From Lewinellaceae bacterium (GTDB lineage: Bacteria; Bacteroidota; Bacteroidia; Chitinophagales; Saprospiraceae), in contig JACJYE010000003.1 in assembly GCA_020636255.1 (NCBI GenBank), positions 125,538 through 189,537 of the forward strand: 64,000 nucleotides of DNA, in the 5' to 3' direction. The position numbers were made by a program, and so were the translations under genes. Of this stretch, positions 1 to 64,000 are shown in pieces; within the stretch, counting starts at the first letter, position 1, and each line of letters opens with the position of its first letter. The notes below the pieces were generated by a model, which worked only from the letters and a program-made list of their open reading frames with translations, did not search any database and had not been told where the DNA came from.

Positions 1-869
1 ACCAGCCAAAGCCGTCCGTCTTTACCCTCTAAGATGTGGCTTGGTTTCGGGTTGGCTAGCCCTTCCTCTGTTTTGATATCCAATACCGTGGCATGGCCGG
101 AACGGGGGTCGTACATGCGCAGCCCTTCACCAGGCATATCCATCCAAATCGTCCCGTCCCTACTTTTGCAAATGGCGTTGAGGGAATAGCAAATCGTATC
201 CCTTTTTTCATCCAGCAGGGGAACGAAGTGGAACTGCCCGCTGGCCTTGTCGAAGTATTCGAAGCCTGCTGTGGTAGCCAGGTAAATGCGATTGCTATCG
301 GCAATGATATTGCCCAGTACCCGCCCCTGCAATTGTCCCGGTTGCCCTCTCTTTACCCGAAACCGTTTGGCCTTTCCTGTAACGGGATCAAATTGATCCA
401 GCCCCTCCTCGCCGTCGAAGCCGATCCAAAGCAGCCCTTCCCGGTCAAATTCAAGAAATCGGGGGTTATTATCAGAGATGCTGGCCGGATCATGTTCATC
501 GTGAAAGTAATGCATATAACGTTCGGCCAAAGGGTCAAAGGCATTCAGGCCACAGCCATAGGTGCTGATCCAGAATGTACCGCCCGGATCTTCCGCCATG
601 TAGTTAATCGAGGAAGAACTGAGCGAATTCAGATCCTGAAGGTCGGACTTGTACACCTTGATGTTTGTGCCGTCATATCGATATAATCCTTCATTGGAAC
701 AAAACCAGAGGTAGCCGGCACGGTCTTCAAAAATGCTGGAAAGTATAGTCGGCACACCCTCCTTTTTCAGGGTGCTGAAGTAAAGCAGTTCGTTTATCGG
801 CTGTCCGGGAAGCAGGCAAGCGGACAGTTGTAGAACAAGGTAAAATGATATTCGAATGCTTAATTTCAA
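1..869 (-). CDS. N-terminal part of a two-component-regulator propeller (Reg_prop / Y_Y_Y-type beta-propeller repeat) protein, probably the periplasmic sensor domain of a hybrid two-component system. The gene continues beyond window position 1.
   Basis: Reverse-strand translation in one continuous frame (not in the ORF track because it runs off the edge) gives a signal peptide (TTG-start) 'LKLSIRISFYLVLQLSACLLP' followed by repeated motifs 'DRAGYLWFCSNEGLYRYDG', 'GTFWISTYGCGLNAFDP', 'EGLLWIGFDGEEGLDQFDP', 'DGTIWMDMPGEGLRMYDP' and 'GKDGRLWL'. These are typical of the Reg_prop repeat. No in-frame ATG is present; TTG at 869 follows an in-frame stop. Confidence 0.55.
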   Translation of the reverse strand, partial: MKLSIRISFYLVLQLSACLLPGQPINELLYFSTLKKEGVPTILSSIFEDRAGYLWFCSNEGLYRYDGTNIKVYKSDLQDLNSLSSSSINYMAEDPGGTFWISTYGCGLNAFDPLAERYMHYFHDEHDPASISDNNPRFLEFDREGLLWIGFDGEEGLDQFDPVTGKAKRFRVKRGQPGQLQGRVLGNIIADSNRIYLATTAGFEYFDKASGQFHFVPLLDEKRDTICYSLNAICKSRDGTIWMDMPGEGLRMYDPRSGHATVLDIKTEEGLANPKPSHILEGKDGRLWL

Positions 870-948
870 GGGCTAAAAGGTTCGTTTCTTTGTTTCTAAA
901 GTTAAGCATATTAATGGGAGAAGTAATGTTTTTTAGAAACTTGCCATA

Positions 949-1300
949 AGCTGGATACCCCAACGCAAAGAACTGATCGGGAGCTTTGTACAATCACTCA
1001 CTAAAGGACAAGCCCACTGGTTTGCCGCCATTCATCAAAGCGGGAAGGGCCAGAGCAATCCGCATTGTCATATCATCGATCACCGATCGTACAAAGATCA
1101 AGGAATAGCAAAAATCCCTGGTAAGCATCGAGGACCAAAATGGCACCGGAAATAAAAGGACTTTAGTAGTTGGAACAGCTAAATATCTTGCGTTTGATCA
1201 AACCTGACGATTCGGCTAAAGAACCAAAACGCCAATGGGCTGGTAGTATCTCTAAAGAGACGGCTTGCGGCCTTCGCCTGATCACCGAATCCGCCAACTT
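949..1300 (+). pseudogene. Decayed fragment of a MobA/MobL-type relaxase, frameshifted and lacking N- and C-terminal parts.
   Basis: Frame from 949 gives '...QAHWFAAIHQSGKGQSNPHCHIIDHRSYKDQGIAKIPGKHRG*'. This resembles the relaxase histidine motif region (aIHxDxxNpHxHIvi.R...G.g.K). A second frame (1170-1300) gives 'KRQWAGSISKETACGLRLITESAN', resembling the downstream R..Wa...N..L....idhRS segment. There is no start codon and the region has stops and frame changes. Confidence 0.35.
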
Positions 1301-1329
1301 GTTTTTTGAGGTTCCTAAGATCAAACACC

Positions 1330-1569
1330 ATGCCCCTGAAGCATCTCACCAGAATAACTTTCGACCCCACTGTAATGGGAGGCAAGCCTTGCATTAAAGG
1401 CAGGCGGATCAGCGTAGATATGATCCTGGAGTGGTTTGCTTCCGGAGCCACCATAGCCGGGCTGGTTGAGCAATTCCCTCACCTGGCCGAAGAAGGTATC
1501 CGCCAGGCGCTTTGGTATGCGGCGGAAGTTGTCAAAAATGAAAAAGTTGTAGAAATCAAGGTCGCCTGA
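1330..1569 (+). CDS. DUF433 domain protein (antitoxin-like small protein).
   Basis: 79-aa protein 'MPLKHLTRITFDPTVMGGKPCIKGRRISVDMILEWFASGATIAGLVEQFPHLAEEGIRQALWYAAE' matches the DUF433 signature (dp.v..GkP.i.GtRi.V..il..l..G.s.eei...yP.Lt.e.i..Al.yA). No DUF5615-type partner lies downstream. Confidence 0.75.
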   Translation: MPLKHLTRITFDPTVMGGKPCIKGRRISVDMILEWFASGATIAGLVEQFPHLAEEGIRQALWYAAEVVKNEKVVEIKVA

Positions 1570-1795
1570 TGGCCTTACAGATGCTGCTCCATTTTCAAGA
1601 ACCTGTTTTCAGGATTTCAAGCGAAAATCCCGGTAATCTTAAAATCCCAAAAATCCTGGCCCGGGACAGCACAGGCAATGAGCCTTCCATTTCAAAACCC
1701 AACAGCCCTATCCTCCACTACCTCACGCCAAAGGCAGAGCCTGCATTGTTATGTTTCCTCGTTCAAACCAATTATATTACCTCTTCACCAAATCA

Positions 1796-3946
1796 ATGAA
1801 AATGCAACGGAAAGATATCGCCAGGCAAGCACGGGTTTCAACCGCGCTGGTGCTGGCCCTCGCCCTGATGTGGGGATGCGCTGCTCCTGAAACGGCCACG
1901 GAGGTAAAATCACCGGATGGGCGAATAGCTATTCTATTCGCGCTGGATGATTCCGGTGCGCCGGTTTACAGCGTCTCATTCGATGGAAAGCCCGTTATCA
2001 AACCATCGGGGATGGGGTTTGAATTTAAAGACCAACCGCCGCTATCCGGCGGACTTGAGGTGGCCCAGGCCGATCTGTCTTCCTTTTCCGAAACCTGGGA
2101 AATGCCCTGGGGCGAGCAGCGGGCCGTCGACAACACCTACAACCAGCTGACGGTGGCCCTGAAGGAGAAGGAAGCTCCGGAACGCTCGCTTGTCCTCCAC
2201 TTTAAAGCGTACAACGACGGCATCGGGTTCCGCTACGAATTCCCGGCACAGGCGGGCGTAGATACCGTGATCATCATGGACGAACGGACCGGGTTCAACC
2301 TGGCCGGCGACCATACCGCTTACTGGATACCGGGTGACTGGGATATTTACGAGCATCTGTATCACAAGTGCAAAGTCAGTGAGATCAATGCCATTAAGTA
2401 CAGGAACCATCCCGGCCTGGCACAGACATATATACCGGAAAATGCAGTGAATACGCCGGTGACCATGAAAACGGATGAGGGGTTATACCTGAGCTTTCAC
2501 GAAGCCAACCTCACAGACTATGCGGGTATGACCCTGAAGGTTGACACCGCAAATTTATCCTTAACCAGCAACTTAGTCGGTTCGGATCGATTGGGCTATA
2601 AAGTAAAAAGGGCGTTGCCTTTTGAAACGCCGTGGAGAACCATCCAGATCAGTGAAACGGCCGGCGGGTTGATCGATTCCAAATTAATCGTCAACCTCAA
2701 CGAGCCCAACAAACTGGGTGATGTCTCCTGGTTCCACCCGATGAAATACGTGGGTATCTGGTGGGAAATGCACCTCGGCATATCCACCTGGGATTATGAG
2801 GGGTCGCAAAGCATGAGCTCTTTCGCCGAAGGCGGTAAAGCGGGTAGCGGCACACATGGCGCAACCACTGCAAATGCAAAGCGCTACATCGATTTTGCTG
2901 CTAAAAACGGAATTGGAGGGTTGCTCGTCGAAGGCTGGAATACGGGCTGGGATCACTGGACGGGCTTCGATGACCGGGAGGGTGTTTTTGACTTCGTTAC
3001 GGAATACCCGGATTACAGCCTGCAGGAAGTCGTGCGGTATGGAAGGGAAAAAGGGGTCGAGGTCATTATGCACCATGAGACATCCGCTGCGCCGAGAACC
3101 TACGAGCAACAACTGGACACAGCGTATGCGCTCATGAAGTCTTTGGGTATCCATGCTGTAAAAACAGGATATGTTGGAAAGATCATTCCGGCAGGTGAAT
3201 ACCACCATGGCCAATGGATGGTCAACCACTACCGCAAAGTACTAGAACATGCCGCTAAATACCAGGTGGCGGTAGATGCCCATGAGCCGATCAAAGCAAC
3301 AGGTATTCGCAGAACCTACCCCAATGCCGTCGCGCGCGAGGGCTTGAGAGGACAGGAATGGAACGCCTGGGCAAGCGACGGAGGAAACCCTCCTGACCAT
3401 CTTCCGACCGTAGCCTTTACGAGGATGCTCTCAGGCCCCATTGATTTCACGCCCGGGGTGTTCGAGCTAAGCCTGAAGCCCAAACCCAACAATCAGGTCA
3501 ACACCACGCTGGCCCAGCAGCTGGCGCTTTATGTGGTGATCTATAGCCCCATCCAAATGGCCTGCGACCTGCCGGAAAATTATGAAGGCCACCCGGCGTT
3601 CCAGTTCATCAGGGATGTAGGCGTCAACTGGGAGCATTCCCTCACCCTGGATGGTGAAGTAGGCGAATTTGTAACGATCGCCCGCGAAGAACGCGGAACA
3701 GGCAATTGGTTTATAGGGAGCATAACCAATGAGGCCGGGCGCGATATCACGATAGATTTCGGTTTCCTTCCGGAAGGTAAAGTGTTTGACGTGCAGGTTT
3801 ACCGCGATGGCGATCAGGCGCATTTCCGTGATAACCCTGGCGACTATGCCATTGAATCGGACAAGATAAAAAAAGGAGATTCCAGAAGTTATCATTTGGC
3901 CCCCGGAGGAGGGGTTGCCATTAGTTTAATGGCCATCAAAAAATAA
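1796..3946 (+). CDS. Glycoside hydrolase family 97 (SusB-like alpha-glucosidase), lipoprotein.
   Basis: Lipoprotein-type signal 'MKMQRKDIARQARVSTALVLALALMWGCAAPE'. N-terminal 'SPDGRIAILF...VYSVSFDGKPVIKPSGMGF' and catalytic-domain blocks 'GIGGLLVEGWNTGWD', 'VDAHEPIKATGIRRTYPNAVAREGLRGQEWNAW' are characteristic of GH97. Confidence 0.9.
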   Translation: MKMQRKDIARQARVSTALVLALALMWGCAAPETATEVKSPDGRIAILFALDDSGAPVYSVSFDGKPVIKPSGMGFEFKDQPPLSGGLEVAQADLSSFSETWEMPWGEQRAVDNTYNQLTVALKEKEAPERSLVLHFKAYNDGIGFRYEFPAQAGVDTVIIMDERTGFNLAGDHTAYWIPGDWDIYEHLYHKCKVSEINAIKYRNHPGLAQTYIPENAVNTPVTMKTDEGLYLSFHEANLTDYAGMTLKVDTANLSLTSNLVGSDRLGYKVKRALPFETPWRTIQISETAGGLIDSKLIVNLNEPNKLGDVSWFHPMKYVGIWWEMHLGISTWDYEGSQSMSSFAEGGKAGSGTHGATTANAKRYIDFAAKNGIGGLLVEGWNTGWDHWTGFDDREGVFDFVTEYPDYSLQEVVRYGREKGVEVIMHHETSAAPRTYEQQLDTAYALMKSLGIHAVKTGYVGKIIPAGEYHHGQWMVNHYRKVLEHAAKYQVAVDAHEPIKATGIRRTYPNAVAREGLRGQEWNAWASDGGNPPDHLPTVAFTRMLSGPIDFTPGVFELSLKPKPNNQVNTTLAQQLALYVVIYSPIQMACDLPENYEGHPAFQFIRDVGVNWEHSLTLDGEVGEFVTIAREERGTGNWFIGSITNEAGRDITIDFGFLPEGKVFDVQVYRDGDQAHFRDNPGDYAIESDKIKKGDSRSYHLAPGGGVAISLMAIKK

Positions 3947-3984
3947 GCTGCCGGTTTCGGTGATCAGGTGAAGGCTGGAAATAT

Positions 3985-4022
3985 TAGGGCCACCCCCAGG
4001 TTCTTCCTCAGGGGTGGCCCTA
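3985..4022. terminator. GC-rich hairpin between the convergent GH97 and katG genes (possible bidirectional terminator).
   Basis: Stem 'tagggccacccc' / 'ggggtggcccta' (12 bp) with a 14-nt loop. It lies in the 91-bp gap between two convergent stop codons. Confidence 0.45.
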
Positions 4023-4037
4023 TCTAACCTAACGATA

Positions 4038-6625
<2,588 letters not shown>

Positions 6626-6633
6626 AACATAGT

Positions 6634-6654
6634 TATCAGATGATAATCATTCTC
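6634..6654. promoter_or_regulatory. Fur/PerR-box-like operator immediately upstream of the Fur-family gene.
   Basis: 'tatcagATGATAATCATTcTC' matches 15/19 positions of the GATAATGATAATCATTATC Fur-box consensus. It lies 9 bp upstream of the regulator start codon. Confidence 0.45.
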
Positions 6655-6720
6655 TTTTAAGACTACTGCAAATGTAGAAATTCCTGGTGAATTTCTGAAA
6701 CTGAGGCCAAAATTTGTACA

Positions 6721-7155
6721 TCAATGATTTTCCTTATAGATCCTATCGGACAGTTTGCTGGACCAGTCTATCAACAGTTTTGCTTCTTCGTCCGTAAGTT
6801 TCTTGCCGGGCCTCCAGAGAACGTGCCTGGGCGGAGGCATCTCTCCATTCTGGACGGACTCCGCTATAGCATCCAGGGTGAACACCTGGTCCATCGGTTT
6901 CAGCTTAGGCAATTCATCCCACAGCAGCTCTTCTTTGGCATCGTCATCATCCCCTTCCTTACTATGGCAATCGTAGCATTTTTGATCGATGATCTCCTTT
7001 ATCCGCCCCTTGTACTCGATCACCACCGTATCTGCATGGCGGCGCAGCTCAGTGGAAGTTTTTCCGGCATCAGGTAATGCTTCCTGCACCGTGTAACCGA
7101 GGAAAAGGAACATTCCGAAGGCCGGAAAGGCCAGTGATCTAATGGTACGTTTCAT
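6721..7155 (-). CDS. Secreted haem-binding-domain protein (Haem_bd-like, CxxCH).
   Basis: Signal peptide 'MKRTIRSLAFPAFGMFLFLGYTVQEA', single 'CYDCHS' haem-c motif, 'EMPPPRH' Met-Pro segment. Start chosen at the internal Met that gives a signal peptide (ORF track starts at 7260). Confidence 0.6.
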   Translation of the reverse strand: MKRTIRSLAFPAFGMFLFLGYTVQEALPDAGKTSTELRRHADTVVIEYKGRIKEIIDQKCYDCHSKEGDDDDAKEELLWDELPKLKPMDQVFTLDAIAESVQNGEMPPPRHVLWRPGKKLTDEEAKLLIDWSSKLSDRIYKENH

Positions 7156-7577
7156 GGTTTTTTCCAGTATTTGAGAATGTAAACAGGCTATAAGCAGCAT
7201 TAAAGATAATTTTTTCGCTATTGTCTCAATATCATGGGCCATCCCGTTTGTGCGTTTCACTTTTTCTTAACCCTCGTTAATTTATGTTACAGGCATTACC
7301 CCGAGTATCTCCCCGTTCCTGCATCGGGAAAATAAAGGGCTTTTCTTCTCATTTTTTGCTGTTTCATCCTCCGGCAGCCCCCCTGTTATTTAGTTAATTA
7401 TTTAACCCTGGTTAAGTTTGGTTTAAAGTGCCTGTTTTTTTGCGGCGGCCCATCGTTAAGCTGCGTCATAATAATAGAACGGAAAGAAAATGTTCTTTTC
7501 TCCATTACACTAAACCGCCTGGAACGGTACATTTTGCCAGCAAAAGCAAAACGAACGGGCCAGCAAAAACCAGGGCC

Positions 7578-8918
7578 ATGAAAAAAATAATTCTGAGCTG
7601 CTTGCTCTCTGTAATGTTTCTCTCCGCGACCCATGCTCAATACGATGATGCGGTTCGCACAGGGTATGAAGGCGATTACTTCAGCCTGGAAGGAGCGCTT
7701 GACCTGTTCAAACAATCCTACACTTTAAGGGATTTTGAAAGAAAGCTCAACACGGAAGAGAACTGGGTCAACAACCTCGACCTGAACTATGACGGCAGGA
7801 TCGACTACATCCGCGTCGAACACAGGCGGCAGGGGCGTTTCCACGCTATCGTACTGCAGGCGCTGCTCGGCAGGTTTGACGCCCAGGACGTAGCCGTTAT
7901 CGAGATCGAGGTCATAGGCAGAAACGAGGCCGTACTGCAGATCATAGGGGATGAAGACCTCTATGGCCAGGAAGTCATCGTGGAACCGGTAGAAGGGTAT
8001 TCCGACAGCAGAAAGGGATACCATTCCAATTACGGCGATTTCGTCAACGTGTACTATTGGGAACCGGTGCAGTACATTCTGGGCAGGAATTACGACGTAT
8101 ACGTTTCTCCTTACCGCTGGTCGTACTATCCGGACTGGTGGAGCCCCTGGGTGCAATGCACCTGGAACATCTTCCGCCCGCGGATCGTCGTTTACCACAG
8201 GTACTACCATGTCGTGCACAGGTACCGGGTCATTCACGTTCACAACTTCTACAGGCCACACCGCTCCTATAGCTACAACGTAGTGCAACATACCAATACG
8301 GTCAGGGTTAGCCACGGCAAACCTCCCATTCACCGCCCGGAACCGGCCAAACAAAGCGACGGCAATCACAGCCGTAGAGATAACGTTGTGGAGCAGCCGA
8401 GGAGCAACACGCGCCCGAATACACCAGAACAAAAACAAAGGACTCCGGTAAGCAGAAAAAGTACAGAGCCTGTTTATAAGCAGGAGGAAAAAAGGAATAC
8501 AACGCCGGCGGCAGGCCAGAGATCCCGCAGCTCGGCAGGTTCGGAAACGCCCCGTTCAACGACTCCGGCCCAACGGCCTACGGTAAACAGCCGAAGCGGC
8601 GCTGCTTCTACCGAACAAAAAACGAGTAGGAGCACGGCGCCCCAGGTAAACCAGCCTTCTCGTGAGATACCAAGCCGTTCGGGTACGTCCACCCGCTCAA
8701 CAACCACGGCCCCGAAGCCGTCGGCAAGTAGCAGAACGGCGCCGGCAAACAAACCAAGCGCCAGCAGGAGTAGCGCTCCGAGCACAGCTCAGCCTTCGCG
8801 CAGCCAAACTTCAAGCCCGAGCTCTACGAGCCGTTCCAATGCCCCCGCTTCTCAGAAGAGCACGGCCCCGAAGAGCACGAACACGAAGAGCAGCTCCAGG
8901 AGCAGAAGCGGAAATTAG
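7578..8918 (+). CDS. Hypothetical secreted protein: ~250-aa globular N-domain with a His/Tyr/Arg-rich segment, then a ~200-aa Ser/Thr/Arg/Pro-rich low-complexity tail.
   Basis: Signal peptide 'MKKIILSCLLSVMFLSATHAQ'. Segment 'HRYYHVVHRYRVIHVHNFYRPHRSYSY'. Tail '...SRSTAPQVNQPSREIPSRSGTSTRSTTTAPKPSASSRTAPANKPSASRSSAPSTAQPSRSQTSSPSSTSRS...'. No recognisable family. Start set at the Met that gives a signal peptide. Confidence 0.7.
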   Translation: MKKIILSCLLSVMFLSATHAQYDDAVRTGYEGDYFSLEGALDLFKQSYTLRDFERKLNTEENWVNNLDLNYDGRIDYIRVEHRRQGRFHAIVLQALLGRFDAQDVAVIEIEVIGRNEAVLQIIGDEDLYGQEVIVEPVEGYSDSRKGYHSNYGDFVNVYYWEPVQYILGRNYDVYVSPYRWSYYPDWWSPWVQCTWNIFRPRIVVYHRYYHVVHRYRVIHVHNFYRPHRSYSYNVVQHTNTVRVSHGKPPIHRPEPAKQSDGNHSRRDNVVEQPRSNTRPNTPEQKQRTPVSRKSTEPVYKQEEKRNTTPAAGQRSRSSAGSETPRSTTPAQRPTVNSRSGAASTEQKTSRSTAPQVNQPSREIPSRSGTSTRSTTTAPKPSASSRTAPANKPSASRSSAPSTAQPSRSQTSSPSSTSRSNAPASQKSTAPKSTNTKSSSRSRSGN

Positions 8919-8984
8919 TAATTCTGGTTGCGATCAAGCATTGGGCCCCCAGAAGGGAATGATCCGCAACCCGTATTAATGCAG

Positions 8985-9024
8985 GCGCCACCTCCGGGCT
9001 TCCGGAGGTGGCGCTTGTTCTGTT
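8985..9024 (+). terminator. Rho-independent terminator for the 7578-8918 gene.
   Basis: 13-bp perfect stem 'gcgccacctccgg' / 'ccggaggtggcgc', loop 'gctt', followed by 'ttgttctgtt'. Confidence 0.7.
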
Positions 9025-9245
9025 AGAACTTGTTATCACCCTTGCGATTGGCCGGGCTTACCACCACGATTAAAATCGTGGGGTACGTTACTCCGCTTTC
9101 ACAAAGCGCAGCACCTGCGGCGCCTGCCCTTTTTCCAGCACTTACATGAAGTACAGGCCCGGGCGCAGTTGGCTGACATCCCAGTCCAGGCGCTCCGGGG
9201 GTTCGTCCAGCTGGCGCGTTTCGGGGGCCTGTCCCTGCTCGTTGC

Positions 9246-9335
9246 GCAGCCAAACCGTACCTCCGGCCTTTCGGCCGGAGCAGAGAATACGCAGCCAAAC
9301 CGTACCTCCGGCCTTCCGGCCGGAGCAGAGAATAC
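9246..9335. repeat. Tandem duplication of a 45-bp unit (2 copies, 1 mismatch); each copy holds an 8-bp-stem hairpin.
   Basis: 'gcagccaaaccgtacctccggccttTcggccggagcagagaatac' is repeated directly as '...ccttCcggcc...'. The inner hairpin is 'ctccggcc-tttc-ggccggag'. It lies in the convergent intergenic region between the 7578 gene and the FtsX permease. Confidence 0.8.
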
Positions 9336-9379
9336 GCCTTCTCCGAGCAGAAGCTCGGAGGTACGGGGGGCCCGATGCG

Positions 9380-11845
9380 CTACTCGTATTTAAGCGTATT
9401 AACCGGGTTGGCCAGCACCACGCGCAGAGACTGATAACTGACCGTAAGCAGCGCAATAATAAGGGTGATGCCGACGGCCAGGATGAGGTTGCCGGCACTG
9501 ATATCCGTGCGGTACGCGAAACCCTGCAGCCATCGCGACATGGCAATATAAGCTACCGGAAGGGCGACGGTGCTAGCCAGCAGCACCCAGCGTATGAAAT
9601 CGGTGGCCATCATCATAAAGAGCCGGGGCATCGACGCGCCCATCACCTTGCGGATGCCGATCTCTTTGGTGCGTTGTTCGGCGGTAAAGGCCGCCAGGCC
9701 AAAGAGGCCCAGCGAAGCGATGAAGATCGCCAGCGCCGTGAAAATACCGATGACATAACCGATCCGGGTTTCCGATTCGTATACAGCATCGTAGCGGCCG
9801 TCGAGGAAGTTGTAATCAAAAGGCTGGTTTGCCGCCATTTCATCCCAACGGCTGTGAAGGATATTGATGAAACCGGGAATATCATCGCCTTTGATCCGGA
9901 AAACGATAAAATCACCCCAATGCCCCAGATATATGATCAGCGGCTGAATGGGTTGCCTGAGCGACTCGAAATGGAAATCCTTCACGACGCCGATCACCTC
10001 GTGCGGCGTATACTCGATCTGCCCGTCTGACTCACCGTCCATGGAGCTGATCTCCTTGCCCAGTGGCTCGTCCAGGTTGAATATCTTCACTGCCGCCTCG
10101 TTGATGATGACGGCGTTGGAATCGGCGGGGAAATCCAAAGAGAAGTTACGGCCTTTGTCGATCGCCATGCCCATCGTTTCAATAAAATCGCGGTCGACAT
10201 ACCAGCTCTGCAAAATTTGCGTGCCTTCAGGGTTGGGGTTGCGCCCCAGGAAATGCCCGTTGTTATTCCTGGCCGAGGGCGTCGGCAGAAAGCTGGTGAT
10301 CGTAGCATTGGCCACCTGCGGCTGCTTTAACATTTCCTGCTTGAAGGCCTCCAGTTTATTACCCAGCCCCCCGGCATTATTGAGGATCAGCAGGTGCTCT
10401 TTCTCGTACCCCAGGTTCTTGTTCTGGATGTACCGAAGTTGGTTGTAGATCACAATGGTCCCAACGATCAGGCCTACCGTAATGGCGAACTGGAACACGA
10501 CCAGCCCATTGCGCAACCAGGCGCCTTCGGGGCGGTTGGTGAATTTGCCTTTCAGCACCTTGATCGGCCGAAAGCTGGAAAGGAAGAACGCCGGGTAGCT
10601 GCCCGCCAGCAGCCCGACGACAACGGCCAGCAGGGCCATGATGCCCAAAAGCCAGGGCTGAATGACATTCGAAAAACTTATGGCCTTGCCGGACAGCTGG
10701 TTAAAGTAAGGTAGTAATAGTAAGACCAGCCCCACACCAAGAAGCAGGGACAACACGCTGACCACCAGAGATTCGCTGAGGAACTGCTGGATGATCTGGC
10801 CCCGCTGAGCACCGACGACCTTGCGCATCCCGACCTCGCGCGCCCGGCTCGCCGAGCGCGCTGTCGACAGGTTTACGAAGTTGATGCAGGCCAGCAGCAG
10901 AATAAACAGGCCGATGAAGGAAAAAGCGTAAACATACCGGATGTCTCCGGGTGGCATGATCTCATCCGCCTTATGGCTGTAAAGGTGGATGCGCGATACC
11001 GGGAACAACGAAAAATCCATGGTATTGCCATCGGCGAGAAAGTCATCGTAGCTCTGCCCGACAAACTTTTCGAGCTGAGAACCGACATGGGTACGTATAA
11101 TCTGGGGAAACGCCCGTTCCAGATCTTTGGTGCTGGCCCCCTCCCTCAGGAGCAGGTAGGTATAAAAATTGAAGCTCAGCCACTGGCCCGAGCGGCTCTC
11201 CTCAAGGGTCGCCATAGAGATGAGCAGGTCATAATTGAAGTGTGTATTGTGCGGTATCGGTTCCATAACACCGGTAACGCGATAGGCGTTTTTGTCGTCG
11301 AAGATCAACATCTTACCCATCGGCTCCTCTTCTCCAAAATACTTCCTGGCCACATCGGAAGAAACGACTACCGAATTGGGTTCCGCCAGGGCTGTTTGCG
11401 GGTTTCCGCTCAACAAATGGAGTGAGAACAGGCTGAAAAGCGTTGAATCGGCAAAGGCCGTATGCTCTTCCCTGTAGGCCTGTTCGCCATAATGCACCAG
11501 GTGGGCTCCCGTTTCCCGTATCCTGAACTGTTGCTCAACGGCAGGATATTCGCTCACCAGCAAGGGGCCCCAGGGGTCTCCGACCGTCGCGATATCGATC
11601 TCCTGGCCAAATAATTTGCCGAGGAAATGCATGCGGTAAAGGCGGCCGGCATTTTCGTGGTAACTGTCGTAGCTCAGTTCATCCTTGACGAAGATGATGA
11701 TGAACAAAAAGCAGGCGATGCCGAGCGCCAGGCCAAGAATGTTGATGAGGGAGAAGAACCTGCTTTTCCACAGGTTGCGGAACGCGACAAGAATATAGTT
11801 TTTCCACATGTCGGGTTGATTGTTGGTTTGGGCCATGTATGGCAA
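9380..11845 (-). CDS. ABC transporter permease, FtsX/MacB-like with two FtsX domains.
   Basis: 821 aa. N-terminal 'MWKNYILVAFRNLWKSRFFSLINILGLALGIAC' is typical of MacB_PCD/FtsX permeases, and C-terminal helices 'GIRKVMGASMPRLFMMMATDFIRWVLLAS' are likewise typical. The true start is possibly the internal Met at ~11809. Confidence 0.88.
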   Translation of the reverse strand: MPYMAQTNNQPDMWKNYILVAFRNLWKSRFFSLINILGLALGIACFLFIIIFVKDELSYDSYHENAGRLYRMHFLGKLFGQEIDIATVGDPWGPLLVSEYPAVEQQFRIRETGAHLVHYGEQAYREEHTAFADSTLFSLFSLHLLSGNPQTALAEPNSVVVSSDVARKYFGEEEPMGKMLIFDDKNAYRVTGVMEPIPHNTHFNYDLLISMATLEESRSGQWLSFNFYTYLLLREGASTKDLERAFPQIIRTHVGSQLEKFVGQSYDDFLADGNTMDFSLFPVSRIHLYSHKADEIMPPGDIRYVYAFSFIGLFILLLACINFVNLSTARSASRAREVGMRKVVGAQRGQIIQQFLSESLVVSVLSLLLGVGLVLLLLPYFNQLSGKAISFSNVIQPWLLGIMALLAVVVGLLAGSYPAFFLSSFRPIKVLKGKFTNRPEGAWLRNGLVVFQFAITVGLIVGTIVIYNQLRYIQNKNLGYEKEHLLILNNAGGLGNKLEAFKQEMLKQPQVANATITSFLPTPSARNNNGHFLGRNPNPEGTQILQSWYVDRDFIETMGMAIDKGRNFSLDFPADSNAVIINEAAVKIFNLDEPLGKEISSMDGESDGQIEYTPHEVIGVVKDFHFESLRQPIQPLIIYLGHWGDFIVFRIKGDDIPGFINILHSRWDEMAANQPFDYNFLDGRYDAVYESETRIGYVIGIFTALAIFIASLGLFGLAAFTAEQRTKEIGIRKVMGASMPRLFMMMATDFIRWVLLASTVALPVAYIAMSRWLQGFAYRTDISAGNLILAVGITLIIALLTVSYQSLRVVLANPVNTLKYE

Positions 11846-11915
11846 AGAATAGGGTTTGCACCCATCTTAAATGATGCCTTTTTCGGCGGTAGGCCCCTAT
11901 GTGAAATGCGGAAAA

Positions 11916-12644
11916 CTACTTCTTGTCCAGTATTTTATGCGCCAGCGCGGGAAACAGAAAAGCGATCCGGAGGAAGATGCGCATGCTGGGCACGGTAACA
12001 ACCCTTCTTTCTTTTTCGATCTGTGGTATGACGTGGCTGATCAATGCTTTCACCGGCATCTTTTTTTCATCGCGGCCGGAAGTCATGCCGGTGTCCGTCA
12101 CGGGTGGGATGAATTCCAGTACATTAATAGCTGTGTCCTTCAACGCGAACCGGAGGCCGGTAGTGAAATTCCGCATGGCCGCTTTACTGGCGCTGTATAC
12201 CAGCCCATCGGATTTGGGGAAGGCGCCCAGGCCGGAGGTCGTGTTGATGATCAGCGCTTTAGGAGAGGTGGCGAGCAAGGGGATCAGCAACTGCGTAAGG
12301 ATGATCTGGCCGGCCGCGTTAATATCCATTTCTTTGCGTATCCTGTCAGGGGATACGGCTTCTTCCGTAAACAAGTAATTGTACTGCACCCCAGCGTTGT
12401 TGATCAGGATATTCACATCCGGATATTTATTCTGGATCCGTATGACGGCGTTTTCTATCTCCTGCGTATCGCTCAGGTCGCATTGGATAGCCTGGAACCC
12501 TTGTGATGCCGCTTCCTGAAGTTTCGCCGGGTTACGGCCAAGCAGGATCACTTTGTTGTTCTTTTCAAGCAGCGACTTCCCGAGTTCATAACCTATCCCG
12601 GAAGTCCCGCCGGTGATCAGAATGGTGTTCTTCGTGAGTTTCAT
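11916..12644 (-). CDS. Short-chain dehydrogenase/reductase (SDR).
   Basis: 'ILITGGTSGIGYEL' Rossmann TGxxxGxG motif, 'NNAGV', 'YSASKAA' catalytic Tyr-x3-Lys. Confidence 0.9.
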   Translation of the reverse strand: MKLTKNTILITGGTSGIGYELGKSLLEKNNKVILLGRNPAKLQEAASQGFQAIQCDLSDTQEIENAVIRIQNKYPDVNILINNAGVQYNYLFTEEAVSPDRIRKEMDINAAGQIILTQLLIPLLATSPKALIINTTSGLGAFPKSDGLVYSASKAAMRNFTTGLRFALKDTAINVLEFIPPVTDTGMTSGRDEKKMPVKALISHVIPQIEKERRVVTVPSMRIFLRIAFLFPALAHKILDKK

Positions 12645-12733
12645 GATGTATACGTTTTTTGTTCAGTGCAAAGTTGGCCCGAACAAACCGCTCAAGCATT
12701 AACCTATGTTAAGAGCTTGTTTTTTGAACACTT

Positions 12734-13315
12734 CTAATTCGGCTGGGCGAGCCTGGCACGTATCCGGCTCAGCTGTATAGGGGTGACTCCCAGGTAGGAT
12801 GCGATGTGGTACTGCGGAATGAGGTTTTCCAATTCAGGGTATTCTTCCCTGAATATCATGTAGTTGGATGTGGCATCATTGGTAACCATCCGGATATCGT
12901 GGAGCTCTTTTTTCATCCACTCGTACTCCATCAACCGAAGCATCATGGATTCCAGGCACCTGTGTTCCGGGAATAATTCACGGAATGCGCGATAGGGGAA
13001 ACGAAACAGGCGGCAGGGCAATAGAGCCTGAAAATTCAGCTGGCAGGGAGCATCGGAAAGCAGCGCGGTAATAGGGGTGGGAAACATACCGGGGATGAAG
13101 AAGGTCTTATTGTATTCGTTCCCGTCCTTGTTATAGAATACGCGTATCAGGCCTTCTTCCAAAAAATAAGCGTGATGCACCCGGCCCCCTTCTCTTACCA
13201 GATATTCACTTTTCTCCAGGCCGGCAGGTTCCAGCAAGGCGCTAAAGGCAAGCCATGCTTCATCCGTCAAGGGATAAATGCCATTCAGGGTTTTATGTAT
13301 ATCTTTAGCTTTCAT
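12734..13315 (-). CDS. Crp/Fnr-family transcriptional regulator (cNMP-binding domain + C-terminal HTH).
   Basis: 193 aa with a C-terminal 'HIASYLGVTPIQLSRIRARL' HTH typical of Bacteroidetes Crp-like regulators and an N-terminal beta-roll region. Confidence 0.75.
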   Translation of the reverse strand: MKAKDIHKTLNGIYPLTDEAWLAFSALLEPAGLEKSEYLVREGGRVHHAYFLEEGLIRVFYNKDGNEYNKTFFIPGMFPTPITALLSDAPCQLNFQALLPCRLFRFPYRAFRELFPEHRCLESMMLRLMEYEWMKKELHDIRMVTNDATSNYMIFREEYPELENLIPQYHIASYLGVTPIQLSRIRARLAQPN

Positions 13316-13432
13316 TGCTGTTTTACCCTCCCTGAAGTTCCAACCCGATTAAAAATAATGCCGTTATGCCGTTTCAACAAAAAAAACGTCATTTATTCTG
13401 TTTTTGCGCTTGAAAGGCCGAAAAACGAGATC

Positions 13433-14215
13433 ATGAAACACGCACCCCTCTTATTTGCACTTGTATTCCTGCTATCCGCCTCCCTGCACGCCCAGGTGGT
13501 CAACACCGAAAAAAAGCGCTTCCTGAGCCAGGACAAAACCTGGGCCGGCAATGTCGACTTCAATTTCGGCCTGAACCGCACCAAAGCAGGACAGACATTG
13601 ATCCTCAATACGAATGGGCAAATACAGCTGAACAAGAACAGGAATAAATGGATGTTCTTAGCCGGATATGCACTCACCCAGTTCCTCGACATCGACACCC
13701 CGGGCGCCGCCCCTAAAAACTTCAACAATGCCCAGTTCACCCATCTGCGATACAACCGCGTGCTCAGCAACCGCTTAACCTGGGAGGCCTTCGTTCAGGA
13801 GCAATGGGATGAGGTCCACGAGATAGACCTGCGCCTGCTGGCCGGTACCGGCCCCAGGTTGCAAATATTACGCACCGACAGCAGCCAGCTCTTTTTCGGA
13901 GCCCTTTACATGTACGAACACGAGAACACCAGCCCAGAAGACTTCATGGAGAAGAACAGGCATTCCCGGCTAAGCTCTTATGTATCGGCAGGTTTTACCT
14001 TCAGCCATTTCATCCTCAACCACATAACCTACTATCAGCCCCGCCTGAGCCAAATAGAGGATTACCGCATCAATTCCGAGACTTCTATCAGCCTGCAGAT
14101 ACACTCGCGCTTAACGCTCCGGACGAGCTACACCTTTATCTTTGACAGCCGGCCTCCTCAAACGGTAAGGAAAACCAGGTATAACCTGGGCAGTGGGGTC
14201 AGTTTTGCGTTTTGA
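13433..14215 (+). CDS. DUF481-family outer-membrane beta-barrel protein.
   Basis: Signal peptide 'MKHAPLLFALVFLLSASLHAQ', alternating amphipathic beta-strand pattern, C-terminal '...GSGVSFAF' ending in Phe (OMP signature). Start at the Met giving a signal peptide. Confidence 0.6.
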   Translation: MKHAPLLFALVFLLSASLHAQVVNTEKKRFLSQDKTWAGNVDFNFGLNRTKAGQTLILNTNGQIQLNKNRNKWMFLAGYALTQFLDIDTPGAAPKNFNNAQFTHLRYNRVLSNRLTWEAFVQEQWDEVHEIDLRLLAGTGPRLQILRTDSSQLFFGALYMYEHENTSPEDFMEKNRHSRLSSYVSAGFTFSHFILNHITYYQPRLSQIEDYRINSETSISLQIHSRLTLRTSYTFIFDSRPPQTVRKTRYNLGSGVSFAF

Positions 14216-14243
14216 AGGGCGTCCTCATCTTTCTCCCCTTTCA

Positions 14244-14280
14244 ACACGAAACCCCGGGCAAAGTGCTCGGGGTTTCGTGT
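14244..14280. terminator. Hairpin in the convergent intergenic region (possible terminator; no clear U-tract).
   Basis: Stem 'acacgaaaccccg' / 'cggggtttcgtgt' (13 bp), loop 11 nt. Confidence 0.35.
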
Positions 14281-14337
14281 ATTAACAGGAAGTTTTTGAG
14301 CTGAGGCCAAATCTGCTCCTATCCGGCTTCTCTAGGC

Positions 14338-14718
14338 TCAGCCCCGCTTTAATTCCATAACGCCATCCGGCCCGCCGCGGCCTTCGCATTCTTCGCTGAC
14401 ACGAGTCATTTTCAGGCCGTCAGCCGTGACTTCATACTTATAAACCCCCTTTCCCGTGCATTCCGAACCTTCGACATCCTGAATGGTGATCTGGCCGTCT
14501 TTTTCTGAAAAAGTGCCTTTGATCTCCACCACGCCATCTGCGCCAAAGTCGACGGTATAGGTGTTGTCGGCCTTTATGGAAACGTGCATGGGCATCATAT
14601 TGCCCTGGTCATCGGCGGGTATCATGGCCTTCCATTCGCCTACTGCGCTGGATTGGGCGGAGGAAGCGAGAGGCAGGCAAAAACAAAGAATAACCACAAA
14701 AGAAGACAGGTACTTCAT
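14338..14718 (-). CDS. Hypothetical small secreted protein.
   Basis: Signal peptide 'MKYLSSFVVILCFCLPLASSAQS', then a beta-rich ~100-aa domain with 'CTGKG...SEECEGRGG'. No family recognised. Start moved to the internal Met because the ORF-track start overlaps a perfect palindrome. Confidence 0.5.
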   Translation of the reverse strand: MKYLSSFVVILCFCLPLASSAQSSAVGEWKAMIPADDQGNMMPMHVSIKADNTYTVDFGADGVVEIKGTFSEKDGQITIQDVEGSECTGKGVYKYEVTADGLKMTRVSEECEGRGGPDGVMELKRG

Positions 14719-14742
14719 TGGTGATGGTTTTAGGTGAAAAAA

Positions 14743-14790
14743 TATCAATTAGAGCTTATTTGGAGGCCGGCTTTAGCCGGCCTCCAAATA
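14743..14790. repeat. Perfect 22-bp-arm palindrome: two inverted copies of the dispersed element TAGAGCTT(A/G)TTTGGAGGCC joined by a 4-nt loop.
   Basis: 'tagagcttatttggaggccggc-ttta-gccggcctccaaataagctcta'. The same ~20-bp core recurs at 21947-21966, 22005-22024 (inverted), 43938-43955 and 60840-60857. Confidence 0.85.
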
Positions 14791-14926
14791 AGCTCTAAGC
14801 CAAATTTAGGAAATTTACCCCCTTTACGGCCCTGCCTGAATATATTTAATTTAAGGCCATGCTTTATACCTTCCAGGTGGCTCCGCCGCTACGGCAACAG
14901 CAACACTGCGTACTACAAACTGCCCA

Positions 14927-16519
14927 TTACTCCGCCCAGGGTACTTTCGGCGATGCATAATAATTGACCCCCAGCGCTTCGAAGCGGGCTTTCTGACGGC
15001 CCAGGCGTTGCTTGTACTCGTCCCACTGCCGGAGCGCGGGCGGCGTCCAGCCGATCTCGGCGATGCCGGGGATGCGGGGGAACGTCATGTATTCCAGTTC
15101 TTTGATATTGGTGACCGTCTCCGTCCACAGCGGAGCCTCTACGCCGAGGATGGCGTTTTTGTCCACTCCCTCGGCAGCAGCCATGGCAGCGGGGTCCCAG
15201 ATATAGCCGGTATCCACCTCGATATAACCGGCCCAGCTCAGCCCAAGCTCAGTGGTGGAGTCGTATTTCATATCGATATAGGCCTTGCTGGCAGGCGACA
15301 TGATCAGCATGGCCCCTTTTTCCACGCCCATTTTGGCGTTTTCCGTGCCGGCCCACAATTGCACTGCCGTGCCGGGCCGCATTTCTGCATTGGCGATCTC
15401 GTCCCAGCCGGCTACTTCCTTGCCATGGGCTGCGACGATATCCTGCACCCGGTTGATAAAGGGGATGTAATCCTCCATAGGCGTCACATGCGACTCATCG
15501 CCGCCGATGTGCAGATAGGGGCCAGGCGTCAGCGCGGCCAGCTCGCGGAAGACGTCGTCGATGAAGGCATAGACCGTATCTTTGGCCGTACAAAAAGTGC
15601 TGAACCCTACCTCGGTGCCCGTATAGAGCTTGCGGGCCTGTCCGTCGCAGTTGAGCTCAGCGTAGGAGGCCAGCGCAGCATTGGTATGGCCCGGCATATC
15701 GATCTCGGGTATGATCGTGATATAATGATCCGCTGCGTACTGCACGATGTCTTTGTATTGTTCCTGGGTGTAAAATCCTCCTTCGCCGCCGCCTACTTTA
15801 GTGCTGCCTCCTATTTCCGTCAGCCTGGGCCAGGATTTGATCTCGATGCGCCAGCCCTGGTCGTCGGAAAGGTGCAGGTGCAGCACGTTCATTTTGTACA
15901 GAGCGATCAGATCGATATAACGCTTGACGTCTTCGACGCTGAAGAAATGGCGTGCGACATCGAGCATGGCGCCCCGGTGCCGGTAGCTTGGGTAATCGAC
16001 AATAGTGCCGCTGGCGATCTCCCAGGGCCCCTCCTGTTTCTCCCCCAGCTCGATGGAAGCCGGTAGCAACTGGCGGAGCGTCTGTATGCCGTAAAAAATG
16101 CCCGCAGACTGGTTGGCCGTCAGCGTGAGCTGTTTTTCGGTGATCTCCAGCTGGTACCCTTCCTGGCCCAGGCCCGCTTCATCGCCAACAAGGGCCAGAT
16201 AGATATGGCCAGCGCCCGGCACTTTGTCCGTTTTTTTTACACTTATCTCCAATCCGGTGGCCGGGTTAAGCATGTCGGCGAGCTCCTGCCCGAGCTGCTC
16301 CAAGTCCGGATAAATCGCCTGTACATAGATCTTCGTTTTCTCCGTCAGCCGGAAGGAACTACCCGTGGCTTCCAGGGAAACAGGCCGGGGGATGATAGCC
16401 TCCTGTGCCAGGTCTTTGGGTGTAGGAGGAGGCTCATTGGTGCAGGAAACCAGCAGAAAGCCCGCGGTGAAGAGCACGGCCGCATAACGAATGGCCAGGG
16501 AACAAAAATGCTTTGTCAT
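14927..16519 (-). CDS. Beta-N-acetylhexosaminidase, glycoside hydrolase family 20, lipoprotein.
   Basis: Lipobox 'FLLVSCTN'; catalytic 'HLHLSDDQGWRIEIKSWPRLTEIGG' and 'IIPEIDMPGHTNAALASYAELNC' blocks (GH20 D-E pair). Confidence 0.93.
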   Translation of the reverse strand: MTKHFCSLAIRYAAVLFTAGFLLVSCTNEPPPTPKDLAQEAIIPRPVSLEATGSSFRLTEKTKIYVQAIYPDLEQLGQELADMLNPATGLEISVKKTDKVPGAGHIYLALVGDEAGLGQEGYQLEITEKQLTLTANQSAGIFYGIQTLRQLLPASIELGEKQEGPWEIASGTIVDYPSYRHRGAMLDVARHFFSVEDVKRYIDLIALYKMNVLHLHLSDDQGWRIEIKSWPRLTEIGGSTKVGGGEGGFYTQEQYKDIVQYAADHYITIIPEIDMPGHTNAALASYAELNCDGQARKLYTGTEVGFSTFCTAKDTVYAFIDDVFRELAALTPGPYLHIGGDESHVTPMEDYIPFINRVQDIVAAHGKEVAGWDEIANAEMRPGTAVQLWAGTENAKMGVEKGAMLIMSPASKAYIDMKYDSTTELGLSWAGYIEVDTGYIWDPAAMAAAEGVDKNAILGVEAPLWTETVTNIKELEYMTFPRIPGIAEIGWTPPALRQWDEYKQRLGRQKARFEALGVNYYASPKVPWAE

Positions 16520-16600
16520 GATCGCGATCAGTTTGTTTTGGTTGAACCTCTAAAGGTAAAAAAAGCATATATCTTTACAGCAGCAAAAATTCCCCTGAAC

Positions 16601-17536
16601 ATGAAACGCGCTGCCGGCAGATTAATAGCCCTTTTTTGTTTCCTGGCCCCGGTGGCCCGGGCCCAGGAATTCCTCCCCAACCCATCTATGGAAGGGCTGC
16701 CGCGCGCCAACGTCCCACCAGCGCCATGGATCAACTGTGGCCCGCTGAGCAGCGCCGATACCCAGCCCGGGCAGTTCGGCATCACCAAAACAGCGGTCGA
16801 CGGCCTCACCTGCATCGGTATGGTCGCCCGGGGCGACGCCCAGTTCGGGGCGCCAATCGCTGGCACTACCGAAGGCGTCGGTGCTTTTTTGCTCGACACT
16901 TTACAGCCGGGGCAGGAGTACGACCTTACTTTTTCCCTGAGCTACGACCCCAACTTCATCTGGGAGGGAATCGACTTCGGCAAACCCTGCCGCCTGCGTA
17001 TCTTCATTGGTGAGGGCGAATGCGATAAGGCACAGGAGATCCACCTCTCCCACCCTATCGATCATTACCCATGGCTGGAGTACACCTTCCGCTTTACGCC
17101 CGAAGTACGGGCCGGCTTCCTGATCTTCGAAACCGCCTTTGCCGATGAAATAAACCGGGAGAGCTGTAACATCTTCCTCGATGCCGGCCGCCTCCGCAAG
17201 AGTTACGTGGATGAGCCCGTTGAGCCCGCAGATACCACAAACACCCCTGCAGATACCCTCTGCCAGGCCTATCTTCCCAATGCCTTCTCCCCCAATAACG
17301 ACGGCCGCAATGATACCTTCCGGGCCTACCTGGCCTGCGAGCCCGCTAGTTTCCACCTGTCCGTCTTCAACCGCTGGGGCAGCAAAGTCTTTGAAAGCAA
17401 AAACCCCGATGCCGGCTGGGACGGGCGCATCAAAGGCGATAGCGCGCCGGCAGGGCTGTATGCCTACGTGCTGGAATATGCTTTCGGCGATGGGGAGCAG
17501 GTGAGCAAGTACGGGGAATTGTCGTTGTTGCGGTAG
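16601..17536 (+). CDS. Secreted protein with gliding-motility-associated C-terminal domain (T9SS type-B CTD / CHU_C).
   Basis: Signal peptide 'MKRAAGRLIALFCFLAPVARAQ'. C-terminus 'LPNAFSPNNDGRNDTFRAYL...SVFNRWGSKVFESKNPDAGWDGRIKGDSAPAGLYAYVLEYAFGDGEQVSKYGELSLLR' matches the type-B sorting domain. Confidence 0.75.
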   Translation: MKRAAGRLIALFCFLAPVARAQEFLPNPSMEGLPRANVPPAPWINCGPLSSADTQPGQFGITKTAVDGLTCIGMVARGDAQFGAPIAGTTEGVGAFLLDTLQPGQEYDLTFSLSYDPNFIWEGIDFGKPCRLRIFIGEGECDKAQEIHLSHPIDHYPWLEYTFRFTPEVRAGFLIFETAFADEINRESCNIFLDAGRLRKSYVDEPVEPADTTNTPADTLCQAYLPNAFSPNNDGRNDTFRAYLACEPASFHLSVFNRWGSKVFESKNPDAGWDGRIKGDSAPAGLYAYVLEYAFGDGEQVSKYGELSLLR

Positions 17537-17630
17537 TGGAGGAGCTATCGGTAACTTGCCAAAAAATAAACCTGGTAGAAACGAAGCTTGCACATTTTGT
17601 GTTATATTTGGAAACATAGAAACCGATGTC

Positions 17631-17885
17631 ATGGCTTCAAATACGAGTAACGATATTCTCAACCTGATTAAAAGCTTAAGCTTATCAGAGAGGCTTAAAA
17701 TCGCGGAGGAAATTTTAAGGAATATCCGGGAAGAGAATATGGAGGCCAAAGCTGCCGAGCTAGCTACGGCTACTCAAAATGGGCCAGCTATTTTGAGCCT
17801 TGCTGGTATCATGAATGAAGAAGAAGCCAGGATATGGGACAGTGCAATTGCAGAGTCAAGAAAAATTGATGAAGATGAATGGTGA
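17631..17885 (+). CDS. Putative antitoxin, upstream partner of a PIN-domain toxin with a 4-bp ATGA overlap.
   Basis: 84-aa acidic C-terminus '...RKIDEDEW*'. Its stop overlaps the start of the PIN ORF (atgaatggTGA), typical of type II TA coupling. Confidence 0.45.
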   Translation: MASNTSNDILNLIKSLSLSERLKIAEEILRNIREENMEAKAAELATATQNGPAILSLAGIMNEEEARIWDSAIAESRKIDEDEW

Positions 17886-18100
17886 TTATCTTTTGGATTC
17901 CAACATCATCGTCGATATTTTCAGGGGTGAAGTAAAGGCAATATCCAAAGTCAAACAGTTAACAGTAATAAATGTCTCGGTAATTACCATAGGCGAACTT
18001 TACTATGGCGCCAAAAAATCAAACCAGACGCTACTTGCTAACCAAAGACAAGCACTTTGAAAACGTAGACAATTTAGCTATTGACGATTTCTGGGGCTAA
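17875..18100 (+). pseudogene. Degenerate VapC-like PIN-domain toxin with an internal deletion plus frameshift.
   Basis: N-terminal 'MNGDYLLDSNIIVDIF...ITIGELYYGAKKSNQ' is the first PIN motif (first Asp plus the EL..G block). A +1-frame tail '...LLTKDKHFENVDNLAIDDFWG*' resembles the PIN C-terminus (lvT.d..F). The ~45-aa middle block carrying the third acidic residue is missing. Confidence 0.55.
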
Positions 18101-18118
18101 ATCCATTACCGCTTCACC

Positions 18119-21100
18119 CTACTCCTTCCTCGACAATACCAACCGAAAGTTCAGCTTGCCGCTTTCGTCTTCCCGGGCGCGAATGAGCAGTGCAGGGCCT
18201 TTTCCGCGCGCGCCTGCTTTATGCAGGGCTTCCGGTTTCAGCCCAGGGCTGAAGAGGTTTCCTACGGGCAACTCGAAAATCAGGTTGGTAGGATGCTCTC
18301 CCAATCCGTAGCGGCCCTCTACACCGAAGGTCAGCGCGGTTGAATAGACGAAAAAATGGTCGATGAACAGGTCGCGGCCCTGTAGCCGGAAGGTGTTCTC
18401 CAGCGTAGCAAAGCGTATGTGGGAGAGCTTGCGCTTGCGCAACAGGAAGTTCTGCACCGAATCCAGCGCCGGCAGGCTGATCAGGGCGCCATCTTCGACC
18501 TTCAGGCCGATGAGGCCTTCCATACTCTCCGGCAGGATATCATAATTGGCGTTGGCCCGGGCCCTGAAAGTGGCCTCGGCGGTGAGCCTCCCCTCGATAT
18601 TGCCGGCAACCAGGCCCTGCTGCCCGAAATTGTCGAAAGCGCGGAAGGCCTGCTGGATGTCGGCGCCCCGAAAGCCGGCGCGCAGGTCGATATCGGGGGC
18701 GTTCTCTTCCAGCCCGCTGATCTGCCCGTCGAGGCGGAACTGGCCGCCGGCCAGAGCCATGCTTGCATCGCGGATGCCCAGCAGGCCCGGCGCCATGCGG
18801 AACACGCCCGACATATCGGACGCCCGAAAGTGCCGGTAGCTCACCGTATCGAGCCGGACTTCCAGCTCGGCATCGAGATGATCCAGGCCCGCCAGTACCA
18901 GCTTGCTGATCGGCGTAGGGTGGTAAGGCCCTTTCTTCAGGTTGGGCAAAAACTTCTGCGGCGCCTTGAAATGGCCAAAGTCGAAGTGCGGGGAATACAA
19001 TTCCAGCGATGCGCGCAGCTCCCGCTCCGGCAGGAACAGGAAGGGCAGAAAATCGTAGAACTGCCCGTGCAGGCGCACGGCATTCCCGTTGAGCAGCAAC
19101 GCCAGCTTTTTTACCGTCAGGCCCTGCTCGTCAAAAACCAGCTCCGCCGCCATATCCTCCAGCCGGTAGCCGCGCGGCTTGTAATCCAGCGCAGCGCCGC
19201 TGATGCGCGCCGTGCCCTGTATGCTGGCCTTCAGCAGGGCATGCTCCACATCGAACTGCCCCTGGGGCCGGCCTTCGTAATGAAAGGCCACATCGGCCAG
19301 GCCTCCATAAAAGGCAAAGCGGTCGGGAGGGAACATGCGGTTCATCTCCTTCAACGGCATGCTCACCCGGGCGTCCGCTATAAAAAAGGGCGCATCGAGA
19401 TCTTGAACGGCCACGGTAGCCCTGATCGGGGCAGTGCCAAAGAGCTTTCCGCTAAAGGTGTCGATGACTACGCAACCACTTTCGTCCTGCTGCCCTTCAC
19501 AACGGCCGAGTATACGCCCGGAAAAAGCGGCCTGCGTGAAATCGACATTCCGGAAATGCAAAGTATCGGCCGATACCCGGAGTTCCCCCTCTATGCTGGC
19601 CAAAGCGGCATCGAGGGCCTTCGCCAGGCGGTTAGGGTGAAATCCCGCCCTGCTACGCCGCTCCGAAAGCTGGTTTTTCAGGGGAAATTGATTGAGGTCC
19701 AGATGAACGGCCCGCGTCTCCACCCTGGCCTTCAGCCGGCGGCCGGGCCTGAACAAAAAAGGGATCAGCCCTTCTATCTGCCCATGGCCCTGCAGCATGT
19801 TATCATTTAGCGAAAGCGCTATACTATCTATCGCCAGGTTCAGCCCGTCAAAGTGAAAATCACCATCGAGCCGGCGGATGGTGTAGGCGCGGGGCAGGTA
19901 TTCGGCAGAAGCATTGCGCAGGCGGGCATTGCCTCTGAAACGCCCCCGAAGGGCCTCTTCACTGAGGTTGAAATAGTCATCGAGCGGCCCCTCGTATTGC
20001 ATCGCCATAGACAGCTGCCCGCCGCCGAGCCGGATCTTGTCGGCCGGCACGATAGCGCCAAAATGCTCCAGGGCCGCCGATAAACGAAGGGCCATCTCCA
20101 ATTGAGGGTTCTCCAGATGCGTAGCCCGCAACGCACCCTCCAGGCCGATTTGGCCGAAAATGCGGGCAGACAAGCTATCCACCTGCAGGCAGGCGCCTCC
20201 TTCTGCGCAAGGGCACACCACTTCCAGCCGGAAGCGGGCGTCGGACGCCTGCAACTTCCGGTACCGCACTTCGGCGCTGCTGACGTTAAACCGGAACCGG
20301 TAATCGCCAGTGACAGGCCCCGGCCCGGCAGATGCTGCAGGTGTTTGCAATAACCCGTTAAAATCCAGGCGGCGGGCCTCGACGTCCAGTTCGCCCAGAA
20401 GCGTATCCCGGCCATTCAGAAGGAAAGGCGTGAAACCGTATACCCAGCCCTTCAGTTCGATAGGGCCGCCGTTAACCGACATTCGGGCGTATTCCACCTG
20501 CAGGTGTTCGCCCTGAAAGAGCAGCCGGGCATCCAGCCCTTCTGCCCGTACAGCGCCAGGCAGATACTCCAGCGCCCCGCCCTCGATGCGGGCCTCGCCA
20601 TCCAGCAACAGGCCCGATAGTGCCGGGCCGCTCTGGCCTTGCATTGTGAACCGGGCTTTTGCGACGCCCTCCAGGCAGCGGAGCCGCTCAGCCGGCAGGT
20701 AGGGGTTTAATTGTTCCAGCGGGAATTCCGCTTCCCCGCTTATCTGCACTATCGGCGCCTTCAGCCCTTCGGCATGGCAAGACAAGCGCATGGGGATAGA
20801 GCCCCGGAAGCGGGCAGCCGAAAATTCGATGTCCAGGCAGTCGCCATTAGGCGTAATGGGCGCTGTACTGTCGCAGTGGTTCCTGTAGTTGCCGGAAAAC
20901 ACCGCTTCGGTAAAGCGCAACTTATTGACAGCTACCAAAGCATCACGAGCCGAAAAATCCACCCGGATGCCCTGCTGCCCGGGCGCCAGGGGGCCGTCGA
21001 TGGACAGCACGAATTGCAGGGGGCTGCTGATGGTGTAAGGCTCCAGGGCCCGCTGCAGGTTGTCGGCAAGCAGTTGGCGGGTTTCGCCCAGCAGGAGCCC

Positions 21101-21925
21101 TGCACATTTGATCTCGAGGTGCATCCTGGGCTGTTCCTGCCTATCGAAGTAGCCCTGGAAAGAGAGCAACTTATCACCCAGCCGCAGGCTGGAAGGCAGC
21201 AGGCGGAGCCCCTTGTCCAACTCGGCCTTAACTTCCAGCAGCCCCGCCTGCTGCCGCAGGAAAGGGCCGTTCGCTGCTTTGAACACCAGGCCATGGATAT
21301 AACAACCACCCCGAAGGGACAGGGAAAGCCCCTTGTCGTGCCGGCGGATGGAGAGCCGCGCCTTGCTCAGGCCGAAATGATGGCGCTTGCCAAGCTGAGC
21401 GTCCACCCATTCCACCTCCAGGCCGTTGATACTGATCTTGTTTATAGGGAAAAGGGCTGCTGAGGTATCCGCTATAGCCTCGCCGAGCCTTCCATCCAGA
21501 AACCCGGCATTGAATTGCCCTTCCGGTGAGCGGTACAACCACAGGCGCGCACTGTCGACCGACAGGCGGCGGGCCTCGAATTTGCGGCGCAGCAGCTTCC
21601 ACGGCCTGAATTGCAGGCTGGCAGCTTTGGCGTAGAACAAGCTACGCCCCGTACCGTCATCGCAGGAACCCTGCAATTGTATATCTTCGAGGGTAAGTGA
21701 TAAAAAAGGGAAATGTTCCAGATAATCGAAACGGTAGGCCCCAACCGTAACCGGCGCCCCGAACTGCTCCTGAAAGGCCTCCTCCACCAGGGCTGGCACC
21801 TGTTCCTGCCCTGAAGCAGCAAGGTAATAGCCCACACCCGTCAGGATAAGTAGCAAGGTGGCCAATACGGCTATCCCCCTGAGCAGGTATCGGAATAAGA
21901 GCCTTTTTTTGCGGGGCCGGGCCAT
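18119..21925 (-). CDS. Very large membrane-anchored AsmA-family / TamB-like protein.
   Basis: 1268 aa from 'MARPRKKRLLFRYLLRGIAVLATLLLILTGVGYYLAA' (one N-terminal TM helix), followed by a long beta-rich region. Architecture and size are typical of AsmA/TamB-like proteins. Start taken at the Met preceding the TM helix rather than the ORF-track start at 22123. Confidence 0.6.
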   Translation of the reverse strand: MARPRKKRLLFRYLLRGIAVLATLLLILTGVGYYLAASGQEQVPALVEEAFQEQFGAPVTVGAYRFDYLEHFPFLSLTLEDIQLQGSCDDGTGRSLFYAKAASLQFRPWKLLRRKFEARRLSVDSARLWLYRSPEGQFNAGFLDGRLGEAIADTSAALFPINKISINGLEVEWVDAQLGKRHHFGLSKARLSIRRHDKGLSLSLRGGCYIHGLVFKAANGPFLRQQAGLLEVKAELDKGLRLLPSSLRLGDKLLSFQGYFDRQEQPRMHLEIKCAGLLLGETRQLLADNLQRALEPYTISSPLQFVLSIDGPLAPGQQGIRVDFSARDALVAVNKLRFTEAVFSGNYRNHCDSTAPITPNGDCLDIEFSAARFRGSIPMRLSCHAEGLKAPIVQISGEAEFPLEQLNPYLPAERLRCLEGVAKARFTMQGQSGPALSGLLLDGEARIEGGALEYLPGAVRAEGLDARLLFQGEHLQVEYARMSVNGGPIELKGWVYGFTPFLLNGRDTLLGELDVEARRLDFNGLLQTPAASAGPGPVTGDYRFRFNVSSAEVRYRKLQASDARFRLEVVCPCAEGGACLQVDSLSARIFGQIGLEGALRATHLENPQLEMALRLSAALEHFGAIVPADKIRLGGGQLSMAMQYEGPLDDYFNLSEEALRGRFRGNARLRNASAEYLPRAYTIRRLDGDFHFDGLNLAIDSIALSLNDNMLQGHGQIEGLIPFLFRPGRRLKARVETRAVHLDLNQFPLKNQLSERRSRAGFHPNRLAKALDAALASIEGELRVSADTLHFRNVDFTQAAFSGRILGRCEGQQDESGCVVIDTFSGKLFGTAPIRATVAVQDLDAPFFIADARVSMPLKEMNRMFPPDRFAFYGGLADVAFHYEGRPQGQFDVEHALLKASIQGTARISGAALDYKPRGYRLEDMAAELVFDEQGLTVKKLALLLNGNAVRLHGQFYDFLPFLFLPERELRASLELYSPHFDFGHFKAPQKFLPNLKKGPYHPTPISKLVLAGLDHLDAELEVRLDTVSYRHFRASDMSGVFRMAPGLLGIRDASMALAGGQFRLDGQISGLEENAPDIDLRAGFRGADIQQAFRAFDNFGQQGLVAGNIEGRLTAEATFRARANANYDILPESMEGLIGLKVEDGALISLPALDSVQNFLLRKRKLSHIRFATLENTFRLQGRDLFIDHFFVYSTALTFGVEGRYGLGEHPTNLIFELPVGNLFSPGLKPEALHKAGARGKGPALLIRAREDESGKLNFRLVLSRKE

Positions 21926-21946
21926 TGACAGTTTTTGGGTTTCTCT

Positions 21947-22024
21947 TAGAGCTTGTTTGGAGGCCACCCTATGGGCTAAAATACGTCCCTTTTTATCTCC
22001 AAAAGCGGCCTCCAAACAAGCTCT
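21947..22024. repeat. MITE-like arrangement: two inverted copies of the TAGAGCTTGTTTGGAGGCC element flanking a 38-bp spacer, 22 bp upstream of the AsmA-like gene start.
   Basis: 'ttagagcttgtttggaggcc' (21947-21966) ... 'ggcctccaaacaagctct' (22005-22022). Confidence 0.7.
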
Positions 22025-22186
22025 GGTGTAATTTTCCGCGTGTATAACGCTGAAGGGGGCCCTTAAAGTTTGGCAGTACGCTGCTACCAAACTGGAGTTT
22101 GGCAGTACGTTTACAAAAAACACCAGCTTAGGGATTTGCCCATCCCCTCAACTTTACGGAATTTCGCGCGAAACGCCGTTTCGAGT

Positions 22187-24121
22187 ATGAAAAACAAGCA
22201 ACTACTATTTGGCGGGCTGATCGGGCTGGCCGTACTGGCCGCCACCTTTTTCCCTATCGGCCACAAGGGAAGGGCATTTCACACGGAAGCCGAGCTGGGG
22301 CTGTTGCGGCAGATCATGGCCTTCCCCATCGATTCCTCGGTCATCTTCCCTACCGCCCAGGCCTGCCAGGGCTGCCATGGCCATGACACCAACCACTATG
22401 CCCTGGTGGACTTTTTCGGTAACGACGTCAACATGTTTGACGACTGGCGGGCCACCATGATGGCCAATTCCGCCAAAGACCCCTTCTGGCGGGCAAAGGT
22501 CAGCCACGAGATCCTCGTCAACCCTGCCTTTAAGAACGAGATCGAAAGCAAGTGCACTTCCTGCCATGCGCCTATGGGGCACTACACCGCCCTCTACCGC
22601 GGCCACGAGTACTATACGATGGAAGACCTGCTGCAGGATACCATCGGCCTGGATGGCGTTTCCTGTTCCACCTGCCACAAGATCAGCGATCTGCAGATCG
22701 GGGATCTCCATTCGGGCAACATCAATTTTGACACCAACCGGGTCGTTTACGGGCCCTATCCCCTACCCTTTTCTCCGCCCATGGCCGACTTCGTAGGGCT
22801 TACCCCCCTGTTCAGCGACCACATCAGCGACGCCGGCCTTTGCGCCTCCTGCCATACCTTGCTTACGGATGCCATCGGCACCAACGGGCAGCCTACGGGC
22901 ACGACATTCGTAGAACAGGCCACCTACCACGAATGGCTCAACTCCGATTTTGAAACCGACAATATCACCTGCCAGGGTTGCCACATGCCGCGCCTGGAAG
23001 AAGCGGTGGTCATTTCCGCCAACTACCTCTTCCTGGAAGGCCGCAGCCCCTTCGGCCTGCATACGCTCACCGGCGCCAACACCTTCATGCTGCAACTGAT
23101 GAAGGAATACCGCGAACAGCTCGGCATCGACGCCCTGCCTGAACACTATGACGAAACCATCGCCGCTACCTACGACATGCTGCAGAACCAGTCGCTCTAT
23201 ACCAGCCTGGAATGGCAAGGTGTAGAACAGGATACGGCCTATTTCCAGCTGAAGCTTACCAACAGAGCGGGCCATAAGTTCCCATCGGGTTACCCCGCCC
23301 GCCGCCTGTTCATTGAATTCGTGGTAACAACGGAAACAGGAGACACCCTCTTCCATTCCGGCCGATACAACAGCCAGTACGAACTGGTGGATGAAGATGC
23401 GGGTGTTGAGCCCCACTACGATGTCATCAGCCGCCCCGAGCAGGTGCAGATCTACGAATTGGCTGCCGGCGATGATAACGGCCAGTTTACCGTAGTGCTG
23501 GAGTATGCCTACACCACCCTGAAAGACAACCGCCTGGCCCCCGCCGGCTTCACCTTGTCCGACCCCGTTTACGACACCACCCGCATCGTGGGTGGCGCTC
23601 TGCAGGATGCGGATTTCAACCACGAAAACGGCGTGGAAGGCTCCGGCAGCGATATCCTGCATTTCCATATCCCCACCCAGGGTTATGCCGGCCCCGTAGA
23701 GGTAACGGCACGTGCATATTACCACTCCCTGCCCCCCAAATGGCTGGCGCCCGTACTGGCGGCATCGACGCCCCAGATCGACACCTTCCGCCACATGCTC
23801 AACACCATGGATAACGCCCCCGTGCTGGTGGCAGAGCGCTCACTAACAGACGTGGAATTCCCGATCGTGGAACACACCCGAGACATCGCCCTCCAGGAAG
23901 TAAAAGTTTTCCCCAATCCTACCCGCGACGGCAAGGTGCAACTCACCATACCGGAAGCCGTAAAGCTGAAAGCCGCGGTGCTGTATGATGAAAAAGGGCG
24001 GCAGCTCAGGGAATGGAACGAAGATATCAGAAGCTTATCCCTGCCTGAAGCCGGCGTGTATTTTTTGAGGTTGAAAACGAACAAAGGGGAAGTTGTGAAA
24101 AAAGTAGTGCGGATGGATTGA
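22187..24121 (+). CDS. Pentaheme c-type cytochrome with a C-terminal T9SS (type-A Por) sorting domain.
   Basis: N-terminal signal/anchor 'MKNKQLLFGGLIGLAVLAATFF'. Five CxxCH motifs: 'CQGCHGH', 'CTSCHAP', 'CSTCHKI', 'CASCHTL', 'CQGCHMP'. C-terminal 'VKVFPNPTRDGKVQLTIP...AGVYFLRLKTNKGEVVKKVVRMD' matches the T9SS CTD. Confidence 0.8.
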   Translation: MKNKQLLFGGLIGLAVLAATFFPIGHKGRAFHTEAELGLLRQIMAFPIDSSVIFPTAQACQGCHGHDTNHYALVDFFGNDVNMFDDWRATMMANSAKDPFWRAKVSHEILVNPAFKNEIESKCTSCHAPMGHYTALYRGHEYYTMEDLLQDTIGLDGVSCSTCHKISDLQIGDLHSGNINFDTNRVVYGPYPLPFSPPMADFVGLTPLFSDHISDAGLCASCHTLLTDAIGTNGQPTGTTFVEQATYHEWLNSDFETDNITCQGCHMPRLEEAVVISANYLFLEGRSPFGLHTLTGANTFMLQLMKEYREQLGIDALPEHYDETIAATYDMLQNQSLYTSLEWQGVEQDTAYFQLKLTNRAGHKFPSGYPARRLFIEFVVTTETGDTLFHSGRYNSQYELVDEDAGVEPHYDVISRPEQVQIYELAAGDDNGQFTVVLEYAYTTLKDNRLAPAGFTLSDPVYDTTRIVGGALQDADFNHENGVEGSGSDILHFHIPTQGYAGPVEVTARAYYHSLPPKWLAPVLAASTPQIDTFRHMLNTMDNAPVLVAERSLTDVEFPIVEHTRDIALQEVKVFPNPTRDGKVQLTIPEAVKLKAAVLYDEKGRQLREWNEDIRSLSLPEAGVYFLRLKTNKGEVVKKVVRMD

Positions 24122-24148
24122 TTGCCGATTGTAGCATACAGGTAAGGC

Positions 24149-24197
24149 GTCATGGGGTGGCTGTCCTGTGGTAAAACAAGGACAGCCACCCCATGAC
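24149..24197. terminator. Strong 18-bp-stem hairpin in the convergent gap after the cytochrome gene.
   Basis: 'gtcatggggtggctgtcc' ... 'ggacagccaccccatgac', loop 13 nt. No clear U-tract. Confidence 0.5.
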
Positions 24198-24297
24198 TGG
24201 CAAGGCACTAGTGTCGTGGGGCAGGAACCAAAACCTCTCGCGAACAGCTATTATACATTTTTTACCCGCGGCGCCAGAAGCCCGTCTTCTATTGTGG

Positions 24298-27123
24298 TTA
24301 CTGCTTCACCACCTTCTCCACATAGATCTGCTTGCCATCCACTAATTGCAGGTAATACAAGCCGGCAGGCAGGCCAGTCATAGCCAGCTGATAACTGGCA
24401 GCCCCCCTTTCCACAGGCTGTACAAGCACGGCTTTGCCCGTGGCGTCCAGCAGGCGCAGCAGGGTTTCTGCCTGTCCCATTGGCGGCAGGGTAATATCTA
24501 TCAGTCCGGATGTAGGGTTGGGCGCGAAGCGCAGGCGGTTATCGGTTAACGCCGGTTCTTCCGTACCGACCAGTTCAATACCCACTGCCGTACGCTCGCT
24601 CACGCACTCGAAACTAGGCTTCTGAATGCGCCAGTCGTAGAAATAATAGTAGCGGTCGGAGCCGAGCGTAGAGGTATTGAGGGAAAGCACTTCGTCTACC
24701 ACATACGGATATTGGATGCCCGAGTCGGAGCGCTGCAGTCGGGGGCTGGCGTAACCAAACAGGGCCTGGTTGCTGGCCGTATTGGTCGTCAGCTTCAGCT
24801 CCGTTCCCGGTTCTACTTCAAACTCCAGGGCGATCACGGATTCGCCTACCGGAATGGCCACTTCTTTGCTCTGCAGCACGTTGCCGGAAGCATCCTGTAA
24901 TTCGATGATGCGGCTGCCTTCCGTATCGGTGTACACTTTGACCGTATGCAGGGTGAAGGGGCTGTAACAGTCAAAAACGATATCTCCATTGAACTGGTTG
25001 CCGCTGTAGGCGCCGCCCTGATGCTCCGGCTGGCCGGTGGCGTACTGCTCGCCGGGGTACAGCGCTATGTTTTCAGCATAAAAAACGGTGTCGGATTGTA
25101 TGGGCGTAGATAGCAGGTTGCCAAAAGCAAAAGGTTCGGTAGCATCCGGGCTTACATACCAGAAAACGTTGCTGCCCGTTACGCTAATCTCAGCAATAGT
25201 ATCCACGAGCACCTCTGACTCCAGTTGCGGAGCTTCGGAAGGCAAAGCGGCCACCGTCACCGGGGCGGATGTGAACTCCTGGCACAGGCCCGGCGTCGTC
25301 ACCGTATAATCGCCGGTTTCCGTCACCTCGATGGCCTGGCTGGTTTCGCCGTTCGACCAGCTGTAGCTCGGCGCATCCGAGGCGATGAGGGTAACAGAAC
25401 CACCGGAACAGAACCTGATCTCGCCTTCCACTTCAATACCGGGCGTCGCATCGGGGTTAACGATGATCTCCACGACAGGCGAAACGCCGAAGCAGGGCGA
25501 ACCATCGGTAATGGTGACGTTGTAGGCCCCCTGTTCCGTCACTGCTATAGCTTGCGTCGTATCGCCGGTACTCCATTGGTAGAAGTAACCTTCCGGAGCG
25601 TAGAGCGTTACCGTATCACCATTGCAGATGGTGCTCGCCCCTTCCTGGGTGATGATGGCCGTAGGCGAAGTACAGGCATCTTCTACCAGGGTGACGAACT
25701 GGTTGGCCGACAGCTGTTCGTAATGGTCAACCACGCCGCTTGGCCAGCGCACGGTGAGCGAATCCACCATGTCGTACTGCCCCAGGCCAAAGTGCTGTGT
25801 CAGGGTATTCATAATGCCGTAGCTCTCACCGGCGCGCACTTCGCGCACCTGCATGCCCCATCCGCCGTATATCTCTATCCGGGCTCCGATGCCATTGCGG
25901 TTGCTCTGCTCACCGATCAGGCTGACGGCAAAGAAGTTATTACCGCTGGCCGCATCGTTCAGCCATAGTACGTCATCAATACTGCTCGGCGTAGTGTATA
26001 CCTGGGCATAGCCGCCATAGATATCCAGATAACCGTCGTGGTTGAGGTCGCCGATGGCGTAGGACTCCATCCAGTTGTTGTCGAACAAACCCGTTATTTC
26101 GGTGAAGGTCTTATCGCCATTATTGTGAAAGAACTGGTGGCGCGTGCCTGCCACCAGGATGTCAACCCAGCCGTCATTGTCGAAATCGCGCATCACGCCC
26201 TGTAATGGCAGGCCCTGGACCACGACCCCACTGGCGCTGGTAATATCGGTAAAATGCCCGGCGCCGTCATTTTCCAGCAGCATACTGGGCACGTCGTGGT
26301 TGGTGATAAAACAATCGTAATCGCCGTCGTTGTCGATATCCTGAAAATCGGCCGTCCAGGACTGGGCGCCTATCTTGAGGTTGAAGGAATCGGCCATCTC
26401 GGTAAAATGCCCGGTACCGTCATTGACGAAAAGGGCGTTGATGCGGCGCGGGTCGGATGGGTTATTAACCCCCTGGCGGCATTTGGCGATATAGAGGTCG
26501 GTATCGCCGTCGTTGTCAAAATCCGTCCAGATACTGCCGTAGTTACCGGAATTGTCGGAAGCGGGCACGGTGGCCATATCGATCCAGTCGTCGGCCGCCA
26601 CGAAATGGCCGGTGCTGTCGTTGGCCCAAATGCGGCTTTCGCCGTCGTCGTGGCATGCGAAGTAGTCGATATAACCATCGTTGTTGATATCGGCAAGGTT
26701 AGAGCCCTGGACGAACATCCCGGCCCCGGGCAGGGTGCTCATCTCGAAAGCCGTGCCATTCTGAGTGGCATGCACCAGTTTGACGCCGTCATAACGGCCG
26801 CCGGTGACGACGTCGTTGTAACCGTCGTTGTCCACATCGGCGGCACACATGCTCCACTGGCTCTGCGCAGACACCTGGCCGAAGGTATAGTTAAGGAACT
26901 GGGCGTTGCCCAATTGCTGGTATTCAATTTGCAGCTCCCGCCCCTGCGACAGACGCACGATATCATCGAGCCCGTCACCGTTCATGTCGAGCACAGCAAT
27001 GGCTACCCCGCTGTGGAAATTGGGGTTGGTAAGGCGCTCATTGGCGTTCGTAAAACTGGCCTGCCCAGCGGAGAGCAGAGGGAGGGCAAGGAGAAAGCAG
27101 ATAATGGCGTAAAGTTTTGACAT
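24298..27123 (-). CDS. FG-GAP/VCBS-repeat + ASPIC/UnbV-domain protein (CRTAC1-like) with Ig-like repeats and a T9SS type-A CTD.
   Basis: Signal peptide. Repeated 'DxDxDGxxD' loops ('DMNGDGLDDIV', 'DVDNDGYNDVV', 'DFDNDGDTDLYI', 'DIDNDGDYDCF', 'DFDNDGWVDIL'). 'RNGIGARIEIYGGWGMQVREV...' UnbV/ASPIC block. C-terminal '...LYYLQLVDGKQIYVEKVVKQ' CTD. Confidence 0.85.
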   Translation of the reverse strand: MSKLYAIICFLLALPLLSAGQASFTNANERLTNPNFHSGVAIAVLDMNGDGLDDIVRLSQGRELQIEYQQLGNAQFLNYTFGQVSAQSQWSMCAADVDNDGYNDVVTGGRYDGVKLVHATQNGTAFEMSTLPGAGMFVQGSNLADINNDGYIDYFACHDDGESRIWANDSTGHFVAADDWIDMATVPASDNSGNYGSIWTDFDNDGDTDLYIAKCRQGVNNPSDPRRINALFVNDGTGHFTEMADSFNLKIGAQSWTADFQDIDNDGDYDCFITNHDVPSMLLENDGAGHFTDITSASGVVVQGLPLQGVMRDFDNDGWVDILVAGTRHQFFHNNGDKTFTEITGLFDNNWMESYAIGDLNHDGYLDIYGGYAQVYTTPSSIDDVLWLNDAASGNNFFAVSLIGEQSNRNGIGARIEIYGGWGMQVREVRAGESYGIMNTLTQHFGLGQYDMVDSLTVRWPSGVVDHYEQLSANQFVTLVEDACTSPTAIITQEGASTICNGDTVTLYAPEGYFYQWSTGDTTQAIAVTEQGAYNVTITDGSPCFGVSPVVEIIVNPDATPGIEVEGEIRFCSGGSVTLIASDAPSYSWSNGETSQAIEVTETGDYTVTTPGLCQEFTSAPVTVAALPSEAPQLESEVLVDTIAEISVTGSNVFWYVSPDATEPFAFGNLLSTPIQSDTVFYAENIALYPGEQYATGQPEHQGGAYSGNQFNGDIVFDCYSPFTLHTVKVYTDTEGSRIIELQDASGNVLQSKEVAIPVGESVIALEFEVEPGTELKLTTNTASNQALFGYASPRLQRSDSGIQYPYVVDEVLSLNTSTLGSDRYYYFYDWRIQKPSFECVSERTAVGIELVGTEEPALTDNRLRFAPNPTSGLIDITLPPMGQAETLLRLLDATGKAVLVQPVERGAASYQLAMTGLPAGLYYLQLVDGKQIYVEKVVKQ

Positions 27124-27399
27124 GTATTCGAGGTTTTATCAAGGGAGAGGTAGTGATGCATGTTACAAGTTGCATGTTGGAGCTTTCCCCGTAACCTGAA
27201 ACATTTAACCTGAAACCTGGAACAGCCCAGGCTTCCATCCCGCCCTTTTGTTCACAATCAATTTGGGGCATGAAAATACGCTGCTTTAGCATGGCTGCAA
27301 AAGTTAATGTTCAAAAAGTAAGGAGGTTGTCAAAGGACACCTTTCACCGGTGACAAAAGTCTTTTCCGTGCAGTTGAAAATTCGGTATCATCGCCCTGA

Positions 27400-28842
<1,443 letters not shown>

Positions 28843-28970
28843 CAGTTTACTGGCAGTAATGCCACAAAAAGAGCCCCGGATCTGGGCCGGGGCTCGCCAT
28901 ATACAAGTTTCCACGCAATATCACTCAAAAAGCTTATGCCAGGTCATTTTGCCTATCTGACAAAGCAAAA

Positions 28971-28995
28971 AAGCCCGGGGCCGCAGCCCGGGCTT
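28971..28995. terminator. Bidirectional rho-independent terminator between tnaA-like and the DinB-like gene.
   Basis: Stem 'aagcccggg' / 'cccgggctt' flanked by A-run upstream and 'ttttaatttt' downstream. Confidence 0.65.
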
Positions 28996-29039
28996 TTAAT
29001 TTTCCGAAAACCGTGAAGCGCACATACATGGGCCTGCTA

Positions 29040-29567
29040 TCAGCCTGTATGACGGCTCTCTGCTATTATCCTAAGGTGTTCCAGATGGTGGCGGCTATGC
29101 CAGTCGTAAAGCGCCAGGAATTCGAGCAGCGATACATCTCTGTGATGCTCGGGATGGAAACCGGTGCGTTCCCACTGCGGGCCGGAAATACCCTCCAGCA
29201 GGCTCACCCAACGCCGGTGCAGGCCGTCCAGGATGGACAAGGAAGCTTCAACCGGTGCGAAATAAGTATCTTGGAGCTCCGCCCACAATTTCTCCTCATA
29301 AGTTTTCAAAACGGGTTTTTCTTCCGTGAGTATCAATTTGAACCTTATATAGGCATTCATGTGGCTGTCGGCAATATGGTGTATGAGCTGCCGGGCAGAC
29401 CAGCCGCCGGGGCGGTACGACTGTTCCAGTTGCGCTTCTGTGAAATGTTCCACTACTCCACGCAAGCGCTCCGGCAGCCGGCGTATCGTATCGATGTAGC
29501 CGTTTCTTTGCGCTTCGCCATAAGGCTGATATTTAAATTCTCCGATCGGATATTGCTGTTCGTACAT
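29040..29567 (-). CDS. DinB/YfiT-family (DinB_2) putative metal-dependent hydrolase/thiol transferase.
   Basis: 175 aa with 'QLIHHIADSHMNAYIRFK' and 'YDWHSRHHLEHL' His triad characteristic of the DinB_2 family. Confidence 0.85.
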   Translation of the reverse strand: MYEQQYPIGEFKYQPYGEAQRNGYIDTIRRLPERLRGVVEHFTEAQLEQSYRPGGWSARQLIHHIADSHMNAYIRFKLILTEEKPVLKTYEEKLWAELQDTYFAPVEASLSILDGLHRRWVSLLEGISGPQWERTGFHPEHHRDVSLLEFLALYDWHSRHHLEHLRIIAESRHTG

Positions 29568-29872
29568 TATGAATGGTTGTTTTTATTTTTTTAAAACACC
29601 TGTATTGCGTTTAACTTGTTGGCTTTCAAAACAATAAAACAACATTGTAATTTTTATTCTATCGGCAATAAATAGAAAAATATTTAAATCGAACTAAAAG
29701 AAACACCCAAACCCCCTGACAAAACTAACATTGTCTTAATCGCTTTTTCATTTGTTTCTTTTCGTTTTTTTTGCAATTAAAAAAAAATGCCGTTCATTTG
29801 CATCCAATTTAATACTAAAGAGCGTTGTATTTATAATGCTTCTTTCTATTTTCTAAAAAATGTGATCCTACT

Positions 29873-30637
29873 ATGAATTTTTCCAATTTAACACCTTTAG
29901 AAATACAAGACCTGATTAATTCTTACCGCTCTGAGTTGCGCAAGCTGGAATTCCAGGTACAGCATACGGCCGGGCTGCTTCAACAACTGGAAACGGCCCT
30001 TGCCAAAGCGGACACCGTGCTGGTCAATACGCCAACCGTTACGAGCGCTCCTGCTCAGGCAGAGGCAAAGCCTAGGCGGGGCCGCGGTAGGGCCAAGCAG
30101 GCCGGCGAGCAAGCCGCACCCAAAACCAAACCCGCAGGCCGCAGAGGCCGCCCGCGTAAAGCCAAGCCCGAAACTGCTGCGAAAGAAGCCCCCCAGGCCA
30201 CTGCTGAGGTAACTGCCGAACCACAAGCAAAAGCCAAAGCCCCCAGAGGCCCGAAAAAAGCCGGCAAAGCGCCGAAGGCAGCAGCGAAAGCAAAAAAAGA
30301 AACGGCAGCGAAAAAAGAACCAAAGGCAAAAGCAGAAGGGAAAAAAGCTCCGGGAAGGCAAGAACGCCTCTCCCCTATTGACAACCTGGTGATCGAAAGC
30401 CTGAAAGGCCAGCAAAAAGCGCTGATCACCAGCGAATTTGTAGATATTATCAAACAAAACCCCAGCATCAAGAGCGGCGAGGCCCAGGTAAAGGTGAAAT
30501 TAAACCGCAGCCTCCACAAACTGGCCAATAAGAAAGGTATGTTGGTTAAAGTGGAATACCCTGGCCGCGGCTACGCTTACGCCCTCAACGAATGGGTGAA
30601 CAATAAGGGCGAGCTGCCGAAGAAATACGCTCATTAA
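29873..30637 (+). CDS. Histone H1-like Lys/Ala/Pro-rich DNA-binding protein with AT-hook, N-terminal coiled coil and a C-terminal globular domain.
   Basis: 'GRRGRPRKAKP' AT-hook, long 'AKAKAPRGPKKAGKAPKAAAKAKKETAAKKEPKAKAEGKKAPG' H1-tail-like segment, and a C-terminal ~80-aa folded domain 'VKLNRSLHKLANKKGMLVKVEYPGRGYAYAL'. Preceded by a 300-bp AT-rich island. Confidence 0.7.
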   Translation: MNFSNLTPLEIQDLINSYRSELRKLEFQVQHTAGLLQQLETALAKADTVLVNTPTVTSAPAQAEAKPRRGRGRAKQAGEQAAPKTKPAGRRGRPRKAKPETAAKEAPQATAEVTAEPQAKAKAPRGPKKAGKAPKAAAKAKKETAAKKEPKAKAEGKKAPGRQERLSPIDNLVIESLKGQQKALITSEFVDIIKQNPSIKSGEAQVKVKLNRSLHKLANKKGMLVKVEYPGRGYAYALNEWVNNKGELPKKYAH

Positions 30638-30826
30638 TCCTATGCCAGGATTTTAGGTTAGGGATTAGATGGATTGCCAGGATTTGTGGAGGGGGCCAAA
30701 CCTGATGCATACCATTTGCCCTGAGAAATAGCATTAGATAAACATGAGTCATGTTTTTTTCTGTTGCGGCTTGCAAGGAAGGGCCGGAATGGTTAATATT
30801 GTAGTCCGTTATCGATACGGGCATTT

Positions 30827-30899
30827 GCGGCAGTAGCTCAGTTGGTAGAGCATCAGCTTCCCAAGCTGAGGGTCGCGAGTTCGAGTCTCGTTTGCCGCT
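30827..30899 (+). tRNA. tRNA-Gly (anticodon CCC).
   Basis: Cloverleaf by hand: acceptor gcggcag/ttgccgc (one G-U), D-arm gctc-agttggta-gagc, anticodon arm tcagc-ttCCCaa-gctga, variable loop gggtc, T-arm gcgag-ttcgagt-ctcgt, discriminator T. 73 nt, no encoded CCA. Confidence 0.85.
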
Positions 30900-30906
30900 C
30901 ATAATA

Positions 30907-30950
30907 AACAGGGCGCTGTTGGCCTCAACAGCGCCCTGTTCAGTTTTTTT
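30907..30950 (+). terminator. Rho-independent terminator following tRNA-Gly.
   Basis: 14-bp perfect stem 'aacagggcgctgtt' / 'aacagcgccctgtt', loop 'ggcctc', then 'cagttttttt'. Confidence 0.85.
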
Positions 30951-30973
30951 CACCCTATAACCCTTTACTATCC

Positions 30974-31129
30974 ATGCAAGAACTCGAATTAACGCTTACC
31001 GTCGAAGAAGTCAACCAAATCCTGGAAGCCCTTGGAAATCAGCCCTTCAAATCAGTGTTCGCCCTGATCGGGAAGATACAACGCCAGGCAGGAGAACAGC
31101 TCCAGGGTGGCGAGCTGCCGCCGGCATAG
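30974..31129 (+). CDS. Possible small (51-aa) protein; below ORF-track threshold.
   Basis: ATG at 30974 gives 'MQELELTLTVEEVNQILEALGNQPFKSVFALIGKIQRQAGEQLQGGELPPA*' with genome-typical codon usage. No homology recognised. Confidence 0.3.
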   Translation: MQELELTLTVEEVNQILEALGNQPFKSVFALIGKIQRQAGEQLQGGELPPA

Positions 31130-31175
31130 CCTATTATTCCCGCGGGTTTGAACAAACCCGCGGGGATAAAAAGGC

Positions 31176-32825
31176 TTACTTCTCCTTCTCCTCCGCCTTC
31201 GGCTTCTCTCCATTCTCCACCTGTTCCGTGTTCTTCGCCAGGTATTCGGGCAGGTTCAGGCCCGACTGGTTCATGAACTCGCTCAGGGCAGGGATGGATT
31301 TGAACAGGCCGCTCAGGAAACTGGAAGTCCCCTGGCCGTCGCCACCGTCGAAAACGGTCACCTTGTCGAACTTGATGTTCTTGATCGCCTCAGCCTGTAT
31401 CTTGGCCAGTTCCGGTATCTTGTCCACGAGCAGCAGGCCGATAGCAGCCTGCGCGTTGCCGTTTGCGGCATCTACGAGCTTCTGGAAACCGGTGGCTTGT
31501 GCATCCAGCACCTTTTTGATCCCTTCAGCCTGGGCCTGGTAATGGGCCAGCACAGCTGATGCCTCCCCTTCTGCTACTTTGCGCTTCTGCTCCGCCTCCG
31601 CTTCCGCGGCGATCACGGTCTTTTCCTTATTGATCTGGGACTGTACCACCTCGTTGGCGCGGCGGGCGGCCAACTCACGATCCTTGCGGGCATCTTCGGC
31701 CTCTTTCTGGGCCAGGAAGGCCAGCTTCTGAGCTTCTGCCTCTGCTGTTTGTTCCGCTACGATAGCGCTCTTGTTGGCTTCGGCCACTCTTTGCCTGCGT
31801 TCGGCGTCCGACAAGGCGATCTGCACATCCGCCAGGTTCTTGCCCTTGGTCGCTTCGGCCTGGGCGTTTTTTTCGCCGATCTCGGCAGCAGAATTCGCAG
31901 CGGCCACCTTGATACGCCGTTCTCTGTCCGCTTCCATCTCGCCGATCTCGGCGGCCGTATTCGCAGTGGCCACTCGGGTACGGCGGTCTCTGTCGGCCTC
32001 TTTTTCACCGATCTCAGCTTCCGATTCCGCAGCGGCCACCAGGGTACGCCGCTCCTTGGCCGCTTCGGCCTGGCCAATAGCGCCGGTGCGTTCCTCTCTG
32101 GCCACCTTCACCTTGGCTTCGTTGATGGCCTTGGCGGCAGCCTCCTGCCCCAGGGCCTTGATGTAACTCGACTCATCGTGAATATCCGTCACGTTGACGT
32201 TGATGAGGTCGAGGCCGATCTTGTGAAGCTCATTGCCCACGTGCTCATATACAGAGGTGACGAACTTGTCGCGGTCGGCGTTCAGTTCCTCAATATCCAT
32301 ATTGGCGATCACCAGGCGCATCTGGCCCATGATGATATCGTGCGCCAGCGAGCGGATCGTTTCCTTGGGCATGCCCAGCAGGCGCTCGGCAGCCGCTTTC
32401 ATCAAGACCGGCTCATTGCTGATAGCGACCGTAAACTGGGCAGGCACCGATACCCGGATGTTCTGTTTGGACAATGCATCCTGCAGGTTCACATCGATCG
32501 ACATCGGCTGGAGGTCGAGGTACTGAAAGTCCTGAATGACAGGCCATACAAAGGCCGCGCCGCCGTGGATACATTTGGCGCTGCCCTGTCCCGTTCTACC
32601 GTAAATCACCAGGATCTTATCGGACGGGCAACGGCGGTAACGCGAAATGAAGAACCAGAGCAGCATTAGGAAAACGGCAATGACCACCAGTATAGGTAGT
32701 ACGATCGACATGCTGCTGCCCATCAGCCCGTCATCGTATTGGGCAAGCAGCGGTGTGGCGAGCAAGAGTATAGCCCCCAGCATCAGGAGCCTGGTAACAC
32801 GAAAAGTGAGAATGCGAGCTATCAT
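31176..32825 (-). CDS. Flotillin-like SPFH/Band-7 protein (YqiK-type).
   Basis: N-terminal membrane anchor, SPFH core 'ILVIYGRTG...FVWPVIQDFQYLDLQPMSIDV', and long Ala/Glu-rich flotillin coiled-coil repeats 'AEIGEKEADRDRRTRVA / AEIGEMEADRERRIKVA'. Confidence 0.9.
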   Translation of the reverse strand: MIARILTFRVTRLLMLGAILLLATPLLAQYDDGLMGSSMSIVLPILVVIAVFLMLLWFFISRYRRCPSDKILVIYGRTGQGSAKCIHGGAAFVWPVIQDFQYLDLQPMSIDVNLQDALSKQNIRVSVPAQFTVAISNEPVLMKAAAERLLGMPKETIRSLAHDIIMGQMRLVIANMDIEELNADRDKFVTSVYEHVGNELHKIGLDLINVNVTDIHDESSYIKALGQEAAAKAINEAKVKVAREERTGAIGQAEAAKERRTLVAAAESEAEIGEKEADRDRRTRVATANTAAEIGEMEADRERRIKVAAANSAAEIGEKNAQAEATKGKNLADVQIALSDAERRQRVAEANKSAIVAEQTAEAEAQKLAFLAQKEAEDARKDRELAARRANEVVQSQINKEKTVIAAEAEAEQKRKVAEGEASAVLAHYQAQAEGIKKVLDAQATGFQKLVDAANGNAQAAIGLLLVDKIPELAKIQAEAIKNIKFDKVTVFDGGDGQGTSSFLSGLFKSIPALSEFMNQSGLNLPEYLAKNTEQVENGEKPKAEEKEK

Positions 32826-32837
32826 GTTTTGGTTTTT

Positions 32838-33404
32838 TTATTCTCCTAAAGGCGTCACGACAACGAGATCTTCCTTTGCTTCCACGACCAGCACTTTCTC
32901 GTGGGTGCCGATAGCCTGGCCGTCCTGGGAAATAGCCGTGACCTCCCGGTTGGCGTTCTCGATCTGCACGACTACCCGGCCTTTTCCGCCGGCAGGTATC
33001 GGCACGTATACCGTACCCGTTTTACCTTCAGCCTGCCACAGGTGCCAGTTGCCCTCCTCCTGGTTTTTTAATAGCCAACGGAAGAACCAGGTCAGCAATA
33101 GTACGGCCGCAACGCCGGCCAGCAACGCCGTAAGCGCTACGAGGGCCCACGACCAGGATGTGTTCAGAAATATCGCACGTGCAGTGAACGCACCGACCGA
33201 AATAAAGGTGAGCAGTGTTTTGAGCAGGCCGAGTGAACCGGCGCCGGCGTCCACACCAGCGGCATCTATATCTCCTCCACCTGCATCGACATCCACGTCG
33301 CCGCCTATTTCCATCCCACTAAAGATTGAGATCAGCAGCAGAAGGATGAGCAACCCGCCGGCCAAAGTACCGGCCCAAAACAAAAGGTTCAGCATATCTT
33401 GCAT
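32838..33404 (-). CDS. NfeD/YqiJ-like membrane protein (operon partner of flotillin).
   Basis: Two N-terminal TM regions separated by a Gly/Asp/Ala-rich linker, and a C-terminal OB-fold-like 'GTVYVPIPAGGKGRVVVQIENANREVTAISQDGQAIGTHEKVLVVEAKEDLVVVTPL'. Immediately upstream of and co-oriented with the flotillin gene. Confidence 0.65.
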   Translation of the reverse strand: MQDMLNLLFWAGTLAGGLLILLLLISIFSGMEIGGDVDVDAGGGDIDAAGVDAGAGSLGLLKTLLTFISVGAFTARAIFLNTSWSWALVALTALLAGVAAVLLLTWFFRWLLKNQEEGNWHLWQAEGKTGTVYVPIPAGGKGRVVVQIENANREVTAISQDGQAIGTHEKVLVVEAKEDLVVVTPLGE

Positions 33405-33707
33405 AGCAATGCTCTTAGTAACAATCCGACGACTTCTTGAACACTACTTAGTGTAGTGAATATCCATCTTTTAGGCTGTTTTTCCAAACTTGATTCTACG
33501 AAGCTGCTCCGCCAGACGTCGAAGTACGTTTTTTTTCAGTACAGATGCCGAAGCGGCGGAGCCGCCGTCTCACCCGGAAGGCCTCAAAAATATAGCGCCC
33601 GTGAAGCCGTAACTCCACGGGCGCAATTCTTAAAAAGTAGCTTCTGATTAATTTGAAACCTTCAATTTAGGATATTGATATGGGAAAAGCAAGCCCCGGG
33701 CTTAGTT

Positions 33708-34688
33708 TCAGCCGAAAGCCCCCGCCTTCCACGGCTTGCTGAAAGCATTGGTAGGTTCCTGAAAAGGCTCTCCTGCCTGCTTGGAAAGCGGCAAAGACGC
33801 CATCCTTTCCGGGCTTTCAGCCGTTAGGCCATACACTTTGGCGAAGCGTCTCGTAGCGGACATGATGTTGAAACGAATGGATTCGAAACCGCTTTTCAGG
33901 TCGATGATGCCGTATGAACTAGGGTCGAAATAGCGGTTGAGGCGGCTCTGGATGCAGTAGCGGCCCATTACCCAGGGATAGGCCCACAGCCAGATGTGAA
34001 AAGGCGCCGAAGCGATAAAGGCCAGCACATGGTGCCAGCGGTGGCGGCCCTGGACAAAGGCGTAATGATGGGCCAGCACATGGCGCCCCAGGTGGTTGAG
34101 GTGAATGAAGTAAAAAAGCTTTGCATTTCTGGGGGTCCGAAAGGCGGCCTGTAAAAAGGCCTTCTCAGCGGAAACGCCCTTACCTTTCCATCCCAGGTCG
34201 CGAATGGCCATCCTTTTGATCGTAATATCGCCCTGTTTGCCGAGCTGTTCATGCAGTTGGTCCCACAGGAAGCCGCCCAGCCGTTCCGTCAGTTCCTCCA
34301 CATCCTGTTGGGTGGCGCCTTCCTCAAGCCCTACAGGAAAAACGGTATGGTACACCAGCTTTCCATAGCGAAAAAAAAGCCGCCCGCCCTTGAAATGGTC
34401 CCGCGGTTCTTTATCCAGATAGCGGTCGACAAAATAAGCCACCGCCGCGAACAGCATAGCGGCCAGCGCGATGACGGCAAGTGGAATAGCCAAACCCGCA
34501 GCCAGGTCTGCCTCCCAGCTTGCCCGATAGTGCGGTAGCCGGTTGAGGGCAAAACAGATCACAGCATACAGGCTAATGAAAAAGGCCGTTTTTAGCAGGC
34601 TTGCCGCCACGTTGCGGAAAGAGAAGTATAGGGCCAGCAAAAGCAGGAATGCCGCCAGGTATTGTATGGCCAGTGAAGTCGCTATCAT
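33708..34688 (-). CDS. Hypothetical polytopic membrane protein with His-cluster motifs.
   Basis: Four N-terminal TM helices, then 'FIHLNHLGRHVLAHHYAFVQGRHRWHHVLAF' (HxxH, HH, HxxHH arrangement). Family not confidently recognised. Start at internal Met 34688; the ORF-track start at 34871 would overlap the next gene. Confidence 0.55.
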   Translation of the reverse strand: MIATSLAIQYLAAFLLLLALYFSFRNVAASLLKTAFFISLYAVICFALNRLPHYRASWEADLAAGLAIPLAVIALAAMLFAAVAYFVDRYLDKEPRDHFKGGRLFFRYGKLVYHTVFPVGLEEGATQQDVEELTERLGGFLWDQLHEQLGKQGDITIKRMAIRDLGWKGKGVSAEKAFLQAAFRTPRNAKLFYFIHLNHLGRHVLAHHYAFVQGRHRWHHVLAFIASAPFHIWLWAYPWVMGRYCIQSRLNRYFDPSSYGIIDLKSGFESIRFNIMSATRRFAKVYGLTAESPERMASLPLSKQAGEPFQEPTNAFSKPWKAGAFG

Positions 34689-34780
34689 AGTATGCCGTTG
34701 TAGTTTTCTCGTTGGGTAAAGGCCCGGGCATACTGTTTTACGGAGCAATCGGGATTTTGTTACCTTCCGGCCTGTTGGCC

Positions 34781-35035
34781 TTAATAATACTTCCTGATCT
34801 TCCGCCGCACGTACACCATGCGCAACCCTCCTATCAGTAATATGACAGGCGCGATAGATAGCAGGAACCACCCCAGGTGGCGGATCTCGTGCAGGGCTGA
34901 CATCTGCAGTATGGCAAAACCCGAGCTCAGGAAAACGATGGCAGTGCGGAAATAAGCGAGGAAAGTGCGCTCATTGGCCAGGCGGGTACGTTCGATGGCG
35001 AGATAGTCGCGTGTGATGAGTGGCTTTTCATCCAT
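34781..35035 (-). CDS. DUF202 (YidH-like) small membrane protein.
   Basis: 'DYLAIERTRLANERTFLAYFRTAIVFLSSGFAI' matches the DUF202 signature (LA.ERT.LAw.RT.l), followed by a second TM helix. Confidence 0.6.
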   Translation of the reverse strand: MDEKPLITRDYLAIERTRLANERTFLAYFRTAIVFLSSGFAILQMSALHEIRHLGWFLLSIAPVILLIGGLRMVYVRRKIRKYY

Positions 35036-35199
35036 GAAAATTCAGTTTTGACAAGATAACCACTACGCCTCTTGAAAAGTTGCCCTTGCAGGCAGTATAG
35101 GCCTTCAATGGCTCATCACAACTGGAGTTTGTTACAAAAAATCTAAAAAATGGGGTTTCCCTTGCATTTCTTTGCGATACCCTATACTTTTGTTCCTTC

Positions 35200-35301
35200 A
35201 TGTATCAGGCCATAGCACATATCATTCCTTCCACTTCCCACAACGGGCCATACGGCGCCGTTTGTGTTGCTATGAGCCGACGTGCACGCCGCCGCCCTTA
35301 G
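35200..35301 (+). promoter_or_regulatory. Candidate arginine-rich leader peptide ORF upstream of the arg operon.
   Basis: ATG at 35200 (alternative ATG at 35272) to TAG at 35299-35301 encodes 'MYQAIAHIIPSTSHNGPYGAVCVAMSRRARRRP*'. Five of the last eight codons are Arg (cga cgt cgc cgc cgc). The ORF ends 169 nt before the GNAT/arg operon start in a 434-bp intergenic region containing a U-tract (35425-35437). Confidence 0.35.
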
Positions 35302-35469
35302 GGGCGCTTCACGATCATATTACCCATCCCGGGTAGGCCTGTTCAGCCTTCCCAATTCCCTGAAAGATAAAACCAGGTTAAAAAGTATTTCATTACGCGC
35401 CCCTTGGGCCATTTCTGAAACAGGTTTTCTTTTTTTCACCTCCGCCACGCCGGTTAAAAACAAGCCTGG

Positions 35470-36078
35470 ATGGCGGGAAAAAACATCGACGCACAAGAGA
35501 TGCAATTCACCATCGAGATCGCCGGCCCGTTACACGAGGCCTACGCAGAAGCCATTTGCGAACTGATCAAAGAATCAGCCAAAGCCCGTGGCACGGGCAT
35601 CGCCGAGCGCCAGCCGGCCTATATCCGCGAGAAGATGCGCCACGGGAAAGCCGTCATCGCCCTGCTCGGCGATACCCTGGCCGGATTTTGTTACATCGAA
35701 TCCTGGAGCCACGGCCGCTACGTGGCCAACTCGGGGCTCATCGTAGCACCCGAATTTCGCAAACACGGCCTGGCCAAGGCTATCAAAAAACAAGCCTTCG
35801 AACTGTCGCGCGACCTCTACCCGGAAGCGCGCCTATTTGGCATCACGACCAGCCTGCCCGTCATGCGCATCAACTCGGAACTGGGCTACAAGCCCGTCAC
35901 CTTCTCCGAACTCACCCAGGATGAGGAATTCTGGAAAGGCTGCCGGTCCTGCCCCAACTTCGACATCCTGGAACGCAACCAGCGCCGCATGTGCCTCTGT
36001 ACCGCCATGATGGCCCCCTCTAAAGTAGAGGATATGCAGTACGACCTGTCGCACCTGGTGGTGAATTCTATCTGGTAA
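35470..36078 (+). CDS. GNAT-family N-acetyltransferase, first gene of the Bacteroidetes-type arginine cluster (probable amino-acid N-acyltransferase).
   Basis: 202 aa with GNAT acetyl-CoA motif region 'RKHGLAKAIKKQAFELS'. Genomic position directly upstream of argG-argC-argD-argF'-argB-argE-argH. Confidence 0.8.
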   Translation: MAGKNIDAQEMQFTIEIAGPLHEAYAEAICELIKESAKARGTGIAERQPAYIREKMRHGKAVIALLGDTLAGFCYIESWSHGRYVANSGLIVAPEFRKHGLAKAIKKQAFELSRDLYPEARLFGITTSLPVMRINSELGYKPVTFSELTQDEEFWKGCRSCPNFDILERNQRRMCLCTAMMAPSKVEDMQYDLSHLVVNSIW

Positions 36079-36082
36079 TCAC

Positions 36083-36122
36083 GCTAGGGATGCCATCCCT
36101 ATAGGGATGGCATCCCTAGCGA
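36083..36122. promoter_or_regulatory. Perfect 40-bp palindrome (two nested 13-bp palindromes) between the GNAT gene and argG.
   Basis: 'cgctagggatgccatcccta|tagggatggcatccctagcg'. Each half contains 'GGGATG(C/G)CATCCC'. It lies 5 bp after the GNAT stop and 13 bp before the argG start. Confidence 0.5.
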
Positions 36123-36135
36123 AACAACATGAAAA

Positions 36136-37347
36136 ATGACTACCTCCAAAGTCGTCCTCGCCTACAGCGGGGGATTGGATACTTCCTTTTGCATCAAATA
36201 CCTCTCCGTCGAAAAAGGGCTGGAAGTGCACGCCCTCACGGTCAACACCGGCGGCTTCAGCGATGAGGAGATCGCCAGTATCGGGGAACGCGCCCGGCAG
36301 CTGGGCGCCGCCAGCTTTAAAGCTGTTGACGCTGTGCCCGAGTACTACGACAAGTGCCTCCGCTACCTCGTCTACGGCAATGTATTGCGCAATAATACCT
36401 ACCCGCTTTCCGTGAGCGCCGAACGGGTGTTCCAGGCGCTGGAGGCGGCGAAATACGCACAGCTCATCGGGGCACAGGCTGTGGCCCATGGCAGCACCGG
36501 CGCCGGAAACGACCAGGTGCGCTTCGACCTGGCCTTCCAGGTATTGGGTAGCAACCTGGAAGTGATCACCCCAATCCGTGAGCTGAAACTGTCGCGCCAG
36601 CAGGAAATCGAATACCTGCAAAAACATGGTATCGACTGGCCCTGGTCCAAAGCCCGGTACTCCATCAACCAGGGCATCTGGGGCACCAGCGTAGGTGGCG
36701 CCGAAACGCTTACTTCCGATCAACCCCTGCCGGAATCAGCCTATCCCTCACAACTAAAGGCCGGCACACCGAAAAAAGTGGCCCTGCAATTCGTCAAAGG
36801 CGAACTCACCGGTATCGACGGGCAGCCTTTCGAACACCCCAGCCAGGCCATCCACGCCCTGCAACAACTGGCCGCACCCTACGCCATAGGGCGCGACATC
36901 CACGTCGGCGACACCATCATCGGCATCAAAGGACGGGTGGGCTTCGAGGCCGCAGCGCCACTCATCATCATCAAAGCGCACCACTTGCTGGAAAAACACG
37001 TGCTCACCAAATGGCAGCAGTACTGGAAAGACCAACTGGCCAACTGGTACGGCATGCTGCTGCATGAAGGCCAATACCTCGAACCCGTCATGCGCAACAT
37101 CGAAACTTTCCTTGAAGATACGCAGCAGAACGTCAGCGGACAGGTGTTCGTACAGCTCCACCCCTACCGCTTCGAACTGCTGGGCATCGAGTCGGCCTAC
37201 GACCTGATGAATAGCGGCTTCGGCCAGTACGGCGAGATGAACAAGGCCTGGACGGGCGATGACGTCAAAGGCTTCACCACTATGCTGGCCAACTCCTTGA
37301 AGATCCATCATTTTGTCAACCACCAAAACGAACAGGGACATGATTAA
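36136..37347 (+). CDS. argG: Argininosuccinate synthase.
   Basis: 'KVVLAYSGGLDTSFCIKYL' PP-loop motif (SGGxDTS). 403 aa. Confidence 0.95.
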   Translation: MTTSKVVLAYSGGLDTSFCIKYLSVEKGLEVHALTVNTGGFSDEEIASIGERARQLGAASFKAVDAVPEYYDKCLRYLVYGNVLRNNTYPLSVSAERVFQALEAAKYAQLIGAQAVAHGSTGAGNDQVRFDLAFQVLGSNLEVITPIRELKLSRQQEIEYLQKHGIDWPWSKARYSINQGIWGTSVGGAETLTSDQPLPESAYPSQLKAGTPKKVALQFVKGELTGIDGQPFEHPSQAIHALQQLAAPYAIGRDIHVGDTIIGIKGRVGFEAAAPLIIIKAHHLLEKHVLTKWQQYWKDQLANWYGMLLHEGQYLEPVMRNIETFLEDTQQNVSGQVFVQLHPYRFELLGIESAYDLMNSGFGQYGEMNKAWTGDDVKGFTTMLANSLKIHHFVNHQNEQGHD

Positions 37348-38296
37348 AGCCGGCATTATCGGCGGGGCCGGATACACCGCCGGCGAACTGATCCGCATCC
37401 TGCTCTGGCATCCGGAAGTAGAGCTGGCCTTCGTACAGAGCCGCAGCCAGGCCGGCAAACCCGTCAGCAGCATCCACCAGGACCTGCTCGGCGACTGCCT
37501 GCTCGCTTTCACCGCCGAACCCAGCTTCGACGTAGATGTGCTCTTTTTTTGCATGGGCCATGGCGAGTCGGTGAAATTCCTGGAAACACACACCCTACCG
37601 GAAAAACTGATCGCGATCGACCTGAGCCACGATTTCCGATGGGCGGAAGGGTACACCTATGGCTTGCCTGAATTGCAACGGGAGGCTATCAGCACGAGCA
37701 CACGCATCGCCAATCCGGGTTGCTTCGCTACCGCCATTCAGCTCGGCCTGTTGCCCCTCGCCAAAGCCAAAGCGCTACACGACGAGGTTCACATACACGC
37801 CGTCACAGGCTCTACCGGAGCGGGACAGTCGCTACAGGATACCTCCCATTTCAGCTGGCGCACCAACAACCTTTCCATCTACAAACCGTTCCGGCACCAG
37901 CACCTGGCAGAGATCAGTAAAAGCCTGCAACACCTGCAGCCGGGGTTTGCCCACGCCCTCAACTTCATCCCCCTGCGGGGCAATTTCACGCGGGGTATCT
38001 TCGCCAGCCTGTATACCAATACCCATTTGAGTATAGAGGAACTCCGACAGCGCTACCAGGAATATTACCAGGGCCACCCCTTCGTACACATCAGCCCCGA
38101 CAACCCTAACCTCAAACAGGTGGCGAATACCAACAAAGCCATACTCTACCTGGAGAAATACGGCGACAAAGTGCTGATCATCAGCCTCATCGACAACCTG
38201 CTTAAAGGCGCTTCCGGCCAGGCCGTTCAGAATATGAACCTCGCCCTGGGCCTGAGCGAAACGGCTGGCCTGAGGCTGAAGGCAATGGCTTTTTGA
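37340..38296 (+). CDS. argC: N-acetyl-gamma-glutamyl-phosphate reductase.
   Basis: 'MIKAGIIGGAGYTAGELIRILLWHPEVEL' NAD-binding N-terminus and 'NPGCFATAIQLGLLPL' active-site Cys block. Overlaps the argG stop by 8 bp. Confidence 0.93.
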   Translation: MIKAGIIGGAGYTAGELIRILLWHPEVELAFVQSRSQAGKPVSSIHQDLLGDCLLAFTAEPSFDVDVLFFCMGHGESVKFLETHTLPEKLIAIDLSHDFRWAEGYTYGLPELQREAISTSTRIANPGCFATAIQLGLLPLAKAKALHDEVHIHAVTGSTGAGQSLQDTSHFSWRTNNLSIYKPFRHQHLAEISKSLQHLQPGFAHALNFIPLRGNFTRGIFASLYTNTHLSIEELRQRYQEYYQGHPFVHISPDNPNLKQVANTNKAILYLEKYGDKVLIISLIDNLLKGASGQAVQNMNLALGLSETAGLRLKAMAF

Positions 38297-38356
38297 ATGT
38301 TGGTTACGGAATGTCGTATGCGGCCTCCTGTCCATGAGGCCTAAAAAACACAAACC

Positions 38357-39508
38357 ATGAAATTATTCGATGTATACCCCCTCTTCGACATCCAGCCCGT
38401 GCGGGGCAAAGGGTGTTATGTTTACGATGAAAAAGGCCAGCCCTACCTCGACCTGTATGGCGGCCATGCCGTCATATCCATCGGCCACGGCCACCCGCAT
38501 TATGTGCAACAGGTGAAGGCCCAGCTGGAAACGCTGCCTTTTTACTCCAATTCCGTACAAAACCCGCTACAGGAATCGCTCGCGCTAAAGCTGGGCCAGC
38601 TGTCAGGCTGTGCGGAATACCAGCTGTTCCTTTGCAATTCCGGCGCTGAAGCTAATGAGAATGCGCTCAAGCTGGCCTCCTTCCGCAACGGCCGCAGCAA
38701 GGTGATCGCCTTCCGGCAGGGCTTCCACGGCCGCACCTCGGCAGCGGTGCGGGTGACCGACAACCCCGCCATACAGGCCGTGATCAACCACGGGTTCGAC
38801 GTGCTGTGGCATGAACTCAACGATACCGAAGGTGTACAGCAAAGCCTCGCCCAGGGCGATATCTGCGCCGTGATCGTTGAAGGCATCCAGGGTATCGGCG
38901 GCATTTACGTACCTGAGCCAGCTTTTCTGCAGGCCATCAAAAAAGGCTGCGAAGAACACGGCGCGGTACTCATCCTCGATGAGGTGCAGTCGGGCTACGG
39001 GCGCAGCGGGCAATTCTTCGCTTTTCAGCTGGCCGGCATCGAGCCCCACCTGATCACGGTGGCCAAGGGCATGGGCAACGGCTTCCCCATCGGTGGCGTG
39101 CTCATCCACCCGTCGTTCGAAGCAAAACATGGATTACTGGGCACCACCTTCGGGGGCAGCCACCTGGCCTGTGCTGCCGGGCTTGCGGTGCTTGACGTGA
39201 TCGAATCCGAACAACTGATGCAAAACGCTATAACGGTAGGCAACTACCTGAAACAGGAACTGGTAAAATTCGATCAGGTGCGGGAAGTACGGGGAGAGGG
39301 GTTGATGCTGGGCGCCACCTTCGATTTTCCGGTGGGCGCCCTGCGAAAGGCACTGCTGTTCGAAGAACACGTCTTCACCGGTTCGGCTTCCTGCCCCCGG
39401 ACGCTGCGCCTGCTGCCACCCCTTAGCCTGAGCCGCGAAGAGGCTTCCCGCTTCCTGGAAAAGCTGTCGGCCGTTCTTTCCAAAATGCTGAAAGCCTCAA
39501 CGACATGA
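38357..39508 (+). CDS. argD: Acetylornithine/succinylornithine aminotransferase (class III PLP aminotransferase).
   Basis: 'YLDLYGGHAVISIGHGHP', 'LILDEVQSGYGRSGQFFAF' (PLP-Lys region). Confidence 0.93.
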   Translation: MKLFDVYPLFDIQPVRGKGCYVYDEKGQPYLDLYGGHAVISIGHGHPHYVQQVKAQLETLPFYSNSVQNPLQESLALKLGQLSGCAEYQLFLCNSGAEANENALKLASFRNGRSKVIAFRQGFHGRTSAAVRVTDNPAIQAVINHGFDVLWHELNDTEGVQQSLAQGDICAVIVEGIQGIGGIYVPEPAFLQAIKKGCEEHGAVLILDEVQSGYGRSGQFFAFQLAGIEPHLITVAKGMGNGFPIGGVLIHPSFEAKHGLLGTTFGGSHLACAAGLAVLDVIESEQLMQNAITVGNYLKQELVKFDQVREVRGEGLMLGATFDFPVGALRKALLFEEHVFTGSASCPRTLRLLPPLSLSREEASRFLEKLSAVLSKMLKASTT

Positions 39509-40452
39509 AGCAGTTCACCTCCGTGCACGACGTAGCCAACCCCAAAGCGCTGGTGGAGAGCGCCCTCAAGCTCAAACATGCGCCGGTGGGCAGCCTCAAA
39601 GGCATCGGCGCCGGTAAAACCATCGTGATGTTGTTTTTTAACCCTAGCCTGCGCACCCGCCTGAGTACGGAAAAAGCGGCGCTAGAGCTGGGTATGTACG
39701 TCATCGAATACAATGCCGGCCAGGGCTGGCAGCTGGAGTTCGAAGACGGGGCGGTGATGGACGGCGATAAGGCCGAACACATCAGAGAAGCCGCCGCGGT
39801 CATCAGCCAGTACGCCGACATCATCGGTATCCGCACCTTCCCCACCCTGGCCGCCCGGGAGCGCGATTATTCCGATTTCGTTTTACGACAGTTCATACGC
39901 CACGCTACGGCGCCGGTCATTAGCCTGGAATCGGCCATCCGGCATCCTCTGCAATCGCTTGCTGATTGGGTAACTTTGGAAGAATACCGCCCGGCCCACA
40001 GGCCAAAAGTCGTACTGACATGGGCGCCACACCCGCGCGCGCTGCCACAGGCCGTGGCCAACTCTTTCGTAGAATGGATGAAAATGGCGGATGTGGAACT
40101 CGTTGTTACCCATCCCAAAGGCTACGAACTTGCCAATGAATTCAGCAGTGGACTGGCCATCGAATACAACCAGGACAAGGCCCTGGCCGGCGCCGATTTC
40201 GTTTACGCCAAAAACTGGTCGTCGTACCGGGAATACGGCCAGATCCTGAATCAGGATATTTCCTGGATGATCACGCCGGAAAAGATGGCGCATACCAACA
40301 ACGGCAAGTTCATGCACTGCCTGCCGGTGCGCCGCAACGTGATCGTGGCCGACGCCGTGCTCGACAGCCCGGCCTCGCTGGCCATCCAACAGGCGAACAA
40401 CCGGGCCTATGCTGCTATGGCCGTGCTCAAGGATATTTGCGAGGCGCTGTAA
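39505..40452 (+). CDS. argF: N-acyl-L-ornithine carbamoyltransferase (Bacteroidetes ArgF'-type transcarbamylase).
   Basis: 'MLFFNPSLRTRLSTEKAA' carbamoyl-phosphate-binding S(T)RTR motif, 'HCLPVRRN' ornithine-site motif. Unusual N-terminus typical of AOTCase/SOTCase rather than classical OTC. Confidence 0.88.
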   Translation: MKQFTSVHDVANPKALVESALKLKHAPVGSLKGIGAGKTIVMLFFNPSLRTRLSTEKAALELGMYVIEYNAGQGWQLEFEDGAVMDGDKAEHIREAAAVISQYADIIGIRTFPTLAARERDYSDFVLRQFIRHATAPVISLESAIRHPLQSLADWVTLEEYRPAHRPKVVLTWAPHPRALPQAVANSFVEWMKMADVELVVTHPKGYELANEFSSGLAIEYNQDKALAGADFVYAKNWSSYREYGQILNQDISWMITPEKMAHTNNGKFMHCLPVRRNVIVADAVLDSPASLAIQQANNRAYAAMAVLKDICEAL

Positions 40453-40493
40453 AAAACGATACTATTGTATAACCGGAACGCACACGACGTAGC

Positions 40494-50409: not shown

Positions 50410-51024
50410 CTACCCCATCTCCGCCACTACGTCCTGGACTTCCGGCACCATGCGTTTCAGCATGCCTTCGATCCCGGCCTTAAGGGTAACCGTAGAGGAC
50501 GGGCAGCCGCTGCAGGCGCCCTGCATGGTGAGCACCACTGTACCTTTATCCCAGAGTTTGAACTCGATATTGCCGCCATCCATTTCAACGGCCGGCTTGA
50601 CGTAAGTGTCGATCAGGTCTCTGATCTTTTTGACGATCTCCACATCATCACCGCTGTACTCATAACCGGCGCCGCGCTCTTCCTCTATTTTGGCCATTGC
50701 CTCCTCGAAGCCTTCCTTGAGTATCTCACCGCCATCTTCCACGTATTTTTTGACAAACTCCTTGAGTTTGAGCATGAGGTCAGCCCACTCGTAATTCATC
50801 TCCTTGGTGATGGTCACGAAGTTGTTGCAGATATATACGCCTTTGACATAGGGTAGTTCAAAAAGGGCCGTAGCCAGGGGCGACCATTCAAGGGCCATTT
50901 CCTGGTCGCGAAAATCAGCCGTCCCGCGGAACAACATCCGGTTGGTTACAAACTTGAGCGACTCCGGGTTGGGCGTCTGCTCGGTATAGAGCATTACAGG
51001 GCTCTTGGTTACGGGATTGTTCAT
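50410..51024 (-). CDS. NifU-like Fe-S cluster assembly protein (Nfu_N + NifU C-terminal domain).
   Basis: 'MLYTEQTPNPESLKFV...' Nfu_N domain and C-terminal 'LTMQGACSGCPSSTVTLKAGIEGML' CxxC NifU motif. Confidence 0.85.
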   Translation of the reverse strand: MNNPVTKSPVMLYTEQTPNPESLKFVTNRMLFRGTADFRDQEMALEWSPLATALFELPYVKGVYICNNFVTITKEMNYEWADLMLKLKEFVKKYVEDGGEILKEGFEEAMAKIEEERGAGYEYSGDDVEIVKKIRDLIDTYVKPAVEMDGGNIEFKLWDKGTVVLTMQGACSGCPSSTVTLKAGIEGMLKRMVPEVQDVVAEMG

Positions 51025-51153
51025 TATCTGTTCCTTTTTACTGTATCCTGTGTTATTTAGATCAAATCTATGAAGGATAACAGATAAAAACAAAGGAGGT
51101 TTGCGCTTTTATAAAGTTCGTCACCCAATAATGGCCCGGCCTGCCTTTTTTTC

Positions 51154-53814
51154 TTACCTCAGAAAGCGGTATGTCAGCTTCAGCAGGAAGATATTCCGGG
51201 CCTTTTCGGAAAAAAGGTTATCCGTCAGGCTGGGGATCAGTTTATCTTCGGGATTGCCCATATTGGTGACGCCCTGCGACCAGACCAGGAAAAGTTCCGA
51301 CCCGGGAGTGTATTCCCAGCGGGCCACCATGTTGGAGCGGTACTGGATGAAATTGAAATCCGGCTCAGAAAACGTATAATCCGCTACACCGTCGAGGTTC
51401 TCGTCTACTTCGAATTCCTCATCCTGAGCATCGTATCCGATCTCGGCATCGGAATAAAGATGGAAACGGCCGTCAAAAGACTCCGCCATCGGGTCGGTGA
51501 TGTATTTGTAGTCCTCGTAGCGCCCTCTGGAGATGAAAGGCTGGCCGTAGTACTGCAAGGTCAGGTCGGGCGTAATGCTGTAATTGAGCCTGAAGGTGGC
51601 CGAAAAGGTCCGCTGGTCTACGGTGCCTGCGATATAACGGGTATCGTCCTGAAAATCCAGGCCGGTAACGTATTGTATCTTGCGTTCGTTCCGGTTGTAA
51701 CCCGGCCCTACCGAGAAATTCAGAGCGTTGGTGGGCTGTATACCTACCCAGATGGAATAGTCCTCTATGTGAACGGTCCTTGGGTCGCCCTTTTCAAAGC
51801 CCTGGGCAAAGAAGCAGTTGGCCTGGAACTGCACGATTTTGCGCTGGTCTGAATAGAAGTAGAACCAGGGCGCAATGCCTTTGGACCTTCTGAGCACCGG
51901 CCCTCCGAACAATGCGTTGTTGGAGATATCCTTGTTCTCATAGGTTACGCCGCCACCTAGGCCCCAGAAGTTTTTAAACGTGGCGTGGAGGTTGGTATTC
52001 ACCGCCTGATAAAGGTTGTTGCCTCCAAAGTCCCATCGTAGCCAGTGGTTGTAGTTCAGCTGCAACCTGCGGAATATGGAAAATGGGTCCGTCCAGCGGT
52101 AACCCGTCCAGAGGAAGTAGTTGATCTCGTCCGTGTTGGTCATGAAGCCGATGTCGTTGAGCTCCAGCTCGGGCGAACGCCAGGTAACGCCCGTTTCCAG
52201 CATCCATTTCTTATTCAGGCGGCCCACCTTGACCATGCCGCCGGTACCCACCAGCGAGGTAGCCGCACTGTCGACCTCGACATGTTTGGCGCCGGGGCGC
52301 TGGAACAGGTGCTCGAAGGAAGTCTGGGTGTTCAGTATAGCTTCCGCGCTGCCATCCACTCTGCTGAATACGCCATTGGCCGTAAGGAGCCAGGTGCGCC
52401 CTTTCCACCAATGCTGAAAATCGATGCCGCCGGTATACGCATCCTTGCGGAGAAAATCGAGGCCGGTACCGTCCAGATCGCGTTTGGTGGCCGTAAAGAT
52501 CCCGCCGACGACCGTTTCACCTTCGTTGAAATCCTGGGTCACCCGGCCCACAAAGTAATTGGTGAGCGGTTCGACTACCTCATTCCTGCGCTCCCCATTG
52601 AAATCGATGCGCGCCGTTTCCCTGGACGTGACGCTCTCGAGGATGCCAATGCCCAGCCCGCTTTTCGTCTTGCCGCTGAATTTTGCCGCGCCCAGAATGG
52701 CCGTGAAATCCGGTACATCCGCATACTCGCCATCTTGCAGATCCGGCGAACCATGCGGGCTTCCGCCAATGCGCCGGGAATAGAAAAGGTTGTCGGAAGT
52801 GAAAGGCCCGCCGGCTTCCGCATAGGTATAACCGTAGTCGAAGAGGTTGCGGTTCTCTACAAAAAATGGCCGGCGTTCGGAGAAAAATATCCTGAACCCG
52901 TCAAGGGTGAGCACCGAAGGGTCCGCTTCGACCTGCCCGAAATCGGGGTTGATGGTGAAGTCGAGCGTCAGGTCACTGGTCAGGCCGACCTTGCCGTCGA
53001 CACCACCGGTGAATTTATAGTCGGAACCCGTCGCAAAAGGGTTGCCTTCTTCTTTTTCGAAGGTTTCCGCCTGTGCAACGATATAGGGCTGTATCTCTAT
53101 CTGCTTTTGCGGCTTGATCCCTTCAAGCCCCCGCAATTCGCCGAAGCTGCTGACCCAGTTGCCGCTGTTCTGCGGTATGAACTGCCACACCGAACGCGAT
53201 TCCTCCCTGAAATCGCGGCGGGTGAACTGCAACCCCCATACCTGCTCTTCCTTGTTGCCATACCTGAACTGGCTCAACGGAATGCGTACTTCCGCCGACC
53301 AACCCAGTGAATCTACATTAGTTTTGGTGTTCCATATCGGGTTCCAGCTGGTATCCCAGTTTCCGCCATTATTGGAAATGAATTCATCGCCTTTTACCCC
53401 GGAAACGGAGGTCGTAAACGAAAAAGCGGTCCGCTTGTCGTGGTAGCTGTCGATATTGACCTCCACCCAATCCCCTTCGAAGCCGTCGCGCCTCGACATG
53501 CGCTTTACAATGCTGTCCGGCTCTGTATCATAACAACGAAAGGCGATGTAGAGATACCTGGCATCGTACAGGATCTTGAACTGGGTATTCTGCGTTGGGG
53601 CCTTACCCTCATAGGGAGAGCGCTGGACAAAATCGCCGCCCCAGCCGACGCTCAGCCAGGCCTCATCATCCAGCTTCCCGTCTATGACAGGTGGTTCACC
53701 AGTGACAGCCCTGGTCTCATAAATTTTTCTGGGAATGGAATCTTGTTCCTGCGCAAAGGCGGAATGAAGGATTAATATGAAGAAAAACAGAAAAACAGCG
53801 GGTGATCTCTTCAT
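51154..53814 (-). CDS. Large secreted protein, DUF5916-like with N-terminal CBM9-like carbohydrate-binding module.
   Basis: Signal peptide 'MKRSPAVFLFFFILILHSAFAQ'. 'IDGKLDDEAWLSVGWGGDFVQRSP...ILYDARYLYIAFRCYD' CBM9-like block. ~880-aa beta-rich remainder. Confidence 0.6.
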   Translation of the reverse strand: MKRSPAVFLFFFILILHSAFAQEQDSIPRKIYETRAVTGEPPVIDGKLDDEAWLSVGWGGDFVQRSPYEGKAPTQNTQFKILYDARYLYIAFRCYDTEPDSIVKRMSRRDGFEGDWVEVNIDSYHDKRTAFSFTTSVSGVKGDEFISNNGGNWDTSWNPIWNTKTNVDSLGWSAEVRIPLSQFRYGNKEEQVWGLQFTRRDFREESRSVWQFIPQNSGNWVSSFGELRGLEGIKPQKQIEIQPYIVAQAETFEKEEGNPFATGSDYKFTGGVDGKVGLTSDLTLDFTINPDFGQVEADPSVLTLDGFRIFFSERRPFFVENRNLFDYGYTYAEAGGPFTSDNLFYSRRIGGSPHGSPDLQDGEYADVPDFTAILGAAKFSGKTKSGLGIGILESVTSRETARIDFNGERRNEVVEPLTNYFVGRVTQDFNEGETVVGGIFTATKRDLDGTGLDFLRKDAYTGGIDFQHWWKGRTWLLTANGVFSRVDGSAEAILNTQTSFEHLFQRPGAKHVEVDSAATSLVGTGGMVKVGRLNKKWMLETGVTWRSPELELNDIGFMTNTDEINYFLWTGYRWTDPFSIFRRLQLNYNHWLRWDFGGNNLYQAVNTNLHATFKNFWGLGGGVTYENKDISNNALFGGPVLRRSKGIAPWFYFYSDQRKIVQFQANCFFAQGFEKGDPRTVHIEDYSIWVGIQPTNALNFSVGPGYNRNERKIQYVTGLDFQDDTRYIAGTVDQRTFSATFRLNYSITPDLTLQYYGQPFISRGRYEDYKYITDPMAESFDGRFHLYSDAEIGYDAQDEEFEVDENLDGVADYTFSEPDFNFIQYRSNMVARWEYTPGSELFLVWSQGVTNMGNPEDKLIPSLTDNLFSEKARNIFLLKLTYRFLR

Positions 53815-53993
53815 AGCAGTAGGGCATATTTCCTGTACGGCTCGCGCCAATAGCTAAAGACAACAGCCTTTTACAAAGGCTGCATTTGGCATCATTTTTT
53901 TGTAAAGTTGGCTCAAGATCCTCCTTTGAAGCCAAAGTCAATGTTTTTTTCGGCCATTGATACGGAATTGGAGACGGATGTTATTCGCCTCCT

Positions 53994-56015
53994 CTATTCC
54001 TTTAACCAGCGCGCGGCCTTCACCTCGCCGGCGAACTCAACCTGGAGAAAATACAGGCCCGCCGGGAGCCCGCTGACGTCCAGTTCGGCCGTATAATGCC
54101 CCGGCCCCGGCGGCGGCGGTAATGGCAGGAGGATACCGCTGGCCGTGCTCAGTCGCCACTGCCCCGGCGGCTCGCTGCCTGCCCATTCCACATAGAGCCG
54201 CTCGTGGGCCGGCGCCGGCCAGAGGCGCAACATGGGCACAACGGGCTCAAAGGCCGCGGATACAGGGCCGTACCAGCTTTCTTTACCATCGAAATCCACC
54301 TGTCGCAGGCGGTAATAGTTGGGGCCGGGGGAAGGGCGCTCATCGATAAACGCATAAGCTGTTTCCTGCTGGATATAACCTTTGCCCGGCATTTTGCCGA
54401 TCAGCTTCCAGGATGCTTCGGCTGTGCCCCGGCGCCAGATCTCGAAGTGGCTGTTGCCCGATTCCTGCGCCGTTCGCCAGTAGAGGCGCACCTGCTCATT
54501 TTGTACTCTGGCGTAAAAATCAAGCAGCTCGACAGGCAGGGCCGACGCTGTTGCGGCCAAAGCGTCGATGCGGCCATACCCATAAGTATTGTTCGGGATG
54601 GCCTCGGGGCCGTCGCCGCCGCAGCCATTGCTGGCCGTAAGCCCCAGGGCAGTGTTTTTCAACATGCCGGTAATGGCGCCCACATTGCCGGCCATTTCCG
54701 GTTTTGCCGACAGAAGCAGGGCCACGGCCCCAACCACATGCGGGCCAGCCATGCTCGTACCACTCTTTATCGAATACCCCGTGCCGATCGTAGCCGAACG
54801 CACGCCCACGCCCGGCGCCGCTACATCGGGTTTCATACGGCCGCTACCGTCCACCGTCACCGGGCCGCGGCTGCTGAAGCTGGCGATGAGGTCGCTACTG
54901 CTCGTTGCGCCTACGGAGAAACTGTTTTCAAAGATGGCGGCAGGGGTATTCACCGTACTACAGGAAGGGCCGCTGTTGCCGGCGGAAACCACGACTACGA
55001 TACCCGCCGCTACGAGGTTGTTGACTGCCGTTTCCATTATGCTGAAGTTGGCCGTATTACACCCTTCATCCGGAGGGCAGCTCCAGGAGTTGTTGATCAC
55101 ATGGGGCGCCAGAGCGGAATTGCCCTGGGCTGGCACGCCGCCTACGGGATAAGGCGCCAGGAACCATTCAAAACATTCAAGGTAAGAGCTGAGGGTGCCC
55201 CAGCCGCGCTCCATATTGCGGCACCCGATCCAGTGAGCGCCGGGGGCGACGCCTATCTGATTGGCGCCGCCATCATCTCCAACCATGGTGCCCATAGTGT
55301 GGGTGCCATGGCTGTCATCGTCGCAAGGCGCGCTGGAATCCAGGCCGCAGGGGTTGGAGCCGGAATTATGGATATCGAGTTGGTGGATCGCATCGTGTCA
55401 GTTGTAATCGTGGCTGGCCGAAGAGCCGTTCCAGCCCCGGTACTGGCCGATCAGCGCCGGATGATCCCAATCGTAACCCGTATCCTGCCCGCCAACTATT
55501 ATGCCCTGGCCGGAATAGCCCAGGGCCCACACATCGTCGGCGTTGATCTTCGCAACGCCCCATTCTGCAGCGCGCCACTCCAACCCCTCGTCCGGCCTGC
55601 TATCCACAGGAGCGGGGTATTGTACCGGAGCATCGTAGATAAGCTTGCGCACTTCAGGTTTCCGGGCCACGGCCTCCAGTATCTGCCGCCCGCCGACAAC
55701 CCTGATGGCATTGACCAGATAATACGGACGGTATTCGACGCCGCGTTCTTTCAGCAAGGCGGCCAGGTTTTCCTGGGTAGCCTCCGCGCGGGCGCGTAAA
55801 GCCTGGAAAACGAACGCCCCTTTGGCCGGTTTATCGCGCAGGGCATAGGCCCCGTCGAGGTTTGCCTGCTCTGCCAGAATGATAAAAAATGGCGCCATGC
55901 GGCCATCTGCCGTACGCTCCCACAACTGGGGTTCGGCCTTATCCCGCCAGGAAGCATCTTGTGCCTGTAATGAATAAAAGTTCAGGATCAGAAAGAGCAA
56001 AACCAGTTTCTTCAT
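53994..56015 (-). pseudogene. Subtilisin-family (S8) peptidase with T9SS type-A CTD, interrupted by a single in-frame TGA (55398-55400) between the catalytic Asp and His.
   Basis: The upstream ORF ends '...GGQDTGYDWDHPAL...HDYN*'. The same frame resumes directly after the TGA: 'HDAIHQLDIHNSGSNPCGLDSSAPCDDDSHGTHTMGTMVGDDGG...GTSMAGPHVVGA...LPAGLYFLQVEF'. Asp, His and Ser motifs are all in one frame. Other genes in the window (e.g. katG) use TGA as a stop. Confidence 0.7.
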
Positions 56016-56192
56016 GACGTCTTTCTTAATGGGGAGTGATAAAAGCTGGAACGCGGGTTAAAGGCCCTCGGGCATTATACAGGTATTAAATATATAGAAA
56101 ATATTTGAGCCCTGTCGGGTGTTTCGAAAGAAGGTGCTGGTTTATGCTTTATAGATGAAAAGACGAGGCCATTCAGGTAAGGGAAGCCCTCT

Positions 56193-56786
56193 TCACTCCC
56201 CAAAAACCTCATCCAGGCCGATCTCAAACCCGGGGAAAACCCCCACAGGCGCTTTTTCATCCCTTGTGAAAGGCGTTTGGCGAAGCAGATGGTAGCGCCC
56301 GTCGGCCTGCAGGCGGTAGATGAGCAGGGTGCCCTCATGGGGGTGCGCCACCCAGTATTCGCGTACACCGGCGTGCTCGTATAACGCGTACTTTTCGTTG
56401 AGGTCTTTGGAAGCGGTGCTTTTGGAAAGTATCTCAACGATCCAGTCCGGAGCGCCGTGGCAGCCGCGTTCGTCCAGCTTATCAGGGTCGCAGATGATGC
56501 TGATGTCGGGTTGCACGACCGTGTCGATCTGGCCAGCTGACTGCCTGCCGGGGGGCAGGCGGACGTCGAACGGTGCGGCAAAAGCCTGGCAGGGCTGGCC
56601 AAGGAGATGGTTGGCAATAAGGCGGAACAAATTGCCTGATAAACGCTGATGGGAAGTCCCTGGAGCTGGCGACATCCGAAAGATTTTACCCCCGATAAGC
56701 TCTACCATCTCATCGAACTGCCAGGTGAGATAGTCGGCATACGTATAGCGCTTGCTAAGGTCGAGCTTGTTGATGTCCGAGATCAT
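56193..56786 (-). CDS. Uma2-family (DUF820) PD-(D/E)XK putative endonuclease.
   Basis: 'YTYADYLTW...ELIGGKIFRMSPAPGTSHQ', 'QPDISIICD', 'GAPDWIVEILSKSTASKDLNEKYALYEHAGVREYWV' match Uma2 conserved blocks. Start at internal Met 56786 after an AT-rich promoter-like stretch. Confidence 0.75.
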   Translation of the reverse strand: MISDINKLDLSKRYTYADYLTWQFDEMVELIGGKIFRMSPAPGTSHQRLSGNLFRLIANHLLGQPCQAFAAPFDVRLPPGRQSAGQIDTVVQPDISIICDPDKLDERGCHGAPDWIVEILSKSTASKDLNEKYALYEHAGVREYWVAHPHEGTLLIYRLQADGRYHLLRQTPFTRDEKAPVGVFPGFEIGLDEVFGE

Positions 56787-57083
56787 CGACGGTTGATTTG
56801 TTATAAAAATACAAATTGTAACGAAATGGTTCAACACACCACCCACTAAACAAAACCAGCCGCCCACTCATACTCGCTTGTTTCTCAGCGCCGGAAAACC
56901 ATAGCTTTGCAGCAGCTTTTTTACCACCTAAAACCCGTACTGATGAAAAAACACCCTGATGCTTCAGCCTCAAAGGCCGCTGCCGGCGCCAGCCCCAGAG
57001 CCGTAAAATGCCTGCCTGGCAGCAGGCCCTTCCAAAAACTGTCTTTACTATCGGTAGCCGTACATGTCAAGCAGGCAGGCAGC

Positions 57084-57227
57084 ATGTTCCCCTTGCTGGC
57101 CCTGGTGATCCTGGTACTTGTAGCTATCCTGTATTTCTTTCTGGCCAAACCGATACTGGACATGGACTTCGATATCAGCCCCGACAACCAGGAACTGGTA
57201 CAGATCTACGAGGAATTGTGGGATTGA
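57084..57227 (+). CDS. Possible 47-aa single-TM small protein.
   Basis: 'MFPLLALVILVLVAILYFFLAKPILDMDFDISPDNQELVQIYEELWD*'. No homology, weak evidence. Confidence 0.2.
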   Translation: MFPLLALVILVLVAILYFFLAKPILDMDFDISPDNQELVQIYEELWD

Positions 57228-57232
57228 CCAGG

Positions 57233-58117
57233 CTACAAGGCCATCTCGGCCCAGGTGAACACCGTTTCATAGCCTTTGCTGCGCAGGTACTGCCGCGTCA
57301 TTTCTCCGGGTTGCGTGCTGATGGCCATAGCAAAATCGCCGCCCCAGGCGCCCAGCGACTTTACGGCGCCCGGAAAATCGGGGAACAGCGCCTCCTTAAC
57401 GGTGGGTAGCCCCAACGCCCGGCTCACCAGTGTTTCATGCTCCTGTACAATGCGGGCGGCTGCCTCGGCGCTCCGGGCCTGAAGGAACCTGAGGGTGAGT
57501 GAAGAGATCGCCTCTGCGGCTGCAGCCGGCTCTTTTACCTGCTTCCGGTAGCGGGCGATGCCTAACCGGCTGTCCTGCTTGCGGTTGAGGTATACAAAAC
57601 AGATATGCCCGGCGAAGGGAGGCTTGTAGGGGCATTCCACGTAATGAGCAACGCCATCGCGGCGCTGGAATAAAACAGGCTGTCCAGATAACGCACAGGC
57701 CAGGTCGTAACCCGAGCCGCCGAAGGTATCGGCCAGCAAAGCGAAAGGGTCTACTTTCGCCCACAACCCCAGCGCAGCGACGAGCGTGGAACTGCTGCCC
57801 AGCCCCCATTCCCGGGGAAAGCTCAGGCGCGCTTCAAAGCGCAATGCACTCTTGTCTTGCCAGAAGCCCGGACGCTGCTTTTTTATGGCCTGGAACAGGC
57901 CCTCCAGCCGCTCCCCTACCCCGGCATCACTGCCCCCCTGGTAAGCGCCCTGCGGCGAAAAGCGCCCTTCAAACCAGGGCAGGCCGTCGTACCCCAGGCT
58001 CACCCACTGGTGGCTGCCATTATCCATAACAGGCACTACCCGCAAGTGCTGGCCAAAGCGCACCGGCACGCCCAGGGCCAGCGCTCCGTCAAGCACGAAG
58101 TATTCACCTGTGAGCAA
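57233..58117 (-). CDS. GYDIA-family GHMP kinase (Bacteroidetes mevalonate-pathway kinase).
   Basis: 'WGLGSSSTLVAALGLW' GHMP ATP motif and 'GGSGYDLACAL' (GYDIA-like motif). Adjacent to HMG-CoA reductase and IDI-2. There is no ATG/GTG upstream; the ORF track starts at a TTG inside the conserved N-terminal block. Confidence 0.75.
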   Translation of the reverse strand: MLTGEYFVLDGALALGVPVRFGQHLRVVPVMDNGSHQWVSLGYDGLPWFEGRFSPQGAYQGGSDAGVGERLEGLFQAIKKQRPGFWQDKSALRFEARLSFPREWGLGSSSTLVAALGLWAKVDPFALLADTFGGSGYDLACALSGQPVLFQRRDGVAHYVECPYKPPFAGHICFVYLNRKQDSRLGIARYRKQVKEPAAAAEAISSLTLRFLQARSAEAAARIVQEHETLVSRALGLPTVKEALFPDFPGAVKSLGAWGGDFAMAISTQPGEMTRQYLRSKGYETVFTWAEMAL

Positions 58118-58235
58118 CAGTTTTCCGTGGGTGTAAATGGCCTGTTCGATAGCTGTAGTATTGTTTTAAAAGCGTTCCTGGAAATGGTTCTTAATTTCTG
58201 AAGCCTTGGTTCTGTCCGGAAGAAACCAGGAACCT

Positions 58236-58271
58236 TATACCCTTTACCCTTTACCCTTTACCCTTTACCCT
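58236..58271. repeat. (TTTACCC)n = (GGGTAAA)n heptanucleotide microsatellite (4-5 units) overlapping the 3' end and stop of the HMG-CoA reductase gene.
   Basis: 'taccctttaccctttaccctttaccctttaccctca'. On the minus strand it encodes '...VRVKGKG*'. Second locus of the repeat seen at argH. Confidence 0.9.
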
Positions 58272-59597
58272 CACTTCCCGGCGTGCCAGGGCCAGAAATT
58301 CCCGCACAGCAGTAAAAGATACGGCTTTATCGCTGAAATAACCGACAGCTTCCCGGGCTTCCTGCTCGGTGGCTGCCAGGTGGTTGAGGATATTCATGAG
58401 GTGCATTTTCATGTGCCCTTTCTGAATGCCGGTAGTGACCAGCGACCGCAGTGCAGCGAAGTTTTGCGCCAGGCCGGTCGCAGCGATGATGCCCATCAGC
58501 TCCGGAGCACTGGGGTTGCCGAGCATTTCCAGCGAGCGCCGGGCTATGGGGTGCAGGCGTGTTAGCCCTCCTACGGTGCCCAATGCAAGCGGCAGGTCGA
58601 GCCAGAAGCGGAAAATGCCGTTCTCGGCCGTGCAATGGCTCAGGCTGCGGTACTGGCCGTCGCGCGCCGCATAGGTATGCCCACAGGCCTCTATGGCCCG
58701 AAAGTCGTTGCCGGTGGCCAGCACTACGGCATCCACACCGTTGAAGATCCCCTTGTTATGCGTAGTGGCCCGGTAAGGGTCGATCTGTGCAATGCGCACA
58801 GCTTTGGTGAATTTCCTGACGAACTCCTCCGGCGACATAGGGTCGTCGGGGCCTATGGCCAGCGCTTCCACGGGGCACTCTACCGAGGCTCTCACGATGC
58901 ACTCCGGCGTGTAATTGGACAGTATCGCCATGATGGCCTCCAGCTGCCGCTCTGCACCCTCAAAGGCAGGATGCTCCTGCACGAATATCTGCAAGGTGCT
59001 GCTGAATTCCTCCAGTACCGAGTTGATGAAATTGGCGCCCATGGAGTCGCAGGTCTCGAAGTGTACTTCAAGCTGATAGTAATACGGTTCCAATTGGCTC
59101 ATATCGCGAAGCCGGATATCCAGCACCCCGCCGCCACGCTGCTCCATATTGGCCGTGAGGTGCGCCGCATCGTGCCGCAAGCGGGCCTCCAGTTCCTGGA
59201 AATGGCGCTGCAGCTTCTGTACGTCGCCTTCCCAGATAAAATGCACATGCCCCAGTTTTCTGGTGGAAAGGACTTCCGCTTTGAACCCGCCCCGGCTCAT
59301 CCAGTATTTGGCAGCACTCGATGCGGCAGCCACTACCGAGCTTTCTTCAATGGCCATCGGCACGGCGTAGGCCCTGCCATTGATCAGAAAGTTGGGGGCC
59401 ACTCCGAACGGCAGGTAATAATTGCTGATGGTGTTCTCACTGAACCCATCCAGCACGCGCTGCACCTCTTCATTCTGATGCCAGAAGCCCTTCAGCTCTT
59501 CAGCCGCCTGCTCCGGGCCCTGAAAGAATTGTTCGGCGACCCAGGCTACCTTTTCCGCCTTACTCAGCCTGGAAAAGCCGCTTATCGTTTTTTTCAT
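58251..59597 (-). CDS. Hydroxymethylglutaryl-CoA reductase.
   Basis: 'DAMGANFINSVLE', 'GTVGG', 'ENTISNYYLPFGVAPNFLINGRAYAVPMAIEESSVVAAAS' HMG-CoA reductase blocks. Confidence 0.9.
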   Translation of the reverse strand: MKKTISGFSRLSKAEKVAWVAEQFFQGPEQAAEELKGFWHQNEEVQRVLDGFSENTISNYYLPFGVAPNFLINGRAYAVPMAIEESSVVAAASSAAKYWMSRGGFKAEVLSTRKLGHVHFIWEGDVQKLQRHFQELEARLRHDAAHLTANMEQRGGGVLDIRLRDMSQLEPYYYQLEVHFETCDSMGANFINSVLEEFSSTLQIFVQEHPAFEGAERQLEAIMAILSNYTPECIVRASVECPVEALAIGPDDPMSPEEFVRKFTKAVRIAQIDPYRATTHNKGIFNGVDAVVLATGNDFRAIEACGHTYAARDGQYRSLSHCTAENGIFRFWLDLPLALGTVGGLTRLHPIARRSLEMLGNPSAPELMGIIAATGLAQNFAALRSLVTTGIQKGHMKMHLMNILNHLAATEQEAREAVGYFSDKAVSFTAVREFLALARREVRVKGKG

Positions 59598-59626
59598 GGT
59601 ACCTTATTGTATCCTGCAATCTCTAT

Positions 59627-60703
59627 TTATTCATGGCTAAGCCGGGGCCTTACCCGCAGAAAGGCCGAAGCCAGTTCCAGGCCCCGTATCTGCGCATCGG
59701 CGTATTCGTACAACTGCTCGTAACTGCCCCGCGCATGCCGCAGAAACTCCGAAGCCTGCCCATAGATGCTGTTGAGCTTAAGCGTATTGATCAGGTAATA
59801 ACCATCGAGAAAATTCTTGATGCCGCCCGAGATGATCACCTGCCTGCACCGCATTCGTTCGCCCAGCGCTTCGGCCAGGGCATTGGTATAATGCACCATC
59901 TCCTCAGCGCTATGCCCAACATAGGCCAGCGGTTCATAGATCGCAGCTTTGTCGCCTTCCCCCCGCAACATTTCCAGCTTAGCGAAATTGGTGCCGCCGC
60001 TGGCGGCGAAATCAACGGCAGCCAAAGGCAGCTGAAGCAATGCTTTCAGGCTTTCATAGCCCATGCCCTGCCCTACTTCCTTCACGATGACAGGCATATC
60101 CACTTTTTCAAGAAAATCGCTTATCGTATGCAAAGGCGGGCGGTTGAAGCGGTCGCCTTCGGGTTGCAGCCATTCCTGTAAAGGATTGACATGAATGATC
60201 AGCCCATCGGCCTGTAGCTTGCTTACCAGATCTCTCACTTTCTGAAGCTGCCCTGCCTGTATCAGCTCCTCGATCTGGGCAACGCCAAGATTGGCAAAGA
60301 ACGGAAAATCATCGCCAATAAGGTGGCGCACATCAAAATCGTCCAGGCGCTCATCGCTGTACAGCAGCGGCCGGCACGAACCCAGGCCCATGCCCATACC
60401 GAAATCCTTGCAGGCGCGGGCGAGGTTGTGATTGATCGTCTTCGCCAGTTGCGTGCCCCCCGTCATGCTCGATACCCATAGTGGCGAGCGCATGGCCTTG
60501 CCCAGAAAAAGGAAACGCTTCATGCTGTCGCGCTTCGGATGGCCCGATAGCAAAGGCTCATAGTAAAAACGGCGGTCCAGGCCGCTCTGCGTTATCTGAG
60601 AACGGAATGCCAGTTCGATATGATCCCGTTTGCGCGATTCGGCAGTGGGGTCATCTTTTGGTGATAAGGTATCCACACTATTTGCTTTGCTGGTGAAGGA
60701 CAT
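59627..60703 (-). CDS. fni: Isopentenyl-diphosphate delta-isomerase type 2 (FMN-dependent).
   Basis: 'RKRDHIELAF', 'VSSMTGGT', 'VIVKEVGQGMG', 'AAVDFAASGGTNFAKLE' IDI-2 TIM-barrel motifs. Confidence 0.88.
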   Translation of the reverse strand: MSFTSKANSVDTLSPKDDPTAESRKRDHIELAFRSQITQSGLDRRFYYEPLLSGHPKRDSMKRFLFLGKAMRSPLWVSSMTGGTQLAKTINHNLARACKDFGMGMGLGSCRPLLYSDERLDDFDVRHLIGDDFPFFANLGVAQIEELIQAGQLQKVRDLVSKLQADGLIIHVNPLQEWLQPEGDRFNRPPLHTISDFLEKVDMPVIVKEVGQGMGYESLKALLQLPLAAVDFAASGGTNFAKLEMLRGEGDKAAIYEPLAYVGHSAEEMVHYTNALAEALGERMRCRQVIISGGIKNFLDGYYLINTLKLNSIYGQASEFLRHARGSYEQLYEYADAQIRGLELASAFLRVRPRLSHE

Positions 60704-60839
60704 AAATTAGCAGCTTTTACAAAGAAATAAAAGGAAAACCACTTGCGACAGGTATTCTCCTTCTCTTTTCTAATTCATCCCGCAGCCAAAATACCTGTAT
60801 GGCTGCGCCGGATGAAACAAAACGCCGGATAAATGGTTT

Positions 60840-60857
60840 AGAGCTTGTTTGGAGGCC
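60840..60857. repeat. Solo copy of the TAGAGCTTGTTTGGAGGCC dispersed element.
   Basis: 'tttagagcttgtttggaggcc' at 60838-60858. Another solo copy in reverse orientation lies at 43938-43955. Confidence 0.6.
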
Positions 60858-60869
60858 ACTCCAAAACCG

Positions 60870-60902
60870 GGAAGCCCAACCAGCTATGCCGGTTGGGCTT
60901 CC
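60870..60902 (-). terminator. Probable terminator of the SprB-like adhesin gene.
   Basis: 12-bp stem 'ggaagcccaacc' / 'ggttgggcttcc', loop 9 nt; on the minus strand followed by 'cggttttgg'. Confidence 0.5.
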
Positions 60903-60925
60903 AAACCTTCAGAAGGCGTCAGGGG

Positions 60926-63900
60926 TCATCGCAACAACAGGATATCTCCCTTGTATAATTCCGTTACCCCATCTACGAATTCTATCTCGGCCATGTAGAC
61001 ATACACTCCACCGTTCATCAGCTCGCCGCGGTGCGTGCCGTCCCAGCCGTAAGCCGGGTTGTTCGGGTCGAAATCGTGTAACTCATACATGGGCTCACCC
61101 CAACGGTTGAAGATCAGGAATGATTTTACATTCACCGCTTCGGGGCCGGTGAAGATGGTAAAGCGGTCGTTCTGCCCATCGCCGTTAGGCGAGAAGACGT
61201 TCGGGATAAACACGTTGCGCCGCCGGTCCACAAATACAGTAATGCGGTCGAAGGCCGTACAACCGTTCTCATCGGTGACCCGGACACTGAATGCCGTCGA
61301 CTCGAACGGCCGGGCGTATGGGTCCGGGCAGTTGAGGCAGCTCAGGTCGTCCGAAGCTTCCCACCGATACATCGTCACCGGATAGGTCGTCTGAGCGTAC
61401 AACTGTATGCTGTCTCCTAGCTTGATCTCTTTGTCAATGCCCAGCTCGACGGCCAACTGCTCCGGCTGGTATATCTCCATCTGATCTTCCCACAAGCACC
61501 CGTTGGCGTCCTGGACCTCTACCGTATGTTCCCCTATACCGAGCTGCCCGAACTGTGGAACGCCGCCAAAGGCAGAACCATCGATACTATACAGGTAAGG
61601 CCCTACACCACCATTCACGCCATTGACGATGATAATACCCGATTCATCCCCGTAACAGGGCGGGTCGATCGATTCCAGGGCCACCGACAAGGGTGCGGGG
61701 GCATTCAGCAAAGCGCTGGCCGAATCGGGACAGGCGTGCTGGTCACTCACCGTCAGCGAATAAGAGCCGGCAGCCAGGCCATCCAGGTCTTCCAGGCGGC
61801 CTCCGGTACTCCAGTGGTAATTGTATGGCGGAGTACCGCCTACTACCGTAGCATCGATCGAGCCATCCGATTCGCCGTAACAACTGGTGTTGAAATTGCT
61901 GTACTGCGATAACAACAGGGAAATATCGATCGGGTCGGGCTGGGTAAGCGTTAGGTTAAAGGTAGTAGACACGCTGAAAGGCGAACTGTCTACAACGCTC
62001 ACCTGGTATTGCCCGGCAGGCAGCCCCTGCAGCAACTGCTCCAGGTTGTTTCCGTCGAGCATACCGCTGCCACTGGGCCCTGACGGCAGAGCGTGCCAGC
62101 TATACTGGTAGGGCGGCGTGCCGGCCTGCATCTCGAAGGTAATACTCCCGTCGGCCATGCCTGAGCAACTTATGTTGGTTTGCCCGACTTCGTACTCAAG
62201 CGCACAGGGATAAACGCTCAGGTTCAGGGTCACCACACTATCGCAGCCGTTTACCGAACTGAGTACTTCGGTATACGTCCCGCCCTGCGTGAAGCTGTTG
62301 TTACCGACCGGGAAACTGTCACCTTCGCAAATATCTTCGTCGAGTACGATGTCATATACGGGATTGACCGTCAAGGCCAGGTTGACGATGCTATCGCAAC
62401 CGGTTACGGCCGATGTCAGCACATCCTGGTAGCTTCCGCTGGCCGAATAGGTAGACGCGCCTACCGTGTAAGATTCTCCCGAGCAGATCTCCTGAACCAG
62501 GTTCGTCACCGGTATAGGGTGCACCGTAAGCGCCAGGTTGACAATACTATCGCAACCCGTTACGGCCGACGATAGTACGTCCTGGTACTGGCCGGTAGTG
62601 GTATAAGTGGACGTGCCGACGGTAATGGACTCGCCATCGCAAAGCTCCTGAACCAGGTTGGCCACCGGAATGGGGTGCACCATAAGCGCCAGGTTGACGA
62701 TGCTGTCGCAACCCGTCACCACCGAAGATAATACGTCCTGGTACTGGCCGGTAGTGGTATATACGGAACCTCCTACCGGGAAGGTTTCTCCCTGGCAGAT
62801 CTCCTCTACCAGATCCGTCTGCGGGATGGGGTGTACCGTCAGATCCAACGTTACGATGCTATCACAACCCGTAGCCAGCGACATCAGCGTATCTGCATAT
62901 ACCCCGCTAACGGTATAGGCGGAGGCGCCTACATTATAGCTTTCCCCATCGCAGATCTCCTGCGTAAGACTGGTGGTGATCTCGCTGCGCACCGTCAGGT
63001 TGAGCGTAACGATACTGTCGCAGCCCGTAGCCAGCGACACCAGCGTATCTGTATATACCCCGCTTGCCGCATAGGTAGACGTGCCGACGGTGAAATCGTC
63101 GCCGTAACAAACCACCTGCGCGAGCTGCGTGGTGATCTGAGGCCGCACCGTAAGGGCCAGGTTGACGATACTATCGCAACCGGTAGCGGCAGTGAGCACA
63201 TCCTGATAGCTGCCACTGGCCGCATAGGTTGATGAGCCTACAGAGTAGGTATCGCCGAAACAAACGACTTGCGTCAGGTTGGTCACCGGGATAGGATGCA
63301 CCGTCAAGGCCAGGTTGACGATGCTATCGCAACCGGTTACGGCCGATGTCAGCACATCCTGGTATTGGCCGGTAGTAGTATAACTGGAACCGCCGACCGA
63401 GAATGACTCTCCGTCGCAGATCTCCTGCACCAGATCCGTCTGCGGGATGGGGTGTACCGTCAGGCCCAGTGTCACGATGCTGTCGCAACCCGTTGCCACC
63501 GATTGCAACGTATCCATGTATACCCCGCTTGTGGTGTAGGTGGACGTGCCGACGGTATAACTTTCTCCGTCACAGATCTCCTGGGTAAGATCAGTAGTGA
63601 TCTCAGCCCGCACCGTCAGGTTCAGGGTCACGATGCTGTCGCAGCCTGCCGCCGATACCAGCGTATCCATGTATATCCCACTTGCCGTATACGTAGACGT
63701 ACCCACCGTGAAATCTTCGCCATAACACAATACCTGAGTGAGCCCCGTCGTGATCTCTGGCCGCACCGTAAGGGCCAGGTTGACAATACTGTCGCAACCC
63801 GTCACAGCGGTCAGTATATCCTGGTAACTGCCGCTGGCAGAATAGGTTGATGAACCCACCGAGTAGGTATCGCCGAAGCATACGACTTCCGCCAGGTTGG

Positions 63901-64000
63901 TCACCGGTATAGGGTGCACCGTCAAGGCCAGGTTGACTACGCTGTCGCAACCGTTGGATGCGGTGAGTATATCCTGGTAATTACCGCTTGTCGTATAGGT
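60926..64000 (-). CDS. Giant SprB-like cell-surface repeat protein (T9SS type-B CTD). Only the C-terminal ~1025 aa are in the window; the gene continues past position 64000.
   Basis: At least 14 tandem 51-aa repeats 'LTVHPIPxTxLxQEICDGESYTVGTSTYTTSGxYxDxLxSxxTGCDSIVxLx'. Then two SprB repeats 'CSGMADGSITFEMQAGTPPYQYSW' / 'CYGESDGSIDATVVGGTPPYNYHW'. C-terminal 'NVFSPNGDGQNDRFTIF...FNRWGEPMYE...GWDGTHRGELMNGGVYVYMAEIEFVDGVTELYKGDILLLR'. The ORF-track Met at 63925 is internal; the frame stays open to the window edge. Confidence 0.85.
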   Translation of the reverse strand, partial: TYTTSGNYQDILTASNGCDSVVNLALTVHPIPVTNLAEVVCFGDTYSVGSSTYSASGSYQDILTAVTGCDSIVNLALTVRPEITTGLTQVLCYGEDFTVGTSTYTASGIYMDTLVSAAGCDSIVTLNLTVRAEITTDLTQEICDGESYTVGTSTYTTSGVYMDTLQSVATGCDSIVTLGLTVHPIPQTDLVQEICDGESFSVGGSSYTTTGQYQDVLTSAVTGCDSIVNLALTVHPIPVTNLTQVVCFGDTYSVGSSTYAASGSYQDVLTAATGCDSIVNLALTVRPQITTQLAQVVCYGDDFTVGTSTYAASGVYTDTLVSLATGCDSIVTLNLTVRSEITTSLTQEICDGESYNVGASAYTVSGVYADTLMSLATGCDSIVTLDLTVHPIPQTDLVEEICQGETFPVGGSVYTTTGQYQDVLSSVVTGCDSIVNLALMVHPIPVANLVQELCDGESITVGTSTYTTTGQYQDVLSSAVTGCDSIVNLALTVHPIPVTNLVQEICSGESYTVGASTYSASGSYQDVLTSAVTGCDSIVNLALTVNPVYDIVLDEDICEGDSFPVGNNSFTQGGTYTEVLSSVNGCDSVVTLNLSVYPCALEYEVGQTNISCSGMADGSITFEMQAGTPPYQYSWHALPSGPSGSGMLDGNNLEQLLQGLPAGQYQVSVVDSSPFSVSTTFNLTLTQPDPIDISLLLSQYSNFNTSCYGESDGSIDATVVGGTPPYNYHWSTGGRLEDLDGLAAGSYSLTVSDQHACPDSASALLNAPAPLSVALESIDPPCYGDESGIIIVNGVNGGVGPYLYSIDGSAFGGVPQFGQLGIGEHTVEVQDANGCLWEDQMEIYQPEQLAVELGIDKEIKLGDSIQLYAQTTYPVTMYRWEASDDLSCLNCPDPYARPFESTAFSVRVTDENGCTAFDRITVFVDRRRNVFIPNVFSPNGDGQNDRFTIFTGPEAVNVKSFLIFNRWGEPMYELHDFDPNNPAYGWDGTHRGELMNGGVYVYMAEIEFVDGVTELYKGDILLLR
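61700..64000. repeat. 153-bp-period tandem DNA repeats (coding for the 51-aa protein repeats), >=14 units, high inter-unit identity.
   Basis: Near-identical segments, e.g. 'caccgtcaaggccaggttgacgatgctatcgcaaccggttacggccgatgtcagcacatcctggta' at ~62371 and ~63300. 'ggccaggttgacgatactatcgcaaccggt' recurs every ~153 or ~306 bp. Confidence 0.8.

Follow-up and report, generated by a model that had tools for sequence, protein, structure and literature searches.

The window (the whole 64,000-nucleotide stretch of DNA analyzed) derives from a Phaeodactylibacter MAG of the family Saprospiraceae/Lewinellaceae. It encodes an arginine biosynthesis operon, GNAT-argG-argC-argD-argF'-argB-argE-argH, which was identified by NCBIfam matches and is preceded by a short, arginine-rich leader open reading frame (ORF). 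The argF' product is an N-acyl-ornithine carbamoyltransferase. The GNAT gene probably starts at 35500, as its homologs are 190-196 aa long and the alignment begins at the second Met.

The arg locus and its leader region

The sequence facts reported in the first-pass annotation were verified, including the long intergenic region (434 bp, from the end of a divergent DUF202 gene at 35035 to 35470) and the end of the leader ORF 169 nt before the first gene of the operon. Its remark that no ArgR is nearby also stands: a domain scan of ten neighboring ORFs (29013-48485, GNAT included) gave none. ARG boxes with ≤3 mismatches to the E. coli-type consensus TGAATWWWWATTCA, which may not be that of the host, were not identified in 35045-35499, and matches across the whole window are at chance level (19 versus 14.9 expected). 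The Rfam 15 covariance models gave 0 matches up to E = 10 in 34900-35700; at the gathering score, the only match in the entire window is a tRNA. The features of the region are as follows.

35162..35167, forward strand: −33-like promoter element TTGCAT, 17 nt upstream of the −7 box and in the same place in related loci
35185..35192, forward strand: −7 promoter box TACTTTTG, which fits the Bacteroidetes consensus TAnnTTTG
35200..35301, forward strand: leader ORF MYQAIAHIIPSTSHNGPYGAVCVAMSRRARRRP, 33 codons plus TAG (ATG at 35200, TAG at 35299-35301)
35218..35222, forward strand: first CAUAU motif ('w'), 18 nt after the A of the AUG
35278..35295, forward strand: Arg codon run CGA CGT (GCA) CGC CGC CGC, with position-specific conservation in relatives
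35293..35306, forward strand: hairpin P1, CGCCC-UUAG-GGGCG (−9.9 kcal/mol), whose 5' arm is the last Arg and the Pro codon
35316..35320, forward strand: second CAUAU motif, 9 nt after P1 and 14 nt after the stop
35320..35336, forward strand: hairpin x:y (UUACCC / GGGUAG; −6.0 kcal/mol), alternative to y:z
35331..35353, forward strand: hairpin y:z (GGG.AGGC / GCCU.CCC), present in the window MFE fold
35397..35409, forward strand: distal site of the first-pass annotation, GCGCCCCUUGGGC, complementary to 35294-35307 and also forming a P1-like mini-hairpin
35425..35443, forward strand: U tract UUUUCUUUUUUU, then CACCUCC, kept in the window, L001 and L002
35441..35477, forward strand: hairpin just upstream of the GNAT start (CCUCCGCCA…UGGCGGG; −16.7 kcal/mol, z −2.35)
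35500..43813, forward strand: predicted regulated operon GNAT, argG, argC, argD, argF', argB, argE, argH (NCBIfam matches)

The assignment of TTGCAT as a putative −33 element follows the Bacteroidetes promoter consensus, which includes the −7 box TAnnTTTG (PMC7366714). In 48 of the 53 main-type leaders, a −7 box is followed after 4-10 nt (mode 8) by an ATG, and in the same proportion (48/53) this ATG opens a frame that runs into the Arg codons uninterrupted by a stop. Because the box is so close to the ATG, the leader ORF appears to be leaderless or near-leaderless, and transcription would start at or near the leader ATG. The first-pass annotation had left two readings of the ORF, 33 aa from 35200 or 9 aa from an internal ATG at 35272. 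The longer reading is supported, since the internal ATG is not conserved (it is missing in L002, L004 and L006). Homologous leader ORFs in relatives have 21-33 codons.

Conservation of the leader ORF and its Arg codons

We compared 80 regions, the window and 79 related Saprospiraceae/Lewinellaceae loci, and scored a leader where a short ATG ORF upstream of GNAT has at least 4 Arg among its last 12 residues. The related genomes, to which the first-pass annotation had itself looked for a decision, carry the run: an Arg-rich leader ORF occurs on the sense strand of 63/80 regions, on the antisense strand of 6/80, and in 16 of 1600 shuffles (1%). The nearest relatives of the window are L001 and L002 (GNAT identity 93%).

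In the window, five of the last eight codons are Arg (CGA CGT .. CGC CGC CGC), as first reported. Arg makes up 4.6% of codons in the operon's own genes, and the binomial P of five in eight is about 1e-5 for a given 8-codon stretch. It is conservation across upstream regions that puts the run far outside chance expectation. Among 37 distinct peptide tails, Arg occupies codons −8, −7, −6, −4, −3 and −2 before the stop in 28, 31, 25, 17, 31 and 37, respectively, and codon −1 is Pro in all 37. The Arg codons used in the tails are CGC (100), CGT (69), CGA (13), AGA (5) and CGG (2); Lewinella-type leaders use AGG CGA AGG. Leaders of this type are present in the cultured species Neolewinella marina, N. 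litorea and N. lacunae (loci L062, L078 and L080). The peptide drifts in its N-terminal two thirds and in length (21-33 aa), yet the run is retained; in main-type leaders, including that of the window, peptide conservation is limited to the Arg run and the C-terminal Pro. Synonymous substitutions, some of them from CGN to AGA/AGG, leave Arg in place, which speaks for decoding of the codons and against RNA pairing as their only role.

Near the 5' end of the leader, [AC]ATAT starts 16-19 nt past the ATG in 39 of 48 leaders. As it falls in differing reading frames, this first CAUAU motif seems constrained at the nucleic acid level. A long-range partner for its region was sought, and none was significant.

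In a type C clade (7 loci), the leader contains no more than 2-3 Arg but its peptide is conserved; RNAalifold analysis of this type was limited by the MAFFT alignment, which was of poor quality at 2:3 / 3:4. Two distant-looking GNAT homologs (P0106 and P0095) belong to an L037-like clade with the identical leader type and do not widen the distribution. In about 590 kb, the composite leader pattern was found at arg leaders only. A scan with the motif CGNCGCCCNTAGGGGCG across metagenomes was uninformative: 124 of 125 matches were attributable to chance in GC-rich genomes, and only L172 is a true leader.

Secondary structure and termination signals

The stop codon sits within the loop of hairpin P1, whose family form is CGCCC-NUAG-GGGCG. 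P1 was identified by pattern search in 53/80 regions; over 54 distinct sequences 98.5% of cells pair, and the three innermost pairs are without variation. The hairpin is retained where the stop lies 3' of it (L018, L024, L027, L037, L046 and L057), and in L060 CUCGCCG-ACCU-CGGCGAG stands in its place. In 53 leaders, the P1 3' arm was found to have no conserved partner downstream, and duplexes of this arm with downstream sequence are no better than those of shuffles (mean z +0.39). Given that the arm has no conserved alternative partner, the 1:2 / 2:3 / 3:4 chain cannot be drawn. Of the 55 leaders aligned to the model, 35 have the second CATAT starting 8-10 nt past the P1 3' arm, and in 29 the distance is exactly 9 nt (background frequency of CATAT, 0.0007 per nt). 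By inspection, in four leaders whose ORF ends 3' of P1 (L027, L037, L046 and L052) the spacing of the motif tracks P1 and not the stop.

Two mutually exclusive hairpins, x:y and y:z, are located about 25 nt beyond P1. Compensatory changes occur at 7/7 model pairs of y:z, and its covariation score is 0.236 versus 0.095 shuffled (0/500 shuffles reach 0.236) and ≤0.085 when slid. Overlap of x:y with y:z at a fixed offset is found in 41/53 leaders, each above at least 95% of shuffles, and on the model alignment 78% of x:y cells pair versus 31-60% with the partner slid; covariation of x:y was not significant on an alignment not fitted to it. A covariance model of P1 and y:z (R1, counted at E ≤ 0.001) matches 55 sources, once in each locus and invariably at the leader (window: 58.8 bits, E 1.4e-15). 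The fold of the window leader is more stable than that of shuffles (z −3.4). The alternative RNA structures anticipated in the first-pass annotation do exist and are conserved, but they lie at x:y/y:z (35320-35353) and not where it had placed them. When ribosome-sized stretches over the individual Arg codons or the stop were masked, equilibrium folding gave no consistent switch from x:y to y:z.

Canonical hairpin-plus-U terminators were not identified in 34800-35700 (0 found), and a second scan, of the window, likewise gave none; candidates in relatives are scattered and non-homologous only. A terminator role for x:y or y:z was considered and rejected, as the next 8 nt hold a mean of 3.3 and 2.7 U, near background. 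The U tract (35425-35436, TTTTCTTTTTTT) is present upstream of the operon start, as had been noted. In the local fold it pairs with an A-rich stretch at 35361-35373 (z −0.72), and 'U-rich + UUCACC' blocks of similar kind occur in other clades. The stem of the hairpin just before GNAT becomes CUGCU:AGCAG in L001 (by inspection). The C/G ratio of the leader is 1.5-1.6 (2.2 in Lewinella-type leaders) versus 1.0-1.2 in adjacent coding sequence, with 1.0 in that of GNAT, and a G-poor leader of this kind would be compatible with a Rho loading site.

Interpretation and relation to known systems

Judged from sequence, conservation beyond chance across this bacterial family extends to the leader ORF and the Arg run within it, to the start close to the promoter, and to both P1 and y:z. 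We predict, with a probability of roughly 0.75, that 35185-35499 holds the promoter of the arg operon together with a ribosome-mediated, arginine-specific leader-peptide regulator. There is strong support for the Arg-codon ORF as the putative sensor of the operon, in place of a nearby ArgR. Transcription would begin at, or a few bases from, the AUG at 35200, and a ribosome would translate the 33-codon peptide, the final third of which is the Arg run, mostly CGY. Were charged tRNA-Arg scarce, the ribosome would stall within the run; were it plentiful, the ribosome would reach the stop codon in the P1 loop. Where the ribosome stands with respect to P1, x:y and y:z may then set whether RNA polymerase reads through, with transcription otherwise ending prematurely inside the roughly 200-nt G-poor leader, so that arginine starvation would turn the operon on. 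Translation of the ORF, stalling as the signal, termination as the output and the sign of the response are what we infer from this arrangement. The effector step is probably not a textbook terminator/antiterminator exchange; termination that depends on Rho or on a pause deserves serious consideration.

The first-pass annotation had read the layout as a classic one, in which GGGGCGC at the stop (35301-35307) and GCGCCCC (35397-35403) form a terminator/antiterminator pair ending at the U tract (35425-35436). The complementarity exists: in the window MFE fold it grows to a helix of 12 bp, the duplex has −18.5 kcal/mol versus −14.3 ± 2.2 for shuffled sequences (4% of shuffles equal it, a marginal excess over chance), and the long U tract that follows is common to the window, L001 and L002. 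However, these two closest relatives (93% GNAT identity) lack the distal site, which is probably lineage-specific; no above-chance downstream partner is seen across the 53 leaders; GGGGCG pairs locally in P1, an invariant hairpin in which it is held by the Arg-Pro codons; and the U tract is 20 nt from the distal site, with no terminator-type hairpin. We therefore regard this pair as an unlikely mechanism. Family-wide conservation upholds the part of the proposal in which the Arg leader ORF is a ribosome-mediated sensor, but not the classic layout. The same sensor could instead act through Rho-dependent and/or pause-dependent termination in the style of tna, mgtA/mgtCBR or speF, which we consider possible, if tentative. 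A C-rich, G-poor leader would load Rho, P1 and CAUAU would form a hairpin-stabilized pause, and x:y and y:z would hide or expose C-rich segments. In hairpin-dependent pauses such as the his pause, the distance from the hairpin to the 3' end is roughly 10-12 nt. The precise gap between P1 and CAUAU (9 nt in 29/55) matches this geometry, and the composition of the leader, the missing canonical terminators and the lack of an alternative partner for P1 are in agreement with such an output. Typical terminators are also missing from some actinobacterial leader peptides (PMC8079986). Against it, composition by itself is weak evidence, Bacteroidota have no defined rut or pause motif, the first CAUAU (18 nt past the AUG) has no hairpin upstream, and how a stalled and a released ribosome would differ for Rho access is not clear.

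Two further explanations dispense with Arg-codon starvation as the signal or with the ORF as the sensor. The nascent ...RRP end, perhaps with free arginine in the exit tunnel, might stall the ribosome at the stop, as in the fungal arginine attenuator peptide, TnaC (…HRP-stop) and SpeFL. A C-terminal Pro slows termination, and TnaC, which ends R-P-stop, is a precedent; Arg(−2) and Pro(−1) stand before the stop without exception in 37/37 distinct tails, and the type C leader is conserved at the peptide level. Yet the Arg-Pro codon invariance is explained by the 5' arm of P1, 8 main-type loci and every Lewinella-type locus lack the RRP end, the peptide shows no conservation outside the Arg run, and a stop stall at high arginine normally leads to antitermination, the wrong sign for a biosynthetic operon; we find an arrest peptide improbable. 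Less probable again, and the most doubtful of the readings weighed here, is a structured RNA or DNA operator for a protein or ligand (e.g., a repressor on the CATAT repeats), with the CGY repeats as by-products of hairpin arms. The constraint on both precisely placed CATAT motifs at the nucleic acid level is in keeping with an operator, as are the sequence invariance of P1, which protein sites often share, and the frequent pairing of the first Arg codons with sequence in the 5' portion of the ORF (score 13.8 versus 11.3 for controls). An operator does not account for the conservation of frame, start position and lack of in-frame stops in 48/53 leaders, nor for the survival of Arg through CGN/AGR switches and a different hairpin register in Lewinella-type leaders, and there is neither an Rfam family match nor an ARG box. 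Within the preferred leader-peptide reading, it is possible, though we advance it with reserve, that the locus represents a distinct design, in which a leaderless Arg ORF, a partnerless P1, two nucleotide-precise CAUAU motifs and a y toggle act on polymerase pausing and/or Rho access and have replaced ArgR.

Arginine biosynthesis is the textbook case of ArgR repressor control, and attenuation that of His, Trp, Phe, Leu, Thr and Ile/Val. An arginine leader peptide conserved in this way would close a gap among attenuators, and would also show Bacteroidota using leaderless sensor ORFs. Bacteroidota mostly lack Shine-Dalgarno-led initiation and have differing promoters; to our knowledge, attenuation mechanisms are almost unexplored in this phylum. 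The 55 aligned natural variants offer a compact, testable system for the coupling of stalling to transcription. A practical use lies in the covariance model and peptide signature, with which unannotated small ORFs of this kind could be annotated.

Leader-peptide attenuation is classical for trpL, hisL, pheL, thrL, leuL and ilvL of Proteobacteria, and is predicted for Cys, Met, Ala and others. Like these attenuators, the arg leader has a short ORF before a biosynthetic operon, with codons for the end product near the ORF end, a stop codon inside RNA secondary structure and competing hairpins 3' of it. It differs in the amino acid, in its occurrence in Bacteroidota, in its leaderless or nearly leaderless ORF, and in having neither a canonical terminator nor a partner for the stop-proximal arm, such that 1:2 / 2:3 / 3:4 pairing is not demonstrable. 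Our literature search returned no leader peptide described for an arginine biosynthesis operon. The arg leader is, with good support from the related loci, a probable case of a known mode of control, for an amino acid with no biosynthetic attenuator described in the literature searched. ArgR/ARG-box repression governs the same pathway; here the ten neighboring ORFs encode no ArgR domain and the promoter has no E. coli-type ARG box.

Leaderless leader peptides are described for Deinococcus deserti (PMC4007540) and Streptomyces lividans (PMC8079986), where, as here, the ORF starts at or beside the transcription start. Some of these leaders have no typical Rho-independent terminator (PMC8079986). 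They precede genes for Cys, Trp, Leu, Ile, Met, Thr, Ala and tRNA synthetases, and none an arg operon (PMC4007540, PMC8079986); nor do they have the P1/CAUAU/x-y-z architecture of the arg leader. Leader ORFs that sense Arg codons include rbfL of S. aureus (PMC13009471) and orf34 of Salmonella speF (PMC6386406). With both, the arg leader would share ribosome slowing at Arg codons of a short upstream ORF as the report on arginine. The rbfL mechanism occludes the ribosome-binding site of a biofilm regulator (PMC13009471), and the speF leader controls a polyamine gene (PMC6386406). Those ORFs use a few rare AGA/AGG codons, whereas here 5-7 mostly CGY codons stand before an arg biosynthetic operon. 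The fungal arginine attenuator peptide, TnaC and SpeFL are likewise upstream ORFs tied to arginine, ornithine or tryptophan metabolism, and a ribosome at the stop is a regulatory state that they would share with the arg leader. The Arg-Pro-stop ending is common to TnaC and many of the arg leaders. Arrest peptides, however, have a conserved sequence with few cognate codons, whereas main-type arg leaders conserve the Arg run, and the sign of regulation is expected to differ.

The arginine-rich leader ORF and its conservation

The leader ORF comprises 33 codons (MYQAIAHIIPSTSHNGPYGAVCVAMSRRARRRP), with its ATG at 35200 and its TAG at 35299-35301, and five of its last eight codons specify Arg (CGA, CGT and three CGC). 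Re-checking the window sequence bore out both the coordinates and the Arg content reported in the first-pass annotation. Arg makes up 4.6% of codons in the downstream genes, and the probability of five Arg in a given eight-codon stretch is about 1e-5. Downstream are genes for a GNAT acetyltransferase, argG, argC, argD, argF' (N-acyl-ornithine carbamoyltransferase), argB, argE and argH, in the order first described. For the GNAT gene, the probable start is ATG 35500 (192 aa) rather than 35470, because nearly all homologues, which are 190-196 aa long, align from the second Met. The closest database protein gives the source as a Phaeodactylibacter MAG. A DUF202 gene lies upstream of the leader on the other strand. 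The remark that no ArgR gene is nearby also holds: the ArgR domain is absent from the ten neighbouring ORFs scanned (29013-48485). No ARG box of the E. coli type (consensus from E. coli) was found at the promoter. The leader region has no Rfam match, even at E=10; a tRNA-Gly(CCC) at 30827-30900 is the sole Rfam or ARAGORN match in the 64-kb window.

We searched the 300-500 nt before each GNAT gene in the best 80 loci with GNAT homologues (65-93% identity; Saprospiraceae, Lewinellaceae and Haliscomenobacter genomes), of which 79 were usable and together with the window made up 80 regions. We looked for ORFs that start with ATG, span 8-60 codons and have four or more Arg in their final 12 residues; such an ORF occurs on the sense strand in 63/80 regions, compared with 6/80 on the antisense strand and 16/1600 dinucleotide shuffles. 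Loss of the Arg run in related genomes, which had been named as grounds for abandoning the attenuator proposal, is thus clearly not what we see. Typical tails are RRRFPRRP*, RRNRRVRRRP* and RRRLARRRP*, with RLLRRRI* in Lewinella and Neolewinella. Over 37 distinct tails, Arg occupies position -8 in 28, -7 in 31, -6 in 25, -4 in 17, -3 in 31 and -2 in 37, and Pro is at -1 in all 37. The peptide varies freely outside the run (length 21-33 aa), and the Arg codons in use include CGC, CGT, CGA, AGA and CGG (AGG-CGA-AGG in the Lewinella group). At the level of sequence, conservation of the run is the signature of selection for Arg decoding.

Promoter-proximal start and conserved hairpins

A match to the Bacteroidetes -7 promoter consensus TAnnTTTG (PMC7366714) lies at 35185-35192, with TTGCAT 17 nt further upstream. 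In 48/53 main-type leaders (a type that includes the window), an ATG lies 4-10 nt (mode 8) downstream of such a box and reads into the Arg run in frame without meeting a stop, from which we infer that the leader ORF is leaderless or nearly so. Leaderless leader peptides have precedents in Deinococcus (PMC4007540) and Streptomyces (PMC8079986); in Bacteroides, 5' UTRs of less than 10 nt are rare (about 3.7% of mRNAs; PMC7366714). The shorter reading of the ORF offered at first, 9 aa from an internal ATG at 35272, is rejected because that ATG is not conserved in L002, L004 and L006. A -7 box also lies 7-8 nt before the ATG of a longer gene unrelated to the arg leader (MSAYFKYL…/MSLYFKYL…) in two relatives (L056 around 2480 and L058 around 377, both on the minus strand), which suggests that the family has leaderless mRNAs other than that of the arg leader.

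Conserved elements of the leader in the window (both CAUAU copies recur at the corresponding place in many, though not all, leaders among L001-L080)
35218-35222, first CAUAU
35293-35306, hairpin P1 (CGCCC-NUAG-GGGCG), -9.9 kcal/mol in the window, stop codon in the loop
35316-35320, second CAUAU
35320-35325, segment x, pyrimidine-rich (UUACCC in the window), after a spacer with CAUAU 9 nt past P1
35331-35338, segment y, G-rich
35346-35353, segment z

The 5' arm of P1 consists of CGC-CC, contributed by the final Arg codon and the Pro codon next to it. A pattern search recovered P1 in 53/80 regions, and among 54 distinct sequences 98.5% of cells keep its pairing. It is also kept in leaders whose ORF runs across it and ends a little further 3' (L018, L024, L027, L037, L046, L057); in L060 its place is taken by CUCGCCG-ACCU-CGGCGAG. 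The 3' arm finds no downstream partner better than shuffles over the 53 leaders (mean z +0.39).

Further 3', x:y and y:z form mutually exclusive hairpins. When the pair was sought at a fixed offset in each leader, the mean weaker-arm energy was -4.1 kcal/mol, versus -0.36 in dinucleotide shuffles, and in 41/53 leaders the pair outdid 95% or more of that leader's shuffles. A covariance model of P1 plus y:z, built from six seeds, retrieved 55 sources at E<=0.001; each locus gave a single site, and this was the leader every time. The score for the window is 58.8 bits. A sequence motif used for a metagenome scan lacked such specificity. On the model alignment, y:z has compensatory changes at 7/7 pairs and a covariation score of 0.236, compared with 0.095 in shuffles (0/500 reach 0.236) and no more than 0.085 once the partners are slid. 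The x:y pairing holds in 78% of cells versus 31-60% with a slid partner; its covariation is not significant here, on an alignment made without fitting to x:y. No consistent run of U residues follows either hairpin.

The first [AC]AUAU copy is present in 39/48 leaders, starting 16-19 nt (mode 18) downstream of the A in AUG and in various reading frames, and no pairing partner was found for it. The second starts 8-10 nt after P1 in 35/55 leaders and exactly 9 nt after it in 29/55, for a background frequency of 0.0007 per nt. A search of approximately 590 kb for promoter, ATG and CAUAU in combination gave arg leaders only. CAUAU might serve as a site of pausing, as a ribosome-edge element or as a nuclease/protein site. 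The 5' part of the ORF (35200-35290 in the window, and in relatives) shows frequent complementarity to the first cluster of Arg codons (e.g., AUGACGAAU:GUUCGUCGU, ACGACGAC:GUCGUCGU and CACGAC:GUCGUG; mean helix score 13.8 versus 11.3 in shuffled controls), and may form a further hairpin that would be opened by a stalled ribosome.

Proposed sensor and candidate effectors

A promoter-proximal ORF, predicted to be translated, with 5-7 Arg codons that directly precede P1 and extend into its 5' arm, is well supported as the sensor. By analogy with the his, trp, phe and leu leaders and with rbfL and speF-orf34, scarcity of Arg-tRNA would stall the ribosome at the leader Arg codons, and the stalled ribosome would favour read-through into the arg operon. 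A purely non-coding region is unlikely given the conserved frame and the synonymous Arg codon switches. Also unlikely for the main type is an arrest peptide, in which RRP-stop would act in the manner of TnaC, AAP or SpeFL: conservation is confined to the Arg run, P1 accounts for the invariant Arg-Pro codons, and the regulatory sign would be wrong.

For the effector, the first-pass annotation had proposed pairing of GGGGCGC (35301-35307) with GCGCCCC (35397-35403) in a textbook four-segment layout. The two segments can pair, and the minimum-free-energy fold uses this helix, extended to 12 bp. However, the window's own pairing of the P1 3' arm with the distal site reaches only the 4% level against shuffles, and the distal site is absent from the closest relatives (L001 and L002), so that 35397-35409 has the look of an insertion or duplication specific to this lineage. 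This segment (GCGCCCCUUGGGC) is a small P1-like hairpin in its own right, hence its complementarity to P1. The U tract at 35425-35436 is kept in the window, L001 and L002, but window scans found no terminator-type hairpin before it, and in the local fold it pairs with an A-rich stretch upstream, without statistical support. Without a conserved distal site, partner for the P1 3' arm or terminator hairpin, the four-segment layout is not what is conserved, and we consider the proposed helix an improbable effector. Mutually exclusive helices are conserved at another place in the leader (x:y and y:z). Three further observations concern this region: CACCUCC, identical to the anti-Shine-Dalgarno core, directly follows the U tract; a hairpin at 35441-35477 folds well (z -2.35) and, compared with L001, seems to covary; and several clades again have a U-rich stretch with UUCACC, 50-70 nt upstream of GNAT.

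We give real weight, though well short of even odds, to Rho-dependent and/or pause-dependent termination as the effector because canonical terminators are absent, P1 lacks an alternative partner, no consistent switch emerged when leaders were folded at equilibrium with ribosome-sized masks, the leader is C-rich and G-poor (C/G 1.5-1.6, or 2.2 in the Lewinella-type, versus about 1.0-1.2 in the adjacent gene), and CAUAU 9 nt after P1 has the geometry expected of a hairpin-stabilised polymerase pause.

Variant leaders and relation to known systems

Lewinella/Neolewinella-type leaders (…RLLRRRI*; L030, L043, L055, L059, L061, L062, L068, L069, L077, L078, L080) have three conserved hairpins. The P1-like one, CGCCU-NNNN-AGGCG, has a 3' arm made of Arg codons (AGG-CGA-AGG) and is followed by a GCUUCC(C)G…CGGAAGC hairpin; the pairing GGUACC:GGUACC (in L069, GGUAUC:GAUACC) makes a long-range helix between ORF codons 3-6 and a site some 80 nt further downstream. 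These leaders have a tail that is extremely rich in C and poor in G. In a sister clade of seven loci (type C; L026, L033, L038, L039, L051, L056, L058), the GNAT gene is preceded at about 160-250 nt by a different leader, (M/V)IPQVRSHIESFISxDLxSPRSFQPxR*, in which just 2-3 residues are Arg. Here the peptide itself is conserved, with Ser (AGT/TCC) and Arg (CGT/AGA) codons swapped synonymously; there is a covarying hairpin inside the leader, and the leader stop codon sits in a hairpin arm. An alternative helix (CAACGAAG…CUUCGUUG) followed by GAUUUAUUU looks like a classical terminator. The type C leader may be arrest-type or a classical attenuator.

Functionally, the arg leader is probably a leader-peptide (ribosome-mediated) attenuator in the broad sense, showing every feature of that family that sequence can test. 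It is not filed under the narrow trp/his type because the intrinsic terminator that defines it was sought and not found; that its transduction mechanism is a distinct variant is possible, if somewhat doubtful. Full-text literature searches returned no leader peptide of an arg operon in any phylum. Sensing through Arg codons is shared with the leaders described for rbfL (PMC13009471) and speF (PMC6386406), and the leaderless start with the Deinococcus and Streptomyces leader peptides, which serve other amino acids (PMC4007540, PMC8079986). What would be new here is Arg as the amino-acid specificity, in a new phylum, for leader-peptide attenuation.
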